Below, piece by piece: positions 1 to 64,000 of a stretch of 64,000 bases of DNA; positions within the stretch are counted from its first letter, which is position 1, and every line of letters starts with the position of its first letter. A model generated the notes under the pieces. The model was not told where the DNA came from. It did no database searches and worked only from the letters and a program-made list of their open reading frames with translations. Both the position numbers and the translations under genes were made by a program. The stretch comes from a virus, in the IMG/VR virus record IMGVR_UViG_3300037423_001503; one strand, given 5' to 3'.

Positions 1-2
1 TG

Positions 3-584
3 CGCCGCCCAAGTGGCACACTACGCGTCGGCTTCCACGCCGGCCCCGGCACCGGCAAGTCGACTACATCTGCGCTCGTCTTCGGCGCGCTCAAGCAGCG
101 CGGGCGCAACGTCGAGATGTCACACGAGTACGCGAAGGACTTGACGTGGGAGCAGCGCTCAGCAGCGCTCTCCTATCAGCCCTACATTGTGGCGAAGCAG
201 ATGTGGCGAGAGCGCCGACTAGATGGCCAGGTTGAGGCGATCCTCACCGACACCTCGACGCTGTACTCGTTCATCTACGGCACAGAAGAGAACGGCGTTA
301 CGCCTGCGTTCAAGTCCTGGGTGCTAAGCGAGTACTTCAATGTGCCGCGGCTGGACTTCTTCCTGCTTCGCGACCACGAGCGCCCCTACAACGAGAAGGG
401 GCGCAACCAGACTCGCGAAGAGGCCGAGGCTTTGGATAAGCCGTTGCGCGACGTGCTCATCGACAACGGCGTCGTCCACGATCTAGTTGCCGTCGATGCG
501 AAGGGCAACTCGCATATCGACTACATCGTCGGGCGCATCGAGACAGCGCTGGCGCTTCAACAGGAACCGACAGCGCATGCCTAA
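3..584 (+). CDS. P-loop nucleotide kinase/ATPase (AAA_28/NadR-kinase-like), 5' truncated by window
   Basis: Frame is open from base 3, upstream of the track start at 117, and reads GFHAGPGTGKSTT (Walker A), then EYAKDLTW and GRNQTREEA. Confidence 0.7.
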   Translation, partial: RRPSGTLRVGFHAGPGTGKSTTSALVFGALKQRGRNVEMSHEYAKDLTWEQRSAALSYQPYIVAKQMWRERRLDGQVEAILTDTSTLYSFIYGTEENGVTPAFKSWVLSEYFNVPRLDFFLLRDHERPYNEKGRNQTREEAEALDKPLRDVLIDNGVVHDLVAVDAKGNSHIDYIVGRIETALALQQEPTAHA

Positions 585-2547
585 GCTCTCGCACGGCGAG
601 GACCAACTAGAACTCTCCCTGACCGGCGCAGAGGATTTCCAGGCCGCGCTGGCCGCGGTCAAGGCCATCCCGGGCCGCCGCTTTGACGGCGACCGCAAGC
701 TGTGGTGCTTCCCTGAGGATCCGGCGATTGCTGAGCGCCTCATGGTGACGGTGAAGCCAGAGCTTTCGCCTGACCTCTTGGGCTGGATCAAGGCGTCCAA
801 GAAGAACAGCCAGAAGGAACTCGTCACCCCACTGCCCGACGATGCCGATCTCATCGTCCCCTGGGCGAAGCAGCGCGTGCACTGGCAGCCCGAGTTCGTC
901 GGCCCGAAGTCCGATCCTGTCGAGTTCAAGGGTCTCTACGCCTTCCAGCGCGCCTTCGCCGACTTCGCGGCCGGTAAGACCGGCAACGACGCCGCGCTCC
1001 TGTTGGCTGACGACATGGGGCTAGGCAAGTGCGGCCAGTCATCGTCGGCGATCGTCGAGTGGATGATGCGCAGCGCTGGACTCTACGACATGCTCGCCAA
1101 CAACCCCAACGGCGTTCCCGTCGAAGGCCTCTCATGCGCGGCGGATATGTTGAAGTGGGCCGCGGTCGAGGACGGACCGAAGCTCATCATCTCGCCGGCC
1201 TCGGTGAAGGGAACCTGGGGCCGCGAGCTTCGCATGTGGCTCGGTCAGGCTGAGCCCATTTTCGTCATCGACGGCGCGGCGACGCCAAAGCGCCGCAACG
1301 CGCAGCTTCTCGACGCCATCAACAACTCCGGTTGGGCGGTCATCAACTGGGAACAGCTTCGAGTCAAGCGTGAGATCCGTAAGGTCCGCACTCGCATGAT
1401 GCACGCCATCACGGGCGAGTTCTTGGGCTGGAAGGAAAAGGACAAGGAGGTCACGGTTCTCCGTGAGCCGCTGTTTGAGGAGACTCCTTGGGTAGCGGCC
1501 GTCGCCGACGAGGCGCACCGGGCGAAGAACCGTAAGGCGCTTACAACGCAGGGACTGTGGCGTGTCAGCGCTGGCTTCAAGATGGCCTTGACGGGAACTC
1601 CGCTGATGAATTCGCCGGACGAGTTGTGGTCGATCCTGCGCTGGCTGTATCCGGAGGAGTACACCTCGTACTGGCGATTCTTCGATCAGTACGTTGACTT
1701 CTACGAGGGCCAGTACGGGAAGATCATCACTGGCGTCAAGAACGCCGACGCGTTGCGGTTCGAGCTTTCGACTCGCTTGGTCCGCCGCACCAAGGATGAG
1801 GTGCTGGATCAGCTTCCCGAGAAGACGCGTGAGTTCGTTCCGATCACGCTCAATAAGAAGCAGCGCAAGCTCTACGACGAGGCCGAGAAGCAGCTTTGGT
1901 TTGAGGTCGAGCAGGCAATCAAGGACGGTGATCGATCTGCGCTGAAGTTCGCTAAGGAGGTCTCAGCGAACCCGGCCGCCGTCTATACGGTTCCGAATGG
2001 TGCGGCGCGTATCGTGCGGCTGCGCCAGATTGCTTCCACGCCGGCCCTGTTGGGCGGCGAGGATGACTCGGCCAAGCTCGACGCTGCTGTCGAGACCATC
2101 ACCGACAACATCGGCTCGCAGTTCGTGGTATTCTCAGAGTTCGTCGATACCTGCCACATCCTTGTCGAGCGTCTACGTCGGCTGGGTGTCTCAGCAGAGG
2201 CCTTTACTGGTCAGTCTGATTCCGAGGATCGAACTCGGATGGAGAACGACTTCCAGGCGGGCGAGATCGACGTCCTCGTCGGAACGATCGGCGCGATGAA
2301 GGAGGGCATTACCCTCACCGCGGCCAGCAACATGATCTTCCTTGAGCGTCATTGGACGCCGGCTGTGAACGAACAGTGCGAGGATCGTTGCCACCGTAAC
2401 GGCCAGAAGAATGCCGTGACGATCCTGATCTTCGAGGCCGAGGACACGGTCGATGCTCAGAAGATCTCACCAACAAACGCAATCAAGTCGCTCATCGTTT
2501 CCTCGGTCATCGCCAAGGACGACGTCGCAGAGCGGAGGAGGAAGTAA
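577..2547 (+). CDS. SNF2/SWI2-family DNA helicase with HARP-like N-terminus
   Basis: LADDMGLGK, VADEAHRAKN, ALTGTPLMN, EGITLTAAS, QCEDRCHRNGQ; ATG at 577 preceded by AGGA. Confidence 0.9.
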   Translation: MPKLSHGEDQLELSLTGAEDFQAALAAVKAIPGRRFDGDRKLWCFPEDPAIAERLMVTVKPELSPDLLGWIKASKKNSQKELVTPLPDDADLIVPWAKQRVHWQPEFVGPKSDPVEFKGLYAFQRAFADFAAGKTGNDAALLLADDMGLGKCGQSSSAIVEWMMRSAGLYDMLANNPNGVPVEGLSCAADMLKWAAVEDGPKLIISPASVKGTWGRELRMWLGQAEPIFVIDGAATPKRRNAQLLDAINNSGWAVINWEQLRVKREIRKVRTRMMHAITGEFLGWKEKDKEVTVLREPLFEETPWVAAVADEAHRAKNRKALTTQGLWRVSAGFKMALTGTPLMNSPDELWSILRWLYPEEYTSYWRFFDQYVDFYEGQYGKIITGVKNADALRFELSTRLVRRTKDEVLDQLPEKTREFVPITLNKKQRKLYDEAEKQLWFEVEQAIKDGDRSALKFAKEVSANPAAVYTVPNGAARIVRLRQIASTPALLGGEDDSAKLDAAVETITDNIGSQFVVFSEFVDTCHILVERLRRLGVSAEAFTGQSDSEDRTRMENDFQAGEIDVLVGTIGAMKEGITLTAASNMIFLERHWTPAVNEQCEDRCHRNGQKNAVTILIFEAEDTVDAQKISPTNAIKSLIVSSVIAKDDVAERRRK

Positions 2548-2786
2548 TGTCGTTCTTTGACGACGAAGATCACGACGAGGGCCTTGACGAGCCAGCGCCG
2601 GGAACTGGCGCAGCGTGGGCGGCTGCACTCTTCATGATGACGAACCTTGCGCTAAGCCTATTGGGTGGGCTCGTCTTCTCAGTGACCGTAAACGCACTAC
2701 CGACGGGACTTGACCATGTGTCGTTCCGCCAGGCCACCGCGGCGGCGATTTTCCTGCGGATGGCCGCAATCGTCGTTCGGGCATAG
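2547..2786 (+). CDS. small membrane protein
   Basis: TAATG coupling, GGAGG SD, hydrophobic segments. Confidence 0.55.
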   Translation: MSFFDDEDHDEGLDEPAPGTGAAWAAALFMMTNLALSLLGGLVFSVTVNALPTGLDHVSFRQATAAAIFLRMAAIVVRA

Positions 2787-2794
2787 GAGTATGG

Positions 2795-3214
2795 ATGTCT
2801 GACCTATCAGCACTAGAGAGCAAGTTTCGCCGACTCGCAGAGCTTCGCGAGCAGCGCGACATCGATAAGAAGACCGCCGAGAACTCCGAGTCCGAGTATC
2901 GAACCTACGAGGCTGAGTTGTTTGAGGCGATCGAAGAGTCTGCCCTCAGGGGGACGGTTGAATTCGATTTCGGCGGCGACCTCGGAAAGATTCGCTTCCA
3001 GCCGCGCCGCACAATCTACGGACGAGTCATCGATAAGGCAGCGGCGTTGGAGGCCTTCGAGGCCGACGCCATCGCCGAGGAGATGACGTCACCGAAGATC
3101 GAAGCCAGACGGCTCAACGAATACGTTCGTGATCGCATCGAGAACGGCCAGAATCTGCCTGACGGTGTCGACTACTACGAACGCCGATTCTTCACAATCT
3201 CGCGAAAGGGATAA
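2795..3214 (+). CDS. hypothetical coiled-coil protein in replication module
   Basis: AGGAG SD; 139 aa; between helicase and SSB-like gene. Confidence 0.6.
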   Translation: MSDLSALESKFRRLAELREQRDIDKKTAENSESEYRTYEAELFEAIEESALRGTVEFDFGGDLGKIRFQPRRTIYGRVIDKAAALEAFEADAIAEEMTSPKIEARRLNEYVRDRIENGQNLPDGVDYYERRFFTISRKG

Positions 3215-3254
3215 GTACCACTTCACAGGCATATGACGCGCACATCGTCAGCAT

Positions 3255-3277
3255 TTGACAGCCCTTTCTGATACACT
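3255..3277 (+). promoter_or_regulatory. putative promoter (TTGACA ... TACACT) for SSB/primase operon
   Basis: Intergenic; -10-like TACACT; the 11-nt spacing from TTGACA is non-canonical; TACACTTCATCTA recurs at 15087. Confidence 0.4.
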
Positions 3278-3313
3278 TCATCTACTAACCCAACGAGGAG
3301 TTTTTACAACCGC

Positions 3314-4105
3314 ATGGCAACAAAGTCGCAGGAACTAGAGGTAATCGAGGAGTCCGCGGAGCTAGACGTGATCTCCGATGATGAAGCGGCACTCATCGCG
3401 GCCAACCAGGCCGACGTCGATGCCTCTGAGTTCGTCATCCCGATCGTCAAGCTCGCGCAGCCGCTGACCGACGAGGTCACCTCTGGTAACGCCAAGGCCG
3501 GCGAGTTCATCCTCGGCCTTACCGGTGAGTCGTTCGCAGCGCCGGTCGAGTTCGTCGTCGCCGGCAAGGGCAAGGGCCGGTTCAAGCCGGGCCGAGACGG
3601 TGAGCGCACGCTCGTCGCCTACGACACCCCAACCGTGCCTTGGAAGGATGACCCCTTCTACGGACAGCCGTTCACTGAGCACCCCGACGCCGAGGAGAAG
3701 TTCAAGGCTCGCGTCGACGCCGGTGAGATCGAGTGGGGTCACGGCCCGACGATCCAGACGACGTTCAACTACACCGGCTACATCGTCGGCTCTGACGTAC
3801 CTGTGCGTCTCAGCCTCCGCCGCACCTCTGCTCCGGCAGCGCGTAAGTGGAACACGCTCCTCGACGCGGTCCTCCGTGGCCGTTACTGGGATCAGGTCTT
3901 CACGGTCGGCTCTGAGCAGCAGAAGAACAACAAGGGCGCGTACTACGTCGTGACGGTTCAGCCGTCGCGCAAGACCTCGCCCGAGGAGAAGAAGGCCGCC
4001 ATTCAGTTGGCGACCGCGCTGCGCAACCAGTCCGTCACCACGGTTGGCGAGACCGACGACGCACCTACGTCCGCGCCGGACGCTAACGGCGGCATCGAGC
4101 TTTAG
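3314..4105 (+). CDS. putative single-stranded DNA-binding protein
   Basis: IPIVKLAQ motif, aromatic-rich core, acidic C-terminal tail, position before primase. Confidence 0.55.
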   Translation: MATKSQELEVIEESAELDVISDDEAALIAANQADVDASEFVIPIVKLAQPLTDEVTSGNAKAGEFILGLTGESFAAPVEFVVAGKGKGRFKPGRDGERTLVAYDTPTVPWKDDPFYGQPFTEHPDAEEKFKARVDAGEIEWGHGPTIQTTFNYTGYIVGSDVPVRLSLRRTSAPAARKWNTLLDAVLRGRYWDQVFTVGSEQQKNNKGAYYVVTVQPSRKTSPEEKKAAIQLATALRNQSVTTVGETDDAPTSAPDANGGIEL

Positions 4106-4212
4106 CTCGAACACAGCACCCCACGCTGTCCTCCCGCGACCCGGACCGAGCCAAGCGCTCGGCCGGGATCGCGGCAAGTCTTTGAAGTACCTCCAAGAGA
4201 GGAGGATCATTG

Positions 4213-5178
4213 ATGCCTGAAGCCAATCCATTCGTCGGCCGGTTCATGAAGCTCTTCGACGGCCTCGACGACGCCTACGGCACAGGCCGCGGCCAGTGGG
4301 TTCGCGAACAGCCTAAGCGGGCGCAGTTCTCAGAACATCTCGCCGGCCGCGGACCAGGCCTAGGAATCGGTCCGCTGCGTCGCGACGGCACGGTTGTCTT
4401 CGCCGCCGTCGATCTCGACGAGCCCGACTTCGACACCGCCCAGGCCATCGCAGCGCTGCTTCCAGGAACGCAGTTCATCGAACGTAGCCGTTCCGGCAAT
4501 GCGCACATCTTCACGTTCTTCTCGGCACCGATCGAGGGCTGGATCGCAAGAGGGTTGATGCGCGAGGCCTGCGCCGCGCTCAAGAAGAAGTTTGTTGAGG
4601 TGTTTCCGAAGCAGGATCGCCTCCGCGACGACATGCTTGGCAACTACCTCAACTTGCCCTATTACGGTAACGACCGGCCGGTAGTTGGTGTCTCAGTCGG
4701 CACTGGCGGTCATCTCGATCTTGACCATCCGTTGACGCTAGACGAGTTCATTGAACGCGCAGAGGGGACACTCAACGACCCTCAGGATTGGGTCAAGCGC
4801 GCTCGTTGGCTGGGCGTTCCATCACCTGAGGAGCGCGCCTCTGAGGGGCGCGAGTTCGGCACCTCACAGACGCTCCACATGTGCTGTGAGTATGTGATCG
4901 CCAACCGCGACGAGAACCCCATCGTCGATGGCCATCGAGCGGTTGTCTACTTCGCGCTGGCTAAGCAACTCGCTAACTGTGAGTTGTACTCAGAGGACGA
5001 GGCTGTTGACCTGTTGGTGTTGATCAACGATTCGTCACCTGATCCGGTCTCAGAATCTGAGCTTCGACACATGTATCGCAACGCCGTGCGGGGCCAATAT
5101 ACGTCGACCGGCTGCGATGATCCTCTCTTCCAGCCTTACGCACATCCAGAATGCCCCATCTCAAATGGAGGAAAGTAA
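4213..5178 (+). CDS. archaeo-eukaryotic primase (AEP/PrimPol type) with C-terminal helical domain
   Basis: VDLD, SRSGNAH, EVFPKQD, GNYLNLPY motifs. Confidence 0.8.
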   Translation: MPEANPFVGRFMKLFDGLDDAYGTGRGQWVREQPKRAQFSEHLAGRGPGLGIGPLRRDGTVVFAAVDLDEPDFDTAQAIAALLPGTQFIERSRSGNAHIFTFFSAPIEGWIARGLMREACAALKKKFVEVFPKQDRLRDDMLGNYLNLPYYGNDRPVVGVSVGTGGHLDLDHPLTLDEFIERAEGTLNDPQDWVKRARWLGVPSPEERASEGREFGTSQTLHMCCEYVIANRDENPIVDGHRAVVYFALAKQLANCELYSEDEAVDLLVLINDSSPDPVSESELRHMYRNAVRGQYTSTGCDDPLFQPYAHPECPISNGGK

Positions 5179-5748
5179 ATGGGCTGCTCAGCCACAGCAA
5201 AGCTTCTCTTCGGTGTGCCGCTCGACCACGAGCAGCACCCGTTCGCTCGTTATAACGATGACTACGAGACGGTCGACAATCTAGGTAATCCTCTCACTGA
5301 GGAGGAGTACGATGCGCTCACCGACGATACCGATCTAGGTGAGTACCTGGCGACGCTCGCCGGCCACAAGAATCCGTGGAAGACATACCCGCCGTACCTG
5401 GAGCGCGACGAATACGGCCCGTACGATGAGTTCAAGACGTGGCTTGCGACGACTCCTGAGGGCAAGGAGCTTGACCGACTAACCGATGCGTGGCGCGACC
5501 TAAGGCACCAGCTTGAGAACGCAGCGCCTGTTGAGATCGTCTACGCAGGCGACCTTCAGTACGGCAGCGCGCAGTATGTGATTGCGCTGAAGGGTTATGA
5601 GAACAGCGTCGATTGGGGCGCTGAGAAGATCGACCTACCTGAGCGGCCGTCACAGGAAGAGATCGACACAGCGGTCGAGTTCTGTCGCGCAAACGCGCTG
5701 CCTGACTTCTTGGACGCCGGCTGGGTTCTGGCCGCACAGTACGGCTGA
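5179..5748 (+). CDS. hypothetical protein
   Basis: Tightly packed ORF in operon. Confidence 0.6.
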   Translation: MGCSATAKLLFGVPLDHEQHPFARYNDDYETVDNLGNPLTEEEYDALTDDTDLGEYLATLAGHKNPWKTYPPYLERDEYGPYDEFKTWLATTPEGKELDRLTDAWRDLRHQLENAAPVEIVYAGDLQYGSAQYVIALKGYENSVDWGAEKIDLPERPSQEEIDTAVEFCRANALPDFLDAGWVLAAQYG

Positions 5749-6101
5749 TGGACTTCAACCCCAACAACCTCAACGCGCCTGAGGCTCCGATCTGGGCGAC
5801 CTATGTTCCTGAGCGGCGGCCGAAGTTCAAGAGCCACACACAGAGAAGCCACGCGCTGGGCGCGTTTCAGTACCGGCGCAACGTCATCCTCTACAAGTTC
5901 ATCGACTCTGAGTGGGTCGAGGTCTACCGCATCGAAAATGGCCATGACGATGTCATGTCCTGCGACCGATGTGGAGGACAACCAGAGTACGGGTACTGGC
6001 GCTCTGTGTGGGAACGCGGAGAAGACGGAAAGATCAAGGAACCACTTAGACGGCTAGCGCTTTGCAGTTGGGACTGCCAGCGCGCCGAGGAAGGTAAGTA
6101 G
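5748..6101 (+). CDS. hypothetical protein with CxxC pairs
   Basis: TGATG coupling; CDRC and CSWDC. Confidence 0.55.
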   Translation: MDFNPNNLNAPEAPIWATYVPERRPKFKSHTQRSHALGAFQYRRNVILYKFIDSEWVEVYRIENGHDDVMSCDRCGGQPEYGYWRSVWERGEDGKIKEPLRRLALCSWDCQRAEEGK

Positions 6102-7285
6102 TGACGGACGTAAGGCTGACCGAGTTCGCACAGCTTCTCGCCACAGCCGACGAAGACGCCCGCGACGCGCTGATCTCGCGCGTCAAGTTGATGGCTATGC
6201 AGGCGGCGGCCCCAGAGGCATTCGAGCCGCCGATCACGCCGCTCGGCGAATATCTTGAGCGCGACATCCCGGTTCCGCCAATTCTGGTTGAGCCGTGTCT
6301 GCTCGTCCGCGGCGGCATCATGTGCACCGTCGGTCGTGCCGGCAAGGGCAAGACGCAGGTCAACTTGAACCGCATCCTCAAGTGGGCTGCCGGGATGCCG
6401 TTGTTCCCCGACGTGAAGACCCCAAATGGGGTTCCGGTGCTCGCCCCGACGCAGCCGCTGAAGACCCTGATCATTGAGAATGAGGGCGCTGCGGGCATGT
6501 TCCACAAGCAGATCAAGACCATGATGTACGCGGACGGCTACCTGACGCCGCCGCAGCGCGAGTTGGTGAAGGAGAACGTCCTCATCTGGGGCGACGGCGG
6601 CTACTCGGGGCTGAAGCTCGACGACCCCAACGCCCTCAACAGCGTCCGCGCCGGCTGCGAGAAGTGGGAACCGGACGTCGTCTTCATCGAGCCCTTCCGA
6701 GGGCTTTGGTCTGGTGATGAGAACTCATCAACCGACATGGCCACCGTGGCCGACGCCTTGTCTGGGATCGCGGCCGACTTCAACTGCGGCGTCATCCTGA
6801 CGCACCACGAGAAGAAGGGTGGCGCAGGAAACGACGACGACAAGATGTCTGCGGCGCGAGGGTCGACGGTGCTCGAAGGTGTCGTCGCGACGATGGAGAA
6901 CTTCGAGATCGCCAAGGGCGGCGATTACCGTGAGGTCTCCTACTCGAAGATCCGCTACAGCGGCGGCGAGAAGATCCTCCCAATCCGCATGGAGTGGCAG
7001 CACAAGGACTGGTGGTACCGGCACGTTCCGCTCGACGCAATCGAGCAGGCCGTTCTCGATGTCCTCGCCGAAAACGAGGACCCGATGACGATCGGTGAGC
7101 TTGTCGCCGAGACCGATGAGAAGGAGCACAAGATCCGTAACATCATGAAGGCGTTGGTAGACCAAGGCAAGGTCAAGGCCATGCCGAGCATCCAGCTAGG
7201 CGGCAACGGAACGACGGGCAAGCGGTATCGACTCGCAGTGCCGACCGGCGACGACACCGGCGCTGGCGCAGGAATGAGTTTCTGA
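6101..7285 (+). CDS. RecA-family (AAA_25/RepA-like) helicase with C-terminal winged HTH
   Basis: Walker A GRAGKGKT, IIENEG, Walker B-like VFIEPF, ILTHHEKK, ARGST. Confidence 0.8.
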   Translation: MTDVRLTEFAQLLATADEDARDALISRVKLMAMQAAAPEAFEPPITPLGEYLERDIPVPPILVEPCLLVRGGIMCTVGRAGKGKTQVNLNRILKWAAGMPLFPDVKTPNGVPVLAPTQPLKTLIIENEGAAGMFHKQIKTMMYADGYLTPPQRELVKENVLIWGDGGYSGLKLDDPNALNSVRAGCEKWEPDVVFIEPFRGLWSGDENSSTDMATVADALSGIAADFNCGVILTHHEKKGGAGNDDDKMSAARGSTVLEGVVATMENFEIAKGGDYREVSYSKIRYSGGEKILPIRMEWQHKDWWYRHVPLDAIEQAVLDVLAENEDPMTIGELVAETDEKEHKIRNIMKALVDQGKVKAMPSIQLGGNGTTGKRYRLAVPTGDDTGAGAGMSF

Positions 7286-7470
7286 TGTTTGAGGCACGTG
7301 ATGTGTACGAGCTTCAGCGCGATCTCGACCGCGAGATCATGGGCCACACGACGCTTCCGAGTTGGGACGAGTTGTCCTGGTCGGAGCAGGATGCGTGGCA
7401 GGTCAAGGCCGACGAGGTCAATGATAAGAACATGGAGGTCTCTCTGTGGGCAGCACTGACGGACGAGTAG
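7285..7470 (+). CDS. hypothetical protein
   Basis: TGATG coupling. Confidence 0.5.
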   Translation: MFEARDVYELQRDLDREIMGHTTLPSWDELSWSEQDAWQVKADEVNDKNMEVSLWAALTDE

Positions 7471-7916
7471 GCGGAGCGGACACGGCGGCTGAGTACTTCT
7501 ACTTGGCCGGTCCGATGACCAACATCCCGGCGTTCAACTTCCCTGAGTTTCACCGCGTCGCAGGGATCCTACGCGCTCAGGGATACAACTTGGTCAACCC
7601 GGCCGAGCTTGACGAGGAGATCGAGCGCAAGGAGGCAGAGGCGTCACCCGACGGTAAGCACCGAGGCCTCAAGCACGTCAAGACCTGGGCTGATTGTCTA
7701 CGCCGCGATATTGAGATCGTTGCCGACAACAACTGCGTTGGAGTGATCGTCATGGACGGCTGGGAGAACTCTCAGGGAGCGCAGTTCGAGACCTACGTGG
7801 CCTACAAGCTGCGTATGCCGATCTATCGCTTCCTGGAAACAGCGCGGGACGAGTTCACGCTCGTTGAGATTCAACGCGGTCCGTCGCTAGCAGCGGCTGG
7901 TGTCGTCGATGGCTGA
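7446..7916 (+). CDS. DUF4406 / nucleoside 2-deoxyribosyltransferase-fold protein
   Basis: YLAGPMT..FNFPEF, NPAE, GWENSQGAQFE; start uncertain. Confidence 0.75.
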   Translation: MGSTDGRVGGADTAAEYFYLAGPMTNIPAFNFPEFHRVAGILRAQGYNLVNPAELDEEIERKEAEASPDGKHRGLKHVKTWADCLRRDIEIVADNNCVGVIVMDGWENSQGAQFETYVAYKLRMPIYRFLETARDEFTLVEIQRGPSLAAAGVVDG

Positions 7917-8334
7917 AATCATCGTCGTCCACGCCGACGACTACACGGACTATTTGGATGCGTCGACTGATGAGGCATGGGCGCGCAATGCGTACGGGCT
8001 ACTGAAGGAGCGCTTCCAGAGCGGCTACTTCTACCACGACCCAGGCGATGAGCCTATCTACGACGGCATGTCGGTGGCTGAGATTGGAGAGATCACCGAC
8101 CCTGAGATCAAGAAGATAGCGACGACTAAGTACAACCGCTGGGTCAGGGCCAAGCGTGAATGGCAGGACGAGAAGGCAACCTATGACGCAGTCGCCGAAG
8201 AGGTCGCGAACGGACCGACATGGCGTGAGTACAAGTCAGGCCGTCGCGAGCCCACGGCGTGGGGACTTCTCGACGCCCGATCAGACTACGAGTACGAGAG
8301 GGTCGAGTTGATGACAGTGAGGAACTATGACTGA
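7909..8334 (+). CDS. hypothetical protein
   Basis: Overlapping operon ORF. Confidence 0.55.
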   Translation: MAEIIVVHADDYTDYLDASTDEAWARNAYGLLKERFQSGYFYHDPGDEPIYDGMSVAEIGEITDPEIKKIATTKYNRWVRAKREWQDEKATYDAVAEEVANGPTWREYKSGRREPTAWGLLDARSDYEYERVELMTVRNYD

Positions 8335-8629
8335 CCGACCGGAAGAGATCGTCTCTGTCTACGACGACGTCAGCGGCGACTGGGAGGGACTGTACTTTGA
8401 CGGCCGCCTCGTCTCACAGAACCACAGCATCGATGCGGGCGAGGTGCTCTCACTGATCGGCTATGACGTCACGTATGTGCCGGCCTCGGCCGATGAAACC
8501 GGAGGTCGATTTCCTGATAGACTTGAGGACGTCGTAACGACGAAGGAACTACACCGTCGCTCACTCCTCGCCGAAGCAGCAGAGCTTCGCGCCAAGGCTG
8601 ACGCATTGGAGGCCTCGATTGAGCACTGA
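8327..8629 (+). CDS. hypothetical protein
   Basis: GAGGA SD, overlapping operon ORF. Confidence 0.55.
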   Translation: MTDRPEEIVSVYDDVSGDWEGLYFDGRLVSQNHSIDAGEVLSLIGYDVTYVPASADETGGRFPDRLEDVVTTKELHRRSLLAEAAELRAKADALEASIEH

Positions 8630-8861
8630 GGTGAAGGACTTCCGTCTCTACCTGCACCGCAGCAAGGAGACCAACTACGACGCCTGGCAGTACGACCTCG
8701 GCTGGTCAACCGAAGACCCAGGCTTCGAGAAATTCAAGTACTGCGGATACGAAGTCGAACTGATCACTCAGATCGACAGAGAGACCGGCCGCTGCTTCGC
8801 AATTGGGATCATGGACCGCGGCGAACTTGTCGATTTTGAACGAGGAGTAGAACTCACTTGA
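8619..8861 (+). CDS. hypothetical protein
   Basis: GGAGG SD before TTG. Confidence 0.5.
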   Translation: MSTEVKDFRLYLHRSKETNYDAWQYDLGWSTEDPGFEKFKYCGYEVELITQIDRETGRCFAIGIMDRGELVDFERGVELT

Positions 8862-9592
8862 GGCTTATTGGACTACACGCACGGCTTCACGCCGGCAAGG
8901 ACACAGCGTTTGAGTTCATCGATAACTGGTCGCTGGTTCGCCGCCAGCTTGCGCAGCGTCGCGCCTTCGCTGACCCGCTGAAGATCTCTGGTATGCGCGC
9001 GCTCGGCTTCAAGTCCATCAAGCCCGATGATGCGGCCGAATCACATTGGGCTGTCCGGGTCGCCAACCAGATCAAGGAAACCGGTCGAGTAACGGTTACC
9101 TGGGTCGACATCGACGGAGGCATGCGCAGCCAAACCATCACCGGCCGCGAACTGTGGCAGTTGTACGGCACAGAGGCGCACCGAGCAGATGATCTCGGCT
9201 CAAGCTTCGGCGCGAACTTCTGGGTCGACAACTTGCTCCCGGCGGGAACCTCGTCGGAGCCTCTCACTCGCGCCGCTAACGGCGAGGCCACGAGCCTGAC
9301 GCCACTGTGGTACAAGAACTTCGAAGACTGGCGCGGCAAGCGTCCTGACATCGCCGTCGTAACTGACGTCAGGTTCCCCAACGAGGCCACGCGCATTCTC
9401 AAGCTGGGCGGCGAGGTGTGGAAGATCGACGCTGATCAGCGGCTTGGCCCCAACACTGACGGCCATGCTTCGGAGCAGCCGCTCGACGATGACTACATCA
9501 GTCGCGTCATCGACAACAACTCTGATCTCAACAACTTCGCCACAGGAATCGAAGCCGCGCTGGTTGGGACAACGCTCACGCCGGCCAAGTAA
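8858..9592 (+). CDS. deoxynucleoside monophosphate kinase
   Basis: AGKDT, AFADPLK, RELWQLYGTE, VVTDVRFPNE, HASE. Confidence 0.88.
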   Translation: MRLIGLHARLHAGKDTAFEFIDNWSLVRRQLAQRRAFADPLKISGMRALGFKSIKPDDAAESHWAVRVANQIKETGRVTVTWVDIDGGMRSQTITGRELWQLYGTEAHRADDLGSSFGANFWVDNLLPAGTSSEPLTRAANGEATSLTPLWYKNFEDWRGKRPDIAVVTDVRFPNEATRILKLGGEVWKIDADQRLGPNTDGHASEQPLDDDYISRVIDNNSDLNNFATGIEAALVGTTLTPAK

Positions 9593-9595
9593 CGA

Positions 9596-10237
9596 ATGCT
9601 CACCATCGATGACATCAGGGACGATCGTCGGCGGTCAGGCTTTCGCGGTGTAACCGTCGACCACGGCGGTCATTCGCGGCAGGCGAAGCCTTACCGCGCC
9701 TCCAAGGGCGTCAAGGGCAGCGGCCCTAACTACGACTATTGGCGCGGGCCGCGACGCGAAACAGCCGAAGAAGCTGCGCGCGACTACTGCGATTACGTCA
9801 ACGATGACTCAACAACCCCAACAACCCGACTAAACTCGGCCGGCCATTCAGCGCCGCAACGTCAGCGACTACCTCGCGATCCCGAGGTTGAGGCCGCTCT
9901 TGGGGTTCTGAGGGACGCTAGGGCTCAGCGCCAGGGCAAGCAGGGCTACGTGTACTGCATTGGCGAGACTCAGGGCGTCGCTTGGGGAGTGAAGGTCGGA
10001 TATTCGGTGAACCCTGAGAAGCGCGTCACTGAACTACAAACCGGCAACCCTCGCATTCTCTCAGTGATCGGAAAGATCAAGGGAACGCCCGATGACGAGA
10101 AGCGCATTCACTCAAAGTACATGAAGTACAACTTGATCGGCGAGTGGTTCGTGCCGACGCGCGAGCTACTTAGTGAGTTTGGTCTCACATCCCTAGGAAC
10201 GGTCGGCCATTCACGACTCGAAGAGGCGGCAGCGTGA
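9596..10237 (+). CDS. GIY-YIG (T5orf172/MUG113-like) endonuclease with AP2-like N-terminus
   Basis: GYVYCI, VKVGYS, RVTELQTGNP, EKRIH, GEWF; N-terminal SGFRGV. Confidence 0.75.
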   Translation: MLTIDDIRDDRRRSGFRGVTVDHGGHSRQAKPYRASKGVKGSGPNYDYWRGPRRETAEEAARDYCDYVNDDSTTPTTRLNSAGHSAPQRQRLPRDPEVEAALGVLRDARAQRQGKQGYVYCIGETQGVAWGVKVGYSVNPEKRVTELQTGNPRILSVIGKIKGTPDDEKRIHSKYMKYNLIGEWFVPTRELLSEFGLTSLGTVGHSRLEEAAA

Positions 10238-10425
10238 GCTACTCAGATGACTACAAGGACATGCAGCATGCGAAGTTTTTGGATCAGTGGGCTCCGGACG
10301 ACAGATTGCCTGAGTTGACCGCCGAAAATCTGCGCTACAACATCGCCAGGGCCAATAAGGCCGAGTCTGAACTGCGAGAAATTCGTATCGCAGTTTCAGA
10401 TATCAAGCGTGTGCTCAATCTATGA
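10234..10425 (+). CDS. hypothetical protein
   Basis: GTGA coupling. Confidence 0.45.
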   Translation: MSYSDDYKDMQHAKFLDQWAPDDRLPELTAENLRYNIARANKAESELREIRIAVSDIKRVLNL

Positions 10426-10607
10426 CTTACAAGATTTACGACATGGATGACTGGGAGGTCATCCGTGACGAAACCGGCAAGACCCTGTGGTCGGGTCACC
10501 GGCCATACACGCGCGACATCTTCGAAGCGCTTGGACTCGACTATGAGATCGAGTTCGTCGAGGACGAGGAGCGCGCCATGGACATCATCTATGAGGGCGC
10601 TGAGTGA
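10422..10607 (+). CDS. hypothetical protein
   Basis: ATGA coupling. Confidence 0.5.
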   Translation: MTYKIYDMDDWEVIRDETGKTLWSGHRPYTRDIFEALGLDYEIEFVEDEERAMDIIYEGAE

Positions 10608-11068
10608 GACGTAGGTCGAGGTTCTTCGTCGATAGCGATTTTGGTAACTGGCTCGCTGGTTTCATCGACGGCGAGGGATGCTTCTACATTACGCGAGACC
10701 GCAAGCGGTCACCTTATCGTGCTCGTTTCTCGATCGCCCTGCGCGCCGACGATAGGCCGATTCTCGAAGAGGTACGGGCAGTAACAGGAATTGGAACCAT
10801 CCATGACTACACGGCGTCTAGCACGGGCAGTCGAACAACACGCTGGATGGTTCAGTCATACACGGATTGCGCAACATTGAAGTCGATCCTCGACCGTTAT
10901 CCGCTGAGGGCAAAGAAGCGAAACGACTTTGATGTGTGGTCGCGCGCGTTGGTCACACAGGGCGACATCGCTACCGGGCGACTGGCCAACAACGACGAAG
11001 TGAACTCACGAATGGCCGCGCTGAAGGAAGAGCTTGCGGTCGTAAGACGAAAGGGACTTGATGTCTGA
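10604..11068 (+). CDS. free-standing LAGLIDADG homing endonuclease (single motif)
   Basis: WLAGFIDGEGCF, YPLRAKKRNDF. Confidence 0.88.
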   Translation: MRRRSRFFVDSDFGNWLAGFIDGEGCFYITRDRKRSPYRARFSIALRADDRPILEEVRAVTGIGTIHDYTASSTGSRTTRWMVQSYTDCATLKSILDRYPLRAKKRNDFDVWSRALVTQGDIATGRLANNDEVNSRMAALKEELAVVRRKGLDV

Positions 11069-12932
11069 AGCAGACGTCATCATCGATTTCGACGTGGAAA
11101 CCACCGGCCTTCAGCCTTGGTCGCAGCGTCAGCATGCGTTCTTGTATCAGTTCTATGACGGCGAGAACCTTGAGGTTTTGCGCCCTGAGAACGACTCTGA
11201 GCGTATCCAATGGTGGTTTGACCGCGCCAAGAATTGCCGCGGCCTCCGTGCCTGGAACGGCAAGTTCGACAAGAGCTTCGCCTACGTCGGAGGCTTCGAT
11301 CTGCCTGGTGACGGCAAGTGGATTGACGGCATGCTAACCGCGCACGCGATCAATGAGAACCGCTCCATCGCCCTAAAGAACGTCGCCACTGAGGTTCTAG
11401 GCCCAGGCTCGGATGACCTTCAGAAGCAGGTCAAGGAATGGCTCACAGCGGAGCGACGACGCCGTAAGAGCGAAGCGCACAAGGCCGGCACTGAACTCAT
11501 CGAGCCCACATATGCCGATGTGCCAGCAGAGCTAATGGAGACGTACGCCGCAGAGGACGTCATCCTGACTCGTAAGGTCGCTGACGCCTACGATCCCATT
11601 ATCGCGAAGTCCAAGGACTTGACCGATATCGTCGCCTTCGAGCACGAAGTCTTTGATGCCTTGTGGGGGGTTGAGCGGCGCGGGTTCCCTGTCGACGACC
11701 ACGGATACCACATGCTGCTGCACGAGGCGGCTGAGAACCTTGAGGCGCTTGAGGATCTCTGCGTCGCGCTCGCCGCCGAGGGCGGGGTCGAGGGGCTGAA
11801 CCCGAACTCCACGGCGCAGATCATCAACGCCCTCAAGGGGCGCAAGGCCGACCTCACCTACATGGCGACAAAGAACGGAAAGCTCTCTGCTGACCGTGAG
11901 AATCTTGAGGCCGTAGATGATGAACTCGCCAAGGCGATCTTGGAATACCGGGCGGAGCGAAAGGTGCACGGCACGTACGTGCTTCCGTACATCGATCGCT
12001 CGTATGCGGCGTCGCTGCGCTCGTGGAAGGAGCCCTTCATCGCCCCTGACGGCGCGATCCACGCAAACTTCCGTCAGGTCGGAACAGTCACGGGCCGCAT
12101 GTCGTGCTCTGATCCCAACCTCCAGAACCAGCCGCGAGACGACCTGCGCCTGCGTTACAACTTCCGCGCCGAGCCGGGCAAGAAGCTCGTAACCTGCGAC
12201 CTCTCGAACGTCGAGATGCGCGTCTTCGCTGCCTACGCCGGTGAGGGTGCGCTGCTGCGGACGATCAAGGAAGGCGGCGACATTCACACGTTGACCGCCG
12301 AGATGATTGGTATCCGTGATCGTAAGCGAGCCGGCGGCGCAGTTGAGACCGCCCGTCAGCGAGGCAAGACGTTCAACTTCTCCGTCGTCTATGGCGGCGG
12401 AGTCAATACGATCATGAAGCAGCAGCGCGTCTCTAAGGACGAGGCGCGCCTCATGCTTCAGCGCTACAAGGACGCGTACCCTGAGGTGGTTCGGCTTCAG
12501 AACCGCATCGCCTATCGACTCGCAGACACCGGCTACATCAAGTCCGCGTGGGGTCGCCGGTTCCACGTTGACCCGCGAGATTCCTACAAGGCCGTCAACT
12601 ATCTCGTTCAGGGCACGTCGGCGGACCTGCTGAAGGCCGCGTTGATCAAGCTCCACAAGCAGGGCGTGCCGGTCGTTGGTTGCGTGCACGACGAGATCAT
12701 CGCCCATGTTGATGAGTCCGACGCCGAGGAGTGCCGCCAGACCATCATCGAGGCGCTCACCGATCACCCGATGATCACCGAAAAGGTGCCGTTGGAGGCC
12801 GAGGGCGACATCGTCGATCGCTGGTCTGACGCTAAGCCGCTCGAAGAGCGCGACAAGGACGGCAAGAAGACCGGCCGTAAGTACTACTTCGATCCGAAGT
12901 GGACCGACGTGGAACGTAGGTACATCAAGTGA
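11061..12932 (+). CDS. polA: DNA polymerase family A with 3'-5' exonuclease
   Basis: DVETTGL, YAAED, TGRMSCSDPNLQN, DLSNVEMR, RQRGKTFNFSVVYG, VQGTSAD, VHDE. Confidence 0.95.
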   Translation: MSEADVIIDFDVETTGLQPWSQRQHAFLYQFYDGENLEVLRPENDSERIQWWFDRAKNCRGLRAWNGKFDKSFAYVGGFDLPGDGKWIDGMLTAHAINENRSIALKNVATEVLGPGSDDLQKQVKEWLTAERRRRKSEAHKAGTELIEPTYADVPAELMETYAAEDVILTRKVADAYDPIIAKSKDLTDIVAFEHEVFDALWGVERRGFPVDDHGYHMLLHEAAENLEALEDLCVALAAEGGVEGLNPNSTAQIINALKGRKADLTYMATKNGKLSADRENLEAVDDELAKAILEYRAERKVHGTYVLPYIDRSYAASLRSWKEPFIAPDGAIHANFRQVGTVTGRMSCSDPNLQNQPRDDLRLRYNFRAEPGKKLVTCDLSNVEMRVFAAYAGEGALLRTIKEGGDIHTLTAEMIGIRDRKRAGGAVETARQRGKTFNFSVVYGGGVNTIMKQQRVSKDEARLMLQRYKDAYPEVVRLQNRIAYRLADTGYIKSAWGRRFHVDPRDSYKAVNYLVQGTSADLLKAALIKLHKQGVPVVGCVHDEIIAHVDESDAEECRQTIIEALTDHPMITEKVPLEAEGDIVDRWSDAKPLEERDKDGKKTGRKYYFDPKWTDVERRYIK

Positions 12933-13156
12933 CAGAGTTCAGTTACGACGACCGCGTAGATGCCGCCGCGGTCGCTCTGTTCGAGAACCTCGCCGATGAA
13001 TACGACTGCTGGGACGAAGATCCCTTGGAGCGAGGACGTCGCTGGCGCGGCATGGCAGAGCGCGCACTCGAAGCAACCAGCGAAGATCGCGTCGGCTATT
13101 GGCTCGACAGATACGAGTCCGAGTACCGCACAGACTGGAGTTCAAGGCCTCTCTAG
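12929..13156 (+). CDS. hypothetical protein
   Basis: GTGA coupling. Confidence 0.5.
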   Translation: MTEFSYDDRVDAAAVALFENLADEYDCWDEDPLERGRRWRGMAERALEATSEDRVGYWLDRYESEYRTDWSSRPL

Positions 13157-13158
13157 CG

Positions 13159-13548
13159 ATGCACACGTACTGCAACGGTACCTACCACTACCACAGTGAC
13201 GATGATGGCTTCGAACAGTGGCACGAACTCTGCCCCGGAGAGCCAACTTGTCAAAGCCCCAGAAGAAGTATCGAAGCTACGGCGGTGAGAATCCCTAACA
13301 AGATTTGGGTCGATATCAAGGCTGAGCGCGCCCGCCAGGACGCCAAGTTTGGTGTCCAGAGCCACGATAACGCAACCTGGAAGCTCATCCTCGACGAGGA
13401 GACAGGCGAGGTTGCGACTGAATGTCTCCAGGAGATCTTTGGCGACATCGCCAACGGTCACGGTAACTTGCGCGAAGAACTCATCCAGGTCGCCGCCGTG
13501 GCCGTCGCCTGGGTCGAACATCTAGATAGGAGCACAGATGCCGGTTGA
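13159..13548 (+). CDS. MazG-like nucleotide pyrophosphohydrolase
   Basis: ERARQDAKFG, ILDEETGEVA, LREELIQVAAVAVAW. Confidence 0.75.
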   Translation: MHTYCNGTYHYHSDDDGFEQWHELCPGEPTCQSPRRSIEATAVRIPNKIWVDIKAERARQDAKFGVQSHDNATWKLILDEETGEVATECLQEIFGDIANGHGNLREELIQVAAVAVAWVEHLDRSTDAG

Positions 13549-13747
13549 CGGCCCGTTGGACTTGTTGTACACGATGCAGGGCGAGGCGTCGATCCGCGCC
13601 GAGCGTGCGAGCAGACACGCCAATGCGCTGCGCGCCGAGGCCGACGATTACGAACGTGAGGCCTTCCGTCACTCGTCGCAGGTCCAGTGGCTACAGCAGG
13701 CAATTGACGCCATGAACACAATGCCCGAGGACACAAATGAAGCTTGA
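13538..13747 (+). CDS. hypothetical coiled-coil protein
   Basis: AGGAG SD. Confidence 0.5.
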   Translation: MPVDGPLDLLYTMQGEASIRAERASRHANALRAEADDYEREAFRHSSQVQWLQQAIDAMNTMPEDTNEA

Positions 13748-14070
13748 AGTCAAGCACGAGGACAATGACCTGTCGATCAGCGGTGATCGCCGTACGTTGA
13801 CAGCGCTGATGGAGATCATGCGTATCGCGATGTCGAACACGCGACGCGTGGCGTACGGTTCCATCGACGATGAAGTAGAGGGGCAGGTAGGATCTGTAAA
13901 GGTGAAGGTCCTGTGATACGCCTGGAGACACGCTTCACAGTGGCGCGTAAGTCAACCTACGAAGATGCGGCGGTGGAGGCCGAGAAGCGCCTGAAGGGCA
14001 CGTTTGTGATCGACTTTGTCCGTGACGGCGTCGCTGGCGCTCCCGGCGTACCGACCTATGAGGCAGCCTG

Positions 14071-14349
14071 ATGGGACACATGGAGTGGGATCACAACGGG
14101 CGCGCAAAGTGGCGGCAGCGGAGCACAGTTCCGTGTCCCGGGCCGCCCGGTCACGGAGGTTGCATCGGCCGGTATGAGGACGACTACGGGTCAACGAAGT
14201 GGTGCCCGACTTGCACGTATGGTGACGGCCAGCAGGTCGTGATCACATGGACGCCGTGTCCTCGGTTCGACGCCCCGCGTCCGCCCAAGGGTTGGACTCC
14301 AGAGCGGTCAGCGGAAGAACAGATTGACGCAATCTACGGAGGCGTGTGA
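14071..14349 (+). CDS. hypothetical Cys-rich protein
   Basis: ORF in operon, CPTC. Confidence 0.45.
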   Translation: MGHMEWDHNGRAKWRQRSTVPCPGPPGHGGCIGRYEDDYGSTKWCPTCTYGDGQQVVITWTPCPRFDAPRPPKGWTPERSAEEQIDAIYGGV

Positions 14350-14738
14350 TGGCTAAGAAGAAGGCTTACAAGGTTCCGTTCGACGACTACTCTGGCGATC
14401 AGCTTCACTATGCCGACAAGTGGACAAACCTTGTCCACTTTCCAAACGGCTGGGAGGCCTACAACGACGACTGCGACAATCCTGCAAACCGAGTCGAGGC
14501 CGGCGTAGAGTGGCGCGAGCCGTACGAGTTCGAGGACACGCTCAGGTACGTTACCTACCATCGCGGCCGTAGCGCCGCGTATTTTGAGTTCGTGTCGCTC
14601 AATGACGGTCGGCGATACACGATGTTCTTGAAGCAATTCGATCAGGCGGTGAGTCGGATGGTCATGGGCCAGTTCACGGGCCGCTTCGGTTTTGTCAAGT
14701 ACGGCCACAACTACGGAGTTGCACTGCTCGATGCCTGA
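14346..14738 (+). CDS. hypothetical protein
   Basis: GGAGG SD; RGRSAAYF motif. Confidence 0.6.
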   Translation: MMAKKKAYKVPFDDYSGDQLHYADKWTNLVHFPNGWEAYNDDCDNPANRVEAGVEWREPYEFEDTLRYVTYHRGRSAAYFEFVSLNDGRRYTMFLKQFDQAVSRMVMGQFTGRFGFVKYGHNYGVALLDA

Positions 14739-14973
14739 CGCGAACGGAAACATCAAGGGCATCGCAGTACCTGCGTCGGCGAAGTGGCCCCCAGCGAGGC
14801 CGCCAAGGACGAAGTATGTGCCGCCCGACGAAGCTCCACGCAAGAAGAAGCGCCGACCCAGATCGGTGAAGGTCGTCGAGTGCTGCGATCTCTGCGGCAA
14901 CACTGTCAGCGACTTCTGCGCGACCCCTCTACATGACCAGATCTACAACCGCCCTATTGGCAACACCGACTGA
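14731..14973 (+). CDS. hypothetical basic protein
   Basis: Overlapping operon ORF. Confidence 0.4.
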   Translation: MPDANGNIKGIAVPASAKWPPARPPRTKYVPPDEAPRKKKRRPRSVKVVECCDLCGNTVSDFCATPLHDQIYNRPIGNTD

Positions 14974-15059
14974 TGCACGATGACGACATCATCGCGATGA
15001 TCCTATTGATCATCGTCGTGATTGGTTCTCTAGCACTCGCCTGCGCCGCGTCTGCGTAA
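14973..15059 (+). CDS. 28-aa single-TM peptide (MHDDDIIAMILLIIVVIGSLALACAASA)
   Basis: TGATG coupling; hydrophobic; below ORF-track cutoff. Confidence 0.45.
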   Translation: MHDDDIIAMILLIIVVIGSLALACAASA

Positions 15060-15099
15060 CCAACAACCCAAACATTCGAAACAAGGTACACTTCATCTA

Positions 15100-15444
15100 A
15101 TGGGCTCTGAATCCTTTTTCCCTATCGGCACACGCCTCACCCACATCGAGACCAAGGAGGTCTTGATCGTCACCGGCGGCGGCGACCAGTTGGTTGTCTC
15201 TCCGGCTGAATTCGGCCCGCCGCGCGCTCTCGGAATCGTCGAGGCGCGGCAGGACTACACCGCAGAAATCCCTGAGGGCGGTGTCGTCGACACGCCTGAG
15301 CAGCAGCGCGCGAAGCTCACCCCTGAGCAGATCTTCGCCAAGGCCGCCGCTGAGGCAGCCGCCGCTGGCGTCGAACCTACCGGTCACCGCGGACGTAGGA
15401 AGTCGCAGGGTGACGCTGAGCCGCGTCGTCAGGGCGGCGAGTAA
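15100..15444 (+). CDS. hypothetical protein (probably leaderless)
   Basis: TACACT-N7-ATG. Confidence 0.6.
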   Translation: MGSESFFPIGTRLTHIETKEVLIVTGGGDQLVVSPAEFGPPRALGIVEARQDYTAEIPEGGVVDTPEQQRAKLTPEQIFAKAAAEAAAAGVEPTGHRGRRKSQGDAEPRRQGGE

Positions 15445-15737
15445 TGGCTAAGCGCTCGCTGGAATCCAAGAAGCGCGCACGCCTCGTGCGAGCGATGTCA
15501 ACCACACCGACTGGTCTCATTGATCTCGTCGACTACATCAGGTTGCGCACACGCTGCACCGCTGGTCGCGCCAAGGCCGCCATCATGGCCGGCGCGCTGA
15601 CCGTCGATGGTGAGCCGATCGGCTTCGTCGAGATCGACGACAAGATCCAGAAGGACAATAAGATCAAGGTGTTCACGCAGTACGTGCGTGCAGATCTACG
15701 CGACCGGATTGTGGTGGTGAATCCTTCTGATTCGTAA
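15444..15737 (+). CDS. hypothetical basic protein (possibly S4-like RNA-binding fold)
   Basis: TAATG coupling; RAKAAIMAGALTVDG resembles the S4 motif. Confidence 0.45.
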   Translation: MAKRSLESKKRARLVRAMSTTPTGLIDLVDYIRLRTRCTAGRAKAAIMAGALTVDGEPIGFVEIDDKIQKDNKIKVFTQYVRADLRDRIVVVNPSDS

Positions 15738-15822
15738 CGTCGCCGCGCTCTGCACTGTAAGCACGAGGCTTCTGGATGAGGAGCCAAGGAGGACGATCGA
15801 CTTCCTTGCTGGCGACGCCGCA

Positions 15823-16107
15823 ATGAGGATCGGACACCTAATCCGGGCGTGGCACGACGGAGGATGTGACGACCCAGCGCCTCAGCAGGCCGAGCGATCG
15901 TTTGTTGATCAAACCGGGTGGCTCACCGACGAGGAGCGCGCCAGGTACAACGAGCTTGGCGATCTAAGTCGCGCGAAGATCTTCAAGTTGTGTATCGAGT
16001 TTGACATGGATCGTCTTGCTGAACTCCCGCTCGCGCGGGCAGAGATGCGAGCGCGTACGCTGGCTGAGTCTAAGGCCTTGACCTTCCTGGAAGGCGAGCT
16101 TCTGTGA
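15823..16107 (+). CDS. hypothetical protein
   Basis: Operon ORF. Confidence 0.5.
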   Translation: MRIGHLIRAWHDGGCDDPAPQQAERSFVDQTGWLTDEERARYNELGDLSRAKIFKLCIEFDMDRLAELPLARAEMRARTLAESKALTFLEGELL

Positions 16108-16604
16108 GGTGGCTTTCCGTCGATCCCGGCGAGGACACAGGCTGGGCTCTTTGGGAGGACGGCGACCTCATCGACGCCGGCACCGACAAGCTGTGGCAGT
16201 TCGGTGAGGCCGTCTACGCGGCTACCCACGAGGACTCCGAGAGCCTCGAACTCGTCGGTGATGACCTGGCGTTGAAGTTCATCGGCGTCGAACGCATCGT
16301 CTGTGAGGACTGGCGCATCTACCCCTGGGAGGCCAAGAAGGGCACCCTGAACTGGGACCAGTGTCGCACAGCGCGGCTCATTGGTGGCCTAACCTTGGTG
16401 GCGAAGATGAAGGGCATGGAGTTTGTCCTTCAGGGCGCGAAGATCAAGGAGCGCGCCGAGGCCGCCGGTGCTGAGGCGTTGTTCATGTCGCCGCTGGTGG
16501 AGAACCGCCACGCCAACGACGCCATCCGTCACGGCGTCTACTACTTGGCGATCGAGCGCGGCGCGCGGCCGGTCGAAATGGAGGGTGATGGTGCTAATGC
16601 GTAG
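16104..16604 (+). CDS. RuvC-like Holliday junction resolvase
   Basis: LSVDPGEDTGWA, IVCED, HANDAIRHG. Confidence 0.75.
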   Translation: MRWLSVDPGEDTGWALWEDGDLIDAGTDKLWQFGEAVYAATHEDSESLELVGDDLALKFIGVERIVCEDWRIYPWEAKKGTLNWDQCRTARLIGGLTLVAKMKGMEFVLQGAKIKERAEAAGAEALFMSPLVENRHANDAIRHGVYYLAIERGARPVEMEGDGANA

Positions 16605-16776
16605 AGAGCACAGAAACCTCTACAGGCTGTGCCGCCCGCTGTCGTACGTCATGCCAGAGGCGGCGCTGCGCTGGCTGCATCGCCATTGGAAGCTGGCCTC
16701 GGACGACACCGATGACTGGAGTTTCTGGCTCGACGTCAGCTACGAACGCTACTGGAGAAGGAGTATCGAGCGGTGA
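16597..16776 (+). CDS. hypothetical protein
   Basis: Overlapping operon ORF. Confidence 0.4.
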   Translation: MRREHRNLYRLCRPLSYVMPEAALRWLHRHWKLASDDTDDWSFWLDVSYERYWRRSIER

Positions 16777-16976
16777 CTGAGTTTAGGTTGTGCTGGTCAG
16801 CGAGCAGCAACATCACCTTCCGCGGCGAGACCGACTGGGAAGAGTGGGATAACGAGGACGAATCTCCAGAGATGTACTTCTACTCTCTTGAGAGTCCTGG
16901 GCTTACCAACATGGCTGTCGGTCTCAGCGAAGTCTTGGAGGCCAGCGGTTTCGATTGGTGGGTAGAGACCAGATGA
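16773..16976 (+). CDS. hypothetical acidic protein
   Basis: AAGGAG SD, GTGA coupling. Confidence 0.5.
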   Translation: MTEFRLCWSASSNITFRGETDWEEWDNEDESPEMYFYSLESPGLTNMAVGLSEVLEASGFDWWVETR

Positions 16977-17318
16977 TCTCCGGTAAGGTGCGCGGCGAAT
17001 GCATTCACTTCGACTGCGCCACCGACGAAGAGATGACACTGACATGGATGGCATTCTTCACCGAGGAGGCCGCCAAGGACCTCGACTGCGATCGATGCGG
17101 ACGACCGCTCAACGAAGTTCCCGATCCGTGACCGCAACGACAAGTAATTCACGCGTCAATCCAGAGCGTAACCGCTGCCCGAACTTCGAGGAGTGCGGTA
17201 TGTCGTGTTCGCACGATCCGGAGTACATGGGTTGGCCGCAGACCGGGCTCCGATATCCTGAGCGCGCATGCAGCCGCGAGTGCGTTCGTGCGCTGCTGAT
17301 GAAGCGGGCGCTGTCGGT

Positions 17319-17633
17319 ATGATCTTCCAAGAGAACCTAGGATACGAGCGAGTGCCGCGCGACGATGAGTTCGTCGATGCGGCATTTCGTCTTTGTGGTG
17401 AGGAACCGCCGCGATCCTACTCGATCTATACTTTGATGCGCGTCATCCCTCGCGACGTCGCCCGTCAGGAACTCGCTGGTGACATCATGCTAGCCAAGAT
17501 GAAGTCGCTGGCCGCCGAGCTAGACAGCGCACAGCCGCCCGCAGATGGACTGATTACCTGTGACTGTGCTTGTCATAGGCCGCCGTATTACGACCGCACC
17601 GGCGGCTGCGTCCACTGCATTCTGATTGGTTAG
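17319..17633 (+). CDS. hypothetical protein with C-terminal Cys/His cluster
   Basis: CDCACH...CVHC. Confidence 0.45.
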
Positions 17634-17706
17634 TCAACACGACTGACCAAATCGTGTTACACTTCCTTCACCCCATGCCGATCGACCTCAACAAGGAGTC
17701 GTCGGT

Positions 17707-17997
17707 ATTTCACGCCGAAGGAAGGGAGCAGAACCAGAGCCTCGGGTTTTGACCGAGGACGTGCAGGTAATTCTCCGTCGAGTAGTTCGCCCAGATCAAG
17801 ACGATGAGGGCGCGTCGGTTGCGACGATTGCGGAGAAGGCAGACACATCAACACGGACCGTCTATCGCGTCTTGGCCGGCACAACCAAGACGCTGTCGTT
17901 GAGCCTGGCGGACCGACTGTGCATCGCCGCGGACGCGCATCTCTCCGAGTGCCGCCTCTCGTGGCCCGACGGTAGGGTCGAGCCCTACTTGTGGTAA
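17707..17997 (+). CDS. XRE/Cro-type HTH DNA-binding protein (probable ATT start at 17707; track start is TTG 17749)
   Basis: VATIAEKADTSTRTVYRVLAG..LSLADRLC HTH; AAGGAG 8 nt before in-frame ATT. Confidence 0.7.
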   Translation: MSRRRKGAEPEPRVLTEDVQVILRRVVRPDQDDEGASVATIAEKADTSTRTVYRVLAGTTKTLSLSLADRLCIAADAHLSECRLSWPDGRVEPYLW

Positions 17998-18062
17998 TCG
18001 CGGTACCGACCTTTCCGAACCAACACGGACCTCGGTAACACCGCTCCATAGGTGAGATCTAC

Positions 18063-18081
18063 GGCCCAATAGGGCCTTTTT
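18063..18081 (+). terminator. intrinsic terminator after HTH gene
   Basis: GGCCC-AATA-GGGCC followed by TTTTT. Confidence 0.55.
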
Positions 18082-18101
18082 GTCAATCTGGTCGGTAGAT
18101 T
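18081..18101 (+). promoter_or_regulatory. putative late promoter TGTC-N11-TAGATT, leaderless
   Basis: Motif shared with six other morphogenesis genes; ATG 7 nt after -10. Confidence 0.55.
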
Positions 18102-18108
18102 ACGGTCT

Positions 18109-18558
18109 ATGGCTCGCATCTCAAAGCTCGCTAACCCAGACTTCGCAAAGGCCGTCGCCGAGGCATACGTGAACGGTATGTCTCGTGAAGAGATGGCTGA
18201 TGAGTTCGCCTGCCATAAGGACACCATCACGATCTGGACACGTGACCCGCGCGTTCAGGCACACGTCTCTCGTCTCGCGCAGGAGCGCGTCAATCGCATC
18301 ACGCGCAAGATTGATAAGGAGATCGAAGGCCGTCTCCAGGACGCAGAGGAGATGGACACCGAGGTCTTGCTGAAGATCCGCAAGGAGTTCCTCGGCAACG
18401 TCATCAAGCCAATCGAGGGTGCCGGCGCTGACCGTGCCGAGACCGTATCTGAGACCATCAAGGCTGTCGAGGAATCGCCGGACCTTGCCGATGCGCTACA
18501 GCAGCTACTCCTGGGCGGCGGGCACAACGCTACGCGCGAGCCCAACGCGGACGAGTAA
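18109..18558 (+). CDS. terminase small subunit
   Basis: N-terminal HTH (MSREEMADEFACHKDTITIW); just upstream of terL. Confidence 0.7.
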   Translation: MARISKLANPDFAKAVAEAYVNGMSREEMADEFACHKDTITIWTRDPRVQAHVSRLAQERVNRITRKIDKEIEGRLQDAEEMDTEVLLKIRKEFLGNVIKPIEGAGADRAETVSETIKAVEESPDLADALQQLLLGGGHNATREPNADE

Positions 18559-18685
18559 TGCACTTCAAGAAGTGCTCAAGATGTGATGATCATTACACGT
18601 TGACTGTCGGTCGGCTTGTTCTGGCAACCCGAACCATCAATGAGCGGCGGGCGTTCCTCATCGGCTCTAGGATGTTGATGTTCTA

Positions 18686-20248
18686 GTGATCTCTGACGAG
18701 GGCCGTCAGAACATCATCGACGCGCACAAGGAGCGCACCACCGATTCACGGCGCGAGAATGACGCGCGCATGGATCGTCTGCTCGCGCTGGCGCAGGCAG
18801 ATCCGCAGGCTTTCCAGAGCCTTGTCCAGAAGGTCATGGGCAAGATGCTGGTCCCTCACTCCGAAGGCCAGAAGGAAGTACTCACCGCTGAAGAACGCTT
18901 CCTCGTCCTTTGTGCAGGTCGCCGGTGGGGAAAGTCGCAAATCGGGGCGGCGAAGGCGCTTCGCACGGCTCGCAAGCCGCGCCAAATCGTATGGTGGGTC
19001 GCGCCGACCTACAAGGTCGTCAAGCGTGGCTACGAGGCCGTAGTCAAGCAGTGCCCGGACGAGCTTCTCCAGAAGCCCGCGCCGCCATCGTCTGGCTTTG
19101 ACGCCGGCCGTGCGATTCGCTTGAACTTCAAGAACGGAACCATCATGGAGTTCTACTCCGCCGAGCGCCCAGAGGGCATGCTGGGCGGTAGCTGCGACTT
19201 CATGATTCTCGACGAGGCCGCGACGATGCCTGAGCACGTCTGGACTCAGATCATTCGAGCAACCCTTGCAGACCGCAAGGGCAAGGCATTGTTCATCTCC
19301 ACTCCACGCGGTAAGAACTGGTTCTACCGCATGTGGATGAACGGCCAGGATCCCCAACAGCCGGAGTATCGCTCGTGGCGGTTCCCGAGCCGGACGAACC
19401 CAACCATCGATCCGGCCGAGTTCGACGGCATGGAGGCCGAGCTTCCGCTTGCCGTCTACGAGCAGGAGATCCTCGCCGAGTTCATCTCCAACGCCGCCAG
19501 CGTCTTTAGGTTCCCGAGGGCTCGCGATCCCGAGACCGGCGAGGAATCCAACGATCTACGCAGCCCTGCGATCGTCGAGATGGTGCAGCCGCGCGGCCAT
19601 GTAATCCTCGGCATCGACCTCGCCAAGCACAACGACTTCTCGGTCCTCTTCGGAGTCCGGGCCGGCGATCGACAGCCGTGCTGGCACGATCGATTCAATC
19701 AAGTTTCGTGGCCGAAGCAGCGGGCACTCATCAACGAAGCCGTCGATGAGATCCTCAGGACCGCTGACGGCGTTACGCTCGTCGTGGACTCCACCGGCGT
19801 CGGTGACGTCATCTACGACGACCTCGCCGAGGCCGGCTATGACGTCGTCGGCATCAAGTTCTCGCCTCAGTGGAAGACGTCGGCGGTTCAGCTTCTGTCG
19901 GCAGATCTTGAGCGCGGTCACGCCTTCATCATCGAGGAGATGCTGCCTGAGTTCGAGTCCTACTCGTACTCGATCAGCGAAAGCGGACGGTGGAAGTACG
20001 AGGCAGCCACGGGGCATGACGATGAGGTCTCCGCGGCACTCCTCGCGCATTGGGGAGTCGTCCACTCCGGCGTCCCCAACATCCAAACGCTTCACGGGGG
20101 TGGGGACTCGATCGTCGGCGAGTCAAGCGACGAGTTCCTCGTTTGGGAAGATGAAGCCGAGATCGTCGACACCGGCGTCGCTCAGGTCCGCACCGTCGCG
20201 GTTCCGACGATCGCTGACCTGATGAACAACCCCAACTCCTGGGGCTAG
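18686..20248 (+). CDS. terL: terminase large subunit
   Basis: AGRRWGKS, WVAPTY, ILDEAA, ISTPRGKNWFY, GIDLAKHND, HDDEVSA. Confidence 0.95.
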   Translation: MISDEGRQNIIDAHKERTTDSRRENDARMDRLLALAQADPQAFQSLVQKVMGKMLVPHSEGQKEVLTAEERFLVLCAGRRWGKSQIGAAKALRTARKPRQIVWWVAPTYKVVKRGYEAVVKQCPDELLQKPAPPSSGFDAGRAIRLNFKNGTIMEFYSAERPEGMLGGSCDFMILDEAATMPEHVWTQIIRATLADRKGKALFISTPRGKNWFYRMWMNGQDPQQPEYRSWRFPSRTNPTIDPAEFDGMEAELPLAVYEQEILAEFISNAASVFRFPRARDPETGEESNDLRSPAIVEMVQPRGHVILGIDLAKHNDFSVLFGVRAGDRQPCWHDRFNQVSWPKQRALINEAVDEILRTADGVTLVVDSTGVGDVIYDDLAEAGYDVVGIKFSPQWKTSAVQLLSADLERGHAFIIEEMLPEFESYSYSISESGRWKYEAATGHDDEVSAALLAHWGVVHSGVPNIQTLHGGGDSIVGESSDEFLVWEDEAEIVDTGVAQVRTVAVPTIADLMNNPNSWG

Positions 20249-20293
20249 AAAAGATCTCACACATCTAGTCTACTGCGTGGTACGCTACCGCGC

Positions 20294-22452
20294 ATGGACG
20301 AACCTGATGCCCTCTTCCCAGCGCCGCCCGCGGGCTGGCAGTATGGTGTCGTCATGGCCGACGGGACCGTTTGGGGCTGTGGGACGAGCGAGCACGGGCG
20401 CTGGCTTCAGCGCCGACGCCTCAGCTACTCCAACGTCTCTGGCCCGTGTCTGTTGCCAGGCTCGGCGGATCTGAATCAGCGGCACCGTCGCCTCGCCCTC
20501 GGCTCTTGACAGCCGAACGCGGACTTGACTCGGAGTGGCCGCGCTGCTAGCCTTCTCGGCCGTGAACGAGAACCCCTGCACCGACTGGCTTACCGGTCCA
20601 TTCAGCGCCTACCCAGGCGACCGTGAACTTCTCGACCGCCTCGGTCTCAAGACCTACGGCTACCCATTCTCAGAGTTGATGAAGCTGGGTCAGGTGGTCT
20701 TCGACAACGAGGCCAAGGTTGACGTCTTCGTACTTGCGCTGCCGGCGCAGTCATGGAACTTCGTCATCACGCGTCCGGACGAGGAGAGCTTCAAGCTCTC
20801 GACCGGGACTGGTAAGTTCACGGAGTTCTGGCCGATGGCTGCGATGCTGGCCACCAACTGCGTCTCCGTGAGTAGGTTGTGACGTGCGTTTGACGGATGA
20901 GCATCTTCACGCGCTCGTTGCCAATAACCCCAACGACGAGGATCTTCTCCAGGAGCTACGCCAACGCGTGCGCTGGGCAGCGATCCGGGCGATCCCTGCG
21001 CGACGGGGCTACTGTAGCGCCGGCAAGCGAGTCGTGCTCGACGAGAAGGGCGCGTACTCGTCCGGGTACCCAATGCATTACGAGGAGGAGTTCACGACGT
21101 GTATGCACACAGGCAGAATCGTGTTTGACGAGCCCAACGCGCGCACTCTGCGACTCCAGGCGCTGATCGAGGAGTTGAGACCATGAAGCATCCACTGGAG
21201 GGCGCGACCGTCGCCCGCGTCGTGTTCGATGCGCGGGTCGAGACACACTACTCATGGCTAACGCCCGAAGATGACCTGCATGATCGCCTATTTGTCCGCG
21301 ACGGCCAGGTCTACGGTGAGCACGACGTGGAGCTTGCCATCGAGACCATCGACGGGCGCGTCTTCACGGCCAATACGTGTGGTTGTTGCTGCGGCATCGG
21401 CGGCGAACTCGGCGACGCCGATCGGATTCTCTGATGGCAGCCTTGACCGCCGATGAGGCCGGCGAGATCGTCGGTCTGCTAAGTTCTGTGAGGAAGATGG
21501 ACAAGGTTCGCCCTGATCCGATCCTGCTCTACGACTCAAACGGCGAGTACGTCGGACAGATCAAGTACGACACCCACAACGGTTACATGTACTACCTGCC
21601 GGGCGATCTTGGGGTGGACGAGTGAAGGGAACCTGCGGGTCGCAGGACTGGGCTTACACTGATAATGGAAACGTCATCATCTACGGTACCTGCGAGCGAG
21701 AGCCTTTTCACGAAGGACGCCACGTCGAGCACCGAGATGGAAAGCTCTGGGCCGAGTGGTCCGACCTCTCCTGGCGGCGCGCGCCCACTGAGTGGGAGAC
21801 CCGCGCCGCAGAACTAGCACAAGCCCTGCTCGACATCGCTGAGATCGCGATGCCAGATACGTACTTTGAGACCGATTCGCGCTGCCAGATGGCGCGTCAG
21901 ACACTGGAGGCGTTGGGCTATGCCGACGATGAGGAATGAAATCATCGAAGGCGCGCTAGAGATTCTGCGCGACCCAAAAAGCTGCACGAGTGGCGGTATG
22001 AGCCGACGCAGCGAGGGCCGTTACTGTGCGGCCGGCGCGCTGCTGAAGTCCGCGAGAGATCTCGGCGTCGACCTCAAGGATCATGTCGACCGCCCTACGA
22101 TCAGCCGCGCCGTGCTGGCCTTCATGGATGGCAACCGCGAGCGCACAGTCGAGATCCTTGAGCAGGCGCGAGCGTAGTGGGCTGCGTCTACTGTGATAGT
22201 CTGCTCTGCCGCTGCCCGCAACCACCTCCGCCGGATCCTGATCTCGTCGCCTGGGCGTCGGTTGGGCGCACGGGTATGTGTGTGCATTCCAGAAGAACCG
22301 AGGGCTGCGCGGGCTGTGAACTCCGACGTCTACGAGCGGCGCTGCGGCAGACCGCCCAAGACCTGATCGAGATCTCACACGCGTACTACGTCACAGATCC
22401 GCGCCGACGCCGAGCGCAGCTAATCCTAGAGGAACTCAATGACCAGAACTGA
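20294..22452 (+). other. run of small hypothetical ORFs (20294-20509, 20535-20882, 20884-21186, 21183-21434, 21434-21625, 21622-21939, 21929-22177, 22177-22452)
   Basis: Abutting or overlapping + strand ORFs; first has TACGCT-N7-ATG. Confidence 0.5.
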
Positions 22453-23578
22453 TCCCGCAGTCTTCAACCTACCCGTCGACAAGCTCCGCGAGGGCTACTA
22501 CGCCGACGCGTACTTCAACCGCGCCCGTGAACTCCTGATCGCCAACGGGCGTCATCCTCGCGTCGTGATGCAGGTCTTCCAGCGAGAGCACAGCTTCGCT
22601 GGTGGTGTCGATGAGGCCATCGCGATGCTGAAGCTCGGCGCGGGCGGCTACTACACGTGGAACTCGGCCGGCGACACCATGGTGAGGGCTCCCGGACCTG
22701 GGCGTCCCATCGGTGGCTACTGGAAGGACGGCTTCGAAGACCTCGTCGTCAAGGCGCTTCCCGAGGGCGCAGAGATCTCGCCGTGGGAGCCGGTGCTTCA
22801 GATCGAGGGCGACTACACGCTGTTTGCGCATCTTGAGACCACCATGCTGGGTGTGATGGCGCGCCGCAGCCTCGTCATGCGTAACGTCAAGGAAGCGATC
22901 GCGGCAGCGAACGGTAAGCCGATTTGGTTCTTCCCGGCTCGCCACGACCACTGGGCGGTTCAGACCGGTGACGGAATCGCCGCGCATCAGGCGGGCATTG
23001 AGGGCGTCTCCACTGACGCCGGTGCCTCGTGGTGGGGCGGACGAGGGATGGGGACGATCCCACACGCGCTGATCGCCGCCTATGGCGGTGACACCGTCAC
23101 TGCGGCGCGAGAGTTCGCCCAGCGCTACAAGGACTCCATGAACGTGACCGTGTTGGTGGACTTCCACAACGACTCCGTCCATACGGCACTTCAGGTGGCT
23201 GAGGAACTTGGCGACGACCTGTGGGGCGTCCGACTCGACACGTCCGGCAATCTCGTCGACTACGAGATCCAGCGCGATCTCAACTACGGCGAGTACGCAC
23301 CGACTGGCGTGAACCCAAGGCTCGTTGAGCTTGTCCGGAGAAGGCTTGACGATAACGGGCACGAGAACGTGAAGATCGTCGTCTCTGGCGGCTTCAAGGC
23401 CGCCAAGATCCGCGAGTTCGAGCGCCTCCATGTCCCGGTTGATGCCTATGGTGTGGGAAGCTCACTGATTCGCGGATCCAACGACTACACCGCCGACATC
23501 GTACGCACCAACGACGCGCAGTGCGCGAAGGTCGGACGATGGGAACGCGACGACTCACGGCTGGAAGTCGTTCGATGA
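22439..23578 (+). CDS. nicotinate phosphoribosyltransferase-family protein (type II PRTase)
   Basis: GYYADAYF, HLET, GTIPHALI, VLVDFHND, GVRLDTSG, IVVSGGF, AYGVGS. Confidence 0.85.
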   Translation: MTRTDPAVFNLPVDKLREGYYADAYFNRARELLIANGRHPRVVMQVFQREHSFAGGVDEAIAMLKLGAGGYYTWNSAGDTMVRAPGPGRPIGGYWKDGFEDLVVKALPEGAEISPWEPVLQIEGDYTLFAHLETTMLGVMARRSLVMRNVKEAIAAANGKPIWFFPARHDHWAVQTGDGIAAHQAGIEGVSTDAGASWWGGRGMGTIPHALIAAYGGDTVTAAREFAQRYKDSMNVTVLVDFHNDSVHTALQVAEELGDDLWGVRLDTSGNLVDYEIQRDLNYGEYAPTGVNPRLVELVRRRLDDNGHENVKIVVSGGFKAAKIREFERLHVPVDAYGVGSSLIRGSNDYTADIVRTNDAQCAKVGRWERDDSRLEVVR

Positions 23579-23757
23579 AGGTCATCTCCGTAGACGGCGA
23601 CGACCGCGCCGTGATCATCACATCGCTGGGCGACGCAGAACTCGATGCCGTCAAGATCTGCATGGACGCACTACGCGACCTCGACCGAAAGGCCGCGGCC
23701 CGAGCGGCGGCCTACGTTGCTGAGCGCTACAAGCTCGGCATTTTGGAGGATCTCTAG
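23575..23757 (+). CDS. hypothetical protein
   Basis: ATGA coupling. Confidence 0.5.
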   Translation: MKVISVDGDDRAVIITSLGDAELDAVKICMDALRDLDRKAAARAAAYVAERYKLGILEDL

Positions 23758-24540
23758 ATGGGTCGAGTTGAGCGCGACCGCCTTGGCGCGCGCATGAAGG
23801 AGTACGAGGCGCAGTGCAGGTTCGTGCTGCCACGCCGCACCTACACGATCCTGCGTCTCGACGGGCGCGCGTTCCACTCCTGGACCAAGGGTCTCAATCG
23901 TCCCTACGACGAAACCATGCTGACCGCGATGGCTGCGACGTCGAAGAAGCTTTGCTCGGAGATCTCGGGCGCTGTGTTCGCGTACACGCAGAGCGACGAG
24001 ATCAGCATCCTCGTTCAGGACTTCGCATCGCCGGATACGCAGCCCTGGTTTGGCGGCGTGGTGCAGAAGCTGGCTAGCGTCTCAGCGTCGGTCGCTACGG
24101 CCGAGTTCAACTCCTACTGGGAACGCCCGCCGGCCTATTTCGACGCGCGCTGCTTCACCATCGAACAGGCCGTTGAGGTTGCCAACTACTTCGTGTGGCG
24201 GCAGAAGGACGCGCGCCGCAACGCCATCAGCATGATCGCCGAGCAGCACTGGTCGGCGAACGAGCTTCACGGACGCCCAACTTCGGCGCGCCGCGAGATG
24301 CTCGAAGCTCAAGGCCTGGACCTTGATCGAGAGGACCAGCGCTTCATGATGGGCCAGGTCGTGTACCCGGTTACGGTTTTCGAGTCGGTCGTCTACACCG
24401 ACAAGCGCACCGGTGAGGAGTGCCGAACGCCTATGGTCGAACGACGCGTGCTCGATACGATCCCAGCGCCTGAGTTCCGCGCCGACCAGGGCTGGCTTGT
24501 CGAGCAGATCCACAACATTCCCGACGCTGTGGCTGCGTAA
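23758..24540 (+). CDS. Thg1-like tRNA(His) guanylyltransferase / 3'-5' polymerase
   Basis: RMKEYE, LRLDGRAFH, AYTQSDEISI, FDAR, YFVWRQKDARRNAI. Confidence 0.93.
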   Translation: MGRVERDRLGARMKEYEAQCRFVLPRRTYTILRLDGRAFHSWTKGLNRPYDETMLTAMAATSKKLCSEISGAVFAYTQSDEISILVQDFASPDTQPWFGGVVQKLASVSASVATAEFNSYWERPPAYFDARCFTIEQAVEVANYFVWRQKDARRNAISMIAEQHWSANELHGRPTSARREMLEAQGLDLDREDQRFMMGQVVYPVTVFESVVYTDKRTGEECRTPMVERRVLDTIPAPEFRADQGWLVEQIHNIPDAVAA

Positions 24541-27213
24541 TGGAAATCCAGGCGCTACTAACGATCGTACTTATTGTGCTTGCCTACCGAGCCGGACGAC
24601 GCGACGAACGAGAGGGACGATGAGGTACCCGATCAAGCTCAACGACGGCTACACCTGCCAGGGCTACGACGCCGACGGACGATACATCGTGTTCGACGAC
24701 TTGCTCGGCGAGGGCGAACGTGTAGGACCGTCTGACGGCGAAGGCAACGTACACGTGAATGCATACGTCGTGCGACGCGAGGACGGCCTGTGGGTGGAGG
24801 CGCTGTGAGCTTCACGGTGATGATCGCAGTGCATCGCGACGTACTGCCGCCCGTTCTGGGTATGCGTCACCTAGTTGGTATCAACCTGCGCGGCGGTTAC
24901 GACGCCGTTCTGGAGTTCGACAATCCGGTCTCCTTCGAGGGCACGGTCGATGAGGTTCGCCAAAGGACACGTAGTCACGTGTTTAGCGCGGCGCACTCGC
25001 ACAACGGGTTCCGTGACGCCGCCATGCTGCGGTACACACCGTTCAAGACCGGCACCGAGTGGGGACAAGCTCGCGTCGCAGCGATACCAGAGGACCGACG
25101 CTGCGAGAAGTGCGCCGGTACAGGCAATGATGTCATTCTGGCCTCCAACGGTGGCGTCGGTGAAGTCGTAATCTGTTGGCCATGTGAAGGCACTGGAAGG
25201 AAGAAGGCATGACTCTCTACGAGGCGATGCAGGTGTTGGTGCGATTCCATTCTTGGGATTTCGGTGACCGCGGACACGGCTTGTGCGATCAGACGTTGCG
25301 CGCCGAGCTTGCTCAACTAATCGACGCGGCAGACCTCGCCGACGTGCGCGTGACGCTCGGACGGTTCGTTCGCGAAGAGTTCCTGAGCGAAGATGCTCTC
25401 GACGCAGGCTACGGGCCTGAGGACGCGCTGGATTTCCTGAATTGGTTCTGCGCAGGAGATTTCCGACCGTGAGCATTTCTCATCAGGAGACACTCGACGA
25501 GATCAAGTACAACGACCCCCTGATCGAGATCAACCAGAGGTGGTCTATCTGCGACGACGCCGGCTTACCCTACAGGGTCATCAGGGTGCTATGTCGACAC
25601 CCAGATGATGGTAATGACGGACAGCGTCGTTGGGTTTGCGAAGAGCAGCCTGCACACTTGGGGTTCAAGGGAATCGGCGTCTGGGACGAGTACCAGATCA
25701 GAAGGGTGTTCAGGCCGCATGGTTAGCAGGGCTCTGGTGGTGTTGCTTTTTCTGTTTGAGGCCATTGTGCTGGTCGCGACGGGCTACGTTGCGTTCAATG
25801 CTTGGGTCTTCGGAGGCGTCGGGCCTGGTATAGCCGCCACGAGCATCGTCGTTGTCGTGGCTGTTGTGCTCGGCTGGGGGCTGTGGGAGATTTGGACGAG
25901 CTAGGCTCCTGGTACCCAGGGAAGCGTTGCCCGCGCGAGGCCGAGCTTCCCTTGGATCTCATGGTGAGAATGTTGATGGACGACCGGCGCATCGTTGCCG
26001 GTCGTGTCATGTACACGCCGCTTCAGGTCGCAGCGATCTATGCGAACTACAACCACAAGTACGTCAAGGATGAGGACACGAGAGACTTGATCCGTCGCCT
26101 ACTTCAGATCCACGGCCGAGCCGTCGACCGAAACGAACCACTACCAGAGGAGATGGAGCTTTGAAGCTCTTCATCGCTAGAACCGTCGTGTATGCGTTCT
26201 TCGTCTCAACAGTACTATTCCTGGTCATCGCCCCGATCATCAACCCGCAGGTCCTGATCTGCTACGGGATTGTCGCCTTGCTGGCCCTGGTTATTTGGGC
26301 GCTCGTTACAGTCGAGGACAACGACCGATGAACATCAACGATTGGATCGGACACATCGACGGCCTGCGACGCGAGGACGAACTTCTAGCTGTCGGCGAAT
26401 GGCACGGCTACCTAAGGGAGTTCGGTAGCGGTGGGCCGCTGCGCGGCAACTACGTGCTCGTTCGGTGGCGCACTCCTACCGTGTTGGTCTCGCACGACGA
26501 CCCCGACGAGTGCGTCAAGCTGGCGCGGCGCATCGAGCGCGCAGCGATGTGGAAGTACATCGACAACGAGGAGCGCCCCGCGGTGTGGGCGCAGGAGGCC
26601 GAGGATCAGTCGTGACCGACTACAGCGACGCCCTCGCGGTTGTCGATGATCTGATCGCGGAGGAGGCCGCGCTGGCCAACAAGATTTGTGCCGCCGATCC
26701 CATAGGCTGGACGCGCCTCGGACTGGGTACGTCGTCTGGGGCTCGACTCCATGCATTTCAGGAGGTCAAGCGGCGGCTCATCAGTCACGGCGTCCGCGAC
26801 CGTGAAGAGGCCTGCATCATCGTCCAGTGGGACGAGGGCTACGGCGAGTGGTTCGCCTATTGCCGCAAGTGCGGCAAGCGAGTCAGCAACGCCTACGCGC
26901 TGCGACACGAAGTCGACGACATGGGTCGCGTCGTCGATTGTGGCGTTGAGTTCAAGCACGTAACCACGCCCTACATTGGCGCGCTCCGCGAGGAGGTCAA
27001 GTCGCTACGCGACGACCTTACCTTCATTGATGTAGACTTTGCATCATGAGCCTCAATCAGCCGCAAGACGACCAGAAGGTGTGCCCGACCTGTAACGGCA
27101 CAGGCATGGCGTCGAAGTACGACATGGGTTGGCGCACGCTCATGCACAGCGACGAGTTCGCGCGCAAGGTCACCTGCGTGCCCTGCGCCGGCACGGGCGT
27201 CGTCTATGCGTGA
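24540..27213 (+). other. run of small hypothetical ORFs including TM peptides (24540-24623, ~25719-25904, 26161-26331) and DnaJ-type Zn fingers (24805-25212, 27046-27213)
   Basis: Coupled starts and stops; CxxCxGxG pairs; hydrophobic segments. Confidence 0.5.
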
Positions 27214-27532
27214 ACGAGTCCTCCATCTGACGCGCGATGACTTCAAGTGGGACTATTACCGCGCTAGCGGTAATGGCGGCCAGAACCGCAACAAGCGCGA
27301 CACCGCCGTACGGTGCACACATGCGCCCTCTGGTGCGGTCGGCAACGCAGCCGACGAGCGCACACAGGGCAAGAACCGTAAGCTCGCCTTCAAGCGCTGC
27401 ACCGACGACCCGAAGTTCCGTCGTTGGCTGGCCATCGAGCACGCCAGAACCCTAGTTGGCCGCGATCGATGGGTCGACCAGCAGATGCGGCCCGAGAATC
27501 TCTTGATCGAGTACGGCCCATTCGATCGTTAG
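27206..27532 (+). CDS. stand-alone RF-1 domain (GGQ) peptidyl-tRNA hydrolase / release-factor-like protein
   Basis: RASGNGGQNRNKRDTAVRCTHAPSG...ERTQGKNRKLA. Confidence 0.88.
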   Translation: MRERVLHLTRDDFKWDYYRASGNGGQNRNKRDTAVRCTHAPSGAVGNAADERTQGKNRKLAFKRCTDDPKFRRWLAIEHARTLVGRDRWVDQQMRPENLLIEYGPFDR

Positions 27533-27562
27533 AGCCTCGTCCGCGCACCTCATTTAGGACAC

Positions 27563-27613
27563 AAAGAAGCCCTGAAGGCAACCACCTTCAGGGCTTTCTT
27601 ATTGTTGTCTTTT
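27563..27613. terminator. bidirectional terminator at convergence of + and - arms
   Basis: 12-bp stem AAGCCCTGAAGG/CCTTCAGGGCTT with A/T tracts on both sides. Confidence 0.8.
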
Positions 27614-27623
27614 GTTGCCGGCC

Positions 27624-28788
27624 TTAGCCCACGATGAGCTTGCCGATCTGTTCGAGGCTCGTGACCTGCGTGTAGTTCATCAGCCCCGGCGTGCGCGACG
27701 CCTCCATCACGATGTCCTCCGAGTTGCCGTAGGCGTAGCGTACGCGAAACTCGATACCGTCGATGACGAACACGGCCTGGCGCTTGAGCTTGTTGCCGCC
27801 CATGGGCTCATGCCGAAACTTGATGTCGTTGACCTCCGCCGCCGACATGCCTAGCTGCGACTGGAGAAACGTCAGTGCGAAGTCAACGAGTTCTACGTCC
27901 TGACGCTCAAGCTCGCTCTGCTGCAACGTGACCTGTTCCTCGCGCGCGGCGATTGCTCGATCTCGAAGCGAGCGCTTCGCTCCAATGATCTGGTCGGGCG
28001 TGATGTTGGAGAAGTCGAATTCGTCAACGCTCACGATGAAGTCCTCGTAGGTCGAAGATCGCAGATTGTGCGATCGTCTGCTCAGAAAGTCCGATATGCG
28101 CGTACTCGCGGTACCCAGCGTCAGCGCAGTTCCAGCAGCGAGGCCCCAACAGAGTCTTCGGGTAGAGCTTACCCCAGAAGATGAAATCTGCCGGCGCTGA
28201 ACAGAAGCGCTTGTTGTATTCAAAGGTTGTCTCCTTTTCGGCGCGACATGTCTCACGCAATGGGACGTACACGACAGCCTTGGCCGTCACCGCATCGGGA
28301 GCAAAACTAGCCAAGTCGAACCCTCTCCTTCCGGCGCCCACACGAACACTTACCAGGGCTTTCCGTGAGCGAGCCCCAACAATCCTCGCCTGCTTCGTCG
28401 CTGTCCCAGTCAGGGCAGCGAAAGCCATCAACGGGAACCCAGTGCTGGTTCAGGATGTCGAGCATGCGCTTATAGAGGATCTCCACGACGTTGTGGTCGA
28501 CGTCATCGTAGTCGATGTCAAGATGTAGATCGCCAGGTCCAGAGATCGCGAAGCTCTTACCGAAATAGCCGCGTCCCGGCACATCGAGCAGCTTGAACGC
28601 CGCCATCAGTTGTCCTGTGAGCGTTCGGTCGGGTAGGCGCGCTCGATGATCTCGTGAATCGTGTGGTCGACCTTCGTGTCGTAGTTGTCGAACAGCCGCT
28701 TCGACCGAGGCACCGTATCGTTCTGGTGCTTGATCTCAGCGACCGCCTTACGCACTGTGTCTCCGTCTGGCGTGAAGTTGATCTTCAT
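27624..28788 (-). other. four small hypothetical ORFs (27624-28034, 28024-28314, 28307-28606, 28606-28788)
   Basis: Coupled - strand ORFs with SD sites. Confidence 0.5.
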
Positions 28789-29516
28789 CAGAATCCCATC
28801 CTGATTCGATAGACAAGGTGGTTGATTTTACCCATGTCGGGTTCATCGGGAAGCTTGGAGTAGGCGGCTGCGTTGTCGAGAGTGATCAACATGGCCTCGG
28901 CGATGGACTCGACCTTATCGAGATCCTTCTCGGCAACGCCCTTGAGCCACTCAACCTGAAGCGGCTGTAGACGCACCAAGACCTCGCCGTGCTTGAGGGC
29001 GTGGACGCCGGCCATGAGCAGTCGTAGCGTGTGAAGCTTGAACTTGGTGCGCTTGTGGTGACTCGCGCCGCGAGAACCACCAGTTCCCTCACGCGCCTTA
29101 CGAAGCTGCGAAACCGCGTAGCCGCCGTAGGTGTGAACGATGCGCTTCGAGAGGAAGAGCCCGCGGCTATTGATGAGTTGGCCGCCGGCCGAGTAGGCGT
29201 CAATCATCTGGTCATCGGACCACAGCATCTCTAGCGCTGTTGGGTTCGCCTTAGCGGCAAGGCGAGCGAAGTGCGCTAGCTCGTAGACGACGACGTCTGC
29301 GTCTTCGGCGATCGAGTTGAGTTCGAGCGCGTCCTTAGCGCCGCCCAGGGAGAGAACCCTGCGAAGCCCAGCCACGTAGACGCCTCGAAAATCGTGATCC
29401 GAGTCAGGGTTGTCGGTGCCGTAGGCACGGCTGCCGGTGCGCGAGACGAGCACGAGTTCGCCGTCTGCGGCCTCTGCGTGCGGCTCGATGAGATCAAAGA
29501 AGTCCTCAGTGGTCAT
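28788..29516 (-). CDS. DNA pol-beta-like nucleotidyltransferase (RlaP/PF10127 type)
   Basis: GSRAYGTDNPDSDHDFRGVY, ANPTALEMLW, YGGYAVSQ, HTLRLL. Confidence 0.85.
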   Translation of the reverse strand: MTTEDFFDLIEPHAEAADGELVLVSRTGSRAYGTDNPDSDHDFRGVYVAGLRRVLSLGGAKDALELNSIAEDADVVVYELAHFARLAAKANPTALEMLWSDDQMIDAYSAGGQLINSRGLFLSKRIVHTYGGYAVSQLRKAREGTGGSRGASHHKRTKFKLHTLRLLMAGVHALKHGEVLVRLQPLQVEWLKGVAEKDLDKVESIAEAMLITLDNAAAYSKLPDEPDMGKINHLVYRIRMGF

Positions 29517-30453
29517 AGTTCCTTGTAGGTCGTTGGCTGATCAAGCCAGCGTTGATGATCTTCGAGCGCGAGCATACGATCGCGTAGATTCTGCTCAGCC
29601 TCGCCGCGCGTGTAGCCCCAGCCGTAGTAGAGATCGGTTGGCTCGCGTCGCCAGAAGAACAGACCCTTGGTCTCCAGCCAGGCGTTGTAGCCATGTCCCG
29701 TCGCGGGCTCGATGGTGATCCTCTGCATCAGTACTTCCAAAGATCACAGCGGCCCGTCACGAACGTCGCGGCGAACCAGGCGATGACGTCGCGGCGCTGG
29801 CTTACGCGGCTGTAGATCCTGTTCGGCGAGATGCCGCCGAACGGGTACGGCTCGATCTGGTAACGCTCGCCGTCGATGTCTTCGAAGTAGCGCGAATATT
29901 CGTCGAGGCCGTAGCGATTGGGGTTGAAACGCGCTAGCGTTGATCGCAGTCTACGCATCGAATACGAAGCTCGACTCGGTGATGATGTCAACTACGACGT
30001 CGGCGAGTTGACCTTCGAGGCCCAGGTAGACCTCGTTGCGGAAGGTTTGCGATCCGAAGCTCTGCTCGTCCATAGCCTGCCCGATCATCTGTGCCGCGCC
30101 ATAGGCGGCGTCGCGGATGATGTTGTGGAGGCTGTTGGGGATTTCGACTGGCGGCGTCATTATCAGAATCCCATTTCGTCTAGTGATGGTCTCGGATCCG
30201 AGAGCGAGACGATCTCGTCGCCGCTACAGCCCCAGGGTTCGGCGCAGGGCACGTGATGTGGGCATGAGCGAGCAACGCGCTTCTTGCCTTGTGCCTTGAG
30301 CAGCTTGGCCCGCATAGGAGTTTTGCGCGGCTCCATGAAGAGATCGAAGTCGCGCTTACAGTCTGGGCAGAAGTCGCGCTCGTCTACCTCGTACGATTCG
30401 CCTTTGATCTCACGACCGCAACGGTCACACTCAGTGACGTGACGAGTTGCCAT
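29513..30453 (-). other. small hypothetical ORFs (29513-29740, 29728-~29958, 29951-30160, 30163-30453 Zn finger)
   Basis: Packed - strand ORFs between rtcB and the nucleotidyltransferase. Confidence 0.45.
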
Positions 30454-30454
30454 G

Positions 30455-31804
30455 TCAGTCCTTGTACTTGTCGACAACGCCGCTACCGGCCATGGCGACG
30501 CCAATCGGGCGGAGCGAGTGCTTGACTTCGACGTAGTCGGCGTGGGCGGCCAGCACTTCAGGCAATCGCTTGTAGGCCTCGGGAGCCTCGTCAGCGTCGC
30601 CGCCGCGAAGTTCGATGCCCTGTCGGCGCAGGCGCTTCTGGACAGCCTTCCAGTCGACTCGGCCCTCGCGCTCCTGAACCCACGTCTTGGACACGTCACC
30701 ATGCATACACTCGGGGCAGATCGTGAACGACGGCTCGCCGCGTCCCTGTGTGTGCCCGCAGTTGTTACACGTGACGCGCTTGCGCTGTCGACCCTTGGCC
30801 TCTGTGCGCGACATCACACGTCCCGCGCCATGCGGGGCCGACCAGATGGCCTCCTGGCCGGCGGCCCAAGCGAGCAGCCTCTTACCGGTCGTTACGAGTC
30901 CACCATCGCCGAAGCCCTCGATGATGACCGCATTCTCGCCCATCGAGCCGCCAACGAAGCCCTGCTGTCCCGGGTAGAGTGGCGTCGAGCCCTTGCGGAC
31001 CACCCAACAATCCACACCATTCACGTTTTCCAACCACGAGAAGTTGTGGTGGTTGTGAACTTCGTGCACAACGGCCGGCGATCCCAGGATCTCCAGGACC
31101 TTGTCGACCACGACGTCGCGGCCCGCGTACGCGTAGTCGCCTGCGAGGTTCATGGCCTCGATGTAGGTGTAGCCGAGCGGAGAATCCTTGTGCAGCAGCA
31201 CGGGCGGCGAGTGCATCTCACCGCCGTCGGCGTGGTCGGCGAACTCCTTGCCTTGTGCGAGCGCGAGGAAGCCGGAAGCGATCTTGTGGCCGAAGCCACG
31301 CGAGCCGAAGTGGACGCCGATCCAGATGCGATCGGTGCCTTCTTCGGCGAAGAGATCGACGTAGTGGTTGCCGGAGCCGACGGTGCCTAGCTGAGCCCGA
31401 GCGGTGCCGATGAGATCTCGAACGCCACGCATCGGAGCTTCACGATTGATGCGATCGAAGATCTCGTGGTCGACGGGCTCGTTGTTCGGACGCCCCATGC
31501 CGAAGCTGATGCGGCGCGAGATCTCGTCCATGATCTTCGGTAGATCGGCGCGGATATCGCCGAGGAAGAGGTTTGTCGAGACGGCCTTGTTGCCGCAGCC
31601 AATGTCGTAGCCCACAGAGGACGGCGAGACGTAGTCCTCATAGGCGATGACACCTCCGATGGGAGCAGAGTAGCCGAGGTGGTGATCTGCGCAGAGAACG
31701 CCAGCGACGGCGTCACCCGCGACCATGCAGGTCTCCATCTGGCGAACCGCGCCCTCATCGGGAGACATCCCATCGGGCGTGAAGATGGTTAGATTGTCAG
31801 ACAT
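30455..31804 (-). CDS. rtcB: RtcB RNA 3'-phosphate/5'-OH ligase
   Basis: DHHLGYSAPIGG, VGYDIGCG, QLGTVGSGNHY, VHFGSRGFG, HHNF, VRKGST, HGAGRVMSR, DEAPEAYK. Confidence 0.95.
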   Translation of the reverse strand: MSDNLTIFTPDGMSPDEGAVRQMETCMVAGDAVAGVLCADHHLGYSAPIGGVIAYEDYVSPSSVGYDIGCGNKAVSTNLFLGDIRADLPKIMDEISRRISFGMGRPNNEPVDHEIFDRINREAPMRGVRDLIGTARAQLGTVGSGNHYVDLFAEEGTDRIWIGVHFGSRGFGHKIASGFLALAQGKEFADHADGGEMHSPPVLLHKDSPLGYTYIEAMNLAGDYAYAGRDVVVDKVLEILGSPAVVHEVHNHHNFSWLENVNGVDCWVVRKGSTPLYPGQQGFVGGSMGENAVIIEGFGDGGLVTTGKRLLAWAAGQEAIWSAPHGAGRVMSRTEAKGRQRKRVTCNNCGHTQGRGEPSFTICPECMHGDVSKTWVQEREGRVDWKAVQKRLRRQGIELRGGDADEAPEAYKRLPEVLAAHADYVEVKHSLRPIGVAMAGSGVVDKYKD

Positions 31805-31841
31805 CGTGGCCTCCGAGTTGCGTTTCGAGGTTGATGAAGCT

Positions 31842-32014
31842 GTGCCGGTTCAGGGAGAACTCGTTGTGCGCCCGTACGCTCTTCCCCGCATTACCGCGCC
31901 TACGACCAGCGTAACGATGCCTTGGCCAGGCAGGATGCGCGTTGTGGGAGTGGCTCGTGTCCCACGGCCTCCGCGGCGGCCATTGTGGGCTCGACGAGTT
32001 CTCTGCACCGCCAC
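31842..32014 (-). ncRNA. 173-nt end-paired structured RNA of unknown family upstream of rtcB
   Basis: 5' and 3' ends pair, including perfect 10-bp GAGAACTCGT/ACGAGTTCTC; several internal hairpins; no credible ORF. Confidence 0.55.
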
Positions 32015-32057
32015 TATCCGACTCGTGATCAGCGAGTCAGCCAAACTTTGAAGATTG

Positions 32058-32182
32058 TTCCGTCGGAGGGGATCGAACCCTCTACCCTAGCAGCCGCTAG
32101 CAGGCTGATCGTCGGGTTATCGGCCCACTACTCGACACCCGGGTTCGCGACCCGCAGACGCCTTTCGCTTCCGATCGACGGC
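32058..32182 (-). ncRNA. tRNA-like RNA (~125 nt) with oversized variable region
   Basis: Canonical T arm GAGGG-TTCGATC-CCCTC, acceptor CCGTCG/CGACGG, D-like arm, GCG-loop arm, two extra hairpins. Confidence 0.65.
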
Positions 32183-32198
32183 CTGAGAAGCTTAGCAG

Positions 32199-32573
32199 CT
32201 ACTCGTCGTCTTCGTCAACCGGAAGCGAGGCGATGCGCTCAACATAGCGTTCCTGCTCGGCGATGAGGCCGTCTCGGAACCCGACCAAGGCGTCGATCAT
32301 CGTGTTGACCTTGTAGAGGTCGTTGGCGCGTGCGTCAGCGTCGGCAATATCGAAGTCGAACGAGACGCTGCGCGTGCAGTCGGCGATCTGGAGCACCATG
32401 TGTGGTCGGGCGTTCCAGCGTTCGAGCTTCTCGTCCTCGGCGTTCTTGCCGGCCTTCCAGCGAGAGGTGTCTTCGATTTCGGCGACGATCGCGCCTGTCG
32501 AGTGGTGGCCGGGCAGGTTGAGCATTGCGCGCCCGCCGTGGTAGCGGCGGCGCTGTCGTGGGCGTCGAGCCAT
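32199..32573 (-). CDS. hypothetical protein (leaderless, Arg-rich N-terminus MARRPRQRRR)
   Basis: TACTCT-N6-ATG at 32573. Confidence 0.6.
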   Translation of the reverse strand: MARRPRQRRRYHGGRAMLNLPGHHSTGAIVAEIEDTSRWKAGKNAEDEKLERWNARPHMVLQIADCTRSVSFDFDIADADARANDLYKVNTMIDALVGFRDGLIAEQERYVERIASLPVDEDDE

Positions 32574-32591
32574 CGACGAAGAGTAGCAGAA

Positions 32592-32617
32592 CGACAAAGG
32601 CCGCCTCGTGGGCGGCC
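32592..32617 (-). terminator. intrinsic terminator after lysis cassette
   Basis: GGCCGCC-CACGA-GGCGGCC followed by TTTGTCG. Confidence 0.65.
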
Positions 32618-32730
32618 GATGCCGAGATTTGGGATCACCTCCAGCTAGGAACGACCACGGCGGCGTCGGTCTTCCGTCACTGGCATCACCTCCTCCCGAA
32701 GGCGTCCGGGCGCTGCCCGGCGTGGGTGGC

Positions 32731-32997
32731 CTAGGACTCTACGTGAGGTACGCCCTTCTTGGCGATACCTCGGGAGAGCACGTACGCCACCACGGCGGCG
32801 ATGGATGAGACGTCGCCATACTTCGAGGGGAGGTGGAGAACCTGAAGCTGGGACGCGATGACCCAGGCAACGGTAAGCCAGAACTCAGTTGTGCGGTAGC
32901 CGGCCTTGGCCTCCTTGAACACCTGAGGTGCCTCGGCGATAACCTGCTCGATGGCTGAGACGTCTGGGGTGTCTGGTGTTGCTGCTGAATCAGGCAT
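32731..32997 (-). CDS. holin
   Basis: GYRTTEFWLTVA, two TM segments, basic C-terminus, adjacent to endolysins. Confidence 0.7.
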   Translation of the reverse strand: MPDSAATPDTPDVSAIEQVIAEAPQVFKEAKAGYRTTEFWLTVAWVIASQLQVLHLPSKYGDVSSIAAVVAYVLSRGIAKKGVPHVES

Positions 32998-33046
32998 AAC
33001 TGCTCCTAGGTGAAATGACTAGAACTTGATTCTATCGAACCAAGTG

Positions 33047-33535
33047 CTAGATTCGGCCGCTGTTGAGGTACTTGGTTGCCGCGGCGTAGCCCTGAACGAT
33101 GACCAGGCGCTCGGCGCGACGACGTCGCGTCAGGCCTGCTAGCGGATGACCGCCGGCCTTGTCCCAGGCCAGGATCGCCGTCGCAGCCATGCCCCAATGG
33201 CCGCCGCGGAGAAGCTTGCCGACGCTGGTCGACGAACTCAGCGCGCCCGGACCGACGTTGTAGACGAAGCTCGTGAATCCATCGATCTGCCGCTGTGTTA
33301 GGTGTGGATTCGCAGCCAGCACTGCCGGTAGGTAGTCACGATTGAGTCGAGCGCGAAGCTGACGAAGCGCTTGGACTCTACTGACAGGCTTCGTGTGCGG
33401 GCCGACGTTCTTGGTCTCGCCGAAGCCGATCGTCCACACTCCAACCGAGTCCTGGTAAGGACGAGCGGAGAATCCCTCAAAGTGCGAAACCAGTAGGACG
33501 CCTCTCCACGAGACGCGAGGACGGCGCTTGATCAC
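33047..33535 (-). CDS. endolysin, GH24 phage lysozyme
   Basis: FEG...YQDSVGVWTIGFG (E-x8-D-x5-T), FVYNVG, GLTRRRRAER. Confidence 0.92.
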   Translation of the reverse strand: MIKRRPRVSWRGVLLVSHFEGFSARPYQDSVGVWTIGFGETKNVGPHTKPVSRVQALRQLRARLNRDYLPAVLAANPHLTQRQIDGFTSFVYNVGPGALSSSTSVGKLLRGGHWGMAATAILAWDKAGGHPLAGLTRRRRAERLVIVQGYAAATKYLNSGRI

Positions 33536-34065
33536 TTGAACCTCCGGAGGTAGGCGCGCGTCAAGGCGACGCGTGTTCGTGTTAGATGCTTGCCGTCGGC
33601 GCGCGGCTGGCGGTGAAATCCCCAGTGGTGGTATTCGACGACCGAGTCGTAGGGGAAGTAGATCTCTAGGCCATAATGCTGCGCGGCGCGACGTAGTTGC
33701 TGGCGCGTGATGTCGTTGTTGACACCCGAGTCAACCCCAACCTCCCACTCTTCGAGGTGCCGCCCCACGGGTCCCCGCTTGGCGACGCCATCCGAGCGTA
33801 GCTCGTGCATCGAACGACCTGCCGGATTCGGTGTGCCGGTGATGCCCCACTCGGCTCGCTGCGCGGGGGACGCGTTCTCCATCTCGCGCTGCGTGTGCTT
33901 GCCGTGGCGGTGAAGGATCGGCCGAGCGGCGGGGTCGTCGCCGCGGTAGATACTCGAAGCTGACTGTCCGGCGCGCCTCAAGATGAGGTAGATGTAGGGG
34001 GCGACATCGTACGGCGCTGGGCAGCCGTCGATGACGAGCCACTTCGGTCGGCGTAGTCGCCTCAT
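33532..34065 (-). CDS. second endolysin, M15-like zinc peptidase
   Basis: SIYR...Q...NPAGRSMH...GVD...EYHH resembles the M15 HxD/ExxH pattern. Confidence 0.6.
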   Translation of the reverse strand: MRRLRRPKWLVIDGCPAPYDVAPYIYLILRRAGQSASSIYRGDDPAARPILHRHGKHTQREMENASPAQRAEWGITGTPNPAGRSMHELRSDGVAKRGPVGRHLEEWEVGVDSGVNNDITRQQLRRAAQHYGLEIYFPYDSVVEYHHWGFHRQPRADGKHLTRTRVALTRAYLRRFK

Positions 34066-34280
34066 GAGGAAACAGTCTCCGCGTTCGCTGTGTTGCTGAT
34101 CGTGGTCGTGTAGATCGGTCCGCCCCGGTATCCGGGATACTGCCACGGGTTAGCAGGGATCGAAGGCTGGATTGGGTAAACAGGTCGCGGATAAGCGTTG
34201 CCGCAGTGCAGACAAGCCCCGCATACGGGGCAATGCGACGGCGGCAGGGTGCTCATCCAGACGAAAGAGTGCGAACACAT
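34062..34280 (-). CDS. small Cys/Pro-rich protein
   Basis: TAAACT upstream; CPVCGACLHCG; ATGA overlap with next gene. Confidence 0.45.
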   Translation of the reverse strand: MCSHSFVWMSTLPPSHCPVCGACLHCGNAYPRPVYPIQPSIPANPWQYPGYRGGPIYTTTISNTANAETVSS

Positions 34281-34298
34281 ATAAGTGCTAGTTTACCA

Positions 34299-36554
34299 CT
34301 AGTAGCGCGTTCGCGCCTGGGTCACTGCGGCCAAGCGAGCCAGGAGCGCCTCGAAATCGTTGCGCGTATTGTCGATCGACACTGAGGCGGAGCGGTCATC
34401 GTGAGAGTAGGAGACGGTGTCGATGACTCCGTCTCGTCCAACGCCGCCAGTGTCGGGATCGATGATGTTCAGGAAACGCACAAGCTCAGTCGTCTCCAGC
34501 AACATCTCCGCCGGGTGACGAGGCGCGCCGTCGCCGGCCGAGCGTACTCGTCCGTCGCCCTGGACCTTCCACGAACCCCTGAACGGGGTACGCGACTTCA
34601 ACGACAAGAACACGTCGCCAAGCTGCTTCGCGGCTTCGGTGGTGAGCGGCGAATTGATCGCAAGGGTGGCTGTTCGCGAGCGACCGAGGCGATCAAGCAG
34701 TGTTGGGATCGGCGTGTAGATGGTGAAGTCGTCGTACCAGTAGTTGACGCCGGTTGGCGATGAGATCCTCGGCTGGATCGCGAAGTACACGTCGCTGCCG
34801 TCGTAGGTCTCGGGCGCGGTCCAGCGGATCTCAAACTGCTCCCACTGGTTGGCAGTCGAGATGTGGTCTGTTTCAAGTCCAGACGTGAGGTTGAAGATCG
34901 TCATCGCGGGATCAAGACCCGTTAGACCGGTCTTCGTGGTTCCCCACTTAGTGAAGATCGCTGTAGCGGAGCCCGACGGCGGCATCGCAACGTCGCCAAT
35001 TGTGATGTAGATATCTGAGGCCGCCGATAGCGGGCTTCCGGTGATGGTGCTCTGTCGAGCCCAGAAACGGAATACGTAGGTCCTGTCCTTCAGGAACGTG
35101 TCACCGGAGAAGGTTGCGTAGAGGATGCCATTGGAGTTGTCGGCGGTGGCCTTCAAAGAACCGCCAGGGCTGTGGTAGATGGTGTTGTCCCACGCCCACG
35201 TTCCGCTACCGCTGCCCCCAGCGCCCGGGAGGTGGACGGCGGTCCAGCCAGAGATGTTTGAGTTGAAGACGTCGTTGGCGAAGCTTGGGCTCAGCGGCGC
35301 AACCAACTGCGTAGCCAGCGCGCTTTGCTGCGTCGTGCGGGTCACCATCAGTGAGTTGCCGTCTGGTCCTGTGCCGGTCACGTAGACCTTGTTGAACAAC
35401 TCCTCGGCGACGTTAGCCGACGCGTCGGCGAATTCAGATCCGGGCTCGTCGGACGCCTCAAGCGCAGGCGCTGACGGCTGCGGCGCGAACTTGAGCTTCG
35501 AGCCGGGCACAATCTTCGTCCGGTAGGCATGGAAGGCGTTGGCGGCTTCGATGACCTCGCGCACCGTCTTAGGTTCTGTGACGGTGAAGTCAGGGATCGC
35601 AAAGGTGGTCGCTTCGATGTCGGTTGTGCTCTGCGAGATCACATCCTGGTACGTCAGAGCGTCCTTGACGATCTGATCAGCATGAAGCACGCTGTCACCG
35701 CTCGACACATAGGACGAGTCGCTGAATGCGCGCACAGACTTGATCATCATCAACGTGTCGGCGGCGGCTGTGTAGTCTGCGGCGGCGTTGTAGAGGAAGA
35801 TCGATACGTAGCGTCTAGGAGTCGCAATAGACCCGGTTAGCGTGTCAAAACCGGTTGCCTGATCCTGAAGCGTCGACGCTGCGGTGCCGGAGATGAAGTC
35901 ACCGAACGTTCCAGCAGCGCCGAGGATGAGGTCGGAGATGTCGTCGGCTGCTCTGACGTAGATATCGCCGCCCGCGGAGAAGCTGCCGACGCGTGCCACC
36001 TCAATGGCGATGTCTGTGATCCACGACTTTGGGTTCTCGCCGAAATCAGCGACAACACCAACAGCGTCTGCGTTTGGCCACACGCTGTCCTTGGCTGCGC
36101 CGATGCTGATTGTGCCGTCGCCTGAGGAGACGGTCAGCGCCTGCGGAAACCGAGACAGCGTCGCCGTCGGTGCTGAGCGCACGTCAGACCAGATACCAAG
36201 GTCGGTCTGAGCGTACACACGCGAGTAAGGGAAATCGTCAAGTGCGTACTGTTCGCCGCGGGCGGTGACTGAGACCGACACCGCGCCAGGAGCGACGTTG
36301 GTCGGTGTCTCCCACAGGTAGCCCTCCCAGACCACGACACCGGCGACCTCAAGCTCGATCGGAGCGAAAGCGTTGAGCCGGAATGCGCCGCCCACCCTGG
36401 GATCGCGCTTGATCGTGAAGGAGAGCGTGTCCGAGCCCCACTTATTGGAAGTGGCTGTGATCCCCTCAGGCCAGAAGCCGGCCCAAGAACCTGTGCCGAT
36501 CTGCTCCCACTGATCGTCGATGGACTGGATGCGCACGATGGCGTCGTCAGCCAT
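34299..36554 (-). CDS. minor tail / baseplate hub protein with inserted carbohydrate-binding-like domain
   Basis: VVWEGYL hub-like N-terminus, beta-rich WYDDF domain, tail module position. Confidence 0.7.
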   Translation of the reverse strand: MADDAIVRIQSIDDQWEQIGTGSWAGFWPEGITATSNKWGSDTLSFTIKRDPRVGGAFRLNAFAPIELEVAGVVVWEGYLWETPTNVAPGAVSVSVTARGEQYALDDFPYSRVYAQTDLGIWSDVRSAPTATLSRFPQALTVSSGDGTISIGAAKDSVWPNADAVGVVADFGENPKSWITDIAIEVARVGSFSAGGDIYVRAADDISDLILGAAGTFGDFISGTAASTLQDQATGFDTLTGSIATPRRYVSIFLYNAAADYTAAADTLMMIKSVRAFSDSSYVSSGDSVLHADQIVKDALTYQDVISQSTTDIEATTFAIPDFTVTEPKTVREVIEAANAFHAYRTKIVPGSKLKFAPQPSAPALEASDEPGSEFADASANVAEELFNKVYVTGTGPDGNSLMVTRTTQQSALATQLVAPLSPSFANDVFNSNISGWTAVHLPGAGGSGSGTWAWDNTIYHSPGGSLKATADNSNGILYATFSGDTFLKDRTYVFRFWARQSTITGSPLSAASDIYITIGDVAMPPSGSATAIFTKWGTTKTGLTGLDPAMTIFNLTSGLETDHISTANQWEQFEIRWTAPETYDGSDVYFAIQPRISSPTGVNYWYDDFTIYTPIPTLLDRLGRSRTATLAINSPLTTEAAKQLGDVFLSLKSRTPFRGSWKVQGDGRVRSAGDGAPRHPAEMLLETTELVRFLNIIDPDTGGVGRDGVIDTVSYSHDDRSASVSIDNTRNDFEALLARLAAVTQARTRY

Positions 36555-38770
36555 TACGTTCCTCGCGCTAGGTGATAGCGTGGCTGTACGTGCATCGACA
36601 CATACATAGGCTGATTGGTCATCGTTGTGTTTTCGCCTGACGGAAGCGACGGATCGTCAGGTACCTGATCTGAAGTCAACACCAACACCTGCGGGCGAGC
36701 GCCGCCATTGATGATGAGAGGCGCGCCACTCATGCCTCGTGTCATCGAATACCAGTTAGGCGGCGCGTTCTCTCCGCCGGAAGCGCCGGTGAGGTCAGAG
36801 TAGATGCGTCGGGTGGCGACATTGCCAACTCCGCCTGGGATGAACTTCGGGTATGAGGCGTCCTGGACCTTGCTCGTCGGCAGCACCGCCCGTGAGCGCA
36901 CCGGAACCCCAGCAAGCCAATCGAGGCCAAACGTGCCACTCGATCCATTGCCTGCGATGAGGCGTAGAACAATCAGCCACGGTGAGCGTGCGTGCTTATC
37001 CACGGGCAGCGAGATGATGCCGAGACGGTGGACTCTCCAGCCGGCCGCAGTCGGCACCAGGCGTCCCGAAGATCCCCACTCAGAGGTGTATCGGAAGGCA
37101 AGCTCGCCAGCGCCGAACGGCAGCGCCGACGCCGTCGCGGTCAGCGACGTAAGGCCTCCACTCTGATAGACACGTGCCCACAACTCGACCTTCACCTCGT
37201 TGGTGAACTCGTCGGGCTCAACGACGCTCGGATCGACCATCACGTGGAACTGCCAGTAGTCGGGTGATCCAACCGACGAATCCCACAACAGGTTCCCGCC
37301 CGATGCTGCGATGTTGGCCGAGGTTGAGGTGAACCCGATCGGGTCGATTCCAAACCATGTCGGGTATGTCGTGGTGTCGGCGTCCCAGAAACCAAACGGA
37401 GGCGATGCCTGGGCGATGCCGTTTGATCCAGCGTCGATCGCAGTTGGTGTCAACGTAGGGCGATCCCACCACGACAGCAACGACCAACCGAGAGAGCCGC
37501 TGGACGTCACGGTAGTAGACACGTCAACGGTTACATCGACATCAAGCAGGGCCGGCGCTGTGCCAGGAATGAGACCGAAGCTGTTCTCGCCGGGAACAAA
37601 TGACGCCGAGGGCTGTGAACCGTTGTAGTTGAAGCCCGCCGTGTAGGGCTCAAATCGCCAGCGTACGACCTTCTGTGTGCCAAGGTCACCGACTGGGTCG
37701 ATAGCGAATCCGTAGCTGCCGGTCGCGGCAATCGCCGCGTCACCGGTTGTCAACGTTGTGCTGACGCGAGCCGAGGACGAAGCTCCGATGGCTGTGCGGT
37801 TAGGGAACCAGAGTTCAGGGTCGTTGTCGGCGGGAAGCGGGAAGAGGTCGGCGCGCACAACGGTGCTGCCGGTCGAGCCGTTGATGATCCTTGAGGCGCG
37901 GAACGTGTACGTACCGGCCGCCAACGTGCTCGTCGATGCGGTAGCGATCTGCGTGTCAACGCCGCTGACCTTCTTACGGATCTCAACGTTCTGTGTGGCA
38001 TAGTTCCAGCGAGCGTAGATCACGTCGCCGCTGGCGGTCTGACCAAGGATCAACCGACTAGACCCCGTCGCAGAGGCACCAATGGTTACGGTGAGCGCGC
38101 TCTCGCCCTGCTCGTACTGGTAGCCACGGCCCGTGAAGAGCAACGTCTTGAGTCCGCCAGTCGTGAACACGAGGCGCTGGTTTGCGTCTACGTAGACCGC
38201 TGGTGGCACATGGCCGGGGTCAGTTACAGTGTACTCGTCGAGGCCTGCGTTGCTGACGCCTGGTGTGCCGACGCGGTCGGGACGAGCCCAATCCTCGTAG
38301 ATCCATGTCTGGTCACCGACAGCGAGCGGCGCGATCTGAACCTGTACCGCCATATGTAGTCGCTTGGTTCCGCTCCACTCGACCCAGCGGTACTTCAAGG
38401 CCGGCGGCTGCGCGCACCGAATCTCGGAGTAGCGAGAATGCGAAGCGCCGTCGGGACGCCATTCGATGAAGTAGTTTCCGCCAGTGTCTGCGAATTCTGC
38501 TGAGATCGCCTCTGCGATGTCGATGGCGGCGTCGCTCGACGTACCGTCGCCGACGTAGAACTCGCACTCAAAGACGCCGTTATCGCGTGTCTCCGACACA
38601 ACCTCAGCGCCTTCCCAGCGTCGGCCGCTTGCAGATGTCTGAGTGTTCGATTGGCCGGGAACGAAGCTCAACGAGTCGCGGATGACTGCTACATTCGCGC
38701 CGTCGTTGAGGTCGCGCACAGTTACGGGCCGGCCGTTAGCTCCGAAGTAGATGAGTCTTAGTCGATCCAT
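36554..38770 (-). CDS. minor tail (distal tail-like) protein
   Basis: Immediately after tape measure; beta-rich. Confidence 0.65.
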   Translation of the reverse strand: MDRLRLIYFGANGRPVTVRDLNDGANVAVIRDSLSFVPGQSNTQTSASGRRWEGAEVVSETRDNGVFECEFYVGDGTSSDAAIDIAEAISAEFADTGGNYFIEWRPDGASHSRYSEIRCAQPPALKYRWVEWSGTKRLHMAVQVQIAPLAVGDQTWIYEDWARPDRVGTPGVSNAGLDEYTVTDPGHVPPAVYVDANQRLVFTTGGLKTLLFTGRGYQYEQGESALTVTIGASATGSSRLILGQTASGDVIYARWNYATQNVEIRKKVSGVDTQIATASTSTLAAGTYTFRASRIINGSTGSTVVRADLFPLPADNDPELWFPNRTAIGASSSARVSTTLTTGDAAIAATGSYGFAIDPVGDLGTQKVVRWRFEPYTAGFNYNGSQPSASFVPGENSFGLIPGTAPALLDVDVTVDVSTTVTSSGSLGWSLLSWWDRPTLTPTAIDAGSNGIAQASPPFGFWDADTTTYPTWFGIDPIGFTSTSANIAASGGNLLWDSSVGSPDYWQFHVMVDPSVVEPDEFTNEVKVELWARVYQSGGLTSLTATASALPFGAGELAFRYTSEWGSSGRLVPTAAGWRVHRLGIISLPVDKHARSPWLIVLRLIAGNGSSGTFGLDWLAGVPVRSRAVLPTSKVQDASYPKFIPGGVGNVATRRIYSDLTGASGGENAPPNWYSMTRGMSGAPLIINGGARPQVLVLTSDQVPDDPSLPSGENTTMTNQPMYVSMHVQPRYHLARGT

Positions 38771-41700
38771 TTAGTAGCCAGTCCCAAAACGCGTTGTTGG
38801 TCGGTATCCCTGAAGCGACTGTCCGGCAGTGGCTGCTCGTCCGATTGCGTCAAGCGTGCGTGTGTCGCCCGGGTGAAGAGTGTTCACAATGATAGTGTTT
38901 CCGCCGAGCGCCTGTGCGAGAGGGTTGCCGAACGGTGATCCGCCAGGCGTTGACAGTCCCGCTCCGTTGAAGAGCGCACCGAGCGCTGTGTAACCGCCAC
39001 GGCCGAGATCTCCAGACCCAGTGAACACGGCCAGCATCGACTCAGCGATCTTCTGAGCGCGGGCCGCTGTTGCGGCGTTGGTAGTAGCCTGCGTGACCAG
39101 CGCCTGCGCGTCCGGTGACGTCGATCCGTCTGCCGATCCGCCCTGAAGGGCAGCAATCGCGTTCGTTGCGTCAGTGATTCCTGACGTTGCCTCGGCGATC
39201 ATGTTGTACGCCTGCTCGTCATTGCCGGGCAGGCTGTCGTTGAGTAGCGCGTTAGCTGCGTTGATCTCGTCCTTGAATCCAGAGATCTTGTCGTTGTAGC
39301 CCTGGATCTGTAGGGCAGTATCGCCGTTCAGGATGCCCTGGCCGATCTCCGCGTCGCCCTTTGCGATGCTGAGCGATCCAGGTGTGCCATCTCCTCCGCC
39401 GACTCCACCGGTGCCCCCGCCGCCCGAGCCGCCGACCGCGGTCCCGTCGCTGCCGACTTCAGAAGAAGCCTTACCGGTAACACTGTCGATGTCGGCCTGG
39501 GTGTCGGAGATGTCCTGGCCGACCGAACGGTAATCGAAACCGGCTTCCTTCTGTCGGCCCTTGAAGTTGTTGAAGTCCTCGACAGACCCGTCGTGGATCT
39601 TGGTTTCGCGCGAGACCTCGCCCTTGATGGCCTTGAGCCGCTTATTCCAGGCGTTGATCTTGCTGTGGTCGGGCTTCTTCTTGTTGCGCTCGTTCTCGAT
39701 CGCCTTCTCAAGTCGCGTCTGTTCCTTCGCCAGGGCGTGGAGATTGAACGACGAGTCCTTGCGCGCCTTCGTCAACTCGGCCAACGCCAACGGCAGGTAC
39801 TTGACCTCCTCGGAGATCGTGTCCTGGAGGTTCTGCTGCCATGACTTGAGCGTCTTCAGCTTGTCGGTGTAGGACTTGACAAGATCGTTGTCGACGACGT
39901 AGATGTCGTTGCCGAGGCCGTCCTTCTGGCCGCTCTTCTTGAGGAACGTGTCGGGCTCCTTGATCGAGCGCTCCTGAAGGTCAATCTCATGGCCGAGATC
40001 CTCTTCCTTGGTCTGAAGCTGCTTGACGTAGATGGCCTTCGGCGACTCAGTGTTGAGCTTGAGGCCCTTACCAAATCCAGCACCCTTGATGTTGTGCTTA
40101 CGCCGGCCGCTCGTGTAGGAGCCAGGCTTACGCGGCGTGAACATCGTCGGGTAGAAGCCTGGGCCTGCGATGCCGTCACGGTTGTGTGGCCGATGGAAGC
40201 CCGCCTTGCCCTTCTGGAACATCGGGATACCCATCGAGCGAGCGAAGTCCTTGAAGAACGCTAGTCCGCGCGAGCGGTAGCGAGGCTCGGTCGGGATGAC
40301 GGACTCACTGCGCTTGACGTCCATCAATGTCGGCTGACGAACAACACGCACTGCGCCGGTGGCGTGGTCGGCGACAAGCTCAGGTCCGCGGCCCTCGCCG
40401 ACGAGGGCTGTCTCTGGCCCGATCGGTCCACGTCCACGGGCGCGCGAGTTCTTCACAGACTTGATGACGTTCTGCACCGTCGTCAAGGTGATGGACTTGT
40501 TGTGAAGGCTATTGAGGAGCGCGTAAGCCTGCTGAAGCGGGCCGAGGTTGGCGCGCGCGTTCAACGTAACTGTCTTGTTAGGGATCTGCTTGATCGCCTG
40601 TGTTGCTGCGCGAGCCTTACCGGTGATGAGATCGCGAGCGATCAGACGTGCTTCCTTGTTAGGCACATGCAGAATGCTGCTGATGATGTGAGCGATCTTC
40701 GATGTCGCCTCATCGACGGCCTTGATCTTAGTCTTACCATCGGGCAGCGAGTTGACTCGGCTAACGATGTGAGCGATCCTAGCTGACGCCTGGTCGTCAA
40801 GACCAAGCTTGACAGAAGCGCGGCGGGCGGTCGCTGCCCTGACCTGCGCTCCGAGGCGACGGATCGCTTCCTCGGCCGACTTCGAGTCGATGATGATCTT
40901 CTGCACGATGCTCGACTTGACGCCGCTCTTCAGTGCCGAGCTTGCCTTACCCGCTACTGCGCCCGCATCCTTAGGATCAGCGAACTTCAACGCCACGCGC
41001 TTGGCAAGGCTCTGCGACCGGCGATAGAGATTGGCGAGCGCAGTGTTGGCAGAGCCGCTAGCAGCGACCAGGCCGTGAAGCTCACGCTGGTAGTTGAGGG
41101 CGTCGGCTGCGGCCTGACGGGCAGCATGGCCCTGCGCAACAAGCGTCGAGTGGTACTTCTCCTCTGCCTGCGCGGCTAGCTTGGTCGCATCTGCGAGCTT
41201 CTTACGCTTGTCCTCAATGACATTAGCGCCCTCGCCGTCCTTGAGCGCGCGGTCGAGGTCCTTCTGCGCGCTGGTGGCGCGCTGTGTGGCCTTTTGCCAG
41301 TTGTCGAGGCTCTTGCGCTGCTCGTTGCGAGAGTCAATGATCTTCTGATCGGCGTTGGCCTTCAACTGGGCAGCCTTTCGGACGCCGTCCTCGTAGCCCT
41401 GTCGTTGCTTGAGTGCCTCGTTTAGTTCGTTGAGCTTGTCCTTGTATTCGATGGTGCCGGACTTACCTGCTGCGTCGAGCTTGTTTAGCTGCTTCTTGAG
41501 AGCAGCAACCTTGCCCAGCGACTGCTGGTACCCATATTGCGCCTGACCAGCGATCAGCGTCGCCTCGGACGACTGCGCGATGTTCGAGTTGAAGTCCTTG
41601 TTGACCTTGTCTGTGTTCTTGATCGAGTCCTTCAGCTTCTGAAGACCGGTCTTCATCGTCGCGATCTTGTAGGCTGCGAAGCCGCCAATTGCGGCAAGCC

Positions 41701-44395
41701 CAGCCAGGCCACCGGTCAAGGCGATGCTAGCGCCGCTGAGTTCGCCGATTGCGACCCCAGAACCGACCGCTGCGCCTCGCAGCAAGTTGAGTTCCTTGGT
41801 CGACTTACCTGCGACCTTCTCAATCGTCGACAGCCCCTTAGCGCCCGCCGCACCCTCGCCGACATTCAAGGCTAGCTGCTCGGCGGCCCCAGCGGCTGCC
41901 TTGCCCTTACGGAAACGACCTGCAACATTACCGGCCGCGCCGCCGGTGAGGAAGTCGATGGCCGCGCCGCCGACCTTGAGCGCGCCGAGCGCCTTGATCG
42001 CCGCCCCAAGCTCCTTGACCGCGTCGACCACCGACAGCACCTTCGACGCTAGCGTTCCGGCCAGGAAGATTCCGAACGCACCTACCAGAAGGTCACGGAC
42101 GCCCTTGAAGCGTGCCATATCTGCGATCCAGCGGCCGAAGGTCGCCGACACATTCAAGATGATGTCGGAGAACGGACGCATGATCGTCGCCCACTCGATG
42201 AATACTTGGGCGAGCGGCTTCAGGACCTGGTAGAGGTCTTGTGTGGTCTTGATGGAGTCCTTGAAGAAGGAGCCCAGTCCGCCTGGGTTCGCACGGATGT
42301 TGTCCGAGATGCGATCCATTCCGTCAGCGATCGAGTTGAGGAAGTCGATTCCTCCGCCGCGGCCGGCGGCAACTCCGAAGAACGTCGCCAGCAGGCGTGT
42401 CGCTGACGCAGTGATGTGGATGAGCGCCTTGAATCCGTCCACCATCGTGCGGACTGCGTTCTTGGCTCCGACGGACTTGGACGCGCGGTTGACGTTGTCG
42501 GCCCAGTCAGCGAAGCCCTTCGACAGCCCAGGGAGGAAGTTCGAGAAGTCAGACGCGATGTGGCCGAAGGCCGCACCCAACGAGGTCAGTCCGTGCAGGA
42601 GCGGCGTCAGTGAGCGATTTGCGTTCTCAAGGATATTGTTGAGGGTGTCCCGCCCGCCCTTACTGCGCAGGCGCTGGAACGCCTCGGAAATGCCGTTTGC
42701 GGCGCGATCCATGAAGCCGCGCGTGCGAGCAGCAAAGGACGGCAAGAGCTTGTCAGCAGTCTTGATGCCCTCGCTGAATACCTTGCCGAAGTCGCGGTTC
42801 GCGGCTGGCTTGGTCGCGTCCTGGAAGGACTTCTTCAGCCTCTCTAGGCCCTTGAAGGCCTCGGCGGTCTGCTTCGGCATGTGCGCGAAGACAGAGTTCA
42901 ACTGATCCTGGGCGGTCTTCGCCTGCTTGGACTTGCTGCCGTACTTGGAGACCGCGTCGTTGTACTTCTTCTGGGACGCGAACGCAGCCTTCAGGTTCTG
43001 AGCCACCGGTAGCAACGCGACGGCGGTTCCGCCGATGAGCGGAACGAAGCCAGCCAATGCGGCCGAGCCGAGGCCGATGCCTCCAGCGAGACCAGCGCCG
43101 ATCGCGCCGCCCAACGACAACACGGCCCCGGCGACGCCAACGACGACAGGACCGAGCAGCGTTAGTGCTCTAATCGCACCACCGATTGTTGAGGTAAATG
43201 GACCAAGTCGGACCGTCGTATCAGATAGCGCTGCCGCCCAACGCGACAACGCCTTGGTTCCGCGCTCATCGACGTCGAAGGAGATCTTTGGCGGGGGATG
43301 ACCCAATCGGTGTAGTCGCTCTTCGAGACGATCAATCTCCTCGGTGTGGGCGTCGATCTTGAGATCGATCTTGTCGCGCTGGCGCTTATCAATGAAGACT
43401 CGATTGCGCTTGTCGACGAGCTTCTGGCGGCGCTCAAGCAGGTCAAGGTAGCGAACCGTGTCGCGCTTGACCGTCGATAGCTCACGCGCGCGTAGAGCCT
43501 CAGCGTCACTGGTGGCCTTCTCGGAGATGCGGGAAGCGCGGACAGCGGCTCGGACTCGCGCCTCTTCTGCCTTGACCTCTGCGCGTCGTGCCTTCTCGGA
43601 TTCGCGCGCCCGGCGGGCCGACGCCTGCTCGGCAGCGCGCTGAGCCTTGACCTCAGCATCTCGGATCGCCTTGGCGGTCTTCTCGCGTTGTGCGATCTCG
43701 GCGCGGGCAGCCTTTTCACGCTCGGCGGCTTCGGCCTTCTCTGCCTTCTCGCGCGCCGCCGCCTCAGCGCGGGCAGCCTTCTCGGCCTCAGCTACGCGCT
43801 TGCGCTCTGCCTTTTCGGCCTCAAGCGCGCGCTTCTTCTCGGCGGCAACTGCGGCCCGGACCTTGTCTTCCTCAGCCTTGACCTCGGCGGCGCGCGCCTT
43901 TTCACCGGCGGCGGCTCGCTTCTTAGCTGCTTCCTCGGCAGCCTTGACCGCTTCCTGCTCAGCCTTCTTGATCGCGTCGGCGGTCTTCTTAGCCTGTGCG
44001 GCGCGAACCTGAGCGATCTTCTTTTCGTTGCGTTCTACAGCAAGAGCGCGATCTTCGTCAAGTTGCTGGACGCGGTTGTAGAGCTTGACGTTTTCAGCCT
44101 CATACTGCTTGAGGCGTCGCGTCGCGTTCGCAAAACCAGCGTTGGCCTTACGCGCATCAACGTCGAGCGTCGCAGTGGCACGCTCGTGCTCCCAGCGCTC
44201 CTTATCGGCCTGAGCCTTGCGCAGCTTGGCGTAGAACTCAGAAGTGTCGGCACCCAGACGTAGCTCGGCTTCCTTGCGGTCCAGCTTCGCCATCGTTCGG
44301 TCGAACTGAGCTTCGACCTCCTTGAGTTCACGGCCAACATTGCTGTCAACTTCGACAACAATCTTACCGTGTCCTAGGATTTCCTCGCCTGCCAT
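38771..44395 (-). CDS. tape measure protein
   Basis: 1874 aa, Ala/Lys-rich helical repeats, hydrophobic Gly/Ala segments, follows tail chaperones. Confidence 0.9.
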   Translation of the reverse strand: MAGEEILGHGKIVVEVDSNVGRELKEVEAQFDRTMAKLDRKEAELRLGADTSEFYAKLRKAQADKERWEHERATATLDVDARKANAGFANATRRLKQYEAENVKLYNRVQQLDEDRALAVERNEKKIAQVRAAQAKKTADAIKKAEQEAVKAAEEAAKKRAAAGEKARAAEVKAEEDKVRAAVAAEKKRALEAEKAERKRVAEAEKAARAEAAAREKAEKAEAAEREKAARAEIAQREKTAKAIRDAEVKAQRAAEQASARRARESEKARRAEVKAEEARVRAAVRASRISEKATSDAEALRARELSTVKRDTVRYLDLLERRQKLVDKRNRVFIDKRQRDKIDLKIDAHTEEIDRLEERLHRLGHPPPKISFDVDERGTKALSRWAAALSDTTVRLGPFTSTIGGAIRALTLLGPVVVGVAGAVLSLGGAIGAGLAGGIGLGSAALAGFVPLIGGTAVALLPVAQNLKAAFASQKKYNDAVSKYGSKSKQAKTAQDQLNSVFAHMPKQTAEAFKGLERLKKSFQDATKPAANRDFGKVFSEGIKTADKLLPSFAARTRGFMDRAANGISEAFQRLRSKGGRDTLNNILENANRSLTPLLHGLTSLGAAFGHIASDFSNFLPGLSKGFADWADNVNRASKSVGAKNAVRTMVDGFKALIHITASATRLLATFFGVAAGRGGGIDFLNSIADGMDRISDNIRANPGGLGSFFKDSIKTTQDLYQVLKPLAQVFIEWATIMRPFSDIILNVSATFGRWIADMARFKGVRDLLVGAFGIFLAGTLASKVLSVVDAVKELGAAIKALGALKVGGAAIDFLTGGAAGNVAGRFRKGKAAAGAAEQLALNVGEGAAGAKGLSTIEKVAGKSTKELNLLRGAAVGSGVAIGELSGASIALTGGLAGLAAIGGFAAYKIATMKTGLQKLKDSIKNTDKVNKDFNSNIAQSSEATLIAGQAQYGYQQSLGKVAALKKQLNKLDAAGKSGTIEYKDKLNELNEALKQRQGYEDGVRKAAQLKANADQKIIDSRNEQRKSLDNWQKATQRATSAQKDLDRALKDGEGANVIEDKRKKLADATKLAAQAEEKYHSTLVAQGHAARQAAADALNYQRELHGLVAASGSANTALANLYRRSQSLAKRVALKFADPKDAGAVAGKASSALKSGVKSSIVQKIIIDSKSAEEAIRRLGAQVRAATARRASVKLGLDDQASARIAHIVSRVNSLPDGKTKIKAVDEATSKIAHIISSILHVPNKEARLIARDLITGKARAATQAIKQIPNKTVTLNARANLGPLQQAYALLNSLHNKSITLTTVQNVIKSVKNSRARGRGPIGPETALVGEGRGPELVADHATGAVRVVRQPTLMDVKRSESVIPTEPRYRSRGLAFFKDFARSMGIPMFQKGKAGFHRPHNRDGIAGPGFYPTMFTPRKPGSYTSGRRKHNIKGAGFGKGLKLNTESPKAIYVKQLQTKEEDLGHEIDLQERSIKEPDTFLKKSGQKDGLGNDIYVVDNDLVKSYTDKLKTLKSWQQNLQDTISEEVKYLPLALAELTKARKDSSFNLHALAKEQTRLEKAIENERNKKKPDHSKINAWNKRLKAIKGEVSRETKIHDGSVEDFNNFKGRQKEAGFDYRSVGQDISDTQADIDSVTGKASSEVGSDGTAVGGSGGGGTGGVGGGDGTPGSLSIAKGDAEIGQGILNGDTALQIQGYNDKISGFKDEINAANALLNDSLPGNDEQAYNMIAEATSGITDATNAIAALQGGSADGSTSPDAQALVTQATTNAATAARAQKIAESMLAVFTGSGDLGRGGYTALGALFNGAGLSTPGGSPFGNPLAQALGGNTIIVNTLHPGDTRTLDAIGRAATAGQSLQGYRPTTRFGTGY

Positions 44396-44415
44396 CTGGG
44401 TGCTCTCACCTCCTC

Positions 44416-44637
44416 CTAACTAGCCGCGGCGCGCAGTCTTGCTAGACCGTCACCGTCGTTCTGCCATTCCTTTCTCTTGCGTTCCTTCTCGGCGTCGCGT
44501 TCCTCCTTGGCCTGCTTCACCGACAACGCCTCCATGATCATGTAGTCAATGACGTCGTCGGAATCCATCTGCGGCCAAGGACGGCCCGCTTCCTTATAGG
44601 TTCTCCAGAGCCTAGTCGCCGTAGTCGAGGCCACGAA
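44416..44637 (-). CDS. tail assembly chaperone C-terminal extension (frameshift product)
   Basis: Overlaps chaperone end in the +1 frame; TTT CGT site at 44638-44633. Confidence 0.6.
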   Translation of the reverse strand, partial: FVASTTATRLWRTYKEAGRPWPQMDSDDVIDYMIMEALSVKQAKEERDAEKERKRKEWQNDGDGLARLRAAAS

Positions 44638-45046
44638 ATCGCCGCCACTCTGCCGAACGGTGGAGGCCGGAGATGTGGTTGCCGAGTGCGTCGAGGTCAC
44701 GCTGACGTGTGCCGATCTCTACGAGAAGCTCGATGTCCTCGTAGGGGAGTTCGGTAACGTCGGCTGCGTCAATGGCCGGCTCAACCACCATCGTCGTAAC
44801 GAGCAGGGAGAAGAAGTCAGCCTGCTCTGCGATTAGCTCGCGAGTGATGGTCTCCTTCTGGATCGCGCCGATTGCGGCGTCGAGGAGGTTGTTGGGGATC
44901 GACCCGTTCTTCACCATCTCGGGAAGGTTGGGGATCTTGATCGTGACGAGCGCGCCGCTTGGCAGAGCTACGTCGTGGACTCCGGCCTTCTTCCAGGCCG
45001 ATACGTCCTTAGGCTTCCGTACTACCGTCGCGTCGCTTGTGCTCAT
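44612..45046 (-). CDS. tail assembly chaperone
   Basis: Between major tail and tape measure; GAGG/AGGA upstream of ATG. Confidence 0.75.
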   Translation of the reverse strand: MSTSDATVVRKPKDVSAWKKAGVHDVALPSGALVTIKIPNLPEMVKNGSIPNNLLDAAIGAIQKETITRELIAEQADFFSLLVTTMVVEPAIDAADVTELPYEDIELLVEIGTRQRDLDALGNHISGLHRSAEWRRFRGLDYGD

Positions 45047-45173
45047 CCTGTGCCTCCTGGGCTGTGGTTTCTGAGTCCCGCATTCTTGCGAGTGACTGGA
45101 CTAGCAAGCGGGACTCCCGCTGTACTCGCTTCGCTTGCGCCAGAGCTAGCTCAAGCCGTGCGTCGTTGTCCAT
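45009..45173 (-). CDS. small hypothetical protein (leaderless)
   Basis: TGCC-N11-TATTCT-N8-ATG. Confidence 0.45.
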   Translation of the reverse strand: MDNDARLELALAQAKRVQRESRLLVQSLARMRDSETTAQEAQDEHKRRDGSTEA

Positions 45174-45211
45174 GTAATAGAAGAATACAGAAACGAGAGG
45201 CAATAAATGAA

Positions 45212-45235
45212 GAAGGCCGCCAAGTGGCGGCCTTC
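45212..45235 (-). terminator. terminator after major tail gene
   Basis: GAAGGCCGCCA/TGGCGGCCTTC inverted repeat with T-rich tail. Confidence 0.65.
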
Positions 45236-45264
45236 AGGTCCAGGCGGTAGCGAAGCGCCTAGGC

Positions 45265-46233
45265 TTAGTAGCTAGCGGTCTGGTTCTTCAGTGTCGCCGT
45301 TAGCAGGTCGGTAACGCCGGTGGCCTTCTGGGCGACGGCGCGAACCGAGGAAATGATCGGACCACCAGACGGATCTGGCTCAGCCGGGAACTCCTCGTAT
45401 GCGATCGACGGGAAGTCGAAGGCGATCTCGTTATTGGCGTCGATGGTGAACGTGAAGTTCGCGGCCGTGGTGAAGATGTTCGGCTGAACGGAGGTGCCGG
45501 CAGCGCCGCCGTAGTAGAACTTGTTGTACTCCTGTAGGTCCTGGAAGAGCAGGTCGAACGAAAGGCTGATCTCGCGCTGGCCGGCAGCGATGTCGTACGG
45601 AACGATGTCGTCGGTCTGCTGACGCTCTAGGTTGTTCTCAACAGTAACGCTGAACGAACGAATCAGGCGAGTCGAAGATCCGCCGAGCGTGATGGCCGCG
45701 TTGTTGAAGTTGAACGGAACGTCGGAGTCCAGCGTGACCGAACCCAGCGGGTCGCTCGTCAGGCGCGTCGGGATCAGACCCTGAACGCCAATCGTGGCGG
45801 TCAGCGGCTGACCGGCTTCAGCGGCGATCGTGATCGATCCTGCCTGGCAGTCCTGGAAGCGCTCGAACAGCGCGCCTGCGCCGCCGATGTTGCGCCACAG
45901 GGTGTACCAAGGCAGCGACTGGCCCGGCTTGATCACGTGGGTGTAGTTGGTGGTTCCCGACGAGGCGATGCTGCCTAGTGCGCCGTAGAGCCAGAAGCCT
46001 AGCGACTCAGGGCGAACGTAGAGTTCAGGCGAGCCTTCGACGCCAGAGGTGGTGAGGTAGGCCGCGGCCTGGTCGCGAGACGAGTCGGTCTCAGCGAGAC
46101 GATCGGTCTGAAGAACCGGAGCGATGTTGCCGCCGGAGAATGCGTTGGCGAACGCAGGCGCTGACGCTACAGTGCCCTTAGCGCTCTGCTTTGCTCCTGC
46201 GATCCATGCGGACTTACCAGAAAATCCTGCCAT
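45265..46233 (-). CDS. major tail (tube) protein
   Basis: 322 aa; PWYTLWR, SFSVTVENNL; position in tail module. Confidence 0.85.
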   Translation of the reverse strand: MAGFSGKSAWIAGAKQSAKGTVASAPAFANAFSGGNIAPVLQTDRLAETDSSRDQAAAYLTTSGVEGSPELYVRPESLGFWLYGALGSIASSGTTNYTHVIKPGQSLPWYTLWRNIGGAGALFERFQDCQAGSITIAAEAGQPLTATIGVQGLIPTRLTSDPLGSVTLDSDVPFNFNNAAITLGGSSTRLIRSFSVTVENNLERQQTDDIVPYDIAAGQREISLSFDLLFQDLQEYNKFYYGGAAGTSVQPNIFTTAANFTFTIDANNEIAFDFPSIAYEEFPAEPDPSGGPIISSVRAVAQKATGVTDLLTATLKNQTASY

Positions 46234-46236
46234 TGG

Positions 46237-46482
46237 TTACTCCTTCCAGTCCGCTGCTGGGGTCTTAGGGTCGTCTACCGGATCAGAGGTCGGTGCAGGC
46301 GGCGCTACTGGAGCGTCGTCTTCAACAACAGTGAAGAGATCCGAGTATGAGTTCTTGATGGCCTCGACGACCTCGCGGTCGTCAGTCACGTACGGCGATG
46401 CGTCGACCGTGAACGAAACCGATCCGATCGAAACGTTGATAGCACCGCTAGGCGCGCCGGCAGCCTTTGAGATCTTCGCCAT
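46237..46482 (-). CDS. small virion-associated hypothetical protein
   Basis: Late-promoter motif upstream; precedes major tail. Confidence 0.55.
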   Translation of the reverse strand: MAKISKAAGAPSGAINVSIGSVSFTVDASPYVTDDREVVEAIKNSYSDLFTVVEDDAPVAPPAPTSDPVDDPKTPAADWKE

Positions 46483-46520
46483 GATCACAAAAGATACCCG
46501 ACGGCTCGCCAGAAACCTTA

Positions 46521-46973
46521 TTAGCCAGTCGTCTCCACCAGTGCAGAATTGTTGCCGCGTGACTGGACCGTCATCTCAAAACGAGACTTGTTGCCGGTCG
46601 CGTCATTGGTGTAGCGAGTCATGGTCACATCGAAATACCAGACGCCGGCAGCGCCAGTGATGCGAGCCTTAGCCAGCGCGCGTCTCAGGCGCTCGGCCTT
46701 ATTGGCGATGACGCGGGGATCGACAATCTGCTGCGGGTCGATGTCAGCCTTGTAGGGGTCGAAGAACTGGATCGTGACCTGCCCGACAAGCTCGATGCCG
46801 CGGGTCTCTTCGACGTCTGGGTAGATGCCGACGTAGTTACGTCCGTCAGCGCCCAGTGAGGCGTGAAGGCGATCGTGGCGGATCGTCAAGAACGGAAGAT
46901 CGCTGAACTCTGTCTCGATGACTACTTCGAGTGCGTTAGCGAGAATCGTGTATGGGTCAGTTACAACTGTCAT
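46521..46973 (-). CDS. tail terminator / neck protein
   Basis: Size and position in head-tail joining block. Confidence 0.55.
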   Translation of the reverse strand: MTVVTDPYTILANALEVVIETEFSDLPFLTIRHDRLHASLGADGRNYVGIYPDVEETRGIELVGQVTIQFFDPYKADIDPQQIVDPRVIANKAERLRRALAKARITGAAGVWYFDVTMTRYTNDATGNKSRFEMTVQSRGNNSALVETTG

Positions 46974-47479
46974 CAGCCCGGATACTCCTCCTTGGCGATC
47001 TGCATCATTCGGTGGCGCGCTACCTGGTCATACGAAGGCCGTAGGAAGGGCTGTGCGCGCGTTCCCGGGTGACGAACCCACGCGCCGCTTTCATCCCAGT
47101 TCTCATAGCCCTTACCGCTACCGACGGGACCGAAGTGCGGGTTGTTCCACACGAACTCGCCGCCCCTCCAGAAGAAGTGCAGCTTTCCCTTGATGATGTG
47201 TGGGCTGGTGCCTAGTTCAACATATAGCGCGTGCTGAGAGATAGAGTACCAGTATCCGCGCGTCCCCTCGGCGGAGCTACGCATTGAGGCCTTGAGTGGA
47301 ATATCGCCGGGCTTGCGGCCGCTGGCCTTTCCGACCGGAGCTAGGGCGCGAGCAGCCTCTTCGCCTTCCTTGACCGTGCGTGCGACTGTCGCGACGGCTG
47401 CCTCATCGCAGCGAGCAGCAAAGCGACCAAAGTTGTCGCGTGCAATCACAACCCTCGACTTGGCTGTGATCTCACCCAC
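46973..47479 (-). CDS. HK97 gp10-like tail completion protein
   Basis: ALAPV, ALYVELGT, HPGTRAQPFLRP. Confidence 0.8.
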   Translation of the reverse strand: MGEITAKSRVVIARDNFGRFAARCDEAAVATVARTVKEGEEAARALAPVGKASGRKPGDIPLKASMRSSAEGTRGYWYSISQHALYVELGTSPHIIKGKLHFFWRGGEFVWNNPHFGPVGSGKGYENWDESGAWVRHPGTRAQPFLRPSYDQVARHRMMQIAKEEYPG

Positions 47480-47482
47480 AGC

Positions 47483-48136
47483 TTAGACGCGAGGAACGAT
47501 GTAGTTCTGGAGGATGGCCTGAGCGCGAAGCGGTAGCGGCTCTTCGAGATCGGACGCGCCTCGTGTGCGCGAGTAGTTCTCGATCGATTCCTGAGTATAT
47601 GGTCGGTTGCCCTCAGACATCGCCTCGGCGGTGATGATCGTTGCCTGCTTGACATCGTCGGGAATCGCCGGCCAGCCCCACGAGGCCGTAACGATGACGA
47701 TGTTGGGCCGCGAAGGAAGCTTGTAGGCCAACGTGTCCAGGTTGTACGTGAATCCCATCTCTGGGCTGCCAACACCGTAGGCGTTCGGTGCCAGCCTCAG
47801 CCACTGACGTACAGGACCGTTCAACGGATACGCTGACCACTCATTCACGGTCAGCGATGTTGTGGTCGTGGTGTCGCCGATGTAGCCCGATTGAACAGCG
47901 ACGGCGGTTACTTCCTGACACTCATCGATATCAAGGAATCCGCAACCATCGTACTCGTAGCTGCGGTCCTCTGCGAAGGCGTACTCGTCGGTGACGAGGA
48001 ACTCAAGACCGGTGTAGTTCCTGACCAGCGCCGACGCCGAGGCGATGTGCCACGAGAGCTTACCGTCGCTTGGGTCGGTCTGGATCGGCAACCCTAGCGC
48101 TGTCTTGAACTCAGTGAGAGTAATCAAATCGGCCAT
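47483..48136 (-). CDS. head-to-tail adaptor (gp6/gp15-like)
   Basis: LITLTEFK, ASALVRNYTG, WGWPAIPDDVKQA, ESIENYS. Confidence 0.8.
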   Translation of the reverse strand: MADLITLTEFKTALGLPIQTDPSDGKLSWHIASASALVRNYTGLEFLVTDEYAFAEDRSYEYDGCGFLDIDECQEVTAVAVQSGYIGDTTTTTSLTVNEWSAYPLNGPVRQWLRLAPNAYGVGSPEMGFTYNLDTLAYKLPSRPNIVIVTASWGWPAIPDDVKQATIITAEAMSEGNRPYTQESIENYSRTRGASDLEEPLPLRAQAILQNYIVPRV

Positions 48137-48165
48137 AAGGTAAGGCTACTCCTCGTGCGGACACG

Positions 48166-48191
48166 AAAAGGGCCGCCCCGAGAGGCGGCCC
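48166..48191 (-). terminator. terminator after capsid operon
   Basis: GGGCCGCC/GGCGGCCC followed by TTTT. Confidence 0.65.
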
Positions 48192-48216
48192 TGTGGAATT
48201 TCGATTCGCTCCGAAC

Positions 48217-48555
48217 CTACGAGAGGTCTGGAACGTGCTCCTCTCCGGACTCCGCACCGACAGCGCGGACGTGGTCCGAGTCGCTGCCGTCGCCGGCCTC
48301 GGAAGAGACAGGGATCGGAGCGGCAGTGGTGCCGAACTTGGCCTCGACGACGCCGGTTGCGAGAGCCTCGCCGAGCGGTACGGCGATGCGGTCGCGCCTT
48401 GCGTCTGCGTCCTCAGGAATCTGAACCGCCAGCGGCGAGTTCGGATCGAGGATTACCTCGTCTGCGCGGAAGGAGGTCTCGTGGACGTGCAGTTCTCCGC
48501 CGCCCTGAGCCTCGCGAACCTCGCGGACTACTGTGTATCGGTCTTCAGTTGCCAT
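48217..48555 (-). CDS. hypothetical protein downstream of capsid
   Basis: AGGAG SD; follows major capsid gene. Confidence 0.55.
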   Translation of the reverse strand: MATEDRYTVVREVREAQGGGELHVHETSFRADEVILDPNSPLAVQIPEDADARRDRIAVPLGEALATGVVEAKFGTTAAPIPVSSEAGDGSDSDHVRAVGAESGEEHVPDLS

Positions 48556-48574
48556 TCTCAAGTACTCCTACGGC

Positions 48575-49885
48575 TTAGCCGTTGACGAGGCCGACGCCGC
48601 CGATGACGTTGAAGGCCACCGGTGCGCGGGCGGCGGTGAAGCCGACACGCTGCTCAGCGCGGAAGATCGTCTGGTTGCTGGTGAAGAGGACGTGCGGCGA
48701 CTCGTCGACCGTGATGCCCTGGCGGTCGAGGATCAGAGCCTCGGAGAAGTCTCCGACGATGACGCGCGACTCGTTCGTGCCCGTACCGAGGTTGGTCGGG
48801 ATGCGGTTGCTGGTGACGACCTTGAAGCCGAACAGTGACTTGTTGGCTGCGCGCCCCTGCTGGACCGAGTCCGGACCGACGAGGTACAGACCGGCTGCGT
48901 CCTTAGCCTTCAGGATGCGCGTCCAGGTGCGTGGGTGCATGACGATCGCGTTAGGCTCGCCGTGGTTGTTCTGGACGTCAGCGATGGCGTCCAGGATCGC
49001 GTCGAGCAGTCCGCCGTCGTCGGTGACGGTCGTGTTGGTCAGCGTGGTAGCGCCGAGACCAGGCGTGTTGAGCAGGCCGAGAGGCTGGCCTGAGCCGGAA
49101 CCGTTGAGGAATGCTGTCTCCTCAAGGGCGACGAGGCGCTTTGCCAGGTCGGCGGTGACCAGACGGTCGACGGCCGGGTTCGAGTCAGCGAGTAGCTGGT
49201 TCGAGATCGTGGCCAGGCCGGCTGCGGTGAAGACCGAAGCCGAGACCGTGGTCTTGCTCATGCTGGTCGACTCAGGCTTGGTCGCAAGCTCCGCGACCCA
49301 TCCAGCCGACGTACCCAGCGTTAGCTGATCAAGCTGTAGCTCGTTCGTGGTGATGTTGAGCTTCGAGCAGAGTGCGCGGAGTACGTTGTCCGACTCGCGT
49401 ACCTCTACGATCTGGCGCTCGATCTGCTTCTCGACGAGGTAGCCGCCCTGGTTGGACGTACCCTCGGTCATCGCCTTTCCGCCAGCGGCGGCCATGAGGC
49501 GCTCGCGCGCCGCGCCGTCACCCTTGGAGGCGATGCGGATGTCGTTGAAGAAGGAATACTCGCCCGAGTCGTAAGGTGTCTCCTCGTCGGAGACTGCCTT
49601 GCCGTCAGTGCGGCCGATAGCGAACGGGCCGATCGGCTTCTTGAGATCCTCGATGACCTCGTCGAGGGTCGTGACCTTGGCGCGGAGCGCCTTGACCTCT
49701 TCCTCGCGCTCACGCTCGGCGCGCTCGGCCTTCAAGCGCTCGATCTCCGGCGTGATCTCGGTCTGGACCTGCTCGATGAAGGACTTGACGTCTTCTGCTG
49801 GTGCGCCGCTCTCAGCCTTGGAGAGAAGCTCGCTTGCACGGCTCTCTAGGGCCTCAATCTTGGCAACGATTTCCTGAAGTTCCAT
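48575..49885 (-). CDS. major capsid protein (HK97 fold, N-terminal coiled-coil delta domain)
   Basis: GGYLV, AGWVAE, ISNQLLADS, FLNGSGSGQPLG, IVGDFS, FRAEQRVG. Confidence 0.95.
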   Translation of the reverse strand: MELQEIVAKIEALESRASELLSKAESGAPAEDVKSFIEQVQTEITPEIERLKAERAEREREEEVKALRAKVTTLDEVIEDLKKPIGPFAIGRTDGKAVSDEETPYDSGEYSFFNDIRIASKGDGAARERLMAAAGGKAMTEGTSNQGGYLVEKQIERQIVEVRESDNVLRALCSKLNITTNELQLDQLTLGTSAGWVAELATKPESTSMSKTTVSASVFTAAGLATISNQLLADSNPAVDRLVTADLAKRLVALEETAFLNGSGSGQPLGLLNTPGLGATTLTNTTVTDDGGLLDAILDAIADVQNNHGEPNAIVMHPRTWTRILKAKDAAGLYLVGPDSVQQGRAANKSLFGFKVVTSNRIPTNLGTGTNESRVIVGDFSEALILDRQGITVDESPHVLFTSNQTIFRAEQRVGFTAARAPVAFNVIGGVGLVNG

Positions 49886-49985
49886 AACTAGTGATAAATC
49901 CTAGAGGGCCGTCCGACATTCAGTGACGTCGGTGATTGGTTCGACTTCACAAAACGTACAGAACGCTCTGACAAATCGAGTACCA

Positions 49986-50948
49986 CTAGTAGACATGGAC
50001 ACCGTCAGCACCCTCAGTGTTGTCCTGAACTTCCTTGAGGCCTACGTGTTCGATGACCTGGCCGAGCTTTCCGACAAGCGCGTCAACGCGCGCAGCGACC
50101 TCCTCGGGAGACATACCAACCGTCTCCTTGAGTTCGCTGAATCGTGAACGGAGTTCATCAGATAGGTGCTCTGTGTTGATCGAGCCGTTGGCGATGTGCT
50201 CGGCTGTGATCGACCCTGGTTCTACCGCGGGCACGACTGGCTCGTCTTCAGCGTCGGGCTCGTCGGCCTCTGGCTCAGCGACTTCAGGCTCGTCAGGTGC
50301 CGGTGTTTCCGTCTCCGGAGCTTCCTCTACCTCCGGCTCGACGACCGGATCATCGACGACCTCGACGGCCGGAACATCCTCATCCTCGGCCTTACCCTCA
50401 AGCGCAGGAGCAGTCTCGAAGGCCTTACCCGCAACTACCGCAAAGGTCGTGCGAGGATTGACCGGGAACGGCGTGACGCTGATCTCACCGAGGTCGACGT
50501 CGTAGATTCGCGGTCCGGCCTTAGTCATACGGCGCTTGAAGATGCCGCCAACTGAGAACGCCTTGATGGTGCCGCGCTTGATCTTGTTGAAGATGTCCTC
50601 GGCCCACGAGCCGGCGGCCGGACGGTCAACGCGGCCTCGCACCCACAGCCCGTGCTCGTCCACCTTGGCGTCGGTGAACACACCTAGCGCCTTGTCGTAC
50701 TGGTGGTGGTAGAGCATGATTGGGTTGATCGCGAGGAAGCTCTTCAGGCCACGCTCGAACGAGCCTGGCTCGAATGCCTCTTCCTGTCGGTCAATTCCCC
50801 AGTCGGAGGCGTAGCCCTCGATCCATAGGTCACCGTTCTCATCCTCGGTGACCTCGTAGGCCTTCTGGTCGAGGAAGAAGTCGTAGCGGAACTCCGCCTG
50901 CTGCGTTCCGTCTGTCTGAGTGGTGACTGCCTTAGTGCCGAATGACAT
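49986..50948 (-). CDS. HK97-family prohead protease with acidic C-terminal extension
   Basis: IEGYAS, MLYHHQ, AFSVGG, EISVTPFPVNP. Confidence 0.9.
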   Translation of the reverse strand: MSFGTKAVTTQTDGTQQAEFRYDFFLDQKAYEVTEDENGDLWIEGYASDWGIDRQEEAFEPGSFERGLKSFLAINPIMLYHHQYDKALGVFTDAKVDEHGLWVRGRVDRPAAGSWAEDIFNKIKRGTIKAFSVGGIFKRRMTKAGPRIYDVDLGEISVTPFPVNPRTTFAVVAGKAFETAPALEGKAEDEDVPAVEVVDDPVVEPEVEEAPETETPAPDEPEVAEPEADEPDAEDEPVVPAVEPGSITAEHIANGSINTEHLSDELRSRFSELKETVGMSPEEVAARVDALVGKLGQVIEHVGLKEVQDNTEGADGVHVY

Positions 50949-50984
50949 AGGGAAAATCGTACGTATCGGCTCGCCAGAAACACG

Positions 50985-51010
50985 AAGGGCCAGGTCGACG
51001 ACCTGGCCCT
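50985..51010 (-). terminator. terminator
   Basis: AGGGCCAGGTC/GACCTGGCCCT inverted repeat. Confidence 0.6.
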
Positions 51011-51035
51011 AAAGAAGCTATGTAGTAGTAGTCGA

Positions 51036-51242
51036 CTACTTGTAGTCGGCTACGGTGTCCTTGTAGACACGCTTACCGGTCCCGCGGCCGGCGGTTCCGG
51101 ACTTACCAGCGACGTGGTAGTCGGGTGCCTTCTGATTCGCGAGGTTGGTGAAGGTCTTGGCCGGCTTCGAAGCGTTGTTGCCCTGGGCTGGGCGTGCGAC
51201 GGAGCGAGCGCGATTAGCGGTGGGCATAGTCTTTCGAGCCAT
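51036..51242 (-). CDS. small basic protein with its own late promoter
   Basis: TGTC-N11-TAATAT-N7-ATG; flanked by terminators. Confidence 0.6.
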   Translation of the reverse strand: MARKTMPTANRARSVARPAQGNNASKPAKTFTNLANQKAPDYHVAGKSGTAGRGTGKRVYKDTVADYK

Positions 51243-51267
51243 GCTGGTTATATTAGACCCCACAACG

Positions 51268-51295
51268 ACAAGAGCCGCCCTCGGGCGGCTCTTGT
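51268..51295 (-). terminator. terminator after RNR
   Basis: ACAAGAGCCGCCC/GGGCGGCTCTTGT inverted repeat. Confidence 0.7.
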
Positions 51296-51318
51296 GACCA
51301 ACGAACTACTTGAGTTTA

Positions 51319-53238
51319 TCAGATTTCGCACGCGCCTGCTACGCAAGCAAGCTCCTGAGAGCCCTCGGTCATGTCGTCAGACTCATACACCGACAACAAC
51401 GACCAATCCACCTCGGTCGGAGATTCGGAGACCAGCTTCGAGAACCGCGCCTCGTCAAGCTCCTCGTACGGTGCCTGCTCGTAGGTGTGTTCAGAGTATG
51501 GCAGGAACGACAGCCCGACGGCGATGTCGAAGTGCTCGTACAGCCAATCTCCGACCTCGTCCCACTCATCGTTGCGGACGTTGACGGTCACGGACGGGTT
51601 GTGGTCGCACCAATGCTCGGCGAAGACCTTCCAGTGTTCGAGAACCTCGATAGCTGAGAGATCTGCGCGTGTGATCGCCGTGTCCGGGGCGACCTTCGGG
51701 TACGAGAAGACCCATGTCTTGTCAGGATTCATGACATCGTCCTCGACAGGAACGTTCGCCATGTACAGGACGTTGGCGACCGGATCATGCTTGTTGCCGC
51801 GGTTGCGGCGCACGTAGCGCCGACCGTGGGCGGCGTGCATGCCGTTGCCGTGGCCACCAACTAGCTCGGTCGAGTTTCCGGCCGGCTTCATACACGTGCG
51901 CGCGAGGGATGCGTTGATGCCGATCTTCGCCGCATACTCGGCATTCGTAGCCTTGACCACGTTGTTGAGGTAATCAAGGATGTTGGCCATCCTTGACTTA
52001 TCAGCCTTGGCGTTCAGCAGCGGCGAGTCCTGCACGCCGGTCATGCCGACGCCGAGCAGGCGCTCTTCCTCGGAGTTCTTCTTCCACTCGTCGCTGATAT
52101 AGCGGAAGTGCGTAAACGACGACTGGACGGTGCCGATGATGGTTGCGACGCGTACCTTATCGGCCAGCGTCGCCTCTGTGTCCTCGGGACGAACCGTGAC
52201 CTGCGACAGATTGCAGAACTGACGATCACGAAGGATGATCTCGCCGCAGGGGTTGAGGCCGAACTTGAACAAACGGCGTCCCAACGAGGTAGCCTTAGCC
52301 GCGGCTGCGACGCGGTTGAAGAATCCGCGCTCGCCACTGCCCGACGCGCGCAACGCCGACCACTCAGCATCGAAGACCGCTCTCGATGGTCGACCATCCC
52401 AGGCCGCTGAGTTGTTAGCTAGAGCGAAATGCTTGCGGTGATCGTCGTCGTACCACGCGCCGGACTTGGCGTCGCGCATGATGAGGTCGTCAGGCGACGA
52501 CAGTGAGATCAACGCAGAACGACGAACGCCGCCCACGACGACGACCTCGCCCACCATGCACATGATGGAATGCGCCTCGAACGGCGTAAGGCGGCGACCG
52601 GCGGCGTGCTCAAACACACCAATTGTGTGCAGAAAGAGCCGCACCAGCGGCGCAGGACCGGAGGCGCGACCGCCGAAGGTCTTGAGCTTCGCGCCGGCCT
52701 CGCGGACACGCGACACGTCGAACTCAGGAATGCGGCCCTCATAGAGAGCAGCAACCAGCGCACGGAACGCGTACGCCCAACCATCCTTGGAATCCTCAAC
52801 AACGATGACTTCATCGCTGCGGATCAGATTGTTGGGGATCTCGGGAAGCTGAGCGACCTCGTCGGCCTCGACAGAGAAGCCAACGCCTGTGCCGCACATC
52901 AAGATGTGCATGGCCTCGTCGAAGGCTTCCTTGCGGTTCACAGCAATGTACGAGCAGTTGTAGGCCGCGGTGGCGTCGCGCTCTAGCGCTGGTCCAGCCG
53001 TCATCAGCGCACGCATCGACGGCAGCACATCGCACGAAAGGATAGACTTCCTGATCAATGCGTAGTCATCTTCAGAGAGCGGTCGATAGCGTCGCTCAAG
53101 ATGACTACGAACATAGTCTACGAAGCGGTCAACGGTTTCTTCCCAGGTCTCACGGCGGCCAAGATCATCACGCCAACGGGCGTACTTAGACTGGTGGATC
53201 TGCTGCTGATAGAGAGTCGGCAGCGAGTGCGACAACAT
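51319..53238 (-). CDS. nrdJ: class II (adenosylcobalamin-dependent) ribonucleotide reductase
   Basis: PSMRALM, YNCSY, GTGVGFS, GGVRRSALISL, NPCGEI, CMKPAG, C-terminal CVAGACEI. Confidence 0.93.
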   Translation of the reverse strand: MLSHSLPTLYQQQIHQSKYARWRDDLGRRETWEETVDRFVDYVRSHLERRYRPLSEDDYALIRKSILSCDVLPSMRALMTAGPALERDATAAYNCSYIAVNRKEAFDEAMHILMCGTGVGFSVEADEVAQLPEIPNNLIRSDEVIVVEDSKDGWAYAFRALVAALYEGRIPEFDVSRVREAGAKLKTFGGRASGPAPLVRLFLHTIGVFEHAAGRRLTPFEAHSIMCMVGEVVVVGGVRRSALISLSSPDDLIMRDAKSGAWYDDDHRKHFALANNSAAWDGRPSRAVFDAEWSALRASGSGERGFFNRVAAAAKATSLGRRLFKFGLNPCGEIILRDRQFCNLSQVTVRPEDTEATLADKVRVATIIGTVQSSFTHFRYISDEWKKNSEEERLLGVGMTGVQDSPLLNAKADKSRMANILDYLNNVVKATNAEYAAKIGINASLARTCMKPAGNSTELVGGHGNGMHAAHGRRYVRRNRGNKHDPVANVLYMANVPVEDDVMNPDKTWVFSYPKVAPDTAITRADLSAIEVLEHWKVFAEHWCDHNPSVTVNVRNDEWDEVGDWLYEHFDIAVGLSFLPYSEHTYEQAPYEELDEARFSKLVSESPTEVDWSLLSVYESDDMTEGSQELACVAGACEI

Positions 53239-53260
53239 GTACTCCTAGTGCTGAAAGTTA

Positions 53261-54505
53261 TTATCTCGTTGCTGGCGGCGGGCCAGGCGGCGAGGTGCGA
53301 CTGACGAAGTCGTCGCGCTCCTCGGAACCGAGAAAAGTATCAACCGCTTTGCCGGTCAAACACGAGGGCAGGCCCAGCGTTCGTACCACCTTATCGGTGG
53401 TTATTAGCCCGATTCCAACGGCCATAACGAGGCCGGCGCGGGCTAGTTTGACCTGGGCGCGCGGGCTAAGCGGTCGCCCCGTCCGCATCTGCGCGCAGGC
53501 GGTCCGGGGAATGCTCGTCGTCCCACTTCTGATAGTACTTCTCGAAGTCGAAACGGAGCTTCTCTGAGCGAGCCTCGGCAATATCGAGAGGCGTCACGTT
53601 CTTACACAGCGACGTCGGCTCGTCGCAAGACGGGCACTTCTTATAGACGTCGATGACAGGCCAGTTGAGATTACAGATCGAGCAGCGGCGGGCGCGCTCG
53701 ACCTCGCCGGGGCGATCAGCGATCACTCTTCGTCCTCCGTGGTGCCGTACATGAGCAGGAAGCGGACGACCTCGTTGAGGACAGCGAACACAGCGATCGG
53801 AATGCCGGCCCACGGTGTAACGGCAAACGTCAACAGCGTGGCCAGCACAAGCAGTGCCTGGCTAAGCGGCGCTAGCACTACTCGTCCTCCAATACCTTGG
53901 AGAAGCGCGGCCACAGGCCGCCAAGATCACAGACCAGGCAGACGCGAGCGAAGCCAGCGCCACGTTCGACCATCTGCTTGCGCTTCTTAGACGAGCCCGA
54001 CGGATCATATGTGACGACGGCCATGGTCTCATTGCCGCAGCCGCAGGTCGTGGCCAAATCGAAGTCCTTGCCGCGCGCCTTCGGAAAGCGGAGTTCCTGC
54101 CCCTCGCAGCGGTCGGGTAGAATCGCCCCGCCCTGACGCTCCACCTCGGCGACGAGGAGATTGATCTCGTCGTGCGTGAACTGGGGGCTGCGCGCGCCGA
54201 AATCGGGCTGCTCGTCGTCACTCATGCTCGTCCTCCTGGGGATCGATCTCTACGGTCTCCCCACAGTGCGGACAGTCGATCTCGATTGAATCGAGATCAA
54301 GCATGAAGTCGAGTTCCGGTTCAGGCCAGTCGCGCGCGACGATTTCACGCATTCGGTCCTTGACAACCGTCAGATAGCCGATAACCTGCTCAGGCGACAT
54401 GCCCTCGTAGGAGAACTCAGGCGCTGTGCCGTTGGCGTTCAGGACGACATCGATGCGGATCGAGCCAACGATCGGCAGGTCTGGTAGTGCTTCCGTTCGC
54501 TGCAT
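53261..54505 (-). other. small ORFs between portal and RNR (53261-53488, 53466-~53726 Zn finger, 53723-~53881 TM, 53878-54225, 54218-54505)
   Basis: Coupled - strand ORFs, CxxC pairs. Confidence 0.5.
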
Positions 54506-54539
54506 GGGGTGCTAGAAGTCTAGCAGTCCCGGCTTGTTT

Positions 54540-54740
54540 TTACCGACGGCGCTTGCGGCGCTTCTTGCGGCGCGATGCCGACGACTTCGGCGTGTTGCGC
54601 GGCTTGCCGCGCTGATACGAATCCACGATGACACGGGTCTTGCCGCGGTCAGGTCCGCGAGGCGAACGCGAGTGCGCCTTGACGGCTACGCCGGTGCGCG
54701 CGCCCGGCTTGCGCTTTCTCTTCTTGCGGCCCTTTGTCAT
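54540..54740 (-). CDS. 66-aa protamine-like Arg/Lys-rich protein
   Basis: MTKGRKKRKRK...RRKKRRKRRR, 7 nt after portal stop. Confidence 0.55.
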   Translation of the reverse strand: MTKGRKKRKRKPGARTGVAVKAHSRSPRGPDRGKTRVIVDSYQRGKPRNTPKSSASRRKKRRKRRR

Positions 54741-54747
54741 GGTCGAT

Positions 54748-57027
54748 CTAGATTACCGTCTCGGGCGGCAGCAAGATTGGCGTGAACGCTCGGCGGCAGC
54801 GCGGATGCTCTAGGCGTCGTTCGCGCGCCTCGTCGATCGTCCAGACCTGGCCGTCGGCGGCAATGCAGGGCTCGTCGTGATCGCGTCCGTCGTGGACGAA
54901 GACATGGGATTCGCCGTTCAACTCGGCCACCGTAAGGACACCCTCGTTGTAGGCATGGACGGCCTCGGTCATGGCCACGGTCTCGGCGTGGCCATCACGC
55001 CAGCGATCCATCTCGCCTCGGATGGCACGCTCGACGTCGGCCTTGGTCTGGCCGGCCTTCAAAGCCTCGGCGACCTTACGGGCAACATCGTTGCGGAGAT
55101 TGTTGATGATCGCGCGAAGACCGCCCTTGCGGTAAACGACCTCCCGCGCTACGGCCTCGTAGTCGACCTCCTCGTCTGGTCGGCGTCCCAGGGTTCCCTG
55201 CTGGATCACCGACGTCGACACGGCGCGCTTCGTGGAGCGCTCAAGCGCGCGAGCCATCAACTCGCTGAACTTGGTCCATGCGGCAGACTTGCGAAGCTTG
55301 CTGCGGATTCGGTCGCCGGGTGCCTTACCTTCGACGGCGCGCTCAAGCTCGTCCAGGAGGTCACGCTCAAGGGAGTGGATTGCTTCCTTGATCTCAGAGG
55401 TAAGCTCGGCCGTAATGGCGTCGACGGCAAGGTCACGATCAGTCATCAGAACGTCGTCCGGAGGCGTGATACGCGACGCAAGATCGTGGTTGGCCGGTTC
55501 CATGGCCTTGATGTCTTCTAGGGGTTCCTGGGAGGCAGCGATCTCCTCTAGGCGCTCCAGGACCTCTTCCGGTGTCGGTGTCTTACCGGATGCCACGGAG
55601 GTGCGCGACTTAGGCTTCGGAACGTTAGTATCGCGGACGCTGCGAGGGAACGCCACGGTGTTCTCTGGGTTCGGCGGCCGGCCCGGTTCGCCAGCGAGGT
55701 TGAAGTCAGGGAAGCCGGCTGTGGTGTCGTTGGCGGTTCCATTCGGACCAGGCAAGTTGATGACCATGTCGTCGCGCTCGTCGCCGAGCGGATCAAGACC
55801 AGCGTACTTGCGCACCTCGCGGATGCGGACTCCCGGCAGAGCCGCGAAGGCCGACGACAGTCGTAGCTTCTCCTCCTCCGGGATGATGTACTCGTACTGG
55901 ATCTTGAAGTCCATCTCCCACGACGAGGTGATGGCGCGCGAGATCGCCTTCTGAAGCTTGTTCAGAAGCGGACGCATCGTCTTGGTGTCGAAGATGCGCT
56001 GATCGGTGTTCCCGGTGCCGGTCTGGGCAGGACTTGCGTAGCCAAGCAGCGACGCCGGCACGCGGAACATCGCTAGGATGCGATCTCGGGAAAGCTCGGT
56101 GAGCGACGCGAAGGCTGCGTCGGTCGCAGACGGCGCGATCGACTGGTACTTCAGGCCGGCTTCGAGCACCATGAGCGCGCCCGCGTTGCGCGGACCGCCG
56201 TACATGGCGCGAAGCTGCGTCTGGAGGCGGCGCAGGACGTCCTTCGGGACACGACGGTCGGACTGCACGACCATCGACGGCTGGGCTCGCTTCTCGTAGT
56301 AGCTGGCCATCGTGTCGGTGAGCGCGAGGTCCATGTCGAAGACGCGCGCGCCACCTTGGATGATGCCCAGCCCGTAGTACGGGTCGTGCGGGTTAGGCAT
56401 CTTGAAGTGCATGACCTGATTAGCCGGGATCTTGAGCTTGCCTGTTCCGGGCACGGAGTACTCATAGGACTCGACGCCCCACTGGCCGGGAACGACCTTG
56501 ATCAGCGGCGGCGCTAGGCGATACAGCGCAAGCGGACGGCCGGAGGAGTCAGGACGCCACTTCAGCCAATAGGCGTTGCCGGTGAGGAGGTAGTCGATCA
56601 ATGTTAGCTCGATAAGCTCCTCATAGTCCATGAACGGATTCGGGGAGTCGAAGAGCTTGCCCAGCAGGAACGGGGCGTCCTTGACCTCGTCAGGCGTATG
56701 AGGGGTGCGGCGCGACTCCGGGATGAACGTCGTGCCGCGCTGCTCGAAGTGCCAGTCCGCCGATGACGCTGTCTCGGAGATGAGCCGGACGCAGTCCATG
56801 ACCCAATCGATGGCGTCGGTCTTGCCGCCGTAGGCGTTGAGGTGCCGCCCGGCCTCGCGCTGTCCGAACGGCATCCGCGTCCGCGCGGGACCATCGACGA
56901 CGATTGGCTGCGTCGGCCCGGCCAAGAGGTCTGGCGTCGCCGGGAACGCCTTCTGGGAAGCGCCACCCTGGGCGCGAATCATCGCCTTGAAATCCACGGC
57001 CACGAATCTTAGGCCGCGCCGTGCCAC
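54748..57027 (-). CDS. HK97-family portal protein fused to C-terminal MuF-like domain
   Basis: PNPFM, LLTGNAY, YYGLG, VLEAGLKYQ, MFRVP; C-terminal AMTEAVHAYNEG...HPRCRR. Confidence 0.88.
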   Translation of the reverse strand: MARRGLRFVAVDFKAMIRAQGGASQKAFPATPDLLAGPTQPIVVDGPARTRMPFGQREAGRHLNAYGGKTDAIDWVMDCVRLISETASSADWHFEQRGTTFIPESRRTPHTPDEVKDAPFLLGKLFDSPNPFMDYEELIELTLIDYLLTGNAYWLKWRPDSSGRPLALYRLAPPLIKVVPGQWGVESYEYSVPGTGKLKIPANQVMHFKMPNPHDPYYGLGIIQGGARVFDMDLALTDTMASYYEKRAQPSMVVQSDRRVPKDVLRRLQTQLRAMYGGPRNAGALMVLEAGLKYQSIAPSATDAAFASLTELSRDRILAMFRVPASLLGYASPAQTGTGNTDQRIFDTKTMRPLLNKLQKAISRAITSSWEMDFKIQYEYIIPEEEKLRLSSAFAALPGVRIREVRKYAGLDPLGDERDDMVINLPGPNGTANDTTAGFPDFNLAGEPGRPPNPENTVAFPRSVRDTNVPKPKSRTSVASGKTPTPEEVLERLEEIAASQEPLEDIKAMEPANHDLASRITPPDDVLMTDRDLAVDAITAELTSEIKEAIHSLERDLLDELERAVEGKAPGDRIRSKLRKSAAWTKFSELMARALERSTKRAVSTSVIQQGTLGRRPDEEVDYEAVAREVVYRKGGLRAIINNLRNDVARKVAEALKAGQTKADVERAIRGEMDRWRDGHAETVAMTEAVHAYNEGVLTVAELNGESHVFVHDGRDHDEPCIAADGQVWTIDEARERRLEHPRCRRAFTPILLPPETVI

Positions 57028-57090
57028 GCTAAGTGGTACGCATCAGTGAGGTGTATTTCAAGCCTCACCCGGCTACTGCCCACACCACTT

Positions 57091-57110
57091 GCCCCCCTCT
57101 ATAGGGGGGC
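57091..57110. repeat. inverted repeat in divergent intergenic region
   Basis: GCCCCCCT-CTAT-AGGGGGGC. Confidence 0.6.
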
Positions 57111-57260
57111 GAAGTGTCAAGTGGCCGATCGCCGCATTCTAGAGCCAAATTTTTTAGGCACCTTCGGACCACTTGAATCTGACGCAGGCGTCATCTTTGT
57201 CGATTTCGCTGTGGTACGAAGCGCCGACGGCAGCCCTTGACATCTGGTACGATTCCTTGT

Positions 57261-57581
57261 ATGGCAGCAAAGCACCCCATCGAGGACGAACTCATCGCCG
57301 CCGAGGCCGCTGTTCGCCACGCTCAGATGGTGCGGAAGTTTCACCGCAGGCGATCTCAGCGCGGAAGCTCGCAGCGCGAGGCCGACCTTCAAGAGGCGCG
57401 CGATCGTCTCAGAAGCGCGATGAAGCCCCTGAGGTCGTATCTCGGCCGCGCATCATCATCCGCCCAGACCAACTACAACGCCGATCTACACGAGCGCGTG
57501 CGCGAGGCGTCGGCTTCAATGCAGCGGGAGCGCCGCAAGCTCCACAAGATGCTCGCCCGGCCGAATGCTCGAAGACGCTGA
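57261..57581 (+). CDS. hypothetical basic coiled-coil protein (leaderless)
   Basis: TACGAT-N7-ATG. Confidence 0.55.
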   Translation: MAAKHPIEDELIAAEAAVRHAQMVRKFHRRRSQRGSSQREADLQEARDRLRSAMKPLRSYLGRASSSAQTNYNADLHERVREASASMQRERRKLHKMLARPNARRR

Positions 57582-58572
57582 AGTAGCAGTCCTCGACCTT
57601 CTCGGCGAGGCCGCGACCGCATTCGCTGCTCTGCAACAAGAGCACACCGCCGACATCAAGGAATTCGTGTCGGCGATCCACGCGGCGCAGAACATCGTAC
57701 TCGGGCGTTGTGGGATGCGCTCGTACAGAACCCTCAAGGGACTTCCCGATGACTGGAAGCGCCCGCAACGACAGGAGTAGTCATCTCCCTATCGCCGATC
57801 GTCTCGTATGAGACCAAGATCCTCGAAGCTGTACAACTTCAGGTCCAGACCGCGCTCTCGAAGAACCTCCTTCAGGGCGTCCAGAACCTCGATTGGGTGG
57901 TCGACGAGATCGCCCACCAGATCGTCGTCCGCCTCCGCGCGTACGTCTACGAAGACCCGAAGCAGCGCCGCCACGAGACCTACCGTGTTGTCGAAAATCG
58001 CGCGCACCCGTCGTGGAAGCACGCGCTGATCGCGTCGCTTCCCGAGAACGCCCTCTACCGGCGGCGCTTTCTCGGCTACCTGTGGGAGATCTCGCCGACG
58101 TACGCGAACACACGCGTCGTCCACGAGGTCGCCTTCAAGGCGCGTGCTCTTTTCCCTGATATGTCGATCCACTACCCGAAGGAACTAGGAAGGGTGCAGT
58201 ACGTGACACAGATCGAGCCGATGGGCTCGCGAGAGGAGAAGTGGTATGTCTAGTTTCGCCGCGGTCGTCGTCGATGAGGTGCTCGAAGAACTACAGGGCC
58301 GAAGCGGCTTCGACGCCTGGGCCGAAGAGATCGACCCTCATATCTGGGAGGCACTCGTAGACCGACTCGTCGAGCGAGTTGAGGAAGTCAGCCGCGGCTC
58401 GATCGTGCTTACGCCCGGAACTGCGTCTGGGTTTCTGCGGGTCACCGAGATCCTTCATGATTGCCTCGGTCCTGGCGCTGGTGACGTCTGGGACGACATC
58501 GACGAGAACGACAAGTCAGCCTATGACGGGTATTGGGACGTCATCACTCAGGTGCGTGAGGTAGCAGCATGA
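57565..58572 (+). other. small hypothetical ORFs (57565-57780, 57897-58253, 58246-58572)
   Basis: Packed + strand ORFs. Confidence 0.5.
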
Positions 58573-59507
58573 TTATCGGCATCATCATCATCGCGTTGTT
58601 CGCGTGGTACGTATCTGGACGCCTGTTTCCCATGCCGAACGAGCCCACCAAGGGCAACACATTCTCCGCTGAGATCCTCGCCGACTCGATCTCGCCCGCT
58701 GGCTACCGGCTGACGACGTTCCTGGTCACGATTCCTCGGTTCATCCTCGCAGAGTTCAATACCCACCGCCGCATCAGTCGCAACTCTGCTTCGTCGCGAG
58801 CGATCCCGATCAAGCGGCAGATCGAGCGCGTCCGGAAGTACCCGTTCGTGCCTCTCAGTTTTGGAACCGCGCAGGCCGGGATGCAGGCCGGGTCCGACGC
58901 CGCAGGGTGGCGTGCCTGGATGGCTCGTCAGGTATGGCTGAAGGCGCGCTGGGGCGGCATCGCCGCCGCGTTCGTGCTCGACCGCCTCGGTATCCACAAG
59001 TCGTTCGCTAATCGCGTCCTTGAGCCGTGGCTGTGGCACACGGTGATCGCGACTGCGACGGAGTGGGAGAACTTCTTCGCGCTCCGCACCGACGCCGCCG
59101 CGCAGCCCGAGTTTCGGCGCGTTGCTGAGATGATGGAGGCCTTGTATCGCGAGAATCAGCCAAAGCTCGTCAATACCTACGAGTGGCACCTGCCGATGTT
59201 GAGTCCTGAAGACCGGGAACTACTGTCGCCGGGTAAGACAGCGGCGATGGTCGATGCTGGGAGGGCGGCGCGTGTCAGCTTCGACACGCACGATCAGGAT
59301 GAGTCGCTAGGTCGTTCGTACAGGCGCGCCAAGATGCTCACGTCGAGCGCACATTGGTCGCCCACCGAGCACCAGGCCAAGGTAGGATCGTCGGTCGAGG
59401 TGTCGGCTGACTACAACGGCAATCTCCAGGGCGACTGGATGCAGTTCAGGAAGATGTTCGAGAACGAAGACAACTACGCACTGCTCAAGGAGAACACGCA
59501 TGTCTAG
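58569..59507 (+). CDS. thyX: FAD-dependent thymidylate synthase ThyX
   Basis: AEFNTHRRISRNSASSRAIP, HKSFANRVLEPW, NFFALR, AQPEF, HWSPTEHQA. Confidence 0.85.
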   Translation: MIIGIIIIALFAWYVSGRLFPMPNEPTKGNTFSAEILADSISPAGYRLTTFLVTIPRFILAEFNTHRRISRNSASSRAIPIKRQIERVRKYPFVPLSFGTAQAGMQAGSDAAGWRAWMARQVWLKARWGGIAAAFVLDRLGIHKSFANRVLEPWLWHTVIATATEWENFFALRTDAAAQPEFRRVAEMMEALYRENQPKLVNTYEWHLPMLSPEDRELLSPGKTAAMVDAGRAARVSFDTHDQDESLGRSYRRAKMLTSSAHWSPTEHQAKVGSSVEVSADYNGNLQGDWMQFRKMFENEDNYALLKENTHV

Positions 59508-61475
59508 GGCTGAGTACGGTGAGTACACCAACGGGACAGCAATCGACATCATCGAGAATGAGGGCATTGGCTACGCCGTACGTCACTACACCAGCGGCGA
59601 CGCCTTCAAGGATCCCGAGACTCAGATCCGCTGGAACGCAGCCGCCGTCTCCCTTGATGCGCTCATCAAGTACCTCCAGGATGAGACGGGCCGCGAGATC
59701 GATGGCTAAGTACGAACTCGACTATTCGAAGGCTGTCTTTCGGTGCCCTGAATGTCAGGGCACCGAAGGGCTCTGGGAGGGCTTTCACGCCTACGGCTGG
59801 TCGGCGGTGAAGGTCAGCGTTGGCGACAACAACAAGCCGATCATTCATCGCGGTGGCTTTCGTGGTAGCCAGGGCATGGACTGGGACATTGATCATGATG
59901 CAGTTACCAACGGTCCCGACGGAGGCTGCGGTGACTGCGGGTGGGAGGGACTGCTGTCGAAGCTCGAATTCTACGCGCCGAAGAAGATCGGTTGGGACGG
60001 CCGGCCGATTCGCGCGCCCTTCGAGGGTCAGCTAGAATTGACAGAGCTATGAGCAGATTCATTCTTGTCGACAAGGACGACGCGGCCAAGTATCAAGACG
60101 AGGGGTACTGGCTCGATCGATACGACGAATGGGACTACCCAACATTCCTCGTCGACACCTACACCAACAAGATCGTTGGTAGCGATCGATGCGAGCCCGA
60201 GGACGCCACGTTTGATAGGCATTACGGCTTCCTCGTTGAGCTTCTAAACACGGTCGCGGCGGGCGGCTGATGTTCGATCGCCACTACCATATCGGTCGTT
60301 CGTGGCCGGGCTGTGGGACGCCAATGGAGGACGAATGTCCGTGCCCCCAGGAGCCCTGCGGATTGATCGACGAGAAGCGCGTAGTCGCAGGCTGCGAGCA
60401 GCACGACACGTGGTTCTGTAAGACGATGCGCTCGGGTCACCCAGCCGACTCATGCCCAGGGGCGGACTCGTGAAGGAGGTCGCTATCGGTGCGCCGGCAC
60501 TGGCGCTCACCGTGGGGTTGCTCTACGCGATGATCGCGTTGGGGGCGGGTGACATTCTCCTGCTCGCGCTCTATGTGGCGCTTTCCGTGATTGGTTTCGG
60601 TGCGCTCTCATACATCGTAGGCGGCTTTGTCGTCGATATGATCGAGAGCGGCCAGCGAGGAAGAAAGGGAGCCGATGCCTGAGTGCTGCCGCTGGGTGCA
60701 CGCGAATACAGGGTCCTCATCTCCGACGCGCTACGCGACGCCGTTGACGATGTATGGATCCCAATCGAGGCCATCAAGTTGACCTTCAACGGCGACGTCA
60801 TGGAGATCTCGTTGACCAACGATCTAGCGCACGTAAAGCGCGCAGAGAAGCCTCCTAAGGTCGCCACACAGCCTAATACGGGCGAGCCCGTGAGGTGGAG
60901 GTTCTGATGCCGGAGAGGCTGCGTTGGGCGGTCAGATGGACACGCGAGGGTAGCAACCTCGGCGGCTACGATCTCAAGGACTGTGCCGCCGCGCTCCAGG
61001 ACGCGATCGAGCGCTTAGAGTCGCACATCTACAAGCTCGGCGTCGACACCAAGATGCCCGAGCATCGACGCAGGTTTTGGCAGCGCGTACCCGAGTACGT
61101 TGACACGGCTCGGCACATCAACACCGACAGGATCGAATGGAAGATCGGCTTCAACGATGACGCGGTCACGTTGTTGCTGGCGCTCCCGTACTACACAAAG
61201 GCCGTTACGCGTTCGCAATCTCCGCTTGAGTACCTTCGCTTCGGCGAGCCGCGGAGCTTCACATCGAACGATCAGGAGCGCCAAGACCGACTCGCCCGAG
61301 GGGTCATGGAGGCGTTGGCGACGATTGGGTTCCATCCCGGCGGACCGAATCCTCCAGTCTCGATCGAGCCCAACGGCAACTACTGATGGATACCTCTCAG
61401 TGGGTCGCGGTCGGCGGCCTTGTGCTCTGGCTGCTGCTGGTCCTAGCTGTCGCCTACGTAGGACTTAGCGAATAG
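59500..61475 (+). other. small hypothetical ORFs (59500-59709, 59702-60052, 60049-60270, 60270-60473, 60470-60682 TM, 60683-60907, 60907-61386, 61386-61475 TM peptide)
   Basis: Coupled + strand ORFs. Confidence 0.5.
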
Positions 61476-61480
61476 AACGA

Positions 61481-61519
61481 CAGAGGCCCCGTTACTCGTG
61501 AGAATAACGGGGCCTTTGG
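61481..61519. terminator. terminator at convergence point
   Basis: AGGCCCCGTTA/TAACGGGGCCT inverted repeat. Confidence 0.65.
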
Positions 61520-61552
61520 GCACCCCATGCCGGCTGTCAGGGATGAATTCTA

Positions 61553-61942
61553 TCAGAACTTCACGGGCCGGCGCGGCAGCCGCTTAGGCTTCGAAGCGCG
61601 GTACTTCTCCCACGACCAGACATCGTCGCCGGTCGAGACGATGTGACGCTTCTCGCGCCAGCAGTTGATGCACGTCTTGACTCGAATGGTAACGACGCGC
61701 TCGCGCGCCCAGTAACGCTTCTCCTCCACGTACTCGATGTACCACTCGTGGTGCCGGCCGGCGATGCAGCGCTGGCTCTGCTTCTTGGCGGCGCGCTTCT
61801 TACCGCGTGCCTTGCCAGTGCAGGGACCGTCCTCGATGGGCGTCTTGCGCGGGTCGGGGTTCCTGGCCTCGCCGATGATGCAGCAGCCGCAAGCCGCGTA
61901 GAGCTTCTTGCTGCTGCGGCGAGAACGACGCTTGTGATGCAT
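61553..61942 (-). CDS. basic Cys/His-rich hypothetical protein
   Basis: AGGAGG SD; CGCC, C..HHEW, CINC. Confidence 0.55.
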   Translation of the reverse strand: MHHKRRSRRSSKKLYAACGCCIIGEARNPDPRKTPIEDGPCTGKARGKKRAAKKQSQRCIAGRHHEWYIEYVEEKRYWARERVVTIRVKTCINCWREKRHIVSTGDDVWSWEKYRASKPKRLPRRPVKF

Positions 61943-61958
61943 GTGGCCTCCTAGGTTG

Positions 61959-62237
61959 TTATGAACTCACATGCATGGCTTCCTCCCTCTGTTGAATGGC
62001 CTTTGCGAAGCAGTCCTGCGAGACCACATTTTTCCTGTCCTGGAGATCGGCGACAGAACTATCGCTGCCCCACAGCGAGTTGAACGGGACCTTGTCAAGC
62101 TCTAGCGACGCTGCGATTTCTGGTGCCTCGCGATAGTCGTAGAAGTTCGTCACACAGACATGGCAACGCAAGTAGCGCCGAAACTCAAGCGAGAAGTAGA
62201 CACCTGTGTTCCAGCAGCGCGGGCAGTCGAAGGCCAT
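61959..62237 (-). CDS. Zn-finger hypothetical protein
   Basis: GGGAGG SD; CPRC, CHVC. Confidence 0.5.
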   Translation of the reverse strand: MAFDCPRCWNTGVYFSLEFRRYLRCHVCVTNFYDYREAPEIAASLELDKVPFNSLWGSDSSVADLQDRKNVVSQDCFAKAIQQREEAMHVSS

Positions 62238-62253
62238 GTTCCTCCCTAGAACG

Positions 62254-62293
62254 ACAAAGACCGCCGAAGCATAGCAGCAACGACGGTCTTTGT
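62254..62293 (-). terminator. terminator ending tRNA array
   Basis: ACAAAGACCG/CGGTCTTTGT inverted repeat. Confidence 0.6.
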
Positions 62294-62297
62294 GAAG

Positions 62298-62374
62298 TGG
62301 TAGGGCGTGTGGGATTCGAACCCACGATATCCAGCGTGAAAGGCTGGCGTCTTAGGCCACTAGACGAACGCCCC
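62298..62374 (-). tRNA. tRNA-Glu(TTC), CCA encoded
   Basis: Cloverleaf; CCAGC-CTTTCAC-GCTGG. Confidence 0.9.
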
Positions 62375-62380
62375 GAGAAG

Positions 62381-62462
62381 TGGTAGCGGAGGTAGGATTC
62401 GAACCGTTTATGACGACCTCCTGGTTATGAGCCAGGCGAGCTTCCAACTGCTCTACTCCGCG
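62381..62462 (-). tRNA. tRNA-Met(CAT), initiator-like, with T-stem insertion
   Basis: C1:T72 mismatch; CCTGG-CTCATAA-CCAGG; CCA encoded. Confidence 0.8.
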
Positions 62463-62468
62463 TGATAG

Positions 62469-62541
62469 TAGGCCGTGCGGGATTCGAACCCGCGTTCTTC
62501 ACTGTGAGAGAGTGACGAGATAACCGCTACTCCAACGGCCC
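62469..62541 (-). tRNA. tRNA-Glu(CTC)
   Basis: TCACT-CTCTCAC-AGTGA. Confidence 0.85.
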
Positions 62542-62561
62542 AAGCTTCAACAAGTTTAGCA

Positions 62562-62634
62562 CGCCCCCGGCAGGATTCGAACCCGCGACCAGCCGGGTAG
62601 AAACCGGCCGCTCTGTCCACTGAGCTACAAGGGC
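62562..62634 (-). tRNA. tRNA-Arg(TCT)
   Basis: GCCGG-TTTCTAC-CCGGC. Confidence 0.9.
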
Positions 62635-62638
62635 AAGA

Positions 62639-62712
62639 TCGCGGCGAGGGGATTCGAACCCCATAACGGGCGCTCCTTATGAGGGAGTCCGGGTCAACCG
62701 ATCCGCGCCGCA
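62639..62712 (-). tRNA. atypical tRNA(CAT), Met or Ile2
   Basis: CTCC-CTCATAA-GGAG; divergent D arm. Confidence 0.6.
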
Positions 62713-62715
62713 CTA

Positions 62716-62787
62716 TGTCCCCGGCTGGATTCGAACCAGCGACCTACCGCTTAGGAGGCGGTCGCGCTTCCGCTGCGCCACGAGGAC
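62716..62787 (-). tRNA. tRNA-Arg(CCT)
   Basis: ACCGC-CTCCTAA-GCGGT. Confidence 0.9.
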
Positions 62788-62792
62788 TCAAG

Positions 62793-62863
62793 CGGGGCAC
62801 CTGGGATTCGAACCCAGAAGGCGCGGTTTTGGAGACCGGCCGGCACAACCTACGCTGTACCCC
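62793..62863 (-). tRNA. tRNA-Trp(CCA), atypical D arm
   Basis: CGGT-CTCCAAA-ACCG; canonical T arm. Confidence 0.7.
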
Positions 62864-62867
62864 ATGT

Positions 62868-62949
62868 ACTGGCTGCTTACTTCCGGATCGTGGTCCGGTG
62901 TCGGCACTTAGCGGAATCTCCACGTCCACGACAGGAGAACACGGCCAGT
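62868..62949 (-). ncRNA. 82-nt non-tRNA structured RNA in tRNA array
   Basis: ACTGGC/GCCAGT end pairing and TCGTGG/CCACGA inner helix; no T loop. Confidence 0.4.
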
Positions 62950-62952
62950 GAG

Positions 62953-63027
62953 GGTGAACGACGGGACTCGAACCCGCAACCTTCCGGATCACAACCGGAG
63001 ACTCTGACCAATTGAGCTACGTTCACC
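62953..63027 (-). tRNA. tRNA-His(GTG) with encoded G-1
   Basis: TCCGG-TTGTGAT-CCGGA; G-1:C73. Confidence 0.9.
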
Positions 63028-63032
63028 GAGAG

Positions 63033-63105
63033 CGCCCTTGGCTGGACTCGAACCAGCGACCCCCAGCTTCGCAAGCTGGTGCTCTATCCACTGAGCTACA
63101 AGGAC
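63033..63105 (-). tRNA. tRNA-Arg(GCG)
   Basis: CCAGC-TTGCGAA-GCTGG. Confidence 0.88.
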
Positions 63106-63111
63106 TTGGAG

Positions 63112-63185
63112 CGGAAGTGACGGGACTCGAACCCGCGACCTCTGCCGTGACAGGGCAGCGCTCTAACCAACTGAGCTACACCTCC
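63112..63185 (-). tRNA. tRNA-Asp(GTC)
   Basis: CTGCC-CTGTCAC-GGCAG. Confidence 0.92.
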
Positions 63186-63197
63186 AAGTTACTTCAG

Positions 63198-63271
63198 CGT
63201 CCCTGGCAGGACTTGAACCCGCGACCTCCTGGTTCGAAGCCAGGCGCTCTATCCAACTGAGCTACAGAGAC
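63198..63271 (-). tRNA. tRNA-Arg(TCG)
   Basis: CCTGG-CTTCGAA-CCAGG. Confidence 0.9.
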
Positions 63272-63275
63272 TAAG

Positions 63276-63360
63276 TGCGCGAGGTGGGATTCGAACCCAC
63301 ACGACCCTAAGGCCAACCGGGTTTGAGCCGGTCGTGTCTACCAATTCCAACCACTCACGC
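63276..63360 (-). tRNA. tRNA-Leu(CAA)
   Basis: ACCGG-CTCAAAC-CCGGT; long variable arm. Confidence 0.9.
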
Positions 63361-63371
63361 GAAGACTGCTA

Positions 63372-63455
63372 TGACATCGGAGGGAGTCGAACCCTCATGA
63401 CCTCTCGGCCGGCAGGTTCTAAACCTGCTGCGTATACCAATTCCACCACGATGCC
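63372..63455 (-). tRNA. tRNA-Leu(TAG)
   Basis: GCAGG-TTTAGAA-CCTGC; long variable arm. Confidence 0.9.
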
Positions 63456-63459
63456 GGAG

Positions 63460-63543
63460 TGCGCTGAACAGGACTCGAACCTGCACGGGTTTTACCCCAC
63501 AAGGCTCTCAACCTTGCGTGTCTACCAATTCCACCACCAACGC
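63460..63543 (-). tRNA. tRNA-Leu(GAG)
   Basis: CAAGG-TTGAGAG-CCTTG; long variable arm. Confidence 0.9.
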
Positions 63544-63587
63544 GAAATCCCATCAGAGGCCTAGGCGTCGATGGGAAGTATTACCTT

Positions 63588-63685
63588 GACCGCCTCTCGC
63601 GCAACCCCGCCGATGGCGACGCGCTACGAGACATTGTCTGCACTGCCATGCAGCATTAGCGCCCGATGGCAGTCGGGCGGCGATC
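63588..63685 (-). ncRNA. 98-nt four-way-junction RNA with complementary (kissing) loops
   Basis: Closing GATCGCC/GGCGGTC; hairpin loops CTGCCA and TGGCAG. Confidence 0.6.
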
Positions 63686-63693
63686 TCAGTGAG

Positions 63694-63767
63694 TCAGGGC
63701 AGCGGGATTTGAACCCGCGGACACCCGCTTCCAAGGCGGGGATTGAACCAGACCCAACTCTACCCTG
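63694..63767 (-). tRNA. tRNA-Pro(TGG), atypical (G8)
   Basis: CCCGC-CTTGGAA-GCGGG. Confidence 0.8.
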
Positions 63768-63843
63768 TGGTGGTCGATGCAGGTCTCGAACCTGCGGCCT
63801 CATGCGTGTCGAGCATGCGCTCTACCAACTGAGCTAATCGACC
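63768..63843 (-). tRNA. tRNA-Val(GAC), C33, CCA encoded
   Basis: CATGC-TCGACAC-GCATG. Confidence 0.88.
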
Positions 63844-63856
63844 AGGTACTACTAAG

Positions 63857-63929
63857 CTCCGCCGCCAGGATTTGAACCCGGAACTCTCGGGTAACAACCG
63901 AGCACGTTCTCCGTTTACGCCACAGCGGA
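63857..63929 (-). tRNA. tRNA-Asn(GTT)
   Basis: CTCGG-TTGTTAC-CCGAG. Confidence 0.85.
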
Positions 63930-63934
63930 TCGTA

Positions 63935-64000
63935 TTGCAGGCCTAGGATTCGAACCCAGACTTCACGGCTTCAGAGGCCGGCGGGCTGCCAGTTACACCA
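63935..64000 (-). tRNA. tRNA-Gln(CTG), 5' end beyond window
   Basis: CGGC-CTCTGAA-GCCG; canonical T arm. Confidence 0.8.

Follow-up and report, generated by a model that had tools for sequence, protein, structure and literature searches.

Associations of RtcB with PrfH and with RlaP are documented (PMC6514570; bioRxiv 10.64898/2025.12.29.696909), and the biochemistry of RlaP has been described (bioRxiv 10.64898/2025.12.29.696909). RtcB-centred neighbourhoods with PrfH/RFH, RlaP and Thg1-type enzymes were reported by Burroughs and Aravind (2016), as far as their account is cited in PMC6514570. In the rsr-yrlBA-rtcBA operon, Ro60 and the tRNA-mimicking Y RNAs YrlA and YrlB are found beside RtcB (PMC4201824; PMC7790460), the tRNA elements of YrlA following one another in a permuted order of T arm, acceptor-like stem-loop and D arm inside the Ro-binding stem (PMC4201824).

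The locus described here lies within a 64,000-nt stretch of DNA (the window) from a large uncultivated phage, in which RtcB, RlaP, a small GGQ protein and Thg1 make up an ordinary RNA-repair gene set. As in the RtcB-centred neighbourhoods, a mobile genome groups RtcB with an RlaP-family nucleotidyltransferase and a GGQ protein, and the cluster is kept in the nearest relative. Unlike them, the phage lacks RtcA and RtcR, its set is split over two strands among small ORFs, and its GGQ protein, a stand-alone domain of 108 aa, is neither PrfH nor ArfB. The likeness to the rsr-yrlBA-rtcBA operon is that a tRNA-like T arm lies in non-coding DNA directly upstream of rtcB, whereas the phage has no gene for Ro60/TROVE or DUF2828.

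The RNA-repair gene set

The family matches of RtcB, RlaP, the RF-1 domain and Thg1 are clear (Table 1), and the gene set is of a known kind, combining phage RNA repair with ribosome rescue. An earlier note on this DNA had proposed such a module, and the gene order it described, with a converging GGQ gene at 27206 and a Thg1-like gene at 23758, was borne out by coordinates and Pfam matches. The - strand runs from the orphan ORF through a 394-nt spacer, rtcB and four small ORFs to the RlaP gene.

Table 1. Features in and around the rtcB unit, with positions in the window.
Feature	Position	Strand	Description
Thg1-like 3'-5' nucleotidyltransferase	23758-24540	+	260 aa; Pfam Thg1 PF04446 3.1e-29, 102 bits against a cut-off of 29.2
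Stand-alone GGQ / RF-1-domain protein	27206-27532	+	108 aa; convergent with the rtcB unit; Pfam RF-1 8.8e-17
RlaP-family Pol-beta nucleotidyltransferase	28788-29516	-	242 aa; Pfam PF10127 1.1e-30, 107.6 bits against a cut-off of 23
rtcB	30455-31804	-	449 aa; Pfam RtcB PF01139 1.3e-57, 196 bits against a cut-off of 27
rtcB Shine-Dalgarno GGAGG	31814-31810	-	
RNA 2	31842-32014	-	173 nt, GC-rich; closing helix (I3) with 15-nt arms, 87% complementary
305-nt block	31848-32152	-	3' three-quarters of RNA 1, short hairpin and nearly all of RNA 2
Short hairpin	32018-32040	-	8 bp, 7-nt loop, no U tract; -11.4 kcal/mol, z -3.27
RNA 1	32058-32182	-	125 nt; 6-bp acceptor-like closure, possible D arm, 5-bp/5-nt stub, ~57-nt two-hairpin region, canonical T arm
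20-bp hairpin / inverted repeat (I2)	32236-32158	-	spans orphan ORF stop and promoter-like site
Promoter-like site	32218-32189	-	TTGACG-N18-TGCTAAGCT, i.e. TTGACG-N18-(TGC)TAAGCT; predicted start near 32183, just upstream of RNA 1
Orphan ORF	32199-32573	-	124 aa from ATG 32573; TGCTACTCT-N6 ahead of ATG; conserved upstream neighbour of rtcB
Intrinsic-terminator-like hairpin	32617-32599	-	7 G-C pairs then TTTGTCGTTC; ends upstream unit, just ahead of orphan ORF

The best family for the GGQ protein in a PHROG search was the phage family phrog_3122 (5e-26). Its match to the PrfH/RFH model (TIGR03072) reached 54.8 bits against a cut-off of 166.65 and was limited to residues 7-65, the GGQ domain, and the ArfB model (NF006718) gave 35.4 bits against a cut-off of 100. 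The orphan ORF is without a Pfam, NCBIfam or PHROG match, and its AF2 model (pLDDT 84.8) found no fold match in the PDB. Homologues of the orphan ORF lie directly upstream of rtcB in five other lineages (L003, L014, L096, L097 and L110).

The phage genome carries about 37 tRNA genes. Within the window, ARAGORN called 16 and missed a Trp-like one, and a further tRNA is cut, in agreement with the earlier count of at least 18. The tRNA array also holds debris in the form of tRNA half-fragments with intact T arms. The reported absence of a Ro60 gene from the window extends to the 99%-complete phage genome, where neither Ro60/TROVE (PF05731) nor DUF2828 (PF11443) was detected; a Ro60 might be encoded by the host.

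The spacer upstream of rtcB

The 394-nt spacer shows no codon-position GC signal and is thus non-coding. As a whole it folds with a z-score of +0.61 relative to shuffles. A scan of 31600-32800 against Rfam 15 at E<=10 returned no tRNA, tmRNA, YrlA, 6S, SRP, riboswitch or ribozyme match and just three chance-level matches (Sr006, CRISPR-DR28 and mir-9201), all far under gathering; the earlier note had likewise called the two RNAs proposed within the spacer unrecognised.

RNA 1 had been described as tRNA-shaped, and this holds for its two ends. The T arm (GAGGG-TTCGATC-CCCTC, 32082-32066) is perfect and is followed directly, in the manner of a tRNA, by an acceptor-like strand, CGACGG (32065-32060), which pairs with CCGTCG (32181-32176) over 6 bp only. 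The element departs from a tRNA in its 125-nt length, a G1:A72 mismatch, an A at position 8 and the lack of a 7-nt anticodon loop; position 3:70 is C-G rather than G3:U70 and CCA is not encoded. Its fold is no more stable than that of shuffles (z -0.35). In its acceptor and T arm, RNA 1 most resembles tRNA-Leu(UAG) of the phage itself, sharing 24/31 positions against a mean of 16.3. In these ends, and in a genome with about 37 tRNAs and their debris, RNA 1 recalls the tRNAs clustered with rtcB in tRNA-rich phages, but unlike those it fails both ARAGORN and the Rfam tRNA model: no tRNA gene was called at default settings, and RF00005 gave no match at E<=10 in the spacer or, at this place, in a whole-genome scan. 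With the ARAGORN threshold lowered to 80%, just poor models with an 'intron' were obtained. A tmRNA (RF00023) was rejected, since neither ARAGORN at default nor Rfam gave a match and G3:U70 is missing; the 'permuted tmRNA' proposed by ARAGORN at 80% leaves the T arm of RNA 1 unused. The best genome matches to YrlA (RF02553) were tandem-tRNA junctions of at most 26 bits against a gathering threshold of 69, with none at the rtcB spacer, consistent with the earlier remark that these RNAs do not resemble standard Y RNAs. RNA 1 also differs from YrlA in having its elements in normal tRNA order and in lacking a Ro-binding helix.

Chance alone would give one strict T-arm motif in about 160 kb of strand. 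The rtcB spacers of the window and of one other lineage (L094) contain it on the sense strand, and that of a third (L014) has it twice in relaxed form; the expectation is about 0.008 in 1.2 kb. For a strict T arm followed directly by a strand pairing with the RNA start, on the sense strand of the 394-nt spacer, the expectation is about 0.003. That the T arm, closing helices and hairpins arose by chance in GC-rich non-coding DNA is therefore very improbable, the more so as elements of this kind are present in L094 and L014 as well, even though the fold z-scores are ordinary, an equally perfect T-arm motif lies antisense within a helicase-like gene at 2238, and two of the four genome-wide matches of the 21-mer fall within truA coding sequence.

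There is no evidence that RNA 2 is a conserved structured RNA. Its claimed end-pairing is present as a closing helix, but the stretch of about 173-177 nt has a z-score of -1.64, with 14/200 shuffles folding as well, and neither an Rfam match nor a homologue in any relative compared was found. The short hairpin noted between the two RNAs is present and stable.

The unit had also been assigned a single promoter ahead of the orphan ORF. The TGCTACTCT-N6-ATG arrangement is indeed present behind the terminator-like hairpin, a site also found in L003, but it is probably not the sole driver, as the second promoter-like site at 32218-32189 is conserved in alignments with L003 and L101, its -10 part also in L094. 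This second site is a consensus match only and was not called in a strict sigma-70 scan. The motif TGCTANNCT occurs seven times against 3.6 expected, six of them on the - strand. The hairpin spanning the promoter-like site is exceptionally stable (-40.7 kcal/mol, z -4.41, 0/200 shuffles as stable) and has a weaker version in L003. Its 3' arm is formed by the 5' strand and 'D arm' of RNA 1, in a pairing much stronger than the tRNA-like fold.

Comparison with related phages

The nearest relative (L002/L003) has an RtcB 85% identical and is collinear over 9.3 kb at 79-83% nucleotide identity. In a single clean difference, the 305 nt of 31848-32152 are replaced there by 2 nt, which removes most of RNA 1 and RNA 2, while rtcB, RlaP and the GGQ gene are retained (L003). 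The block would be dispensable for the module. In five other lineages, with RtcB 70-74% identical, 0-36 nt lie ahead of rtcB. In L096 an RF-1 gene is again convergent. Because both RNAs fall largely within a block absent from the nearest relative, they would represent an optional tRNA-derived leader rather than a core part. The reading we favour, to which we give about even chances, is that the gene set works without dedicated RNAs and that the spacer is a tRNA-derived leader of rtcB, accessory and variable between lineages, with a conserved promoter-like site of its own.

For RNA 1 a single homologue could be detected, in the leader of L101. This leader has the promoter, the 3' part of RNA 1 and an AGGCGYCTGC box in common with the window and has lost the T loop; the alignment is marginal, 6/300 shuffles being as good. 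The L101 sequence folds as a rod (z -3.9) and not in a tRNA shape. Whether the 305 nt were lost in L003 or gained here hangs on this one alignment. In contigs of the same strain the spacer RNAs are identical, which leaves covariation analysis without variation to work on.

These comparisons go against the dedicated module RNAs of the earlier note, as the genes persist without the block in the nearest relative, five lineages have next to no spacer and the L101 homologue is a rod. Structural conservation beside rtcB, the absence of which that note had named as counting against its proposal, is indeed largely absent, although a looser recurrence of tRNA-like elements was found. Upstream of rtcB, L094 (1223-1283) and L014 (3480-3543) carry anticodon-less mini-tRNAs of 62-64 nt with a 7-bp acceptor containing G3:U70, A73, a T arm and a stub replacing the anticodon arm. 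They match mascRNA and tmRNA weakly from end to end (15-18 bits against 42.5 and 7-8 bits against 47, respectively, far under gathering) and, unlike tmRNA, have no mRNA-like domain; RNA 1 differs from tmRNA in lacking G3:U70. In more distant phages bona fide tRNAs adjoin rtcB: Gln in L007/L036, Pro in L040 and L056, and Ile and Lys in L065. Judged from sequence, a looser association of rtcB with tRNA-like elements appears to be real, with T-arm elements recurring far above chance in other lineages.

This recurrence, including mini-tRNAs that resemble the tRNA-like domain of tmRNA, is one argument that RNA 1, possibly together with RNA 2, functions in trans as a tRNA mimic of the repair module, serving like YrlA and the Y RNAs as nuclease decoy, as scaffold or activator of RtcB/RlaP, or as partner of the GGQ protein. 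Such a role, the foremost of the rival readings, is nevertheless unlikely. The canonical T arm, intact although its flanks have diverged, the acceptor closure and a GG-containing D-like arm, right after the promoter-like site, would suit a mimic, but the element is missing from the nearest and most other relatives, which retain the genes, its L101 homologue does not keep the fold, and its 5' strand can pair far more strongly within the hairpin at 32236-32158. The unexceptional folding energy, the failure to match YrlA, tmRNA or tRNA models, the lack of G3:U70 and an encoded CCA, and the absence of a Ro60 or DUF2828 partner from the phage argue in the same direction.

At the same intergenic site, L014 has a GIY-YIG gene beside two tRNA-like pieces, and the site varies among relatives. 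The 305-nt block, which is single-copy in the phage genome and has clean boundaries, might accordingly be a functionless scar of mobile or foreign DNA, either the remains of a free-standing homing-endonuclease cassette with tRNA-array fragments, as the likeness to tRNA-Leu(UAG) would allow, or a captured piece of phage or host. This explanation ranks next and is improbable: six frames of the block contain no endonuclease remnant or coding similarity, terminal repeats and a target duplication are lacking, no copy was found in viral, metagenome-derived or genome collections nor a match in the relatives' loci compared, and the homology of part of the block to the L101 leader favours ancestry over insertion.

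A proposed tRNA-derived leader in a repair module

Under the favoured reading of an accessory leader, RNA 1 is most likely the remnant of a tRNA or tRNA-like gene once placed with rtcB, as intact tRNAs are in the more distant phages. Its T arm is perfect and its closure intact, though the flanks are about 20% diverged from those of the nearest relative. A relic long out of use would be expected to have decayed, as in L101, and the intactness of RNA 1 may thus point to selection or to a recent acquisition. At exactly this place, tRNA-like elements have been kept independently in three lineages, an observation that sits poorly with pure junk.

From the roles of their families, RtcB would seal the 2',3'-cyclic-phosphate/5'-OH breaks left by host anticodon or rRNA nucleases, RlaP would restore nucleotides trimmed at the break and Thg1 would repair tRNA 5' ends. 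The small GGQ protein would release peptidyl-tRNA from jammed ribosomes, and the approximately 37 phage tRNAs may substitute for those lost. The 394-nt spacer would be transcribed from the putative promoter at 32218-32189 as the leader of rtcB, consisting in this lineage of RNA 1, the short hairpin and RNA 2, a GC-rich sequence of about 200 nt specific to the lineage. If RNA 1 is active at all, it would be likeliest to act in cis, as an element by which the rtcB mRNA is stabilised or undergoes RNase P/Z-type processing.

The rtcB unit and its phage

The RNA-repair gene set claimed in the earlier note was borne out, with genes for RtcB, RlaP, an RF-1/GGQ-domain protein and Thg1 lying where they had been placed. 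It is of a known kind, as links of RtcB with RFH and with RlaP in RNA-repair neighbourhoods have already been published (PMC6514570), and RlaP has been described to extend the halves of cleaved tRNAs by nucleotide addition in vitro (bioRxiv 10.64898/2025.12.29.696909). Belonging to phage family phrog_3122, the GGQ protein consists of a stand-alone domain and scores under the PrfH and ArfB cut-offs. The gene set, that of one more uncultivated tRNA-rich phage, extends the known RtcB/RlaP/release-factor repair systems by a further example and so has little impact of its own. Adjoining the Thg1 gene is one for a protein like nicotinate phosphoribosyltransferase, whose match to NCBIfam PRK07188 (1e-95) falls slightly short of the cut-off.

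Features of the rtcB unit and its surroundings in the window
Feature	Position	Strand	Remarks
Terminator-like hairpin	32617-32599	-	upstream of orphan ORF
Orphan ORF, 124 aa	32573-32199	-	no family; TGCTACTCT-N6-ATG at start
Strong hairpin, 20 bp	32236-32158	-	
Promoter-like site	32218-32189		TTGACG-N18-TGCTAAGCT
Spacer (proposed rtcB leader), 394 nt	between orphan ORF and rtcB	-	
RNA 1, 125 nt	32182-32058	-	candidate RNA
Block, 305 nt	32152-31848	-	
Small hairpin	32040-32018		
RNA 2, 173 nt	32014-31842	-	candidate RNA
rtcB	31804-30455	-	Pfam 1.3e-57
Four small ORFs	between rtcB and RlaP gene	-	
RlaP nucleotidyltransferase	29516-28788	-	1.1e-30
RF-1/GGQ-domain gene, 108 aa	27206-27532		convergent with rtcB unit
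Thg1 gene	23758-24540		
Nicotinate phosphoribosyltransferase-like gene	22439-23578	+	adjoins Thg1 gene

Positions 1-62915 of the window form the terminal part of a 139,534-bp IMG/VR virus record (CheckV completeness 99%; GC 0.62). When the region was compared by blastn with 50,697 phage records, no similar DNA turned up in cultured phages, among which the nearest RtcB is less than 49% identical. ARAGORN called 26 tRNAs on the virus record and ten in the portion of the window beyond its end, and the phage's own tRNA arrays hold tRNA half-fragments with good T arms. In one 140-nt array gap outside the window (G000:C1:11085-11224, -), a 3'-half-like piece (T arm and acceptor strand) is followed after ~60 nt by a 5'-half-like piece (acceptor strand and D arm). 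The acceptor strands are non-complementary, which marks the pair as tRNA debris rather than a permuted gene, and the gap gives the genome's top YrlA match, a false one. A likely tRNA-Trp(CCA) gene, missed by ARAGORN and Rfam, lies at window ~62795-62867 (-) in the 164-nt gap from tRNA-Arg(CCT) to tRNA-His; its acceptor has 7 bp, its anticodon loop reads CTCCAAA and its T arm is good, the D arm being odd.

The orphan ORF is conserved as the upstream neighbour of rtcB, with homologues at five comparison loci (L003, L014, L096, L097 and L110), and abuts or overlaps rtcB in three lineages. Its protein carries invariant LN..G..T..VAE and C.R motifs and gave a confident AF2 model (pLDDT 84.8) of three strands and a long helix, for which Foldseek found no PDB fold match; it belongs to no known family, and this analysis gave no link to archease or another known RtcB cofactor. 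The orphan protein is a candidate RtcB-linked protein.

Structure of the proposed rtcB leader

The earlier note had placed two non-coding RNAs, RNA 1 and RNA 2, in the spacer, and the T arm and closure of RNA 1 speak for this claim. The spacer holds a textbook T arm (GAGGG-TTCGATC-CCCTC, 32082-32066), directly followed by CGACGG, which pairs with CCGTCG at 32181-32176, and this closure was reproduced by the minimum-free-energy fold of a 129-nt stretch including the 125-nt RNA. The remainder of the claim fared less well. Fold energies were ordinary, with z scores of -0.35 for RNA 1, -1.64 for RNA 2 and +0.61 for the whole spacer, the small hairpin between the two RNAs being the sole outlier (z -3.27). 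ARAGORN called no gene in the spacer in default, intron, lowered-threshold, mitochondrial or tmRNA modes, returning junk models below default only. The Rfam check that the note had proposed gave no relevant family, either in the window at gathering thresholds or in 31600-32800 at E<=10, and tRNA and YrlA models run over the whole genome matched true tRNAs and their junctions, with nothing at the spacer. Ro60/TROVE and DUF2828 Ro-like genes are absent from the phage. No support was obtained for RNA 2 as an RNA gene; a 17-nt exact repeat between it and 33195-33211 was rejected as chance because the second copy lies antisense within a lysozyme gene.

The ends of RNA 1 come nearest to tRNA-Leu(UAG) among the phage tRNAs (24/31 positions, against a mean of 16.3, sd 2.8), a likeness that is suggestive only. 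Alignment to the phage Leu tRNAs gave a marginal resemblance to tRNA-Leu(UAG) restricted to the ends.

Two features that the earlier note had left unused lie at the head of the leader. The promoter-like site just ahead of RNA 1 aligns with the same motif in L003, a nearest relative, and in the more divergent L101, and its -10 part is also present in L094. A strict sigma-70 scan made no call at the site; given the conservation of the motif, rtcB probably has its own promoter here. The second feature, the strong hairpin, pairs the end of the orphan ORF with the 5' strand and 'D arm' of RNA 1 and is the strongest structure of the region (-40.7 kcal/mol, z -4.41, 0/200 shuffles as stable). Both the stop codon of the orphan ORF and the promoter-like site fall within it, and its possible roles are those of an operator, an RNase III site or a structure at an mRNA 3' end. 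In a read-through transcript the hairpin would capture the 5' strand of RNA 1. L003 has a weaker version, and the use of GCCGTCG by this hairpin accounts for its retention there despite the missing supposed 3' partner.

The spacer in related phages

The nearest relatives, L002 and L003 (RtcB 85% and orphan ORF 81% identical), align collinearly with 9.3 kb of the window at 79-83% nucleotide identity, and the only break inside the unit is the replacement of the 305-nt block by 2 nt. The block takes in the small hairpin, RNA 1 except for its 5' quarter, and nearly the whole of RNA 2. The spacer is identical in contigs of the window's own strain, and the window and L003 forms co-occur in JGI sample 3300037313.

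The earlier note had made both RNAs dedicated substrates, decoys or scaffolds of the repair module. They proved not to be a fixed part of it, as most relatives are without them and the nearest relative that lacks the block retains rtcB, RlaP and the GGQ gene. That RNA 1 truly acts in trans as a tRNA mimic belonging to the module is unlikely. The main argument for a function is the T arm, intact despite ~20% divergence of the flanks, and against a dedicated role stand chiefly this natural deletion variant and the missing RNAs of most relatives.

Among the other lineages compared (RtcB 70-74% identical to that of the window), the sequence before rtcB measures 0-36 nt in L096, L097, L110, L118 and the P0010 contig. 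In L101 the leader is 198 nt long and has in common with the window the promoter, the box AGGCGYCTGC and, as far as AATCTTCAAAG, the 3' part of RNA 1, an alignment that 6/300 shuffles score as well. The T loop is lost in L101, where a very stable rod (L101:1394-1482, -34.3 kcal/mol, z -3.93) terminates in the AATCTTCAAAG box also present after RNA 1 in the window. These comparisons weakly suggest that an RNA 1-like leader was ancestral and was lost by L003, and that its tRNA shape was not maintained.

Searches for homologues of RNA 2 were all negative. An exact scan for the T-arm/acceptor 21-mer gave no match in viral contigs. Species genomes yielded four, of which two fall within truA coding sequence, one is in Mycolicibacterium and one in a Bdellovibrionota MAG; none of the four shares more of the block. 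In the Bdellovibrionota MAG a 76-nt tRNA-like element without an anticodon loop, GCCGTCG...GGGTTCGATCCCCTC-CGACGGC (L093:7440-7520), directly follows tRNA-Tyr; its acceptor and T-arm sequence is the same as that of RNA 1, and ARAGORN made no call. Pattern scans of viral contigs for the RNA 1/L101 3' box and the L094/L014 motif returned ordinary tRNAs or random coding matches only.

The block might alternatively be a scar of mobile or foreign DNA. In L014 a gene for a 96-aa GIY-YIG protein (L014:3545-3835) lies between the orphan ORF and rtcB, beside two tRNA-like elements, a sign that this site is an insertion hot spot. Nevertheless a scar is rather unlikely for the block itself: no terminal repeats or target duplication flank it, and neither Pfam searches with its three ORFs, nor tblastx comparison with the genome and every locus, nor GC by codon position revealed an endonuclease remnant or other coding. 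For the spacer as a whole, codon-position GC is 0.59/0.62/0.65, against 0.66/0.45/0.79 in rtcB, giving no coding signal, and the spacer ORFs had no matches.

In the reading preferred here, held with about even confidence, the repair genes are the system and the spacer is a variable leader, in which RNA 1 is really tRNA-derived, probably left over from a gene for a tRNA or tRNA-like RNA, and RNA 2 is unsupported. Such a remnant would have travelled with rtcB and may still serve in cis as a processing or stabilising signal.

tRNA-like elements before rtcB

The strict T-arm motif occurs outside called tRNAs about 7 times per 1.1 Mb of unbiased strand, so that the sense-strand rtcB spacers, 1.2 kb in all, would be expected to hold ~0.008; it was observed in the window and in L094. 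In L014 two relaxed T-arm motifs lie beside the GIY-YIG gene, and phages further removed have intact tRNA genes directly next to rtcB. tRNA-like sequences before rtcB are too frequent for chance, and pure chance as the origin of the structures is highly improbable.

The element L094:1223-1283 is a homologue of L014:3480-3543 (0/300 shuffles). Both look like anticodon-less mini-tRNAs of 62-64 nt just upstream of rtcB, in which a 7-bp acceptor carrying G3:U70 and A73 is combined with a D-like hairpin, a stub (AGCG..CGCT) and a T arm; that of L094 directly follows a -10-like site, TGTGTATACT. They resemble the tRNA-like domain of tmRNA. Weak end-to-end matches were obtained to mascRNA for both and, for L094, to the tmRNA model with its mRNA domain deleted.

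The gene module is of a known kind, and the RNAs match no known family yet lack the conservation expected of a new one. The useful result is negative, in that the two RNAs are not fixed in the repair system, and the natural deletion variant in the same sample makes the window and L003 phages a ready-made test of the effect of the tRNA-like leader on rtcB. The recurring tRNA-like pieces, especially the G3:U70 mini-tRNAs, merit a wider survey. It is quite improbable, as matters stand, that this clade repeatedly puts anticodon-less tRNA mimics (RNA 1 and the mini-tRNAs) at the head of the rtcB transcript to act with RtcB, RlaP and the GGQ protein; such mimics might distract host tRNA nucleases as decoys, control rtcB expression as damage sensors, or serve as chargeable acceptors in ribosome rescue. 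If true, repeated recruitment of tRNA mimics to phage rtcB would parallel the Y RNA-RtcB link independently of Ro60.

Follow-up and report, generated by a model that had tools for sequence, protein, structure and literature searches.

The species 1 and species 2 RNAs of T4, which are oversized tRNA-like RNAs encoded by the phage, have to our knowledge been without a known function for fifty years; in particular, we know of no role for the species 1 RNA (rnaC). As refolded here, rnaC (139 nt; NC_000866, 70908-71046) places a canonical T arm beside an imperfect terminal acceptor-like helix and has long hairpins where the D and anticodon arms of a tRNA would be. The element described in this report is likewise phage-encoded, oversized and non-decoding, and it has a layout like that of rnaC, with a length in the 120-140 nt class, a canonical T arm next to a terminal helix and a body unlike that of tRNA. 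The two RNAs have no sequence similarity, and rnaC lies at the end of a tRNA cluster whereas the element precedes an RNA ligase gene. They also differ in stability relative to shuffled sequences (z = -4.6 for rnaC, +0.34 for the element), and rnaC is a demonstrated stable RNA according to its record annotation, whereas the element is known from sequence alone.

YrlA-type bacterial Y RNAs occur in operons such as rsr-yrlBA-rtcBA (Chen et al. 2014, PMC4201824), and the YrlA of M. smegmatis is cut by RNase P and receives an added CCA (PMC4201824). These RNAs resemble the element in being tRNA mimics with a T arm that are encoded beside RNA-repair genes including rtcB. However, in YrlA the acceptor-like stem lies within the molecule, as a hairpin flanked by the T and D arms, and the RNA ends form the Ro-binding helix, whereas the ends of the element form the acceptor. 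YrlA RNAs are further tied to Ro60/TROVE and to the Ro-binding motif GNCGAAN0-1G. The 99%-complete phage genome has no Ro60 gene (TROVE, PF05731) and the motif does not occur in the 394-nt spacer in which the element lies, and the element is therefore not a YrlA-type Y RNA.

The tRNA-like domain of tmRNA also combines an acceptor helix and a T arm with the lack of an anticodon arm. In the element, however, the pair at 3:70 is C:G, so that the tmRNA/alanine identity is absent, and there is neither a tag reading frame nor a tmRNA call from default ARAGORN or Rfam, in agreement with an earlier note on this DNA that had set tmRNA aside. A module in the related phage lineage L094, described below, does share G3:U70 and A73 with tmRNA. 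Finally, the canonical tRNA genes that flank rtcB in other phages share with the element their strand and their placement with respect to rtcB, but the element differs from them in its length of 125 nt, in A8, C33 and a 4-bp "anticodon" stem, and in being left unscored by tRNA models.

The RNA-repair locus and its tRNA-like element

The element was examined in a window of 64,000 nt, the whole stretch of DNA that was analysed, from an uncultured phage with a genome of 139.5 kb (99% complete) that was found in soil and rhizosphere metagenomes. The phage carries about 42 tRNA genes, 36 of them distinct, and no tmRNA gene. On the minus strand, between a 124-aa gene and rtcB, is a 394-nt ORF-free spacer containing the element. 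We consider this an RNA-repair neighbourhood because RlaP, encoded in the same locus, extends damaged RNA 3' ends by 1-2 nucleotides in preparation for ligation (PMC12776372). The features of the locus are as follows.

23758-24540, strand opposite to the element and about 7.5 kb away: Thg1-family gene
27206-27532: gene for a small RF-1-domain protein
28788-29516, minus strand: RlaP nucleotidyltransferase gene (Pfam PF10127, E = 1.1e-30)
30455-31804, minus strand: RtcB RNA ligase gene (Pfam PF01139, E = 1.3e-57)
31807-31847, minus strand: conserved rtcB leader with a GGAGG ribosome-binding site, 90% identical to that of a sister phage
31848-32152, minus strand: 305-nt non-coding segment, replaced by 2 nt in the sister contigs L002, L003, L013 and L014
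32018-32040, minus strand: 8-bp hairpin 3' of the element, without a U tail
32058-32182, minus strand: tRNA-like element of 125 nt, an acceptor-like helix and T arm around a 95-nt non-tRNA body
32058-32065, minus strand: 3' acceptor strand CGACGGA (32059-32065) with discriminator A32058
32066-32082, minus strand: canonical T arm GAGGG-TTCGATC-CCCTC
32176-32182, minus strand: 5' acceptor strand GCCGTCG, within the leader common to the sister phage
32153-32198, minus strand: 46-nt leader common to the sister, 86% identical over the aligned 48-49 nt
32189-32218, minus strand: promoter-like TTGACG-18 nt-TAAGCT, read by eye and conserved as TTGACG...TAGGCT in L002
32199-32573, minus strand: 124-aa gene with no assigned function, whose homologues abut rtcB in more distant phages

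The start of rtcB is 254 nt downstream of the element, and the genes for the Thg1-family and RF-1-domain proteins both lie within 8.5 kb of it; the earlier note had correctly pointed to the adjacent rtcB and to a Thg1-like enzyme in the region. The spacer has a GC3 of 0.59-0.66 compared with 0.71-0.82 in the neighbouring genes. A 64-aa ORF at 31850-32044 and both plus-strand ORFs of the spacer were rejected as coding candidates for their flat GC1-3 profiles. The nearest named cellular homologues of the RtcB protein, at about 58-61% identity, come from Solirubrobacterales, Conexibacter and Paraconexibacter, which may point to a Thermoleophilia-type actinobacterium as the host or as the source of the gene.

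All of the sequence segments quoted in the earlier note are present on the minus strand at 32058-32182. The 5' strand GCCGTCG lies approximately 100 nt upstream of its partner CGACGGA, and together they form an acceptor-like helix of six contiguous Watson-Crick pairs with a G1:A72 mismatch. As in tRNA, an arm with a consensus T loop is followed directly by the seven-position acceptor stem, and a 22-nt stretch covering the variable loop and T arm exactly matches tRNA-Asp of Streptomyces phages. The discriminator is followed by CAA, so that CCA is not encoded; an encoded CCA is also absent from most tRNAs of the array at 62.3-64 kb. In other respects the element departs from tRNA. It has A8 in place of U8, C33 in place of U33 and an anticodon stem of 4 bp, and its body is some 50 nt longer than that of a tRNA, giving 125 nt in total compared with the usual 70-95 nt and, as had been noted before, with at most 86 nt for any tRNA in the array.

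Upstream, the 124-aa gene is probably leaderless, with TACTCT-N6-ATG following a terminator at 32599-32617. The promoter-like site at the end of this gene would set a transcription start about 7 nt downstream, at G32182, which is base 1 of the element; as the site fell below the threshold of the promoter scan and was left uncalled, we only infer this start. The sequence TAGCTGCTA(A/G)(A/G)CTTCT occurs at 32186-32201 (minus strand), at about 2905-2925 in L002 and at about 2118-2150 in L094. It is rich in TAG and TAA in several frames, lies directly 3' of the stop codon of the gene preceding the rtcB unit, and is found in these three lineages despite a different upstream gene (collagen-like in L094); it may be a module boundary or part of a promoter. 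The motif TAGCTGCTARRCTTCT had 59 matches in IMG/VR, about the number expected by chance, and among these rtcB was present only on the two known sister contigs. In metatranscriptome run X12, with 4% of the sampled words in common, contigs covered only 31580-31737 and a 36-nt piece at 32245-32280, with none reaching the element; the pieces at 31580-31737 represent conserved rtcB, mostly of other organisms.

Folding, chance expectation and searches for known RNA classes

The earlier note had read the element as a supersized tRNA with a two-hairpin variable region. Its T arm and acceptor are upheld, whereas the proposed D arm, anticodon arm and two variable hairpins, all of them stems of 4-5 bp, have no statistical support. 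The cloverleaf drawn in that note has a free energy of -33.4 kcal/mol and is 18 kcal/mol worse than the minimum free energy (MFE) structure (-51.2), in which the acceptor and T arm alone survive and the middle is drawn together in a single long, irregular hairpin. A possible GCG (Arg) anticodon loop with C33 had also been proposed; the letters are there, but the stem is of 4 bp and is absent from the MFE structure. The motif is real, and its reading as a supersized tRNA is overstated. When the element RNA is folded alone, the acceptor and T arm are predicted with probabilities of 0.7-1.0, but the acceptor helix depends on the length of the folded context: its probability is 0.8-1.0 with no more than 161 nt, and it is absent with 310 nt or more. 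Neither the whole element (z = +0.34 compared with dinucleotide shuffles) nor the 305-nt segment (z = -0.07) has extra stability. The second part of the segment (31840-32045, minus strand), with no counterpart in the sister, includes an end-paired stretch of about 170 nt with z = -1.8, in which some 12 bp of closing helix (GAGAACUCGU / ACGAGUUCUC) surround roughly 150 nt.

Chance expectations were obtained from null sequences generated with a second-order model of the window and refer to 62 kb with both strands counted. The expected number of all-Watson-Crick T arms that have a partner strand of at least 6 bp is 0.023. Allowing G-U pairs raises the expectation for a T arm with acceptor to 0.54, and 42% of random windows then hold a T arm with an acceptor of at least 6 bp. 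One all-Watson-Crick T-arm motif of chance origin, CCGAG-TTCGATC-CTCGG, occurs at 2222-2238 (minus strand), antisense within a 686-aa ORF. The combination in the element is modestly above chance. Given the low expectation for the all-Watson-Crick version, its position on the gene strand and its location in a gap without a coding signature, the top half (acceptor and T arm) is probably not a chance product.

ARAGORN and Rfam at gathering thresholds recovered 16 tRNAs in the array and none at the element, and a lenient Rfam search (E up to 10, on 801 nt and 161 nt) returned no tRNA, tmRNA or other relevant family there. As a control, the same lenient mode recovered the divergent tRNA-Trp of the window at 25.6 bits. 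This tRNA (anticodon CCA; 62793-62863, minus strand) is missed by ARAGORN, and its score lies below the Rfam gathering threshold of 29 bits. The intron mode of ARAGORN made no call at the element. Permissive modes gave only contradictory calls, at thresholds of 60-70%; the calls obtained at 60-80%, a permuted tmRNA and an intron-containing tRNA, are mutually exclusive and run into coding sequence, and were discarded as noise. We further deleted each possible internal segment of the element in turn (3,825 variants) and repeated the ARAGORN search. This yielded four equivalent mismatched calls, and 8 of 40 controls with a shuffled interior were also positive, whereas a real tRNA carrying a 52-nt insert gave 354-775 calls. 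As the deletion test remained at background level, the element does not contain a hidden intron-containing tRNA, and the suggestion in the earlier note of an intron-containing pre-tRNA sealed by RtcB is contradicted by this result and by the blank intron mode.

The sister phage and related lineages

The spacer is identical across all copies of this phage lineage. A sister lineage, represented among others by a complete genome of 139.9 kb and found in the same samples, encodes an RtcB with 85% identity and an upstream protein with 81% identity. The sister is otherwise collinear and, apart from the element, has retained the locus, including rtcB and RlaP. The difference lies in the 305-nt segment, which carries the body of the element, its T arm and 3' acceptor strand, the 8-bp hairpin and the end-paired stretch of about 170 nt. 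The sister retains the 5' acceptor strand, within the 46-nt leader that follows the stop codon of the upstream gene, and the last 41 nt before rtcB (90% identity). The earlier note had expected that, in a decayed tRNA or att remnant, homologues would conserve only the T arm; the nearest homologue does conserve only part of the element, but this part belongs to the 5' 46 nt and not to the T arm. Since a complete sister genome lacks the 305-nt segment, the element is dispensable.

The segment has no copy elsewhere in the complete sister genome and no homologue by blastn against 50,697 phage records. Three exact 22-23-mers from it had no match in IMG/VR outside its own lineage, blastn and nhmmer found none in a first set of other loci, and blastn found none in L094-L102.

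More distant relatives were reached through RtcB clusters. In L094 and L095 (RtcB 74% identical), the upstream gene is a different one, and the ORF-free rtcB leader after it, 378 nt long, contains a 62-nt acceptor/T-arm module (L094:2223-2284, plus strand; the same in L095). The T arm of this module is TCGGG-TTCAAGT-CCCGG and its acceptor, of 7 bp, is GGGGAGT/ACTCTCC; G3:U70 and A73 are both present, which is the alanine/tmRNA identity set without an mRNA-like domain. Rfam gives it only very weak matches, confined to the ends, to tmRNA (6.9 bits, E = 1.1) and to mascRNA (15.6 bits). Its chance expectation, as estimated from the window rates with G-U pairs allowed, is roughly 0.001 per such spacer. 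Alignment of the 394-nt spacer with the L094 spacer by MAFFT gave no meaningful result. In L102 (RtcB 72%) and L096 (70%), rtcB comes immediately after a homologue of the upstream gene, and the spacer is lacking altogether. In the RtcB tree, the two T-arm-bearing lineages belong to different clades, each beside relatives without an element. None of the upstream-gene homologues at 53% identity or less (P0003-P0020) lies next to rtcB. The nearest outgroup in the RtcB tree is made up of the RtcB clusters P0024, P0026 and P0027, and P0024 has no close relatives in IMG/VR.

The two acceptor strands thus lie on either side of a boundary between sequence shared with the sister and sequence unique to this lineage. 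A 46-nt leader would offer at least six Watson-Crick pairs to the 7 nt following the T arm by chance with a probability of 0.018, and for this reason the strands were most likely parts of one original unit from which the sister lost 305 nt. We favour this direction, in which the unit would have been truncated in the sister lineage; the spacer-less L096 and L102 fit both a gain of 394 nt followed by a loss of 305 nt and a gain of 91 nt followed by a gain of 305 nt.

Origin and possible role of the element

In 11 of 80 further IMG/VR phage loci, and in several metagenome loci, rtcB has an ordinary tRNA gene on its own strand at a distance of at most 1.2 kb. Because such genes often flank phage rtcB, the element probably descends from a tRNA gene. 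Among the 36 distinct tRNAs of the phage, its best match is the class II tRNA-Leu(tag), which agrees with the 5' strand at 5 of 7 positions and with the 3' 30 nt at 21 of 30, although the margin is small (26 compared with 24 matches). Taken together, the tRNA genes flanking rtcB and the matches to tRNA-Leu(tag) and tRNA-Asp make a tRNA ancestry plausible.

We consider the element to be probably a dispensable mimic or relic of a tRNA top half within an RNA-repair operon. Of these, we lean tentatively towards a dispensable, non-decoding mimic of the tRNA top half that is cut from the rtcB operon transcript by tRNA-processing enzymes. The element would be encoded in the intercistronic leader of an RNA-repair operon comprising the 124-aa gene, rtcB and RlaP, and the transcript would either start near G32182, at the promoter-like site, or read through from the upstream gene. 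The enzymes of host tRNA maturation would recognise the acceptor/T-arm minihelix, with RNase P acting at the 5' side and RNase Z or another nuclease after A32058, followed by the CCA-adding enzyme. The predicted products are a stable RNA of about 125 nt and a new 5' end for the rtcB mRNA. Decoding is precluded by A8, C33, the 4-bp "anticodon" stem and the lack of a match to any tRNA model, and the element is regarded as accessory because the otherwise collinear sister has deleted it or never had it.

As the chief alternative, the same observations may reflect a decaying tRNA-gene remnant (pseudo-tRNA) beside rtcB that has no present function and whose deletion was completed in the sister. This is possible, if rather unlikely. 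It would account for the common presence of tRNA genes beside phage rtcB, for the 5' strand and the 3' 30 nt both agreeing best with tRNA-Leu(tag), for a 5-bp hairpin exactly at the place of an anticodon arm followed by a 4-nt "variable loop" matching tRNA-Asp, and for the lack of excess stability and the sister genome without the element. Decay should, however, affect the T loop and the acceptor complementarity as it does the body, and both are perfect; to judge from the sequence, a perfect top half combined with a non-tRNA body that is 50 nt too long is unlike a pattern of uniform decay. The extra length would also call for insertions, the advantage of tRNA-Leu(tag) is slight, and a second lineage (L094/L095) retains a different intact top half at the same place. 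The perfect top half, the overlong body and the independent L094 module are our reasons for preferring a top-half mimic to uniform decay. A T-loop-like hairpin arising by chance within an ordinary long, GC-rich rtcB 5' leader is a distinctly improbable explanation. It is in keeping with the lack of a thermodynamic signal, with the 42% of random windows that hold such a combination once G-U pairs are allowed and with the accidental all-Watson-Crick T-arm motif at 2238, inside an ORF. Nevertheless, the all-Watson-Crick version is expected only 0.023 times per window, the element is on the sense strand of one of few long non-coding gaps, and the related L094 has another such module at the same position.

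Similarly doubtful, at about the level of a chance hairpin, is a role as decoy or substrate, as the earlier note had suggested; the RNA would then be a nuclease bait resealed by RtcB and RlaP, or its G1:A72 end would be corrected by the Thg1-like enzyme. Such a role gains from the co-location with RtcB and RlaP, from the Thg1-family and RF-1-domain genes nearby, from the ability of RlaP to extend damaged 3' ends ahead of ligation (PMC12776372) and from the drawn loop UCGCGAA, which is one base removed from UUGCGAA of the phage tRNA-Arg(gcg). It is weakened by the "anticodon arm", whose stem of 4 bp runs across the indel boundary and lies outside the MFE structure, and by the sister phage, which has the enzymes without the element; proximity is the sole link between enzymes and RNA, and the Thg1 gene is on the other strand. 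Integrases that target tRNA genes usually overlap them from the anticodon stem to the discriminator, and the 3' 43 nt of the element are tRNA-like over just this interval, as they would be in an attP-like fragment or integration scar derived from a host tRNA gene, of which it would be the 3' half. The 99%-complete genome, however, encodes neither a tyrosine nor a serine recombinase (PF00589, PF00239), and a search of 185,579 species genomes gave no exact match to the 22-mer that covers T arm and acceptor, so that such an origin is very unlikely. RtcB is the ligase of tRNA splicing in archaea and eukaryotes, which together with the permuted-tmRNA and intron-tRNA calls of ARAGORN at 60-70% might suggest a tRNA that is split or contains an intron, or else a tmRNA in two pieces, with the neighbouring ligase responsible for maturation. 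We regard this as largely refuted and hardly credible, as those calls exclude each other, enter coding sequence and appear at junk thresholds only, the exhaustive deletion test was at background, and there is neither a G3:U70 pair nor an Rfam tmRNA match at E up to 10 in a search that does detect the weak tRNA-Trp (25.6 bits).

At present this copy is an orphan and dispensable and adds one more data point on oversized tRNA-like RNAs, and the sister phages in the same soils form a natural presence/absence pair for comparison. A broader and unlikely proposition is that this group of soil phages has repeatedly placed top-half mimics before rtcB (125 nt here, 62 nt with G3:U70 in L094) as working parts of a repair module. 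Were it true, the mimics might act as bait or sensors for host tRNA-targeting nucleases or as guides feeding RtcB and RlaP, and they would represent an undescribed class of RtcB-associated tRNA-mimic RNAs independent of Ro60. A recurring link between top-half mimics and RtcB/RlaP would give the oversized phage tRNA-like RNAs a testable context in tRNA-damage defence and counter-defence.

Among approximately 140 distant phage rtcB loci, oversized T-arm/acceptor modules were not enriched, and crude counts were similar on both strands. In L148 (2400-2580, plus strand), four T-arm motifs occur within 170 nt immediately downstream of rtcB and ahead of a tRNA-Gln gene at 2603-2673, and ARAGORN calls none of the four as a tRNA. 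Several tRNA clusters linked to rtcB also include unusually long (92-94 nt) tRNAs called tRNA-Ile by ARAGORN, at the following positions.

L067:19-110, plus strand: long "tRNA-Ile"
L122:895-986: long "tRNA-Ile"
L164:2491-2583: long "tRNA-Ile"
L167:2672-2765: long "tRNA-Ile"

The copy in L067 has the anticodon UAU and a long variable arm.

Follow-up and report, generated by a model that had tools for sequence, protein, structure and literature searches.

Covariation supports an uncatalogued four-way-junction RNA with two complementary hexaloops in the tRNA arrays of large soil phages

The tRNA islands of phages prove to hold RNAs that build large RNA-only assemblies, and the examples known so far are themselves large and complex. 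The ROOL, GOLLD, and manA RNAs are phage-encoded, are often found beside tRNA islands, and carry loops that pair with the loops of the next molecule to give closed oligomers: ROOL and GOLLD form nanocages held by kissing loops (10.1101/2024.12.08.627333), and manA RNAs of <200 nt form pentamers and a 60-mer via intermolecular kissing of their own loops (10.64898/2026.07.01.735769). Pairing between copies of one RNA is also found in a cobalamin riboswitch, which homodimerizes via a 5-bp L5-L13 kissing-loop interaction, and in the phi29 pRNA, in which two mutually complementary loops on one RNA pair hand in hand between molecules to form rings (PMC12990946). Phage T4 has non-tRNA genes inside its tRNA cluster, rnaC and rnaD (species 1 and 2 small stable RNAs, NC_000866 70908-71171), which are annotated as stable RNAs with no function given and are presumably cut out together with the tRNAs. 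The element described here belongs with these known non-tRNA structured RNAs of phage tRNA islands and fits no catalogued family.

The stretch of DNA that was analyzed (64,000 nucleotides in full, hereafter the window) is part of the genome of an uncultivated phage of ~140.5 kb and 61% G+C. Its head-tail gene set is ordinary (major head protein, portal, protease, and large terminase) and is accompanied by genes for ribonucleotide reductase and thymidylate synthase. None of the isolated phages is close to it, the head protein being <30% identical to any of theirs. The phage has at least 35 tRNA genes, arranged in three arrays on the - strand. Most spacers in the arrays are <15 nt, but a gap of 149 nt separates tRNA-Pro(UGG) (63694-63767, - strand) from tRNA-Leu(GAG) (63459-63543, - strand), and the element lies within this gap (63588-63685, - strand), with tRNA-Pro(UGG) as its upstream and tRNA-Leu(GAG) as its downstream flank in the transcript. 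An ORF on the + strand (63571-63837) was disregarded, as it overlaps tRNA genes.

The genome record of the phage (G000) is a linear contig broken inside the first array: it ends at window position 62915 and restarts at 63883, and window 62916-63882, including the element, is missing from it. The contigs of the relatives G001 and G002 also break inside the array that holds the element, and contigs from public runs are merely 65-300 nt long at window 62916-63882. These assemblies are fragmented by tRNA arrays, and elements inside arrays are in consequence under-sampled. Ten soil or rhizosphere DNA runs contain most of the stretch, and no RNA run is listed among those that contain it. Of four soil or rhizosphere DNA runs whose contigs were compared with the window, three have contigs that span the element and match it at every position, so that they add no new variants, while the fourth (X11) has none over the element.

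Two further features of this array deserve mention in their own right. A tRNA-Trp(CCA)-like gene at window 62793-62863 (- strand), missed by ARAGORN and by Rfam at threshold, reaches 25.6 bits against a threshold of 29, its D arm being aberrant and its anticodon stem weak; the relative G003 has a normal tRNA-Trp at this place. We dropped the idea that the element substitutes for a missing tRNA-Trp, given the presence of this Trp(CCA)-like tRNA. Between it and tRNA-His there is a second tRNA-sized slot that holds no tRNA (window 62868-62949, - strand); it is dissimilar to the element, and the matching slot in G003 is just 48 nt.

The sequence of the 98-nt element, its minimum-energy fold, its covariance-model matches (in the window, G001, and G003), and its pair counts describe a four-way-junction RNA on the - strand. 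It starts after an 8-nt spacer (63686-63693; also 8 nt in G003) that runs from the discriminator of tRNA-Pro(UGG) to a 7-bp closing helix, P1, whose 5′ strand (63679-63685) pairs with 63588-63594, one of the pairs being a U.G, and whose 3′ strand has an unpaired A directly after it in each of the three lineages that have the element. Within P1 lie a hairpin P2 (63661-63678), with a 6-bp stem and the hexaloop CUGCCA (L2, 63667-63672); a hairpin P3 (63638-63653), with a 5-bp stem and the hexaloop UGGCAG (L3, 63643-63648); and a variable third arm, P4 (63595-63631), which is 37 nt here, 19 nt in G001, and 25 nt in G003. The A-rich linker J2/3 (63654-63660) has 7 nt, with 4 and 7 nt in the relatives and no conservation of sequence, and the linker J3/4 (63632-63637) has 6 nt, with 5 and 6 nt in the relatives; all of these segments are on the - strand. 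The four-way junction is the minimum-energy fold of the 98 nt (-49.3 kcal/mol, z -2.7), and the opposite strand takes a different and less stable fold.

An earlier reading of the same DNA, made from its letters without database searches (the sequence-only reading), had written out the - strand of 63588-63685 and its segments exactly as we find them, and had noted that the two hexaloops are exact reverse complements, which the - strand confirms. Its observation that both linkers end in AATG is true in the window, but this ending is not conserved in the homologues. The separate hairpin that it reported at 63548-63576 (- strand), between the element and tRNA-Leu(GAG), is present and probably falls outside the core element: the hairpin is near-identical in G001 (two changes near its top) and has no U run after it, and it is absent from G003, where ~10 nt lie between the element and the next tRNA.

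Relatives of the phage were reached via the portal protein. G001 (IMGVR_UViG_3300037313_001223), with a portal 89% identical, has a copy of the element of 76 nt (L013:1697-1772), and G003 (IMGVR_UViG_3300013102_000350), with a portal 65% identical, has one of 84 nt (L003:231-314). A covariance model made from G001 alone recovers the copies in the window (43 bits) and in G003 (22 bits) and nothing else that is credible. An architecture descriptor that specifies a closing 7-bp helix and two hairpins with complementary hexaloops, run over 5.4 Mb of DNA on both strands, returned the element, its two homologues, and one false match, fewer than would make the architecture a matter of chance.

By aligning the three lineages under the guidance of the model, we find that 97% of the pair cells are paired and that 17 of the 25 stem pairs have changed on both sides. 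When the partners are slid by 1-3 columns as a control, only 38-45% of the cells are paired and 2-4 pairs show both-side changes; an alignment fitted to the structure favors the fold, but the contrast with the slid controls is still large. P1 is 100% paired in the three lineages, with two pairs changed on both sides and the U.G at pair 3 kept in all. Changes on both sides are found at four of six stem pairs in P2, at all five in P3, and at six of the seven basal pairs in P4, whose length and apical loop are not conserved. The lengths of P2 and P3 stay matched (6 and 4-5 bp) while P4 spans 19-37 nt, and each of the three sequences, when folded alone, has the four-way junction as its minimum-energy fold.

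A fold that is conserved and covaries across three lineages indicates a real, selected RNA structure, and the G.U pairs in its helices, together with the different and weaker folds of the opposite strand, indicate an RNA that is read in the tRNA direction. The four-way junction of the sequence-only reading is thus supported both by energy and by compensatory changes in two relatives. We conclude from these comparisons that the element is a real, conserved, and uncatalogued small RNA (76-98 nt) of a rare lineage of large uncultivated soil phages, with a four-way-junction fold that is established by covariation. The same comparisons bear on the suggestion that the two hexamers act at the level of DNA, as an inverted repeat (CTGCCA ... 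TGGCAG) to which a protein dimer would bind. They do form an invariant inverted repeat on DNA, but their spacing varies (18, 15, and 17 bp), and the stems around them covary with G.U pairs that are workable on one strand only; as far as sequence allows, the suggestion is refuted, and we attach next to no credence to it.

The known lineages with the element number only three: the window phage, G001, and G003. Against isolated phages, blastn gave chance matches only. An exact 25-mer of the element was found in no viral contig; two loop-based patterns returned unrelated DNA among the viral-contig matches listed, and two more specific patterns returned only G001 and G003 from the viral contigs. 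A 30-mer of the downstream hairpin and tRNA-Leu matched only G001, and locus searches that started from the portal, in viral and metagenome contigs, added no lineage with the element. Our models R1 and R2, run over the whole records of the relatives, gave only noise (the matches in L151, L146, and L142 fall in coding sequence or have no such loops). A pattern scan of bacterial genomes hit at least 120 loci, with no true copy among the matches listed. Four loci (L076, L215, L420, and L439) were set aside as false positives.

The element is missing from the array (L142:3380-5700) of a further relative, G005, whose record is 81.7 kb long and whose portal is 49% identical. This array has many gaps of 80-260 nt that contain tRNA-like sequences uncalled by ARAGORN; one example (3866-3945) combines an acceptor-like helix and a CUUCCAA loop with unusual D and T arms.

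No Rfam family reaches its gathering threshold on 63588-63685, in a search that the sequence-only reading had itself proposed. There is no Rfam match on this segment to phi29 pRNA, SRP RNA, C4 antisense RNA, or YrlA, no match to the ROOL and GOLLD models on the element, and none over it to the manA model (RF01745). Model R1, with filters off, reaches at most 7.1 bits on the T4 cluster that contains rnaC and rnaD, and the folds differ. The only match of note in a sensitive search of 401 bases was to the ffh sRNA model (RF01793), at 25.9 bits in the window (gathering threshold 35), with a match that spans only the 5′ strand of P1 and P2; the score falls to 20.6 bits in G001, and there is no match in G003. 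Since this match is confined to one hairpin and fades in the homologues, we treated it as chance. The tRNA model (RF00005, at least 29 bits) has no match overlapping 63588-63685, even at E values up to 10 in a 401-base search, and ARAGORN calls no tRNA on the element. With neither a T loop nor a match to the tRNA model nor an Rfam match at threshold, the description of the element as an unnamed structured non-tRNA RNA within a tRNA array holds.

These results also weigh on the possibility that the element is a much-altered descendant of a tRNA, kept as a look-alike that tRNA-handling enzymes or host tRNA nucleases would recognize, as a decoy or as a substrate, by its 7-bp end helix and unpaired A. 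The element does occupy a tRNA slot and has four arms, and in all three lineages an unpaired A follows the 7-bp closing helix in the manner of a discriminator; the G001 copy measures 76 nt, with 5 bp in its second arm and a 'variable' linker of 5-6 nt. The failure to match the tRNA model even at permissive E values argues against such a descent, as do further details of the fold. P2 has 6 bp and, like P3, a loop of six letters; the GG of a D loop, the T loop, and the two letters between P1 and P2 are all absent; and the third arm has 7-9 bp with unconserved loops of 3-7 nt, which extends the stack on the end helix to 14-16 bp as opposed to 12. We consider tRNA descent improbable.

We found no promoter-like or terminator-like site in or adjoining the element, and we infer that it is co-transcribed with the array. 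It would be made as part of a long tRNA precursor and freed as the neighboring tRNAs are cut out, probably by host 3′ processing on the tRNA-Pro side and by RNase P cleavage at the next tRNA on the other side. The element could instead be only a cis-acting part of this precursor, such as a folding insulator, a processing signal, or a transcription element, from which no free RNA arises. Its fixed place, with a start 8 nt past the tRNA-Pro(UGG) discriminator in all three lineages, would suit such a part. However, an insulator or spacer has no need of two invariant complementary hexaloops, and the absence of promoter-like and terminator-like sites in or beside the element also counts against a cis-acting part, which we regard as very improbable.

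All 12 letters of the two hexaloops are identical in the three lineages, while the stem letters agree at only 22/36, 9/34, and 12/34 positions between lineages (26%-61%). L2 and L3 can form six Watson-Crick pairs out of six in every lineage, and the L2-L3 duplex alone is worth -8.4 kcal/mol. The element therefore presents two exposed, conserved, Watson-Crick-complementary loops on one RNA, as self-assembling kissing-loop RNAs require. Loss of this complementarity in homologues would have refuted the sequence-only reading, but it is kept in both homologues; the compensatory changes are all in the stems, the loops being invariant.

Since none of the six L2-L3 pairs varies, among three lineages only, covariation neither proves nor disproves that the loops pair. 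The loops are evidently under strong sequence constraint. With the stems diverged and the loops fixed, self-pairing is unlikely to be the sole constraint, as covarying loop changes would then be expected, and this suggests a sequence-specific partner outside the element. Elsewhere in the genome, hairpins with the same hexaloops occur at about the number expected by chance. One of these, a 5-bp hairpin (CTGCCA on the + strand, TGGCAG on the - strand), lies at G000:C1:75661, ~960 nt before the window start; ~0.5 hairpins of this kind are expected by chance in the genome. The hexamer UGGCAG is also found within the D loops of both tRNA-Gln genes.

If outside partners hold the loops constant, their mutual complementarity may be secondary: L3 would kiss the anticodon loop of tRNA-Gly(GCC) and L2 that of tRNA-Ala(GGC), or a protein would read the two loops, and the RNA would serve to hold these tRNAs, to sense them, or to act as a decoy for them, or would do so for an enzyme that works on them. 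This would account for loops that are wholly invariant among stems of near-random identity. L2 contains U-GCC-A and L3 contains U-GGC-A, the anticodon-loop cores of tRNA-Gly(GCC) and tRNA-Ala(GGC), whose anticodons are complementary to each other. The loop of the phage's own tRNA-Gly(GCC) (G000:C1:11455-11527) can pair with L3 over six positions (five Watson-Crick pairs and one G.U), and that of its tRNA-Ala(GGC) (G000:C1:11689-11762) can pair with L2 over five; GGC and GCC are also the top Gly and Ala codons in the large genes of the phage. However, the pattern Y-U-NNN-R is expected in about one in 16 hexamers by chance, and since L2 and L3 are complementary, the match of the second loop follows automatically from that of the first. 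The loops of the element have six letters, not seven, and the same pentamers make up both strands of the anticodon stem in tRNA-Asp(GUC) (the tRNA at window 63111-63185), so such matches arise easily. The match to tRNA anticodon loops carries small statistical weight, and we keep it as a rival and not as a finding, rating control of the loops by outside partners as rather unlikely. Were the loops to bind tRNA anticodon loops after all, the element would represent a new kind of phage tRNA-binding RNA.

The best-supported mechanism, which we infer, is a pairing of the two loops, above all one that joins separate molecules. The freed RNA would fold into its 7-bp closing helix, the two hairpins P2 and P3 of matched length, and the variable fourth arm, and the invariant hexaloops L2 and L3 would then pair loop to loop. 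This pairing would most likely take place between molecules, L2 with L3′ and L3 with L2′, so that two kisses would close a dimer or a small ring would form. When hexaloops are fully paired, as in TAR-TAR*, their two stems stack end to end. A J2/3 linker of 4-7 nt is too short for stems placed end to end, which makes a full 6-bp kiss within one molecule unlikely, although this steric argument draws on the known geometry of kissing complexes in general. A reciprocal dimer needs P2 and P3 merely to lie side by side, and this fits their matched and conserved lengths. On the strength of the short linkers and of this side-by-side dimer geometry, and also by analogy with manA, ROOL, and GOLLD, we favor pairing in trans. 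One feature counts against the loop-loop pairing model: in isolated P3 one further U.G pair can close, which would reduce L3 to a 4-nt loop.

The main structural rival to pairing in trans is a partial kiss in cis, in which 2-4 pairs between L2 and L3 on side-by-side arms would lock a compact monomer into a rigid shape recognized by a protein or enzyme, much as in L2/L3 of the purine riboswitches or in the SRP Alu domain. Multi-way junctions with kissing arms set side by side are known, and the element offers what such a design uses: P2 and P3 adjoin in the junction, their matched lengths are conserved, and their loops are complementary. However, a partial kiss does not explain why all six positions are both complementary and invariant, and the J2/3 linker is down to 4 nt in G001. 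We judge a compact monomer to be unlikely.

The best explanation overall is in our view an uncatalogued small noncoding RNA that is released from the tRNA precursor, pairs in trans through its hexaloops, and probably shares its role with the self-assembling manA, ROOL, and GOLLD RNAs found in phage tRNA islands; we hold this combined reading with somewhat less than even confidence. A more specific form of it remains tentative, and we would put it well below an even chance: that the element is a minimal natural self-assembling RNA, whose copies would be linked into closed dimers or rings by just one pair of complementary hexaloops, hand in hand. It would thereby parallel manA, ROOL, and GOLLD on a small scale and come from the same operon as a manA-like RNA, with loops that might also dock onto the anticodon loops of tRNA-Gly(GCC) and tRNA-Ala(GGC).

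The manA-like RNA in question lies at L286:398-662 (- strand; G000:C1:398-662), ~280-545 nt past the window end and ~195 nt upstream of the first tRNA of the array, with which it shares the strand. Its score of 40.2 bits (E = 2e-8) is below the gathering score of 55.2, and a counterpart is found in G001 (L013:836-1102, 35.9 bits). It is probably a divergent RNA of the manA family that heads the tRNA operon. If the element does self-associate, the co-occurrence of the two RNAs in one operon would provide a route to asking what such RNAs do in infection.

Compared with the systems described above, the element shares its setting with T4 rnaC and rnaD, which are likewise non-tRNA genes inside a phage tRNA cluster and on the tRNA strand. 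These are longer (139 and 119 nt) and have no complementary pair of hexaloops, and rnaC keeps a canonical T arm, which the element lacks. The likeness to the SRP Alu domain drawn by the sequence-only reading consists in two neighboring hairpins closed by a helix, with loops that pair. In the Alu domain the loops make only partial contact, through a few pairs inside a single molecule, and there are conserved motifs. Those motifs are absent from the element. For the Alu domain, as for phi29 pRNA, an analogy of paired loops stands, but membership does not. The phi29 pRNA has a three-way junction and 4-nt loop pairs and is found in phi29-like podoviruses, on the packaging motor. In contrast, the element has a four-way junction and 6-nt loops, and it sits in the tRNA array of a large phage whose large terminase is ordinary. 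TAR-TAR* hexaloops and pairs of tRNAs with complementary anticodons also join hairpins through short, G+C-rich loop-loop helices; compared with the latter, the element has loops of six letters instead of seven and carries both on one molecule, and this likeness comes from hexamer matching.

The comparison with manA, ROOL, and GOLLD is the one on which the proposed role leans. Those RNAs range from ~190 to >800 nt and have many helices and pseudoknots, whereas the element has 76-98 nt and a single loop pair. With one loop pair, short arms, and clean covariation, it would, if it does self-associate, provide a very small and tractable natural model beside the large assemblies of manA, ROOL, and GOLLD.
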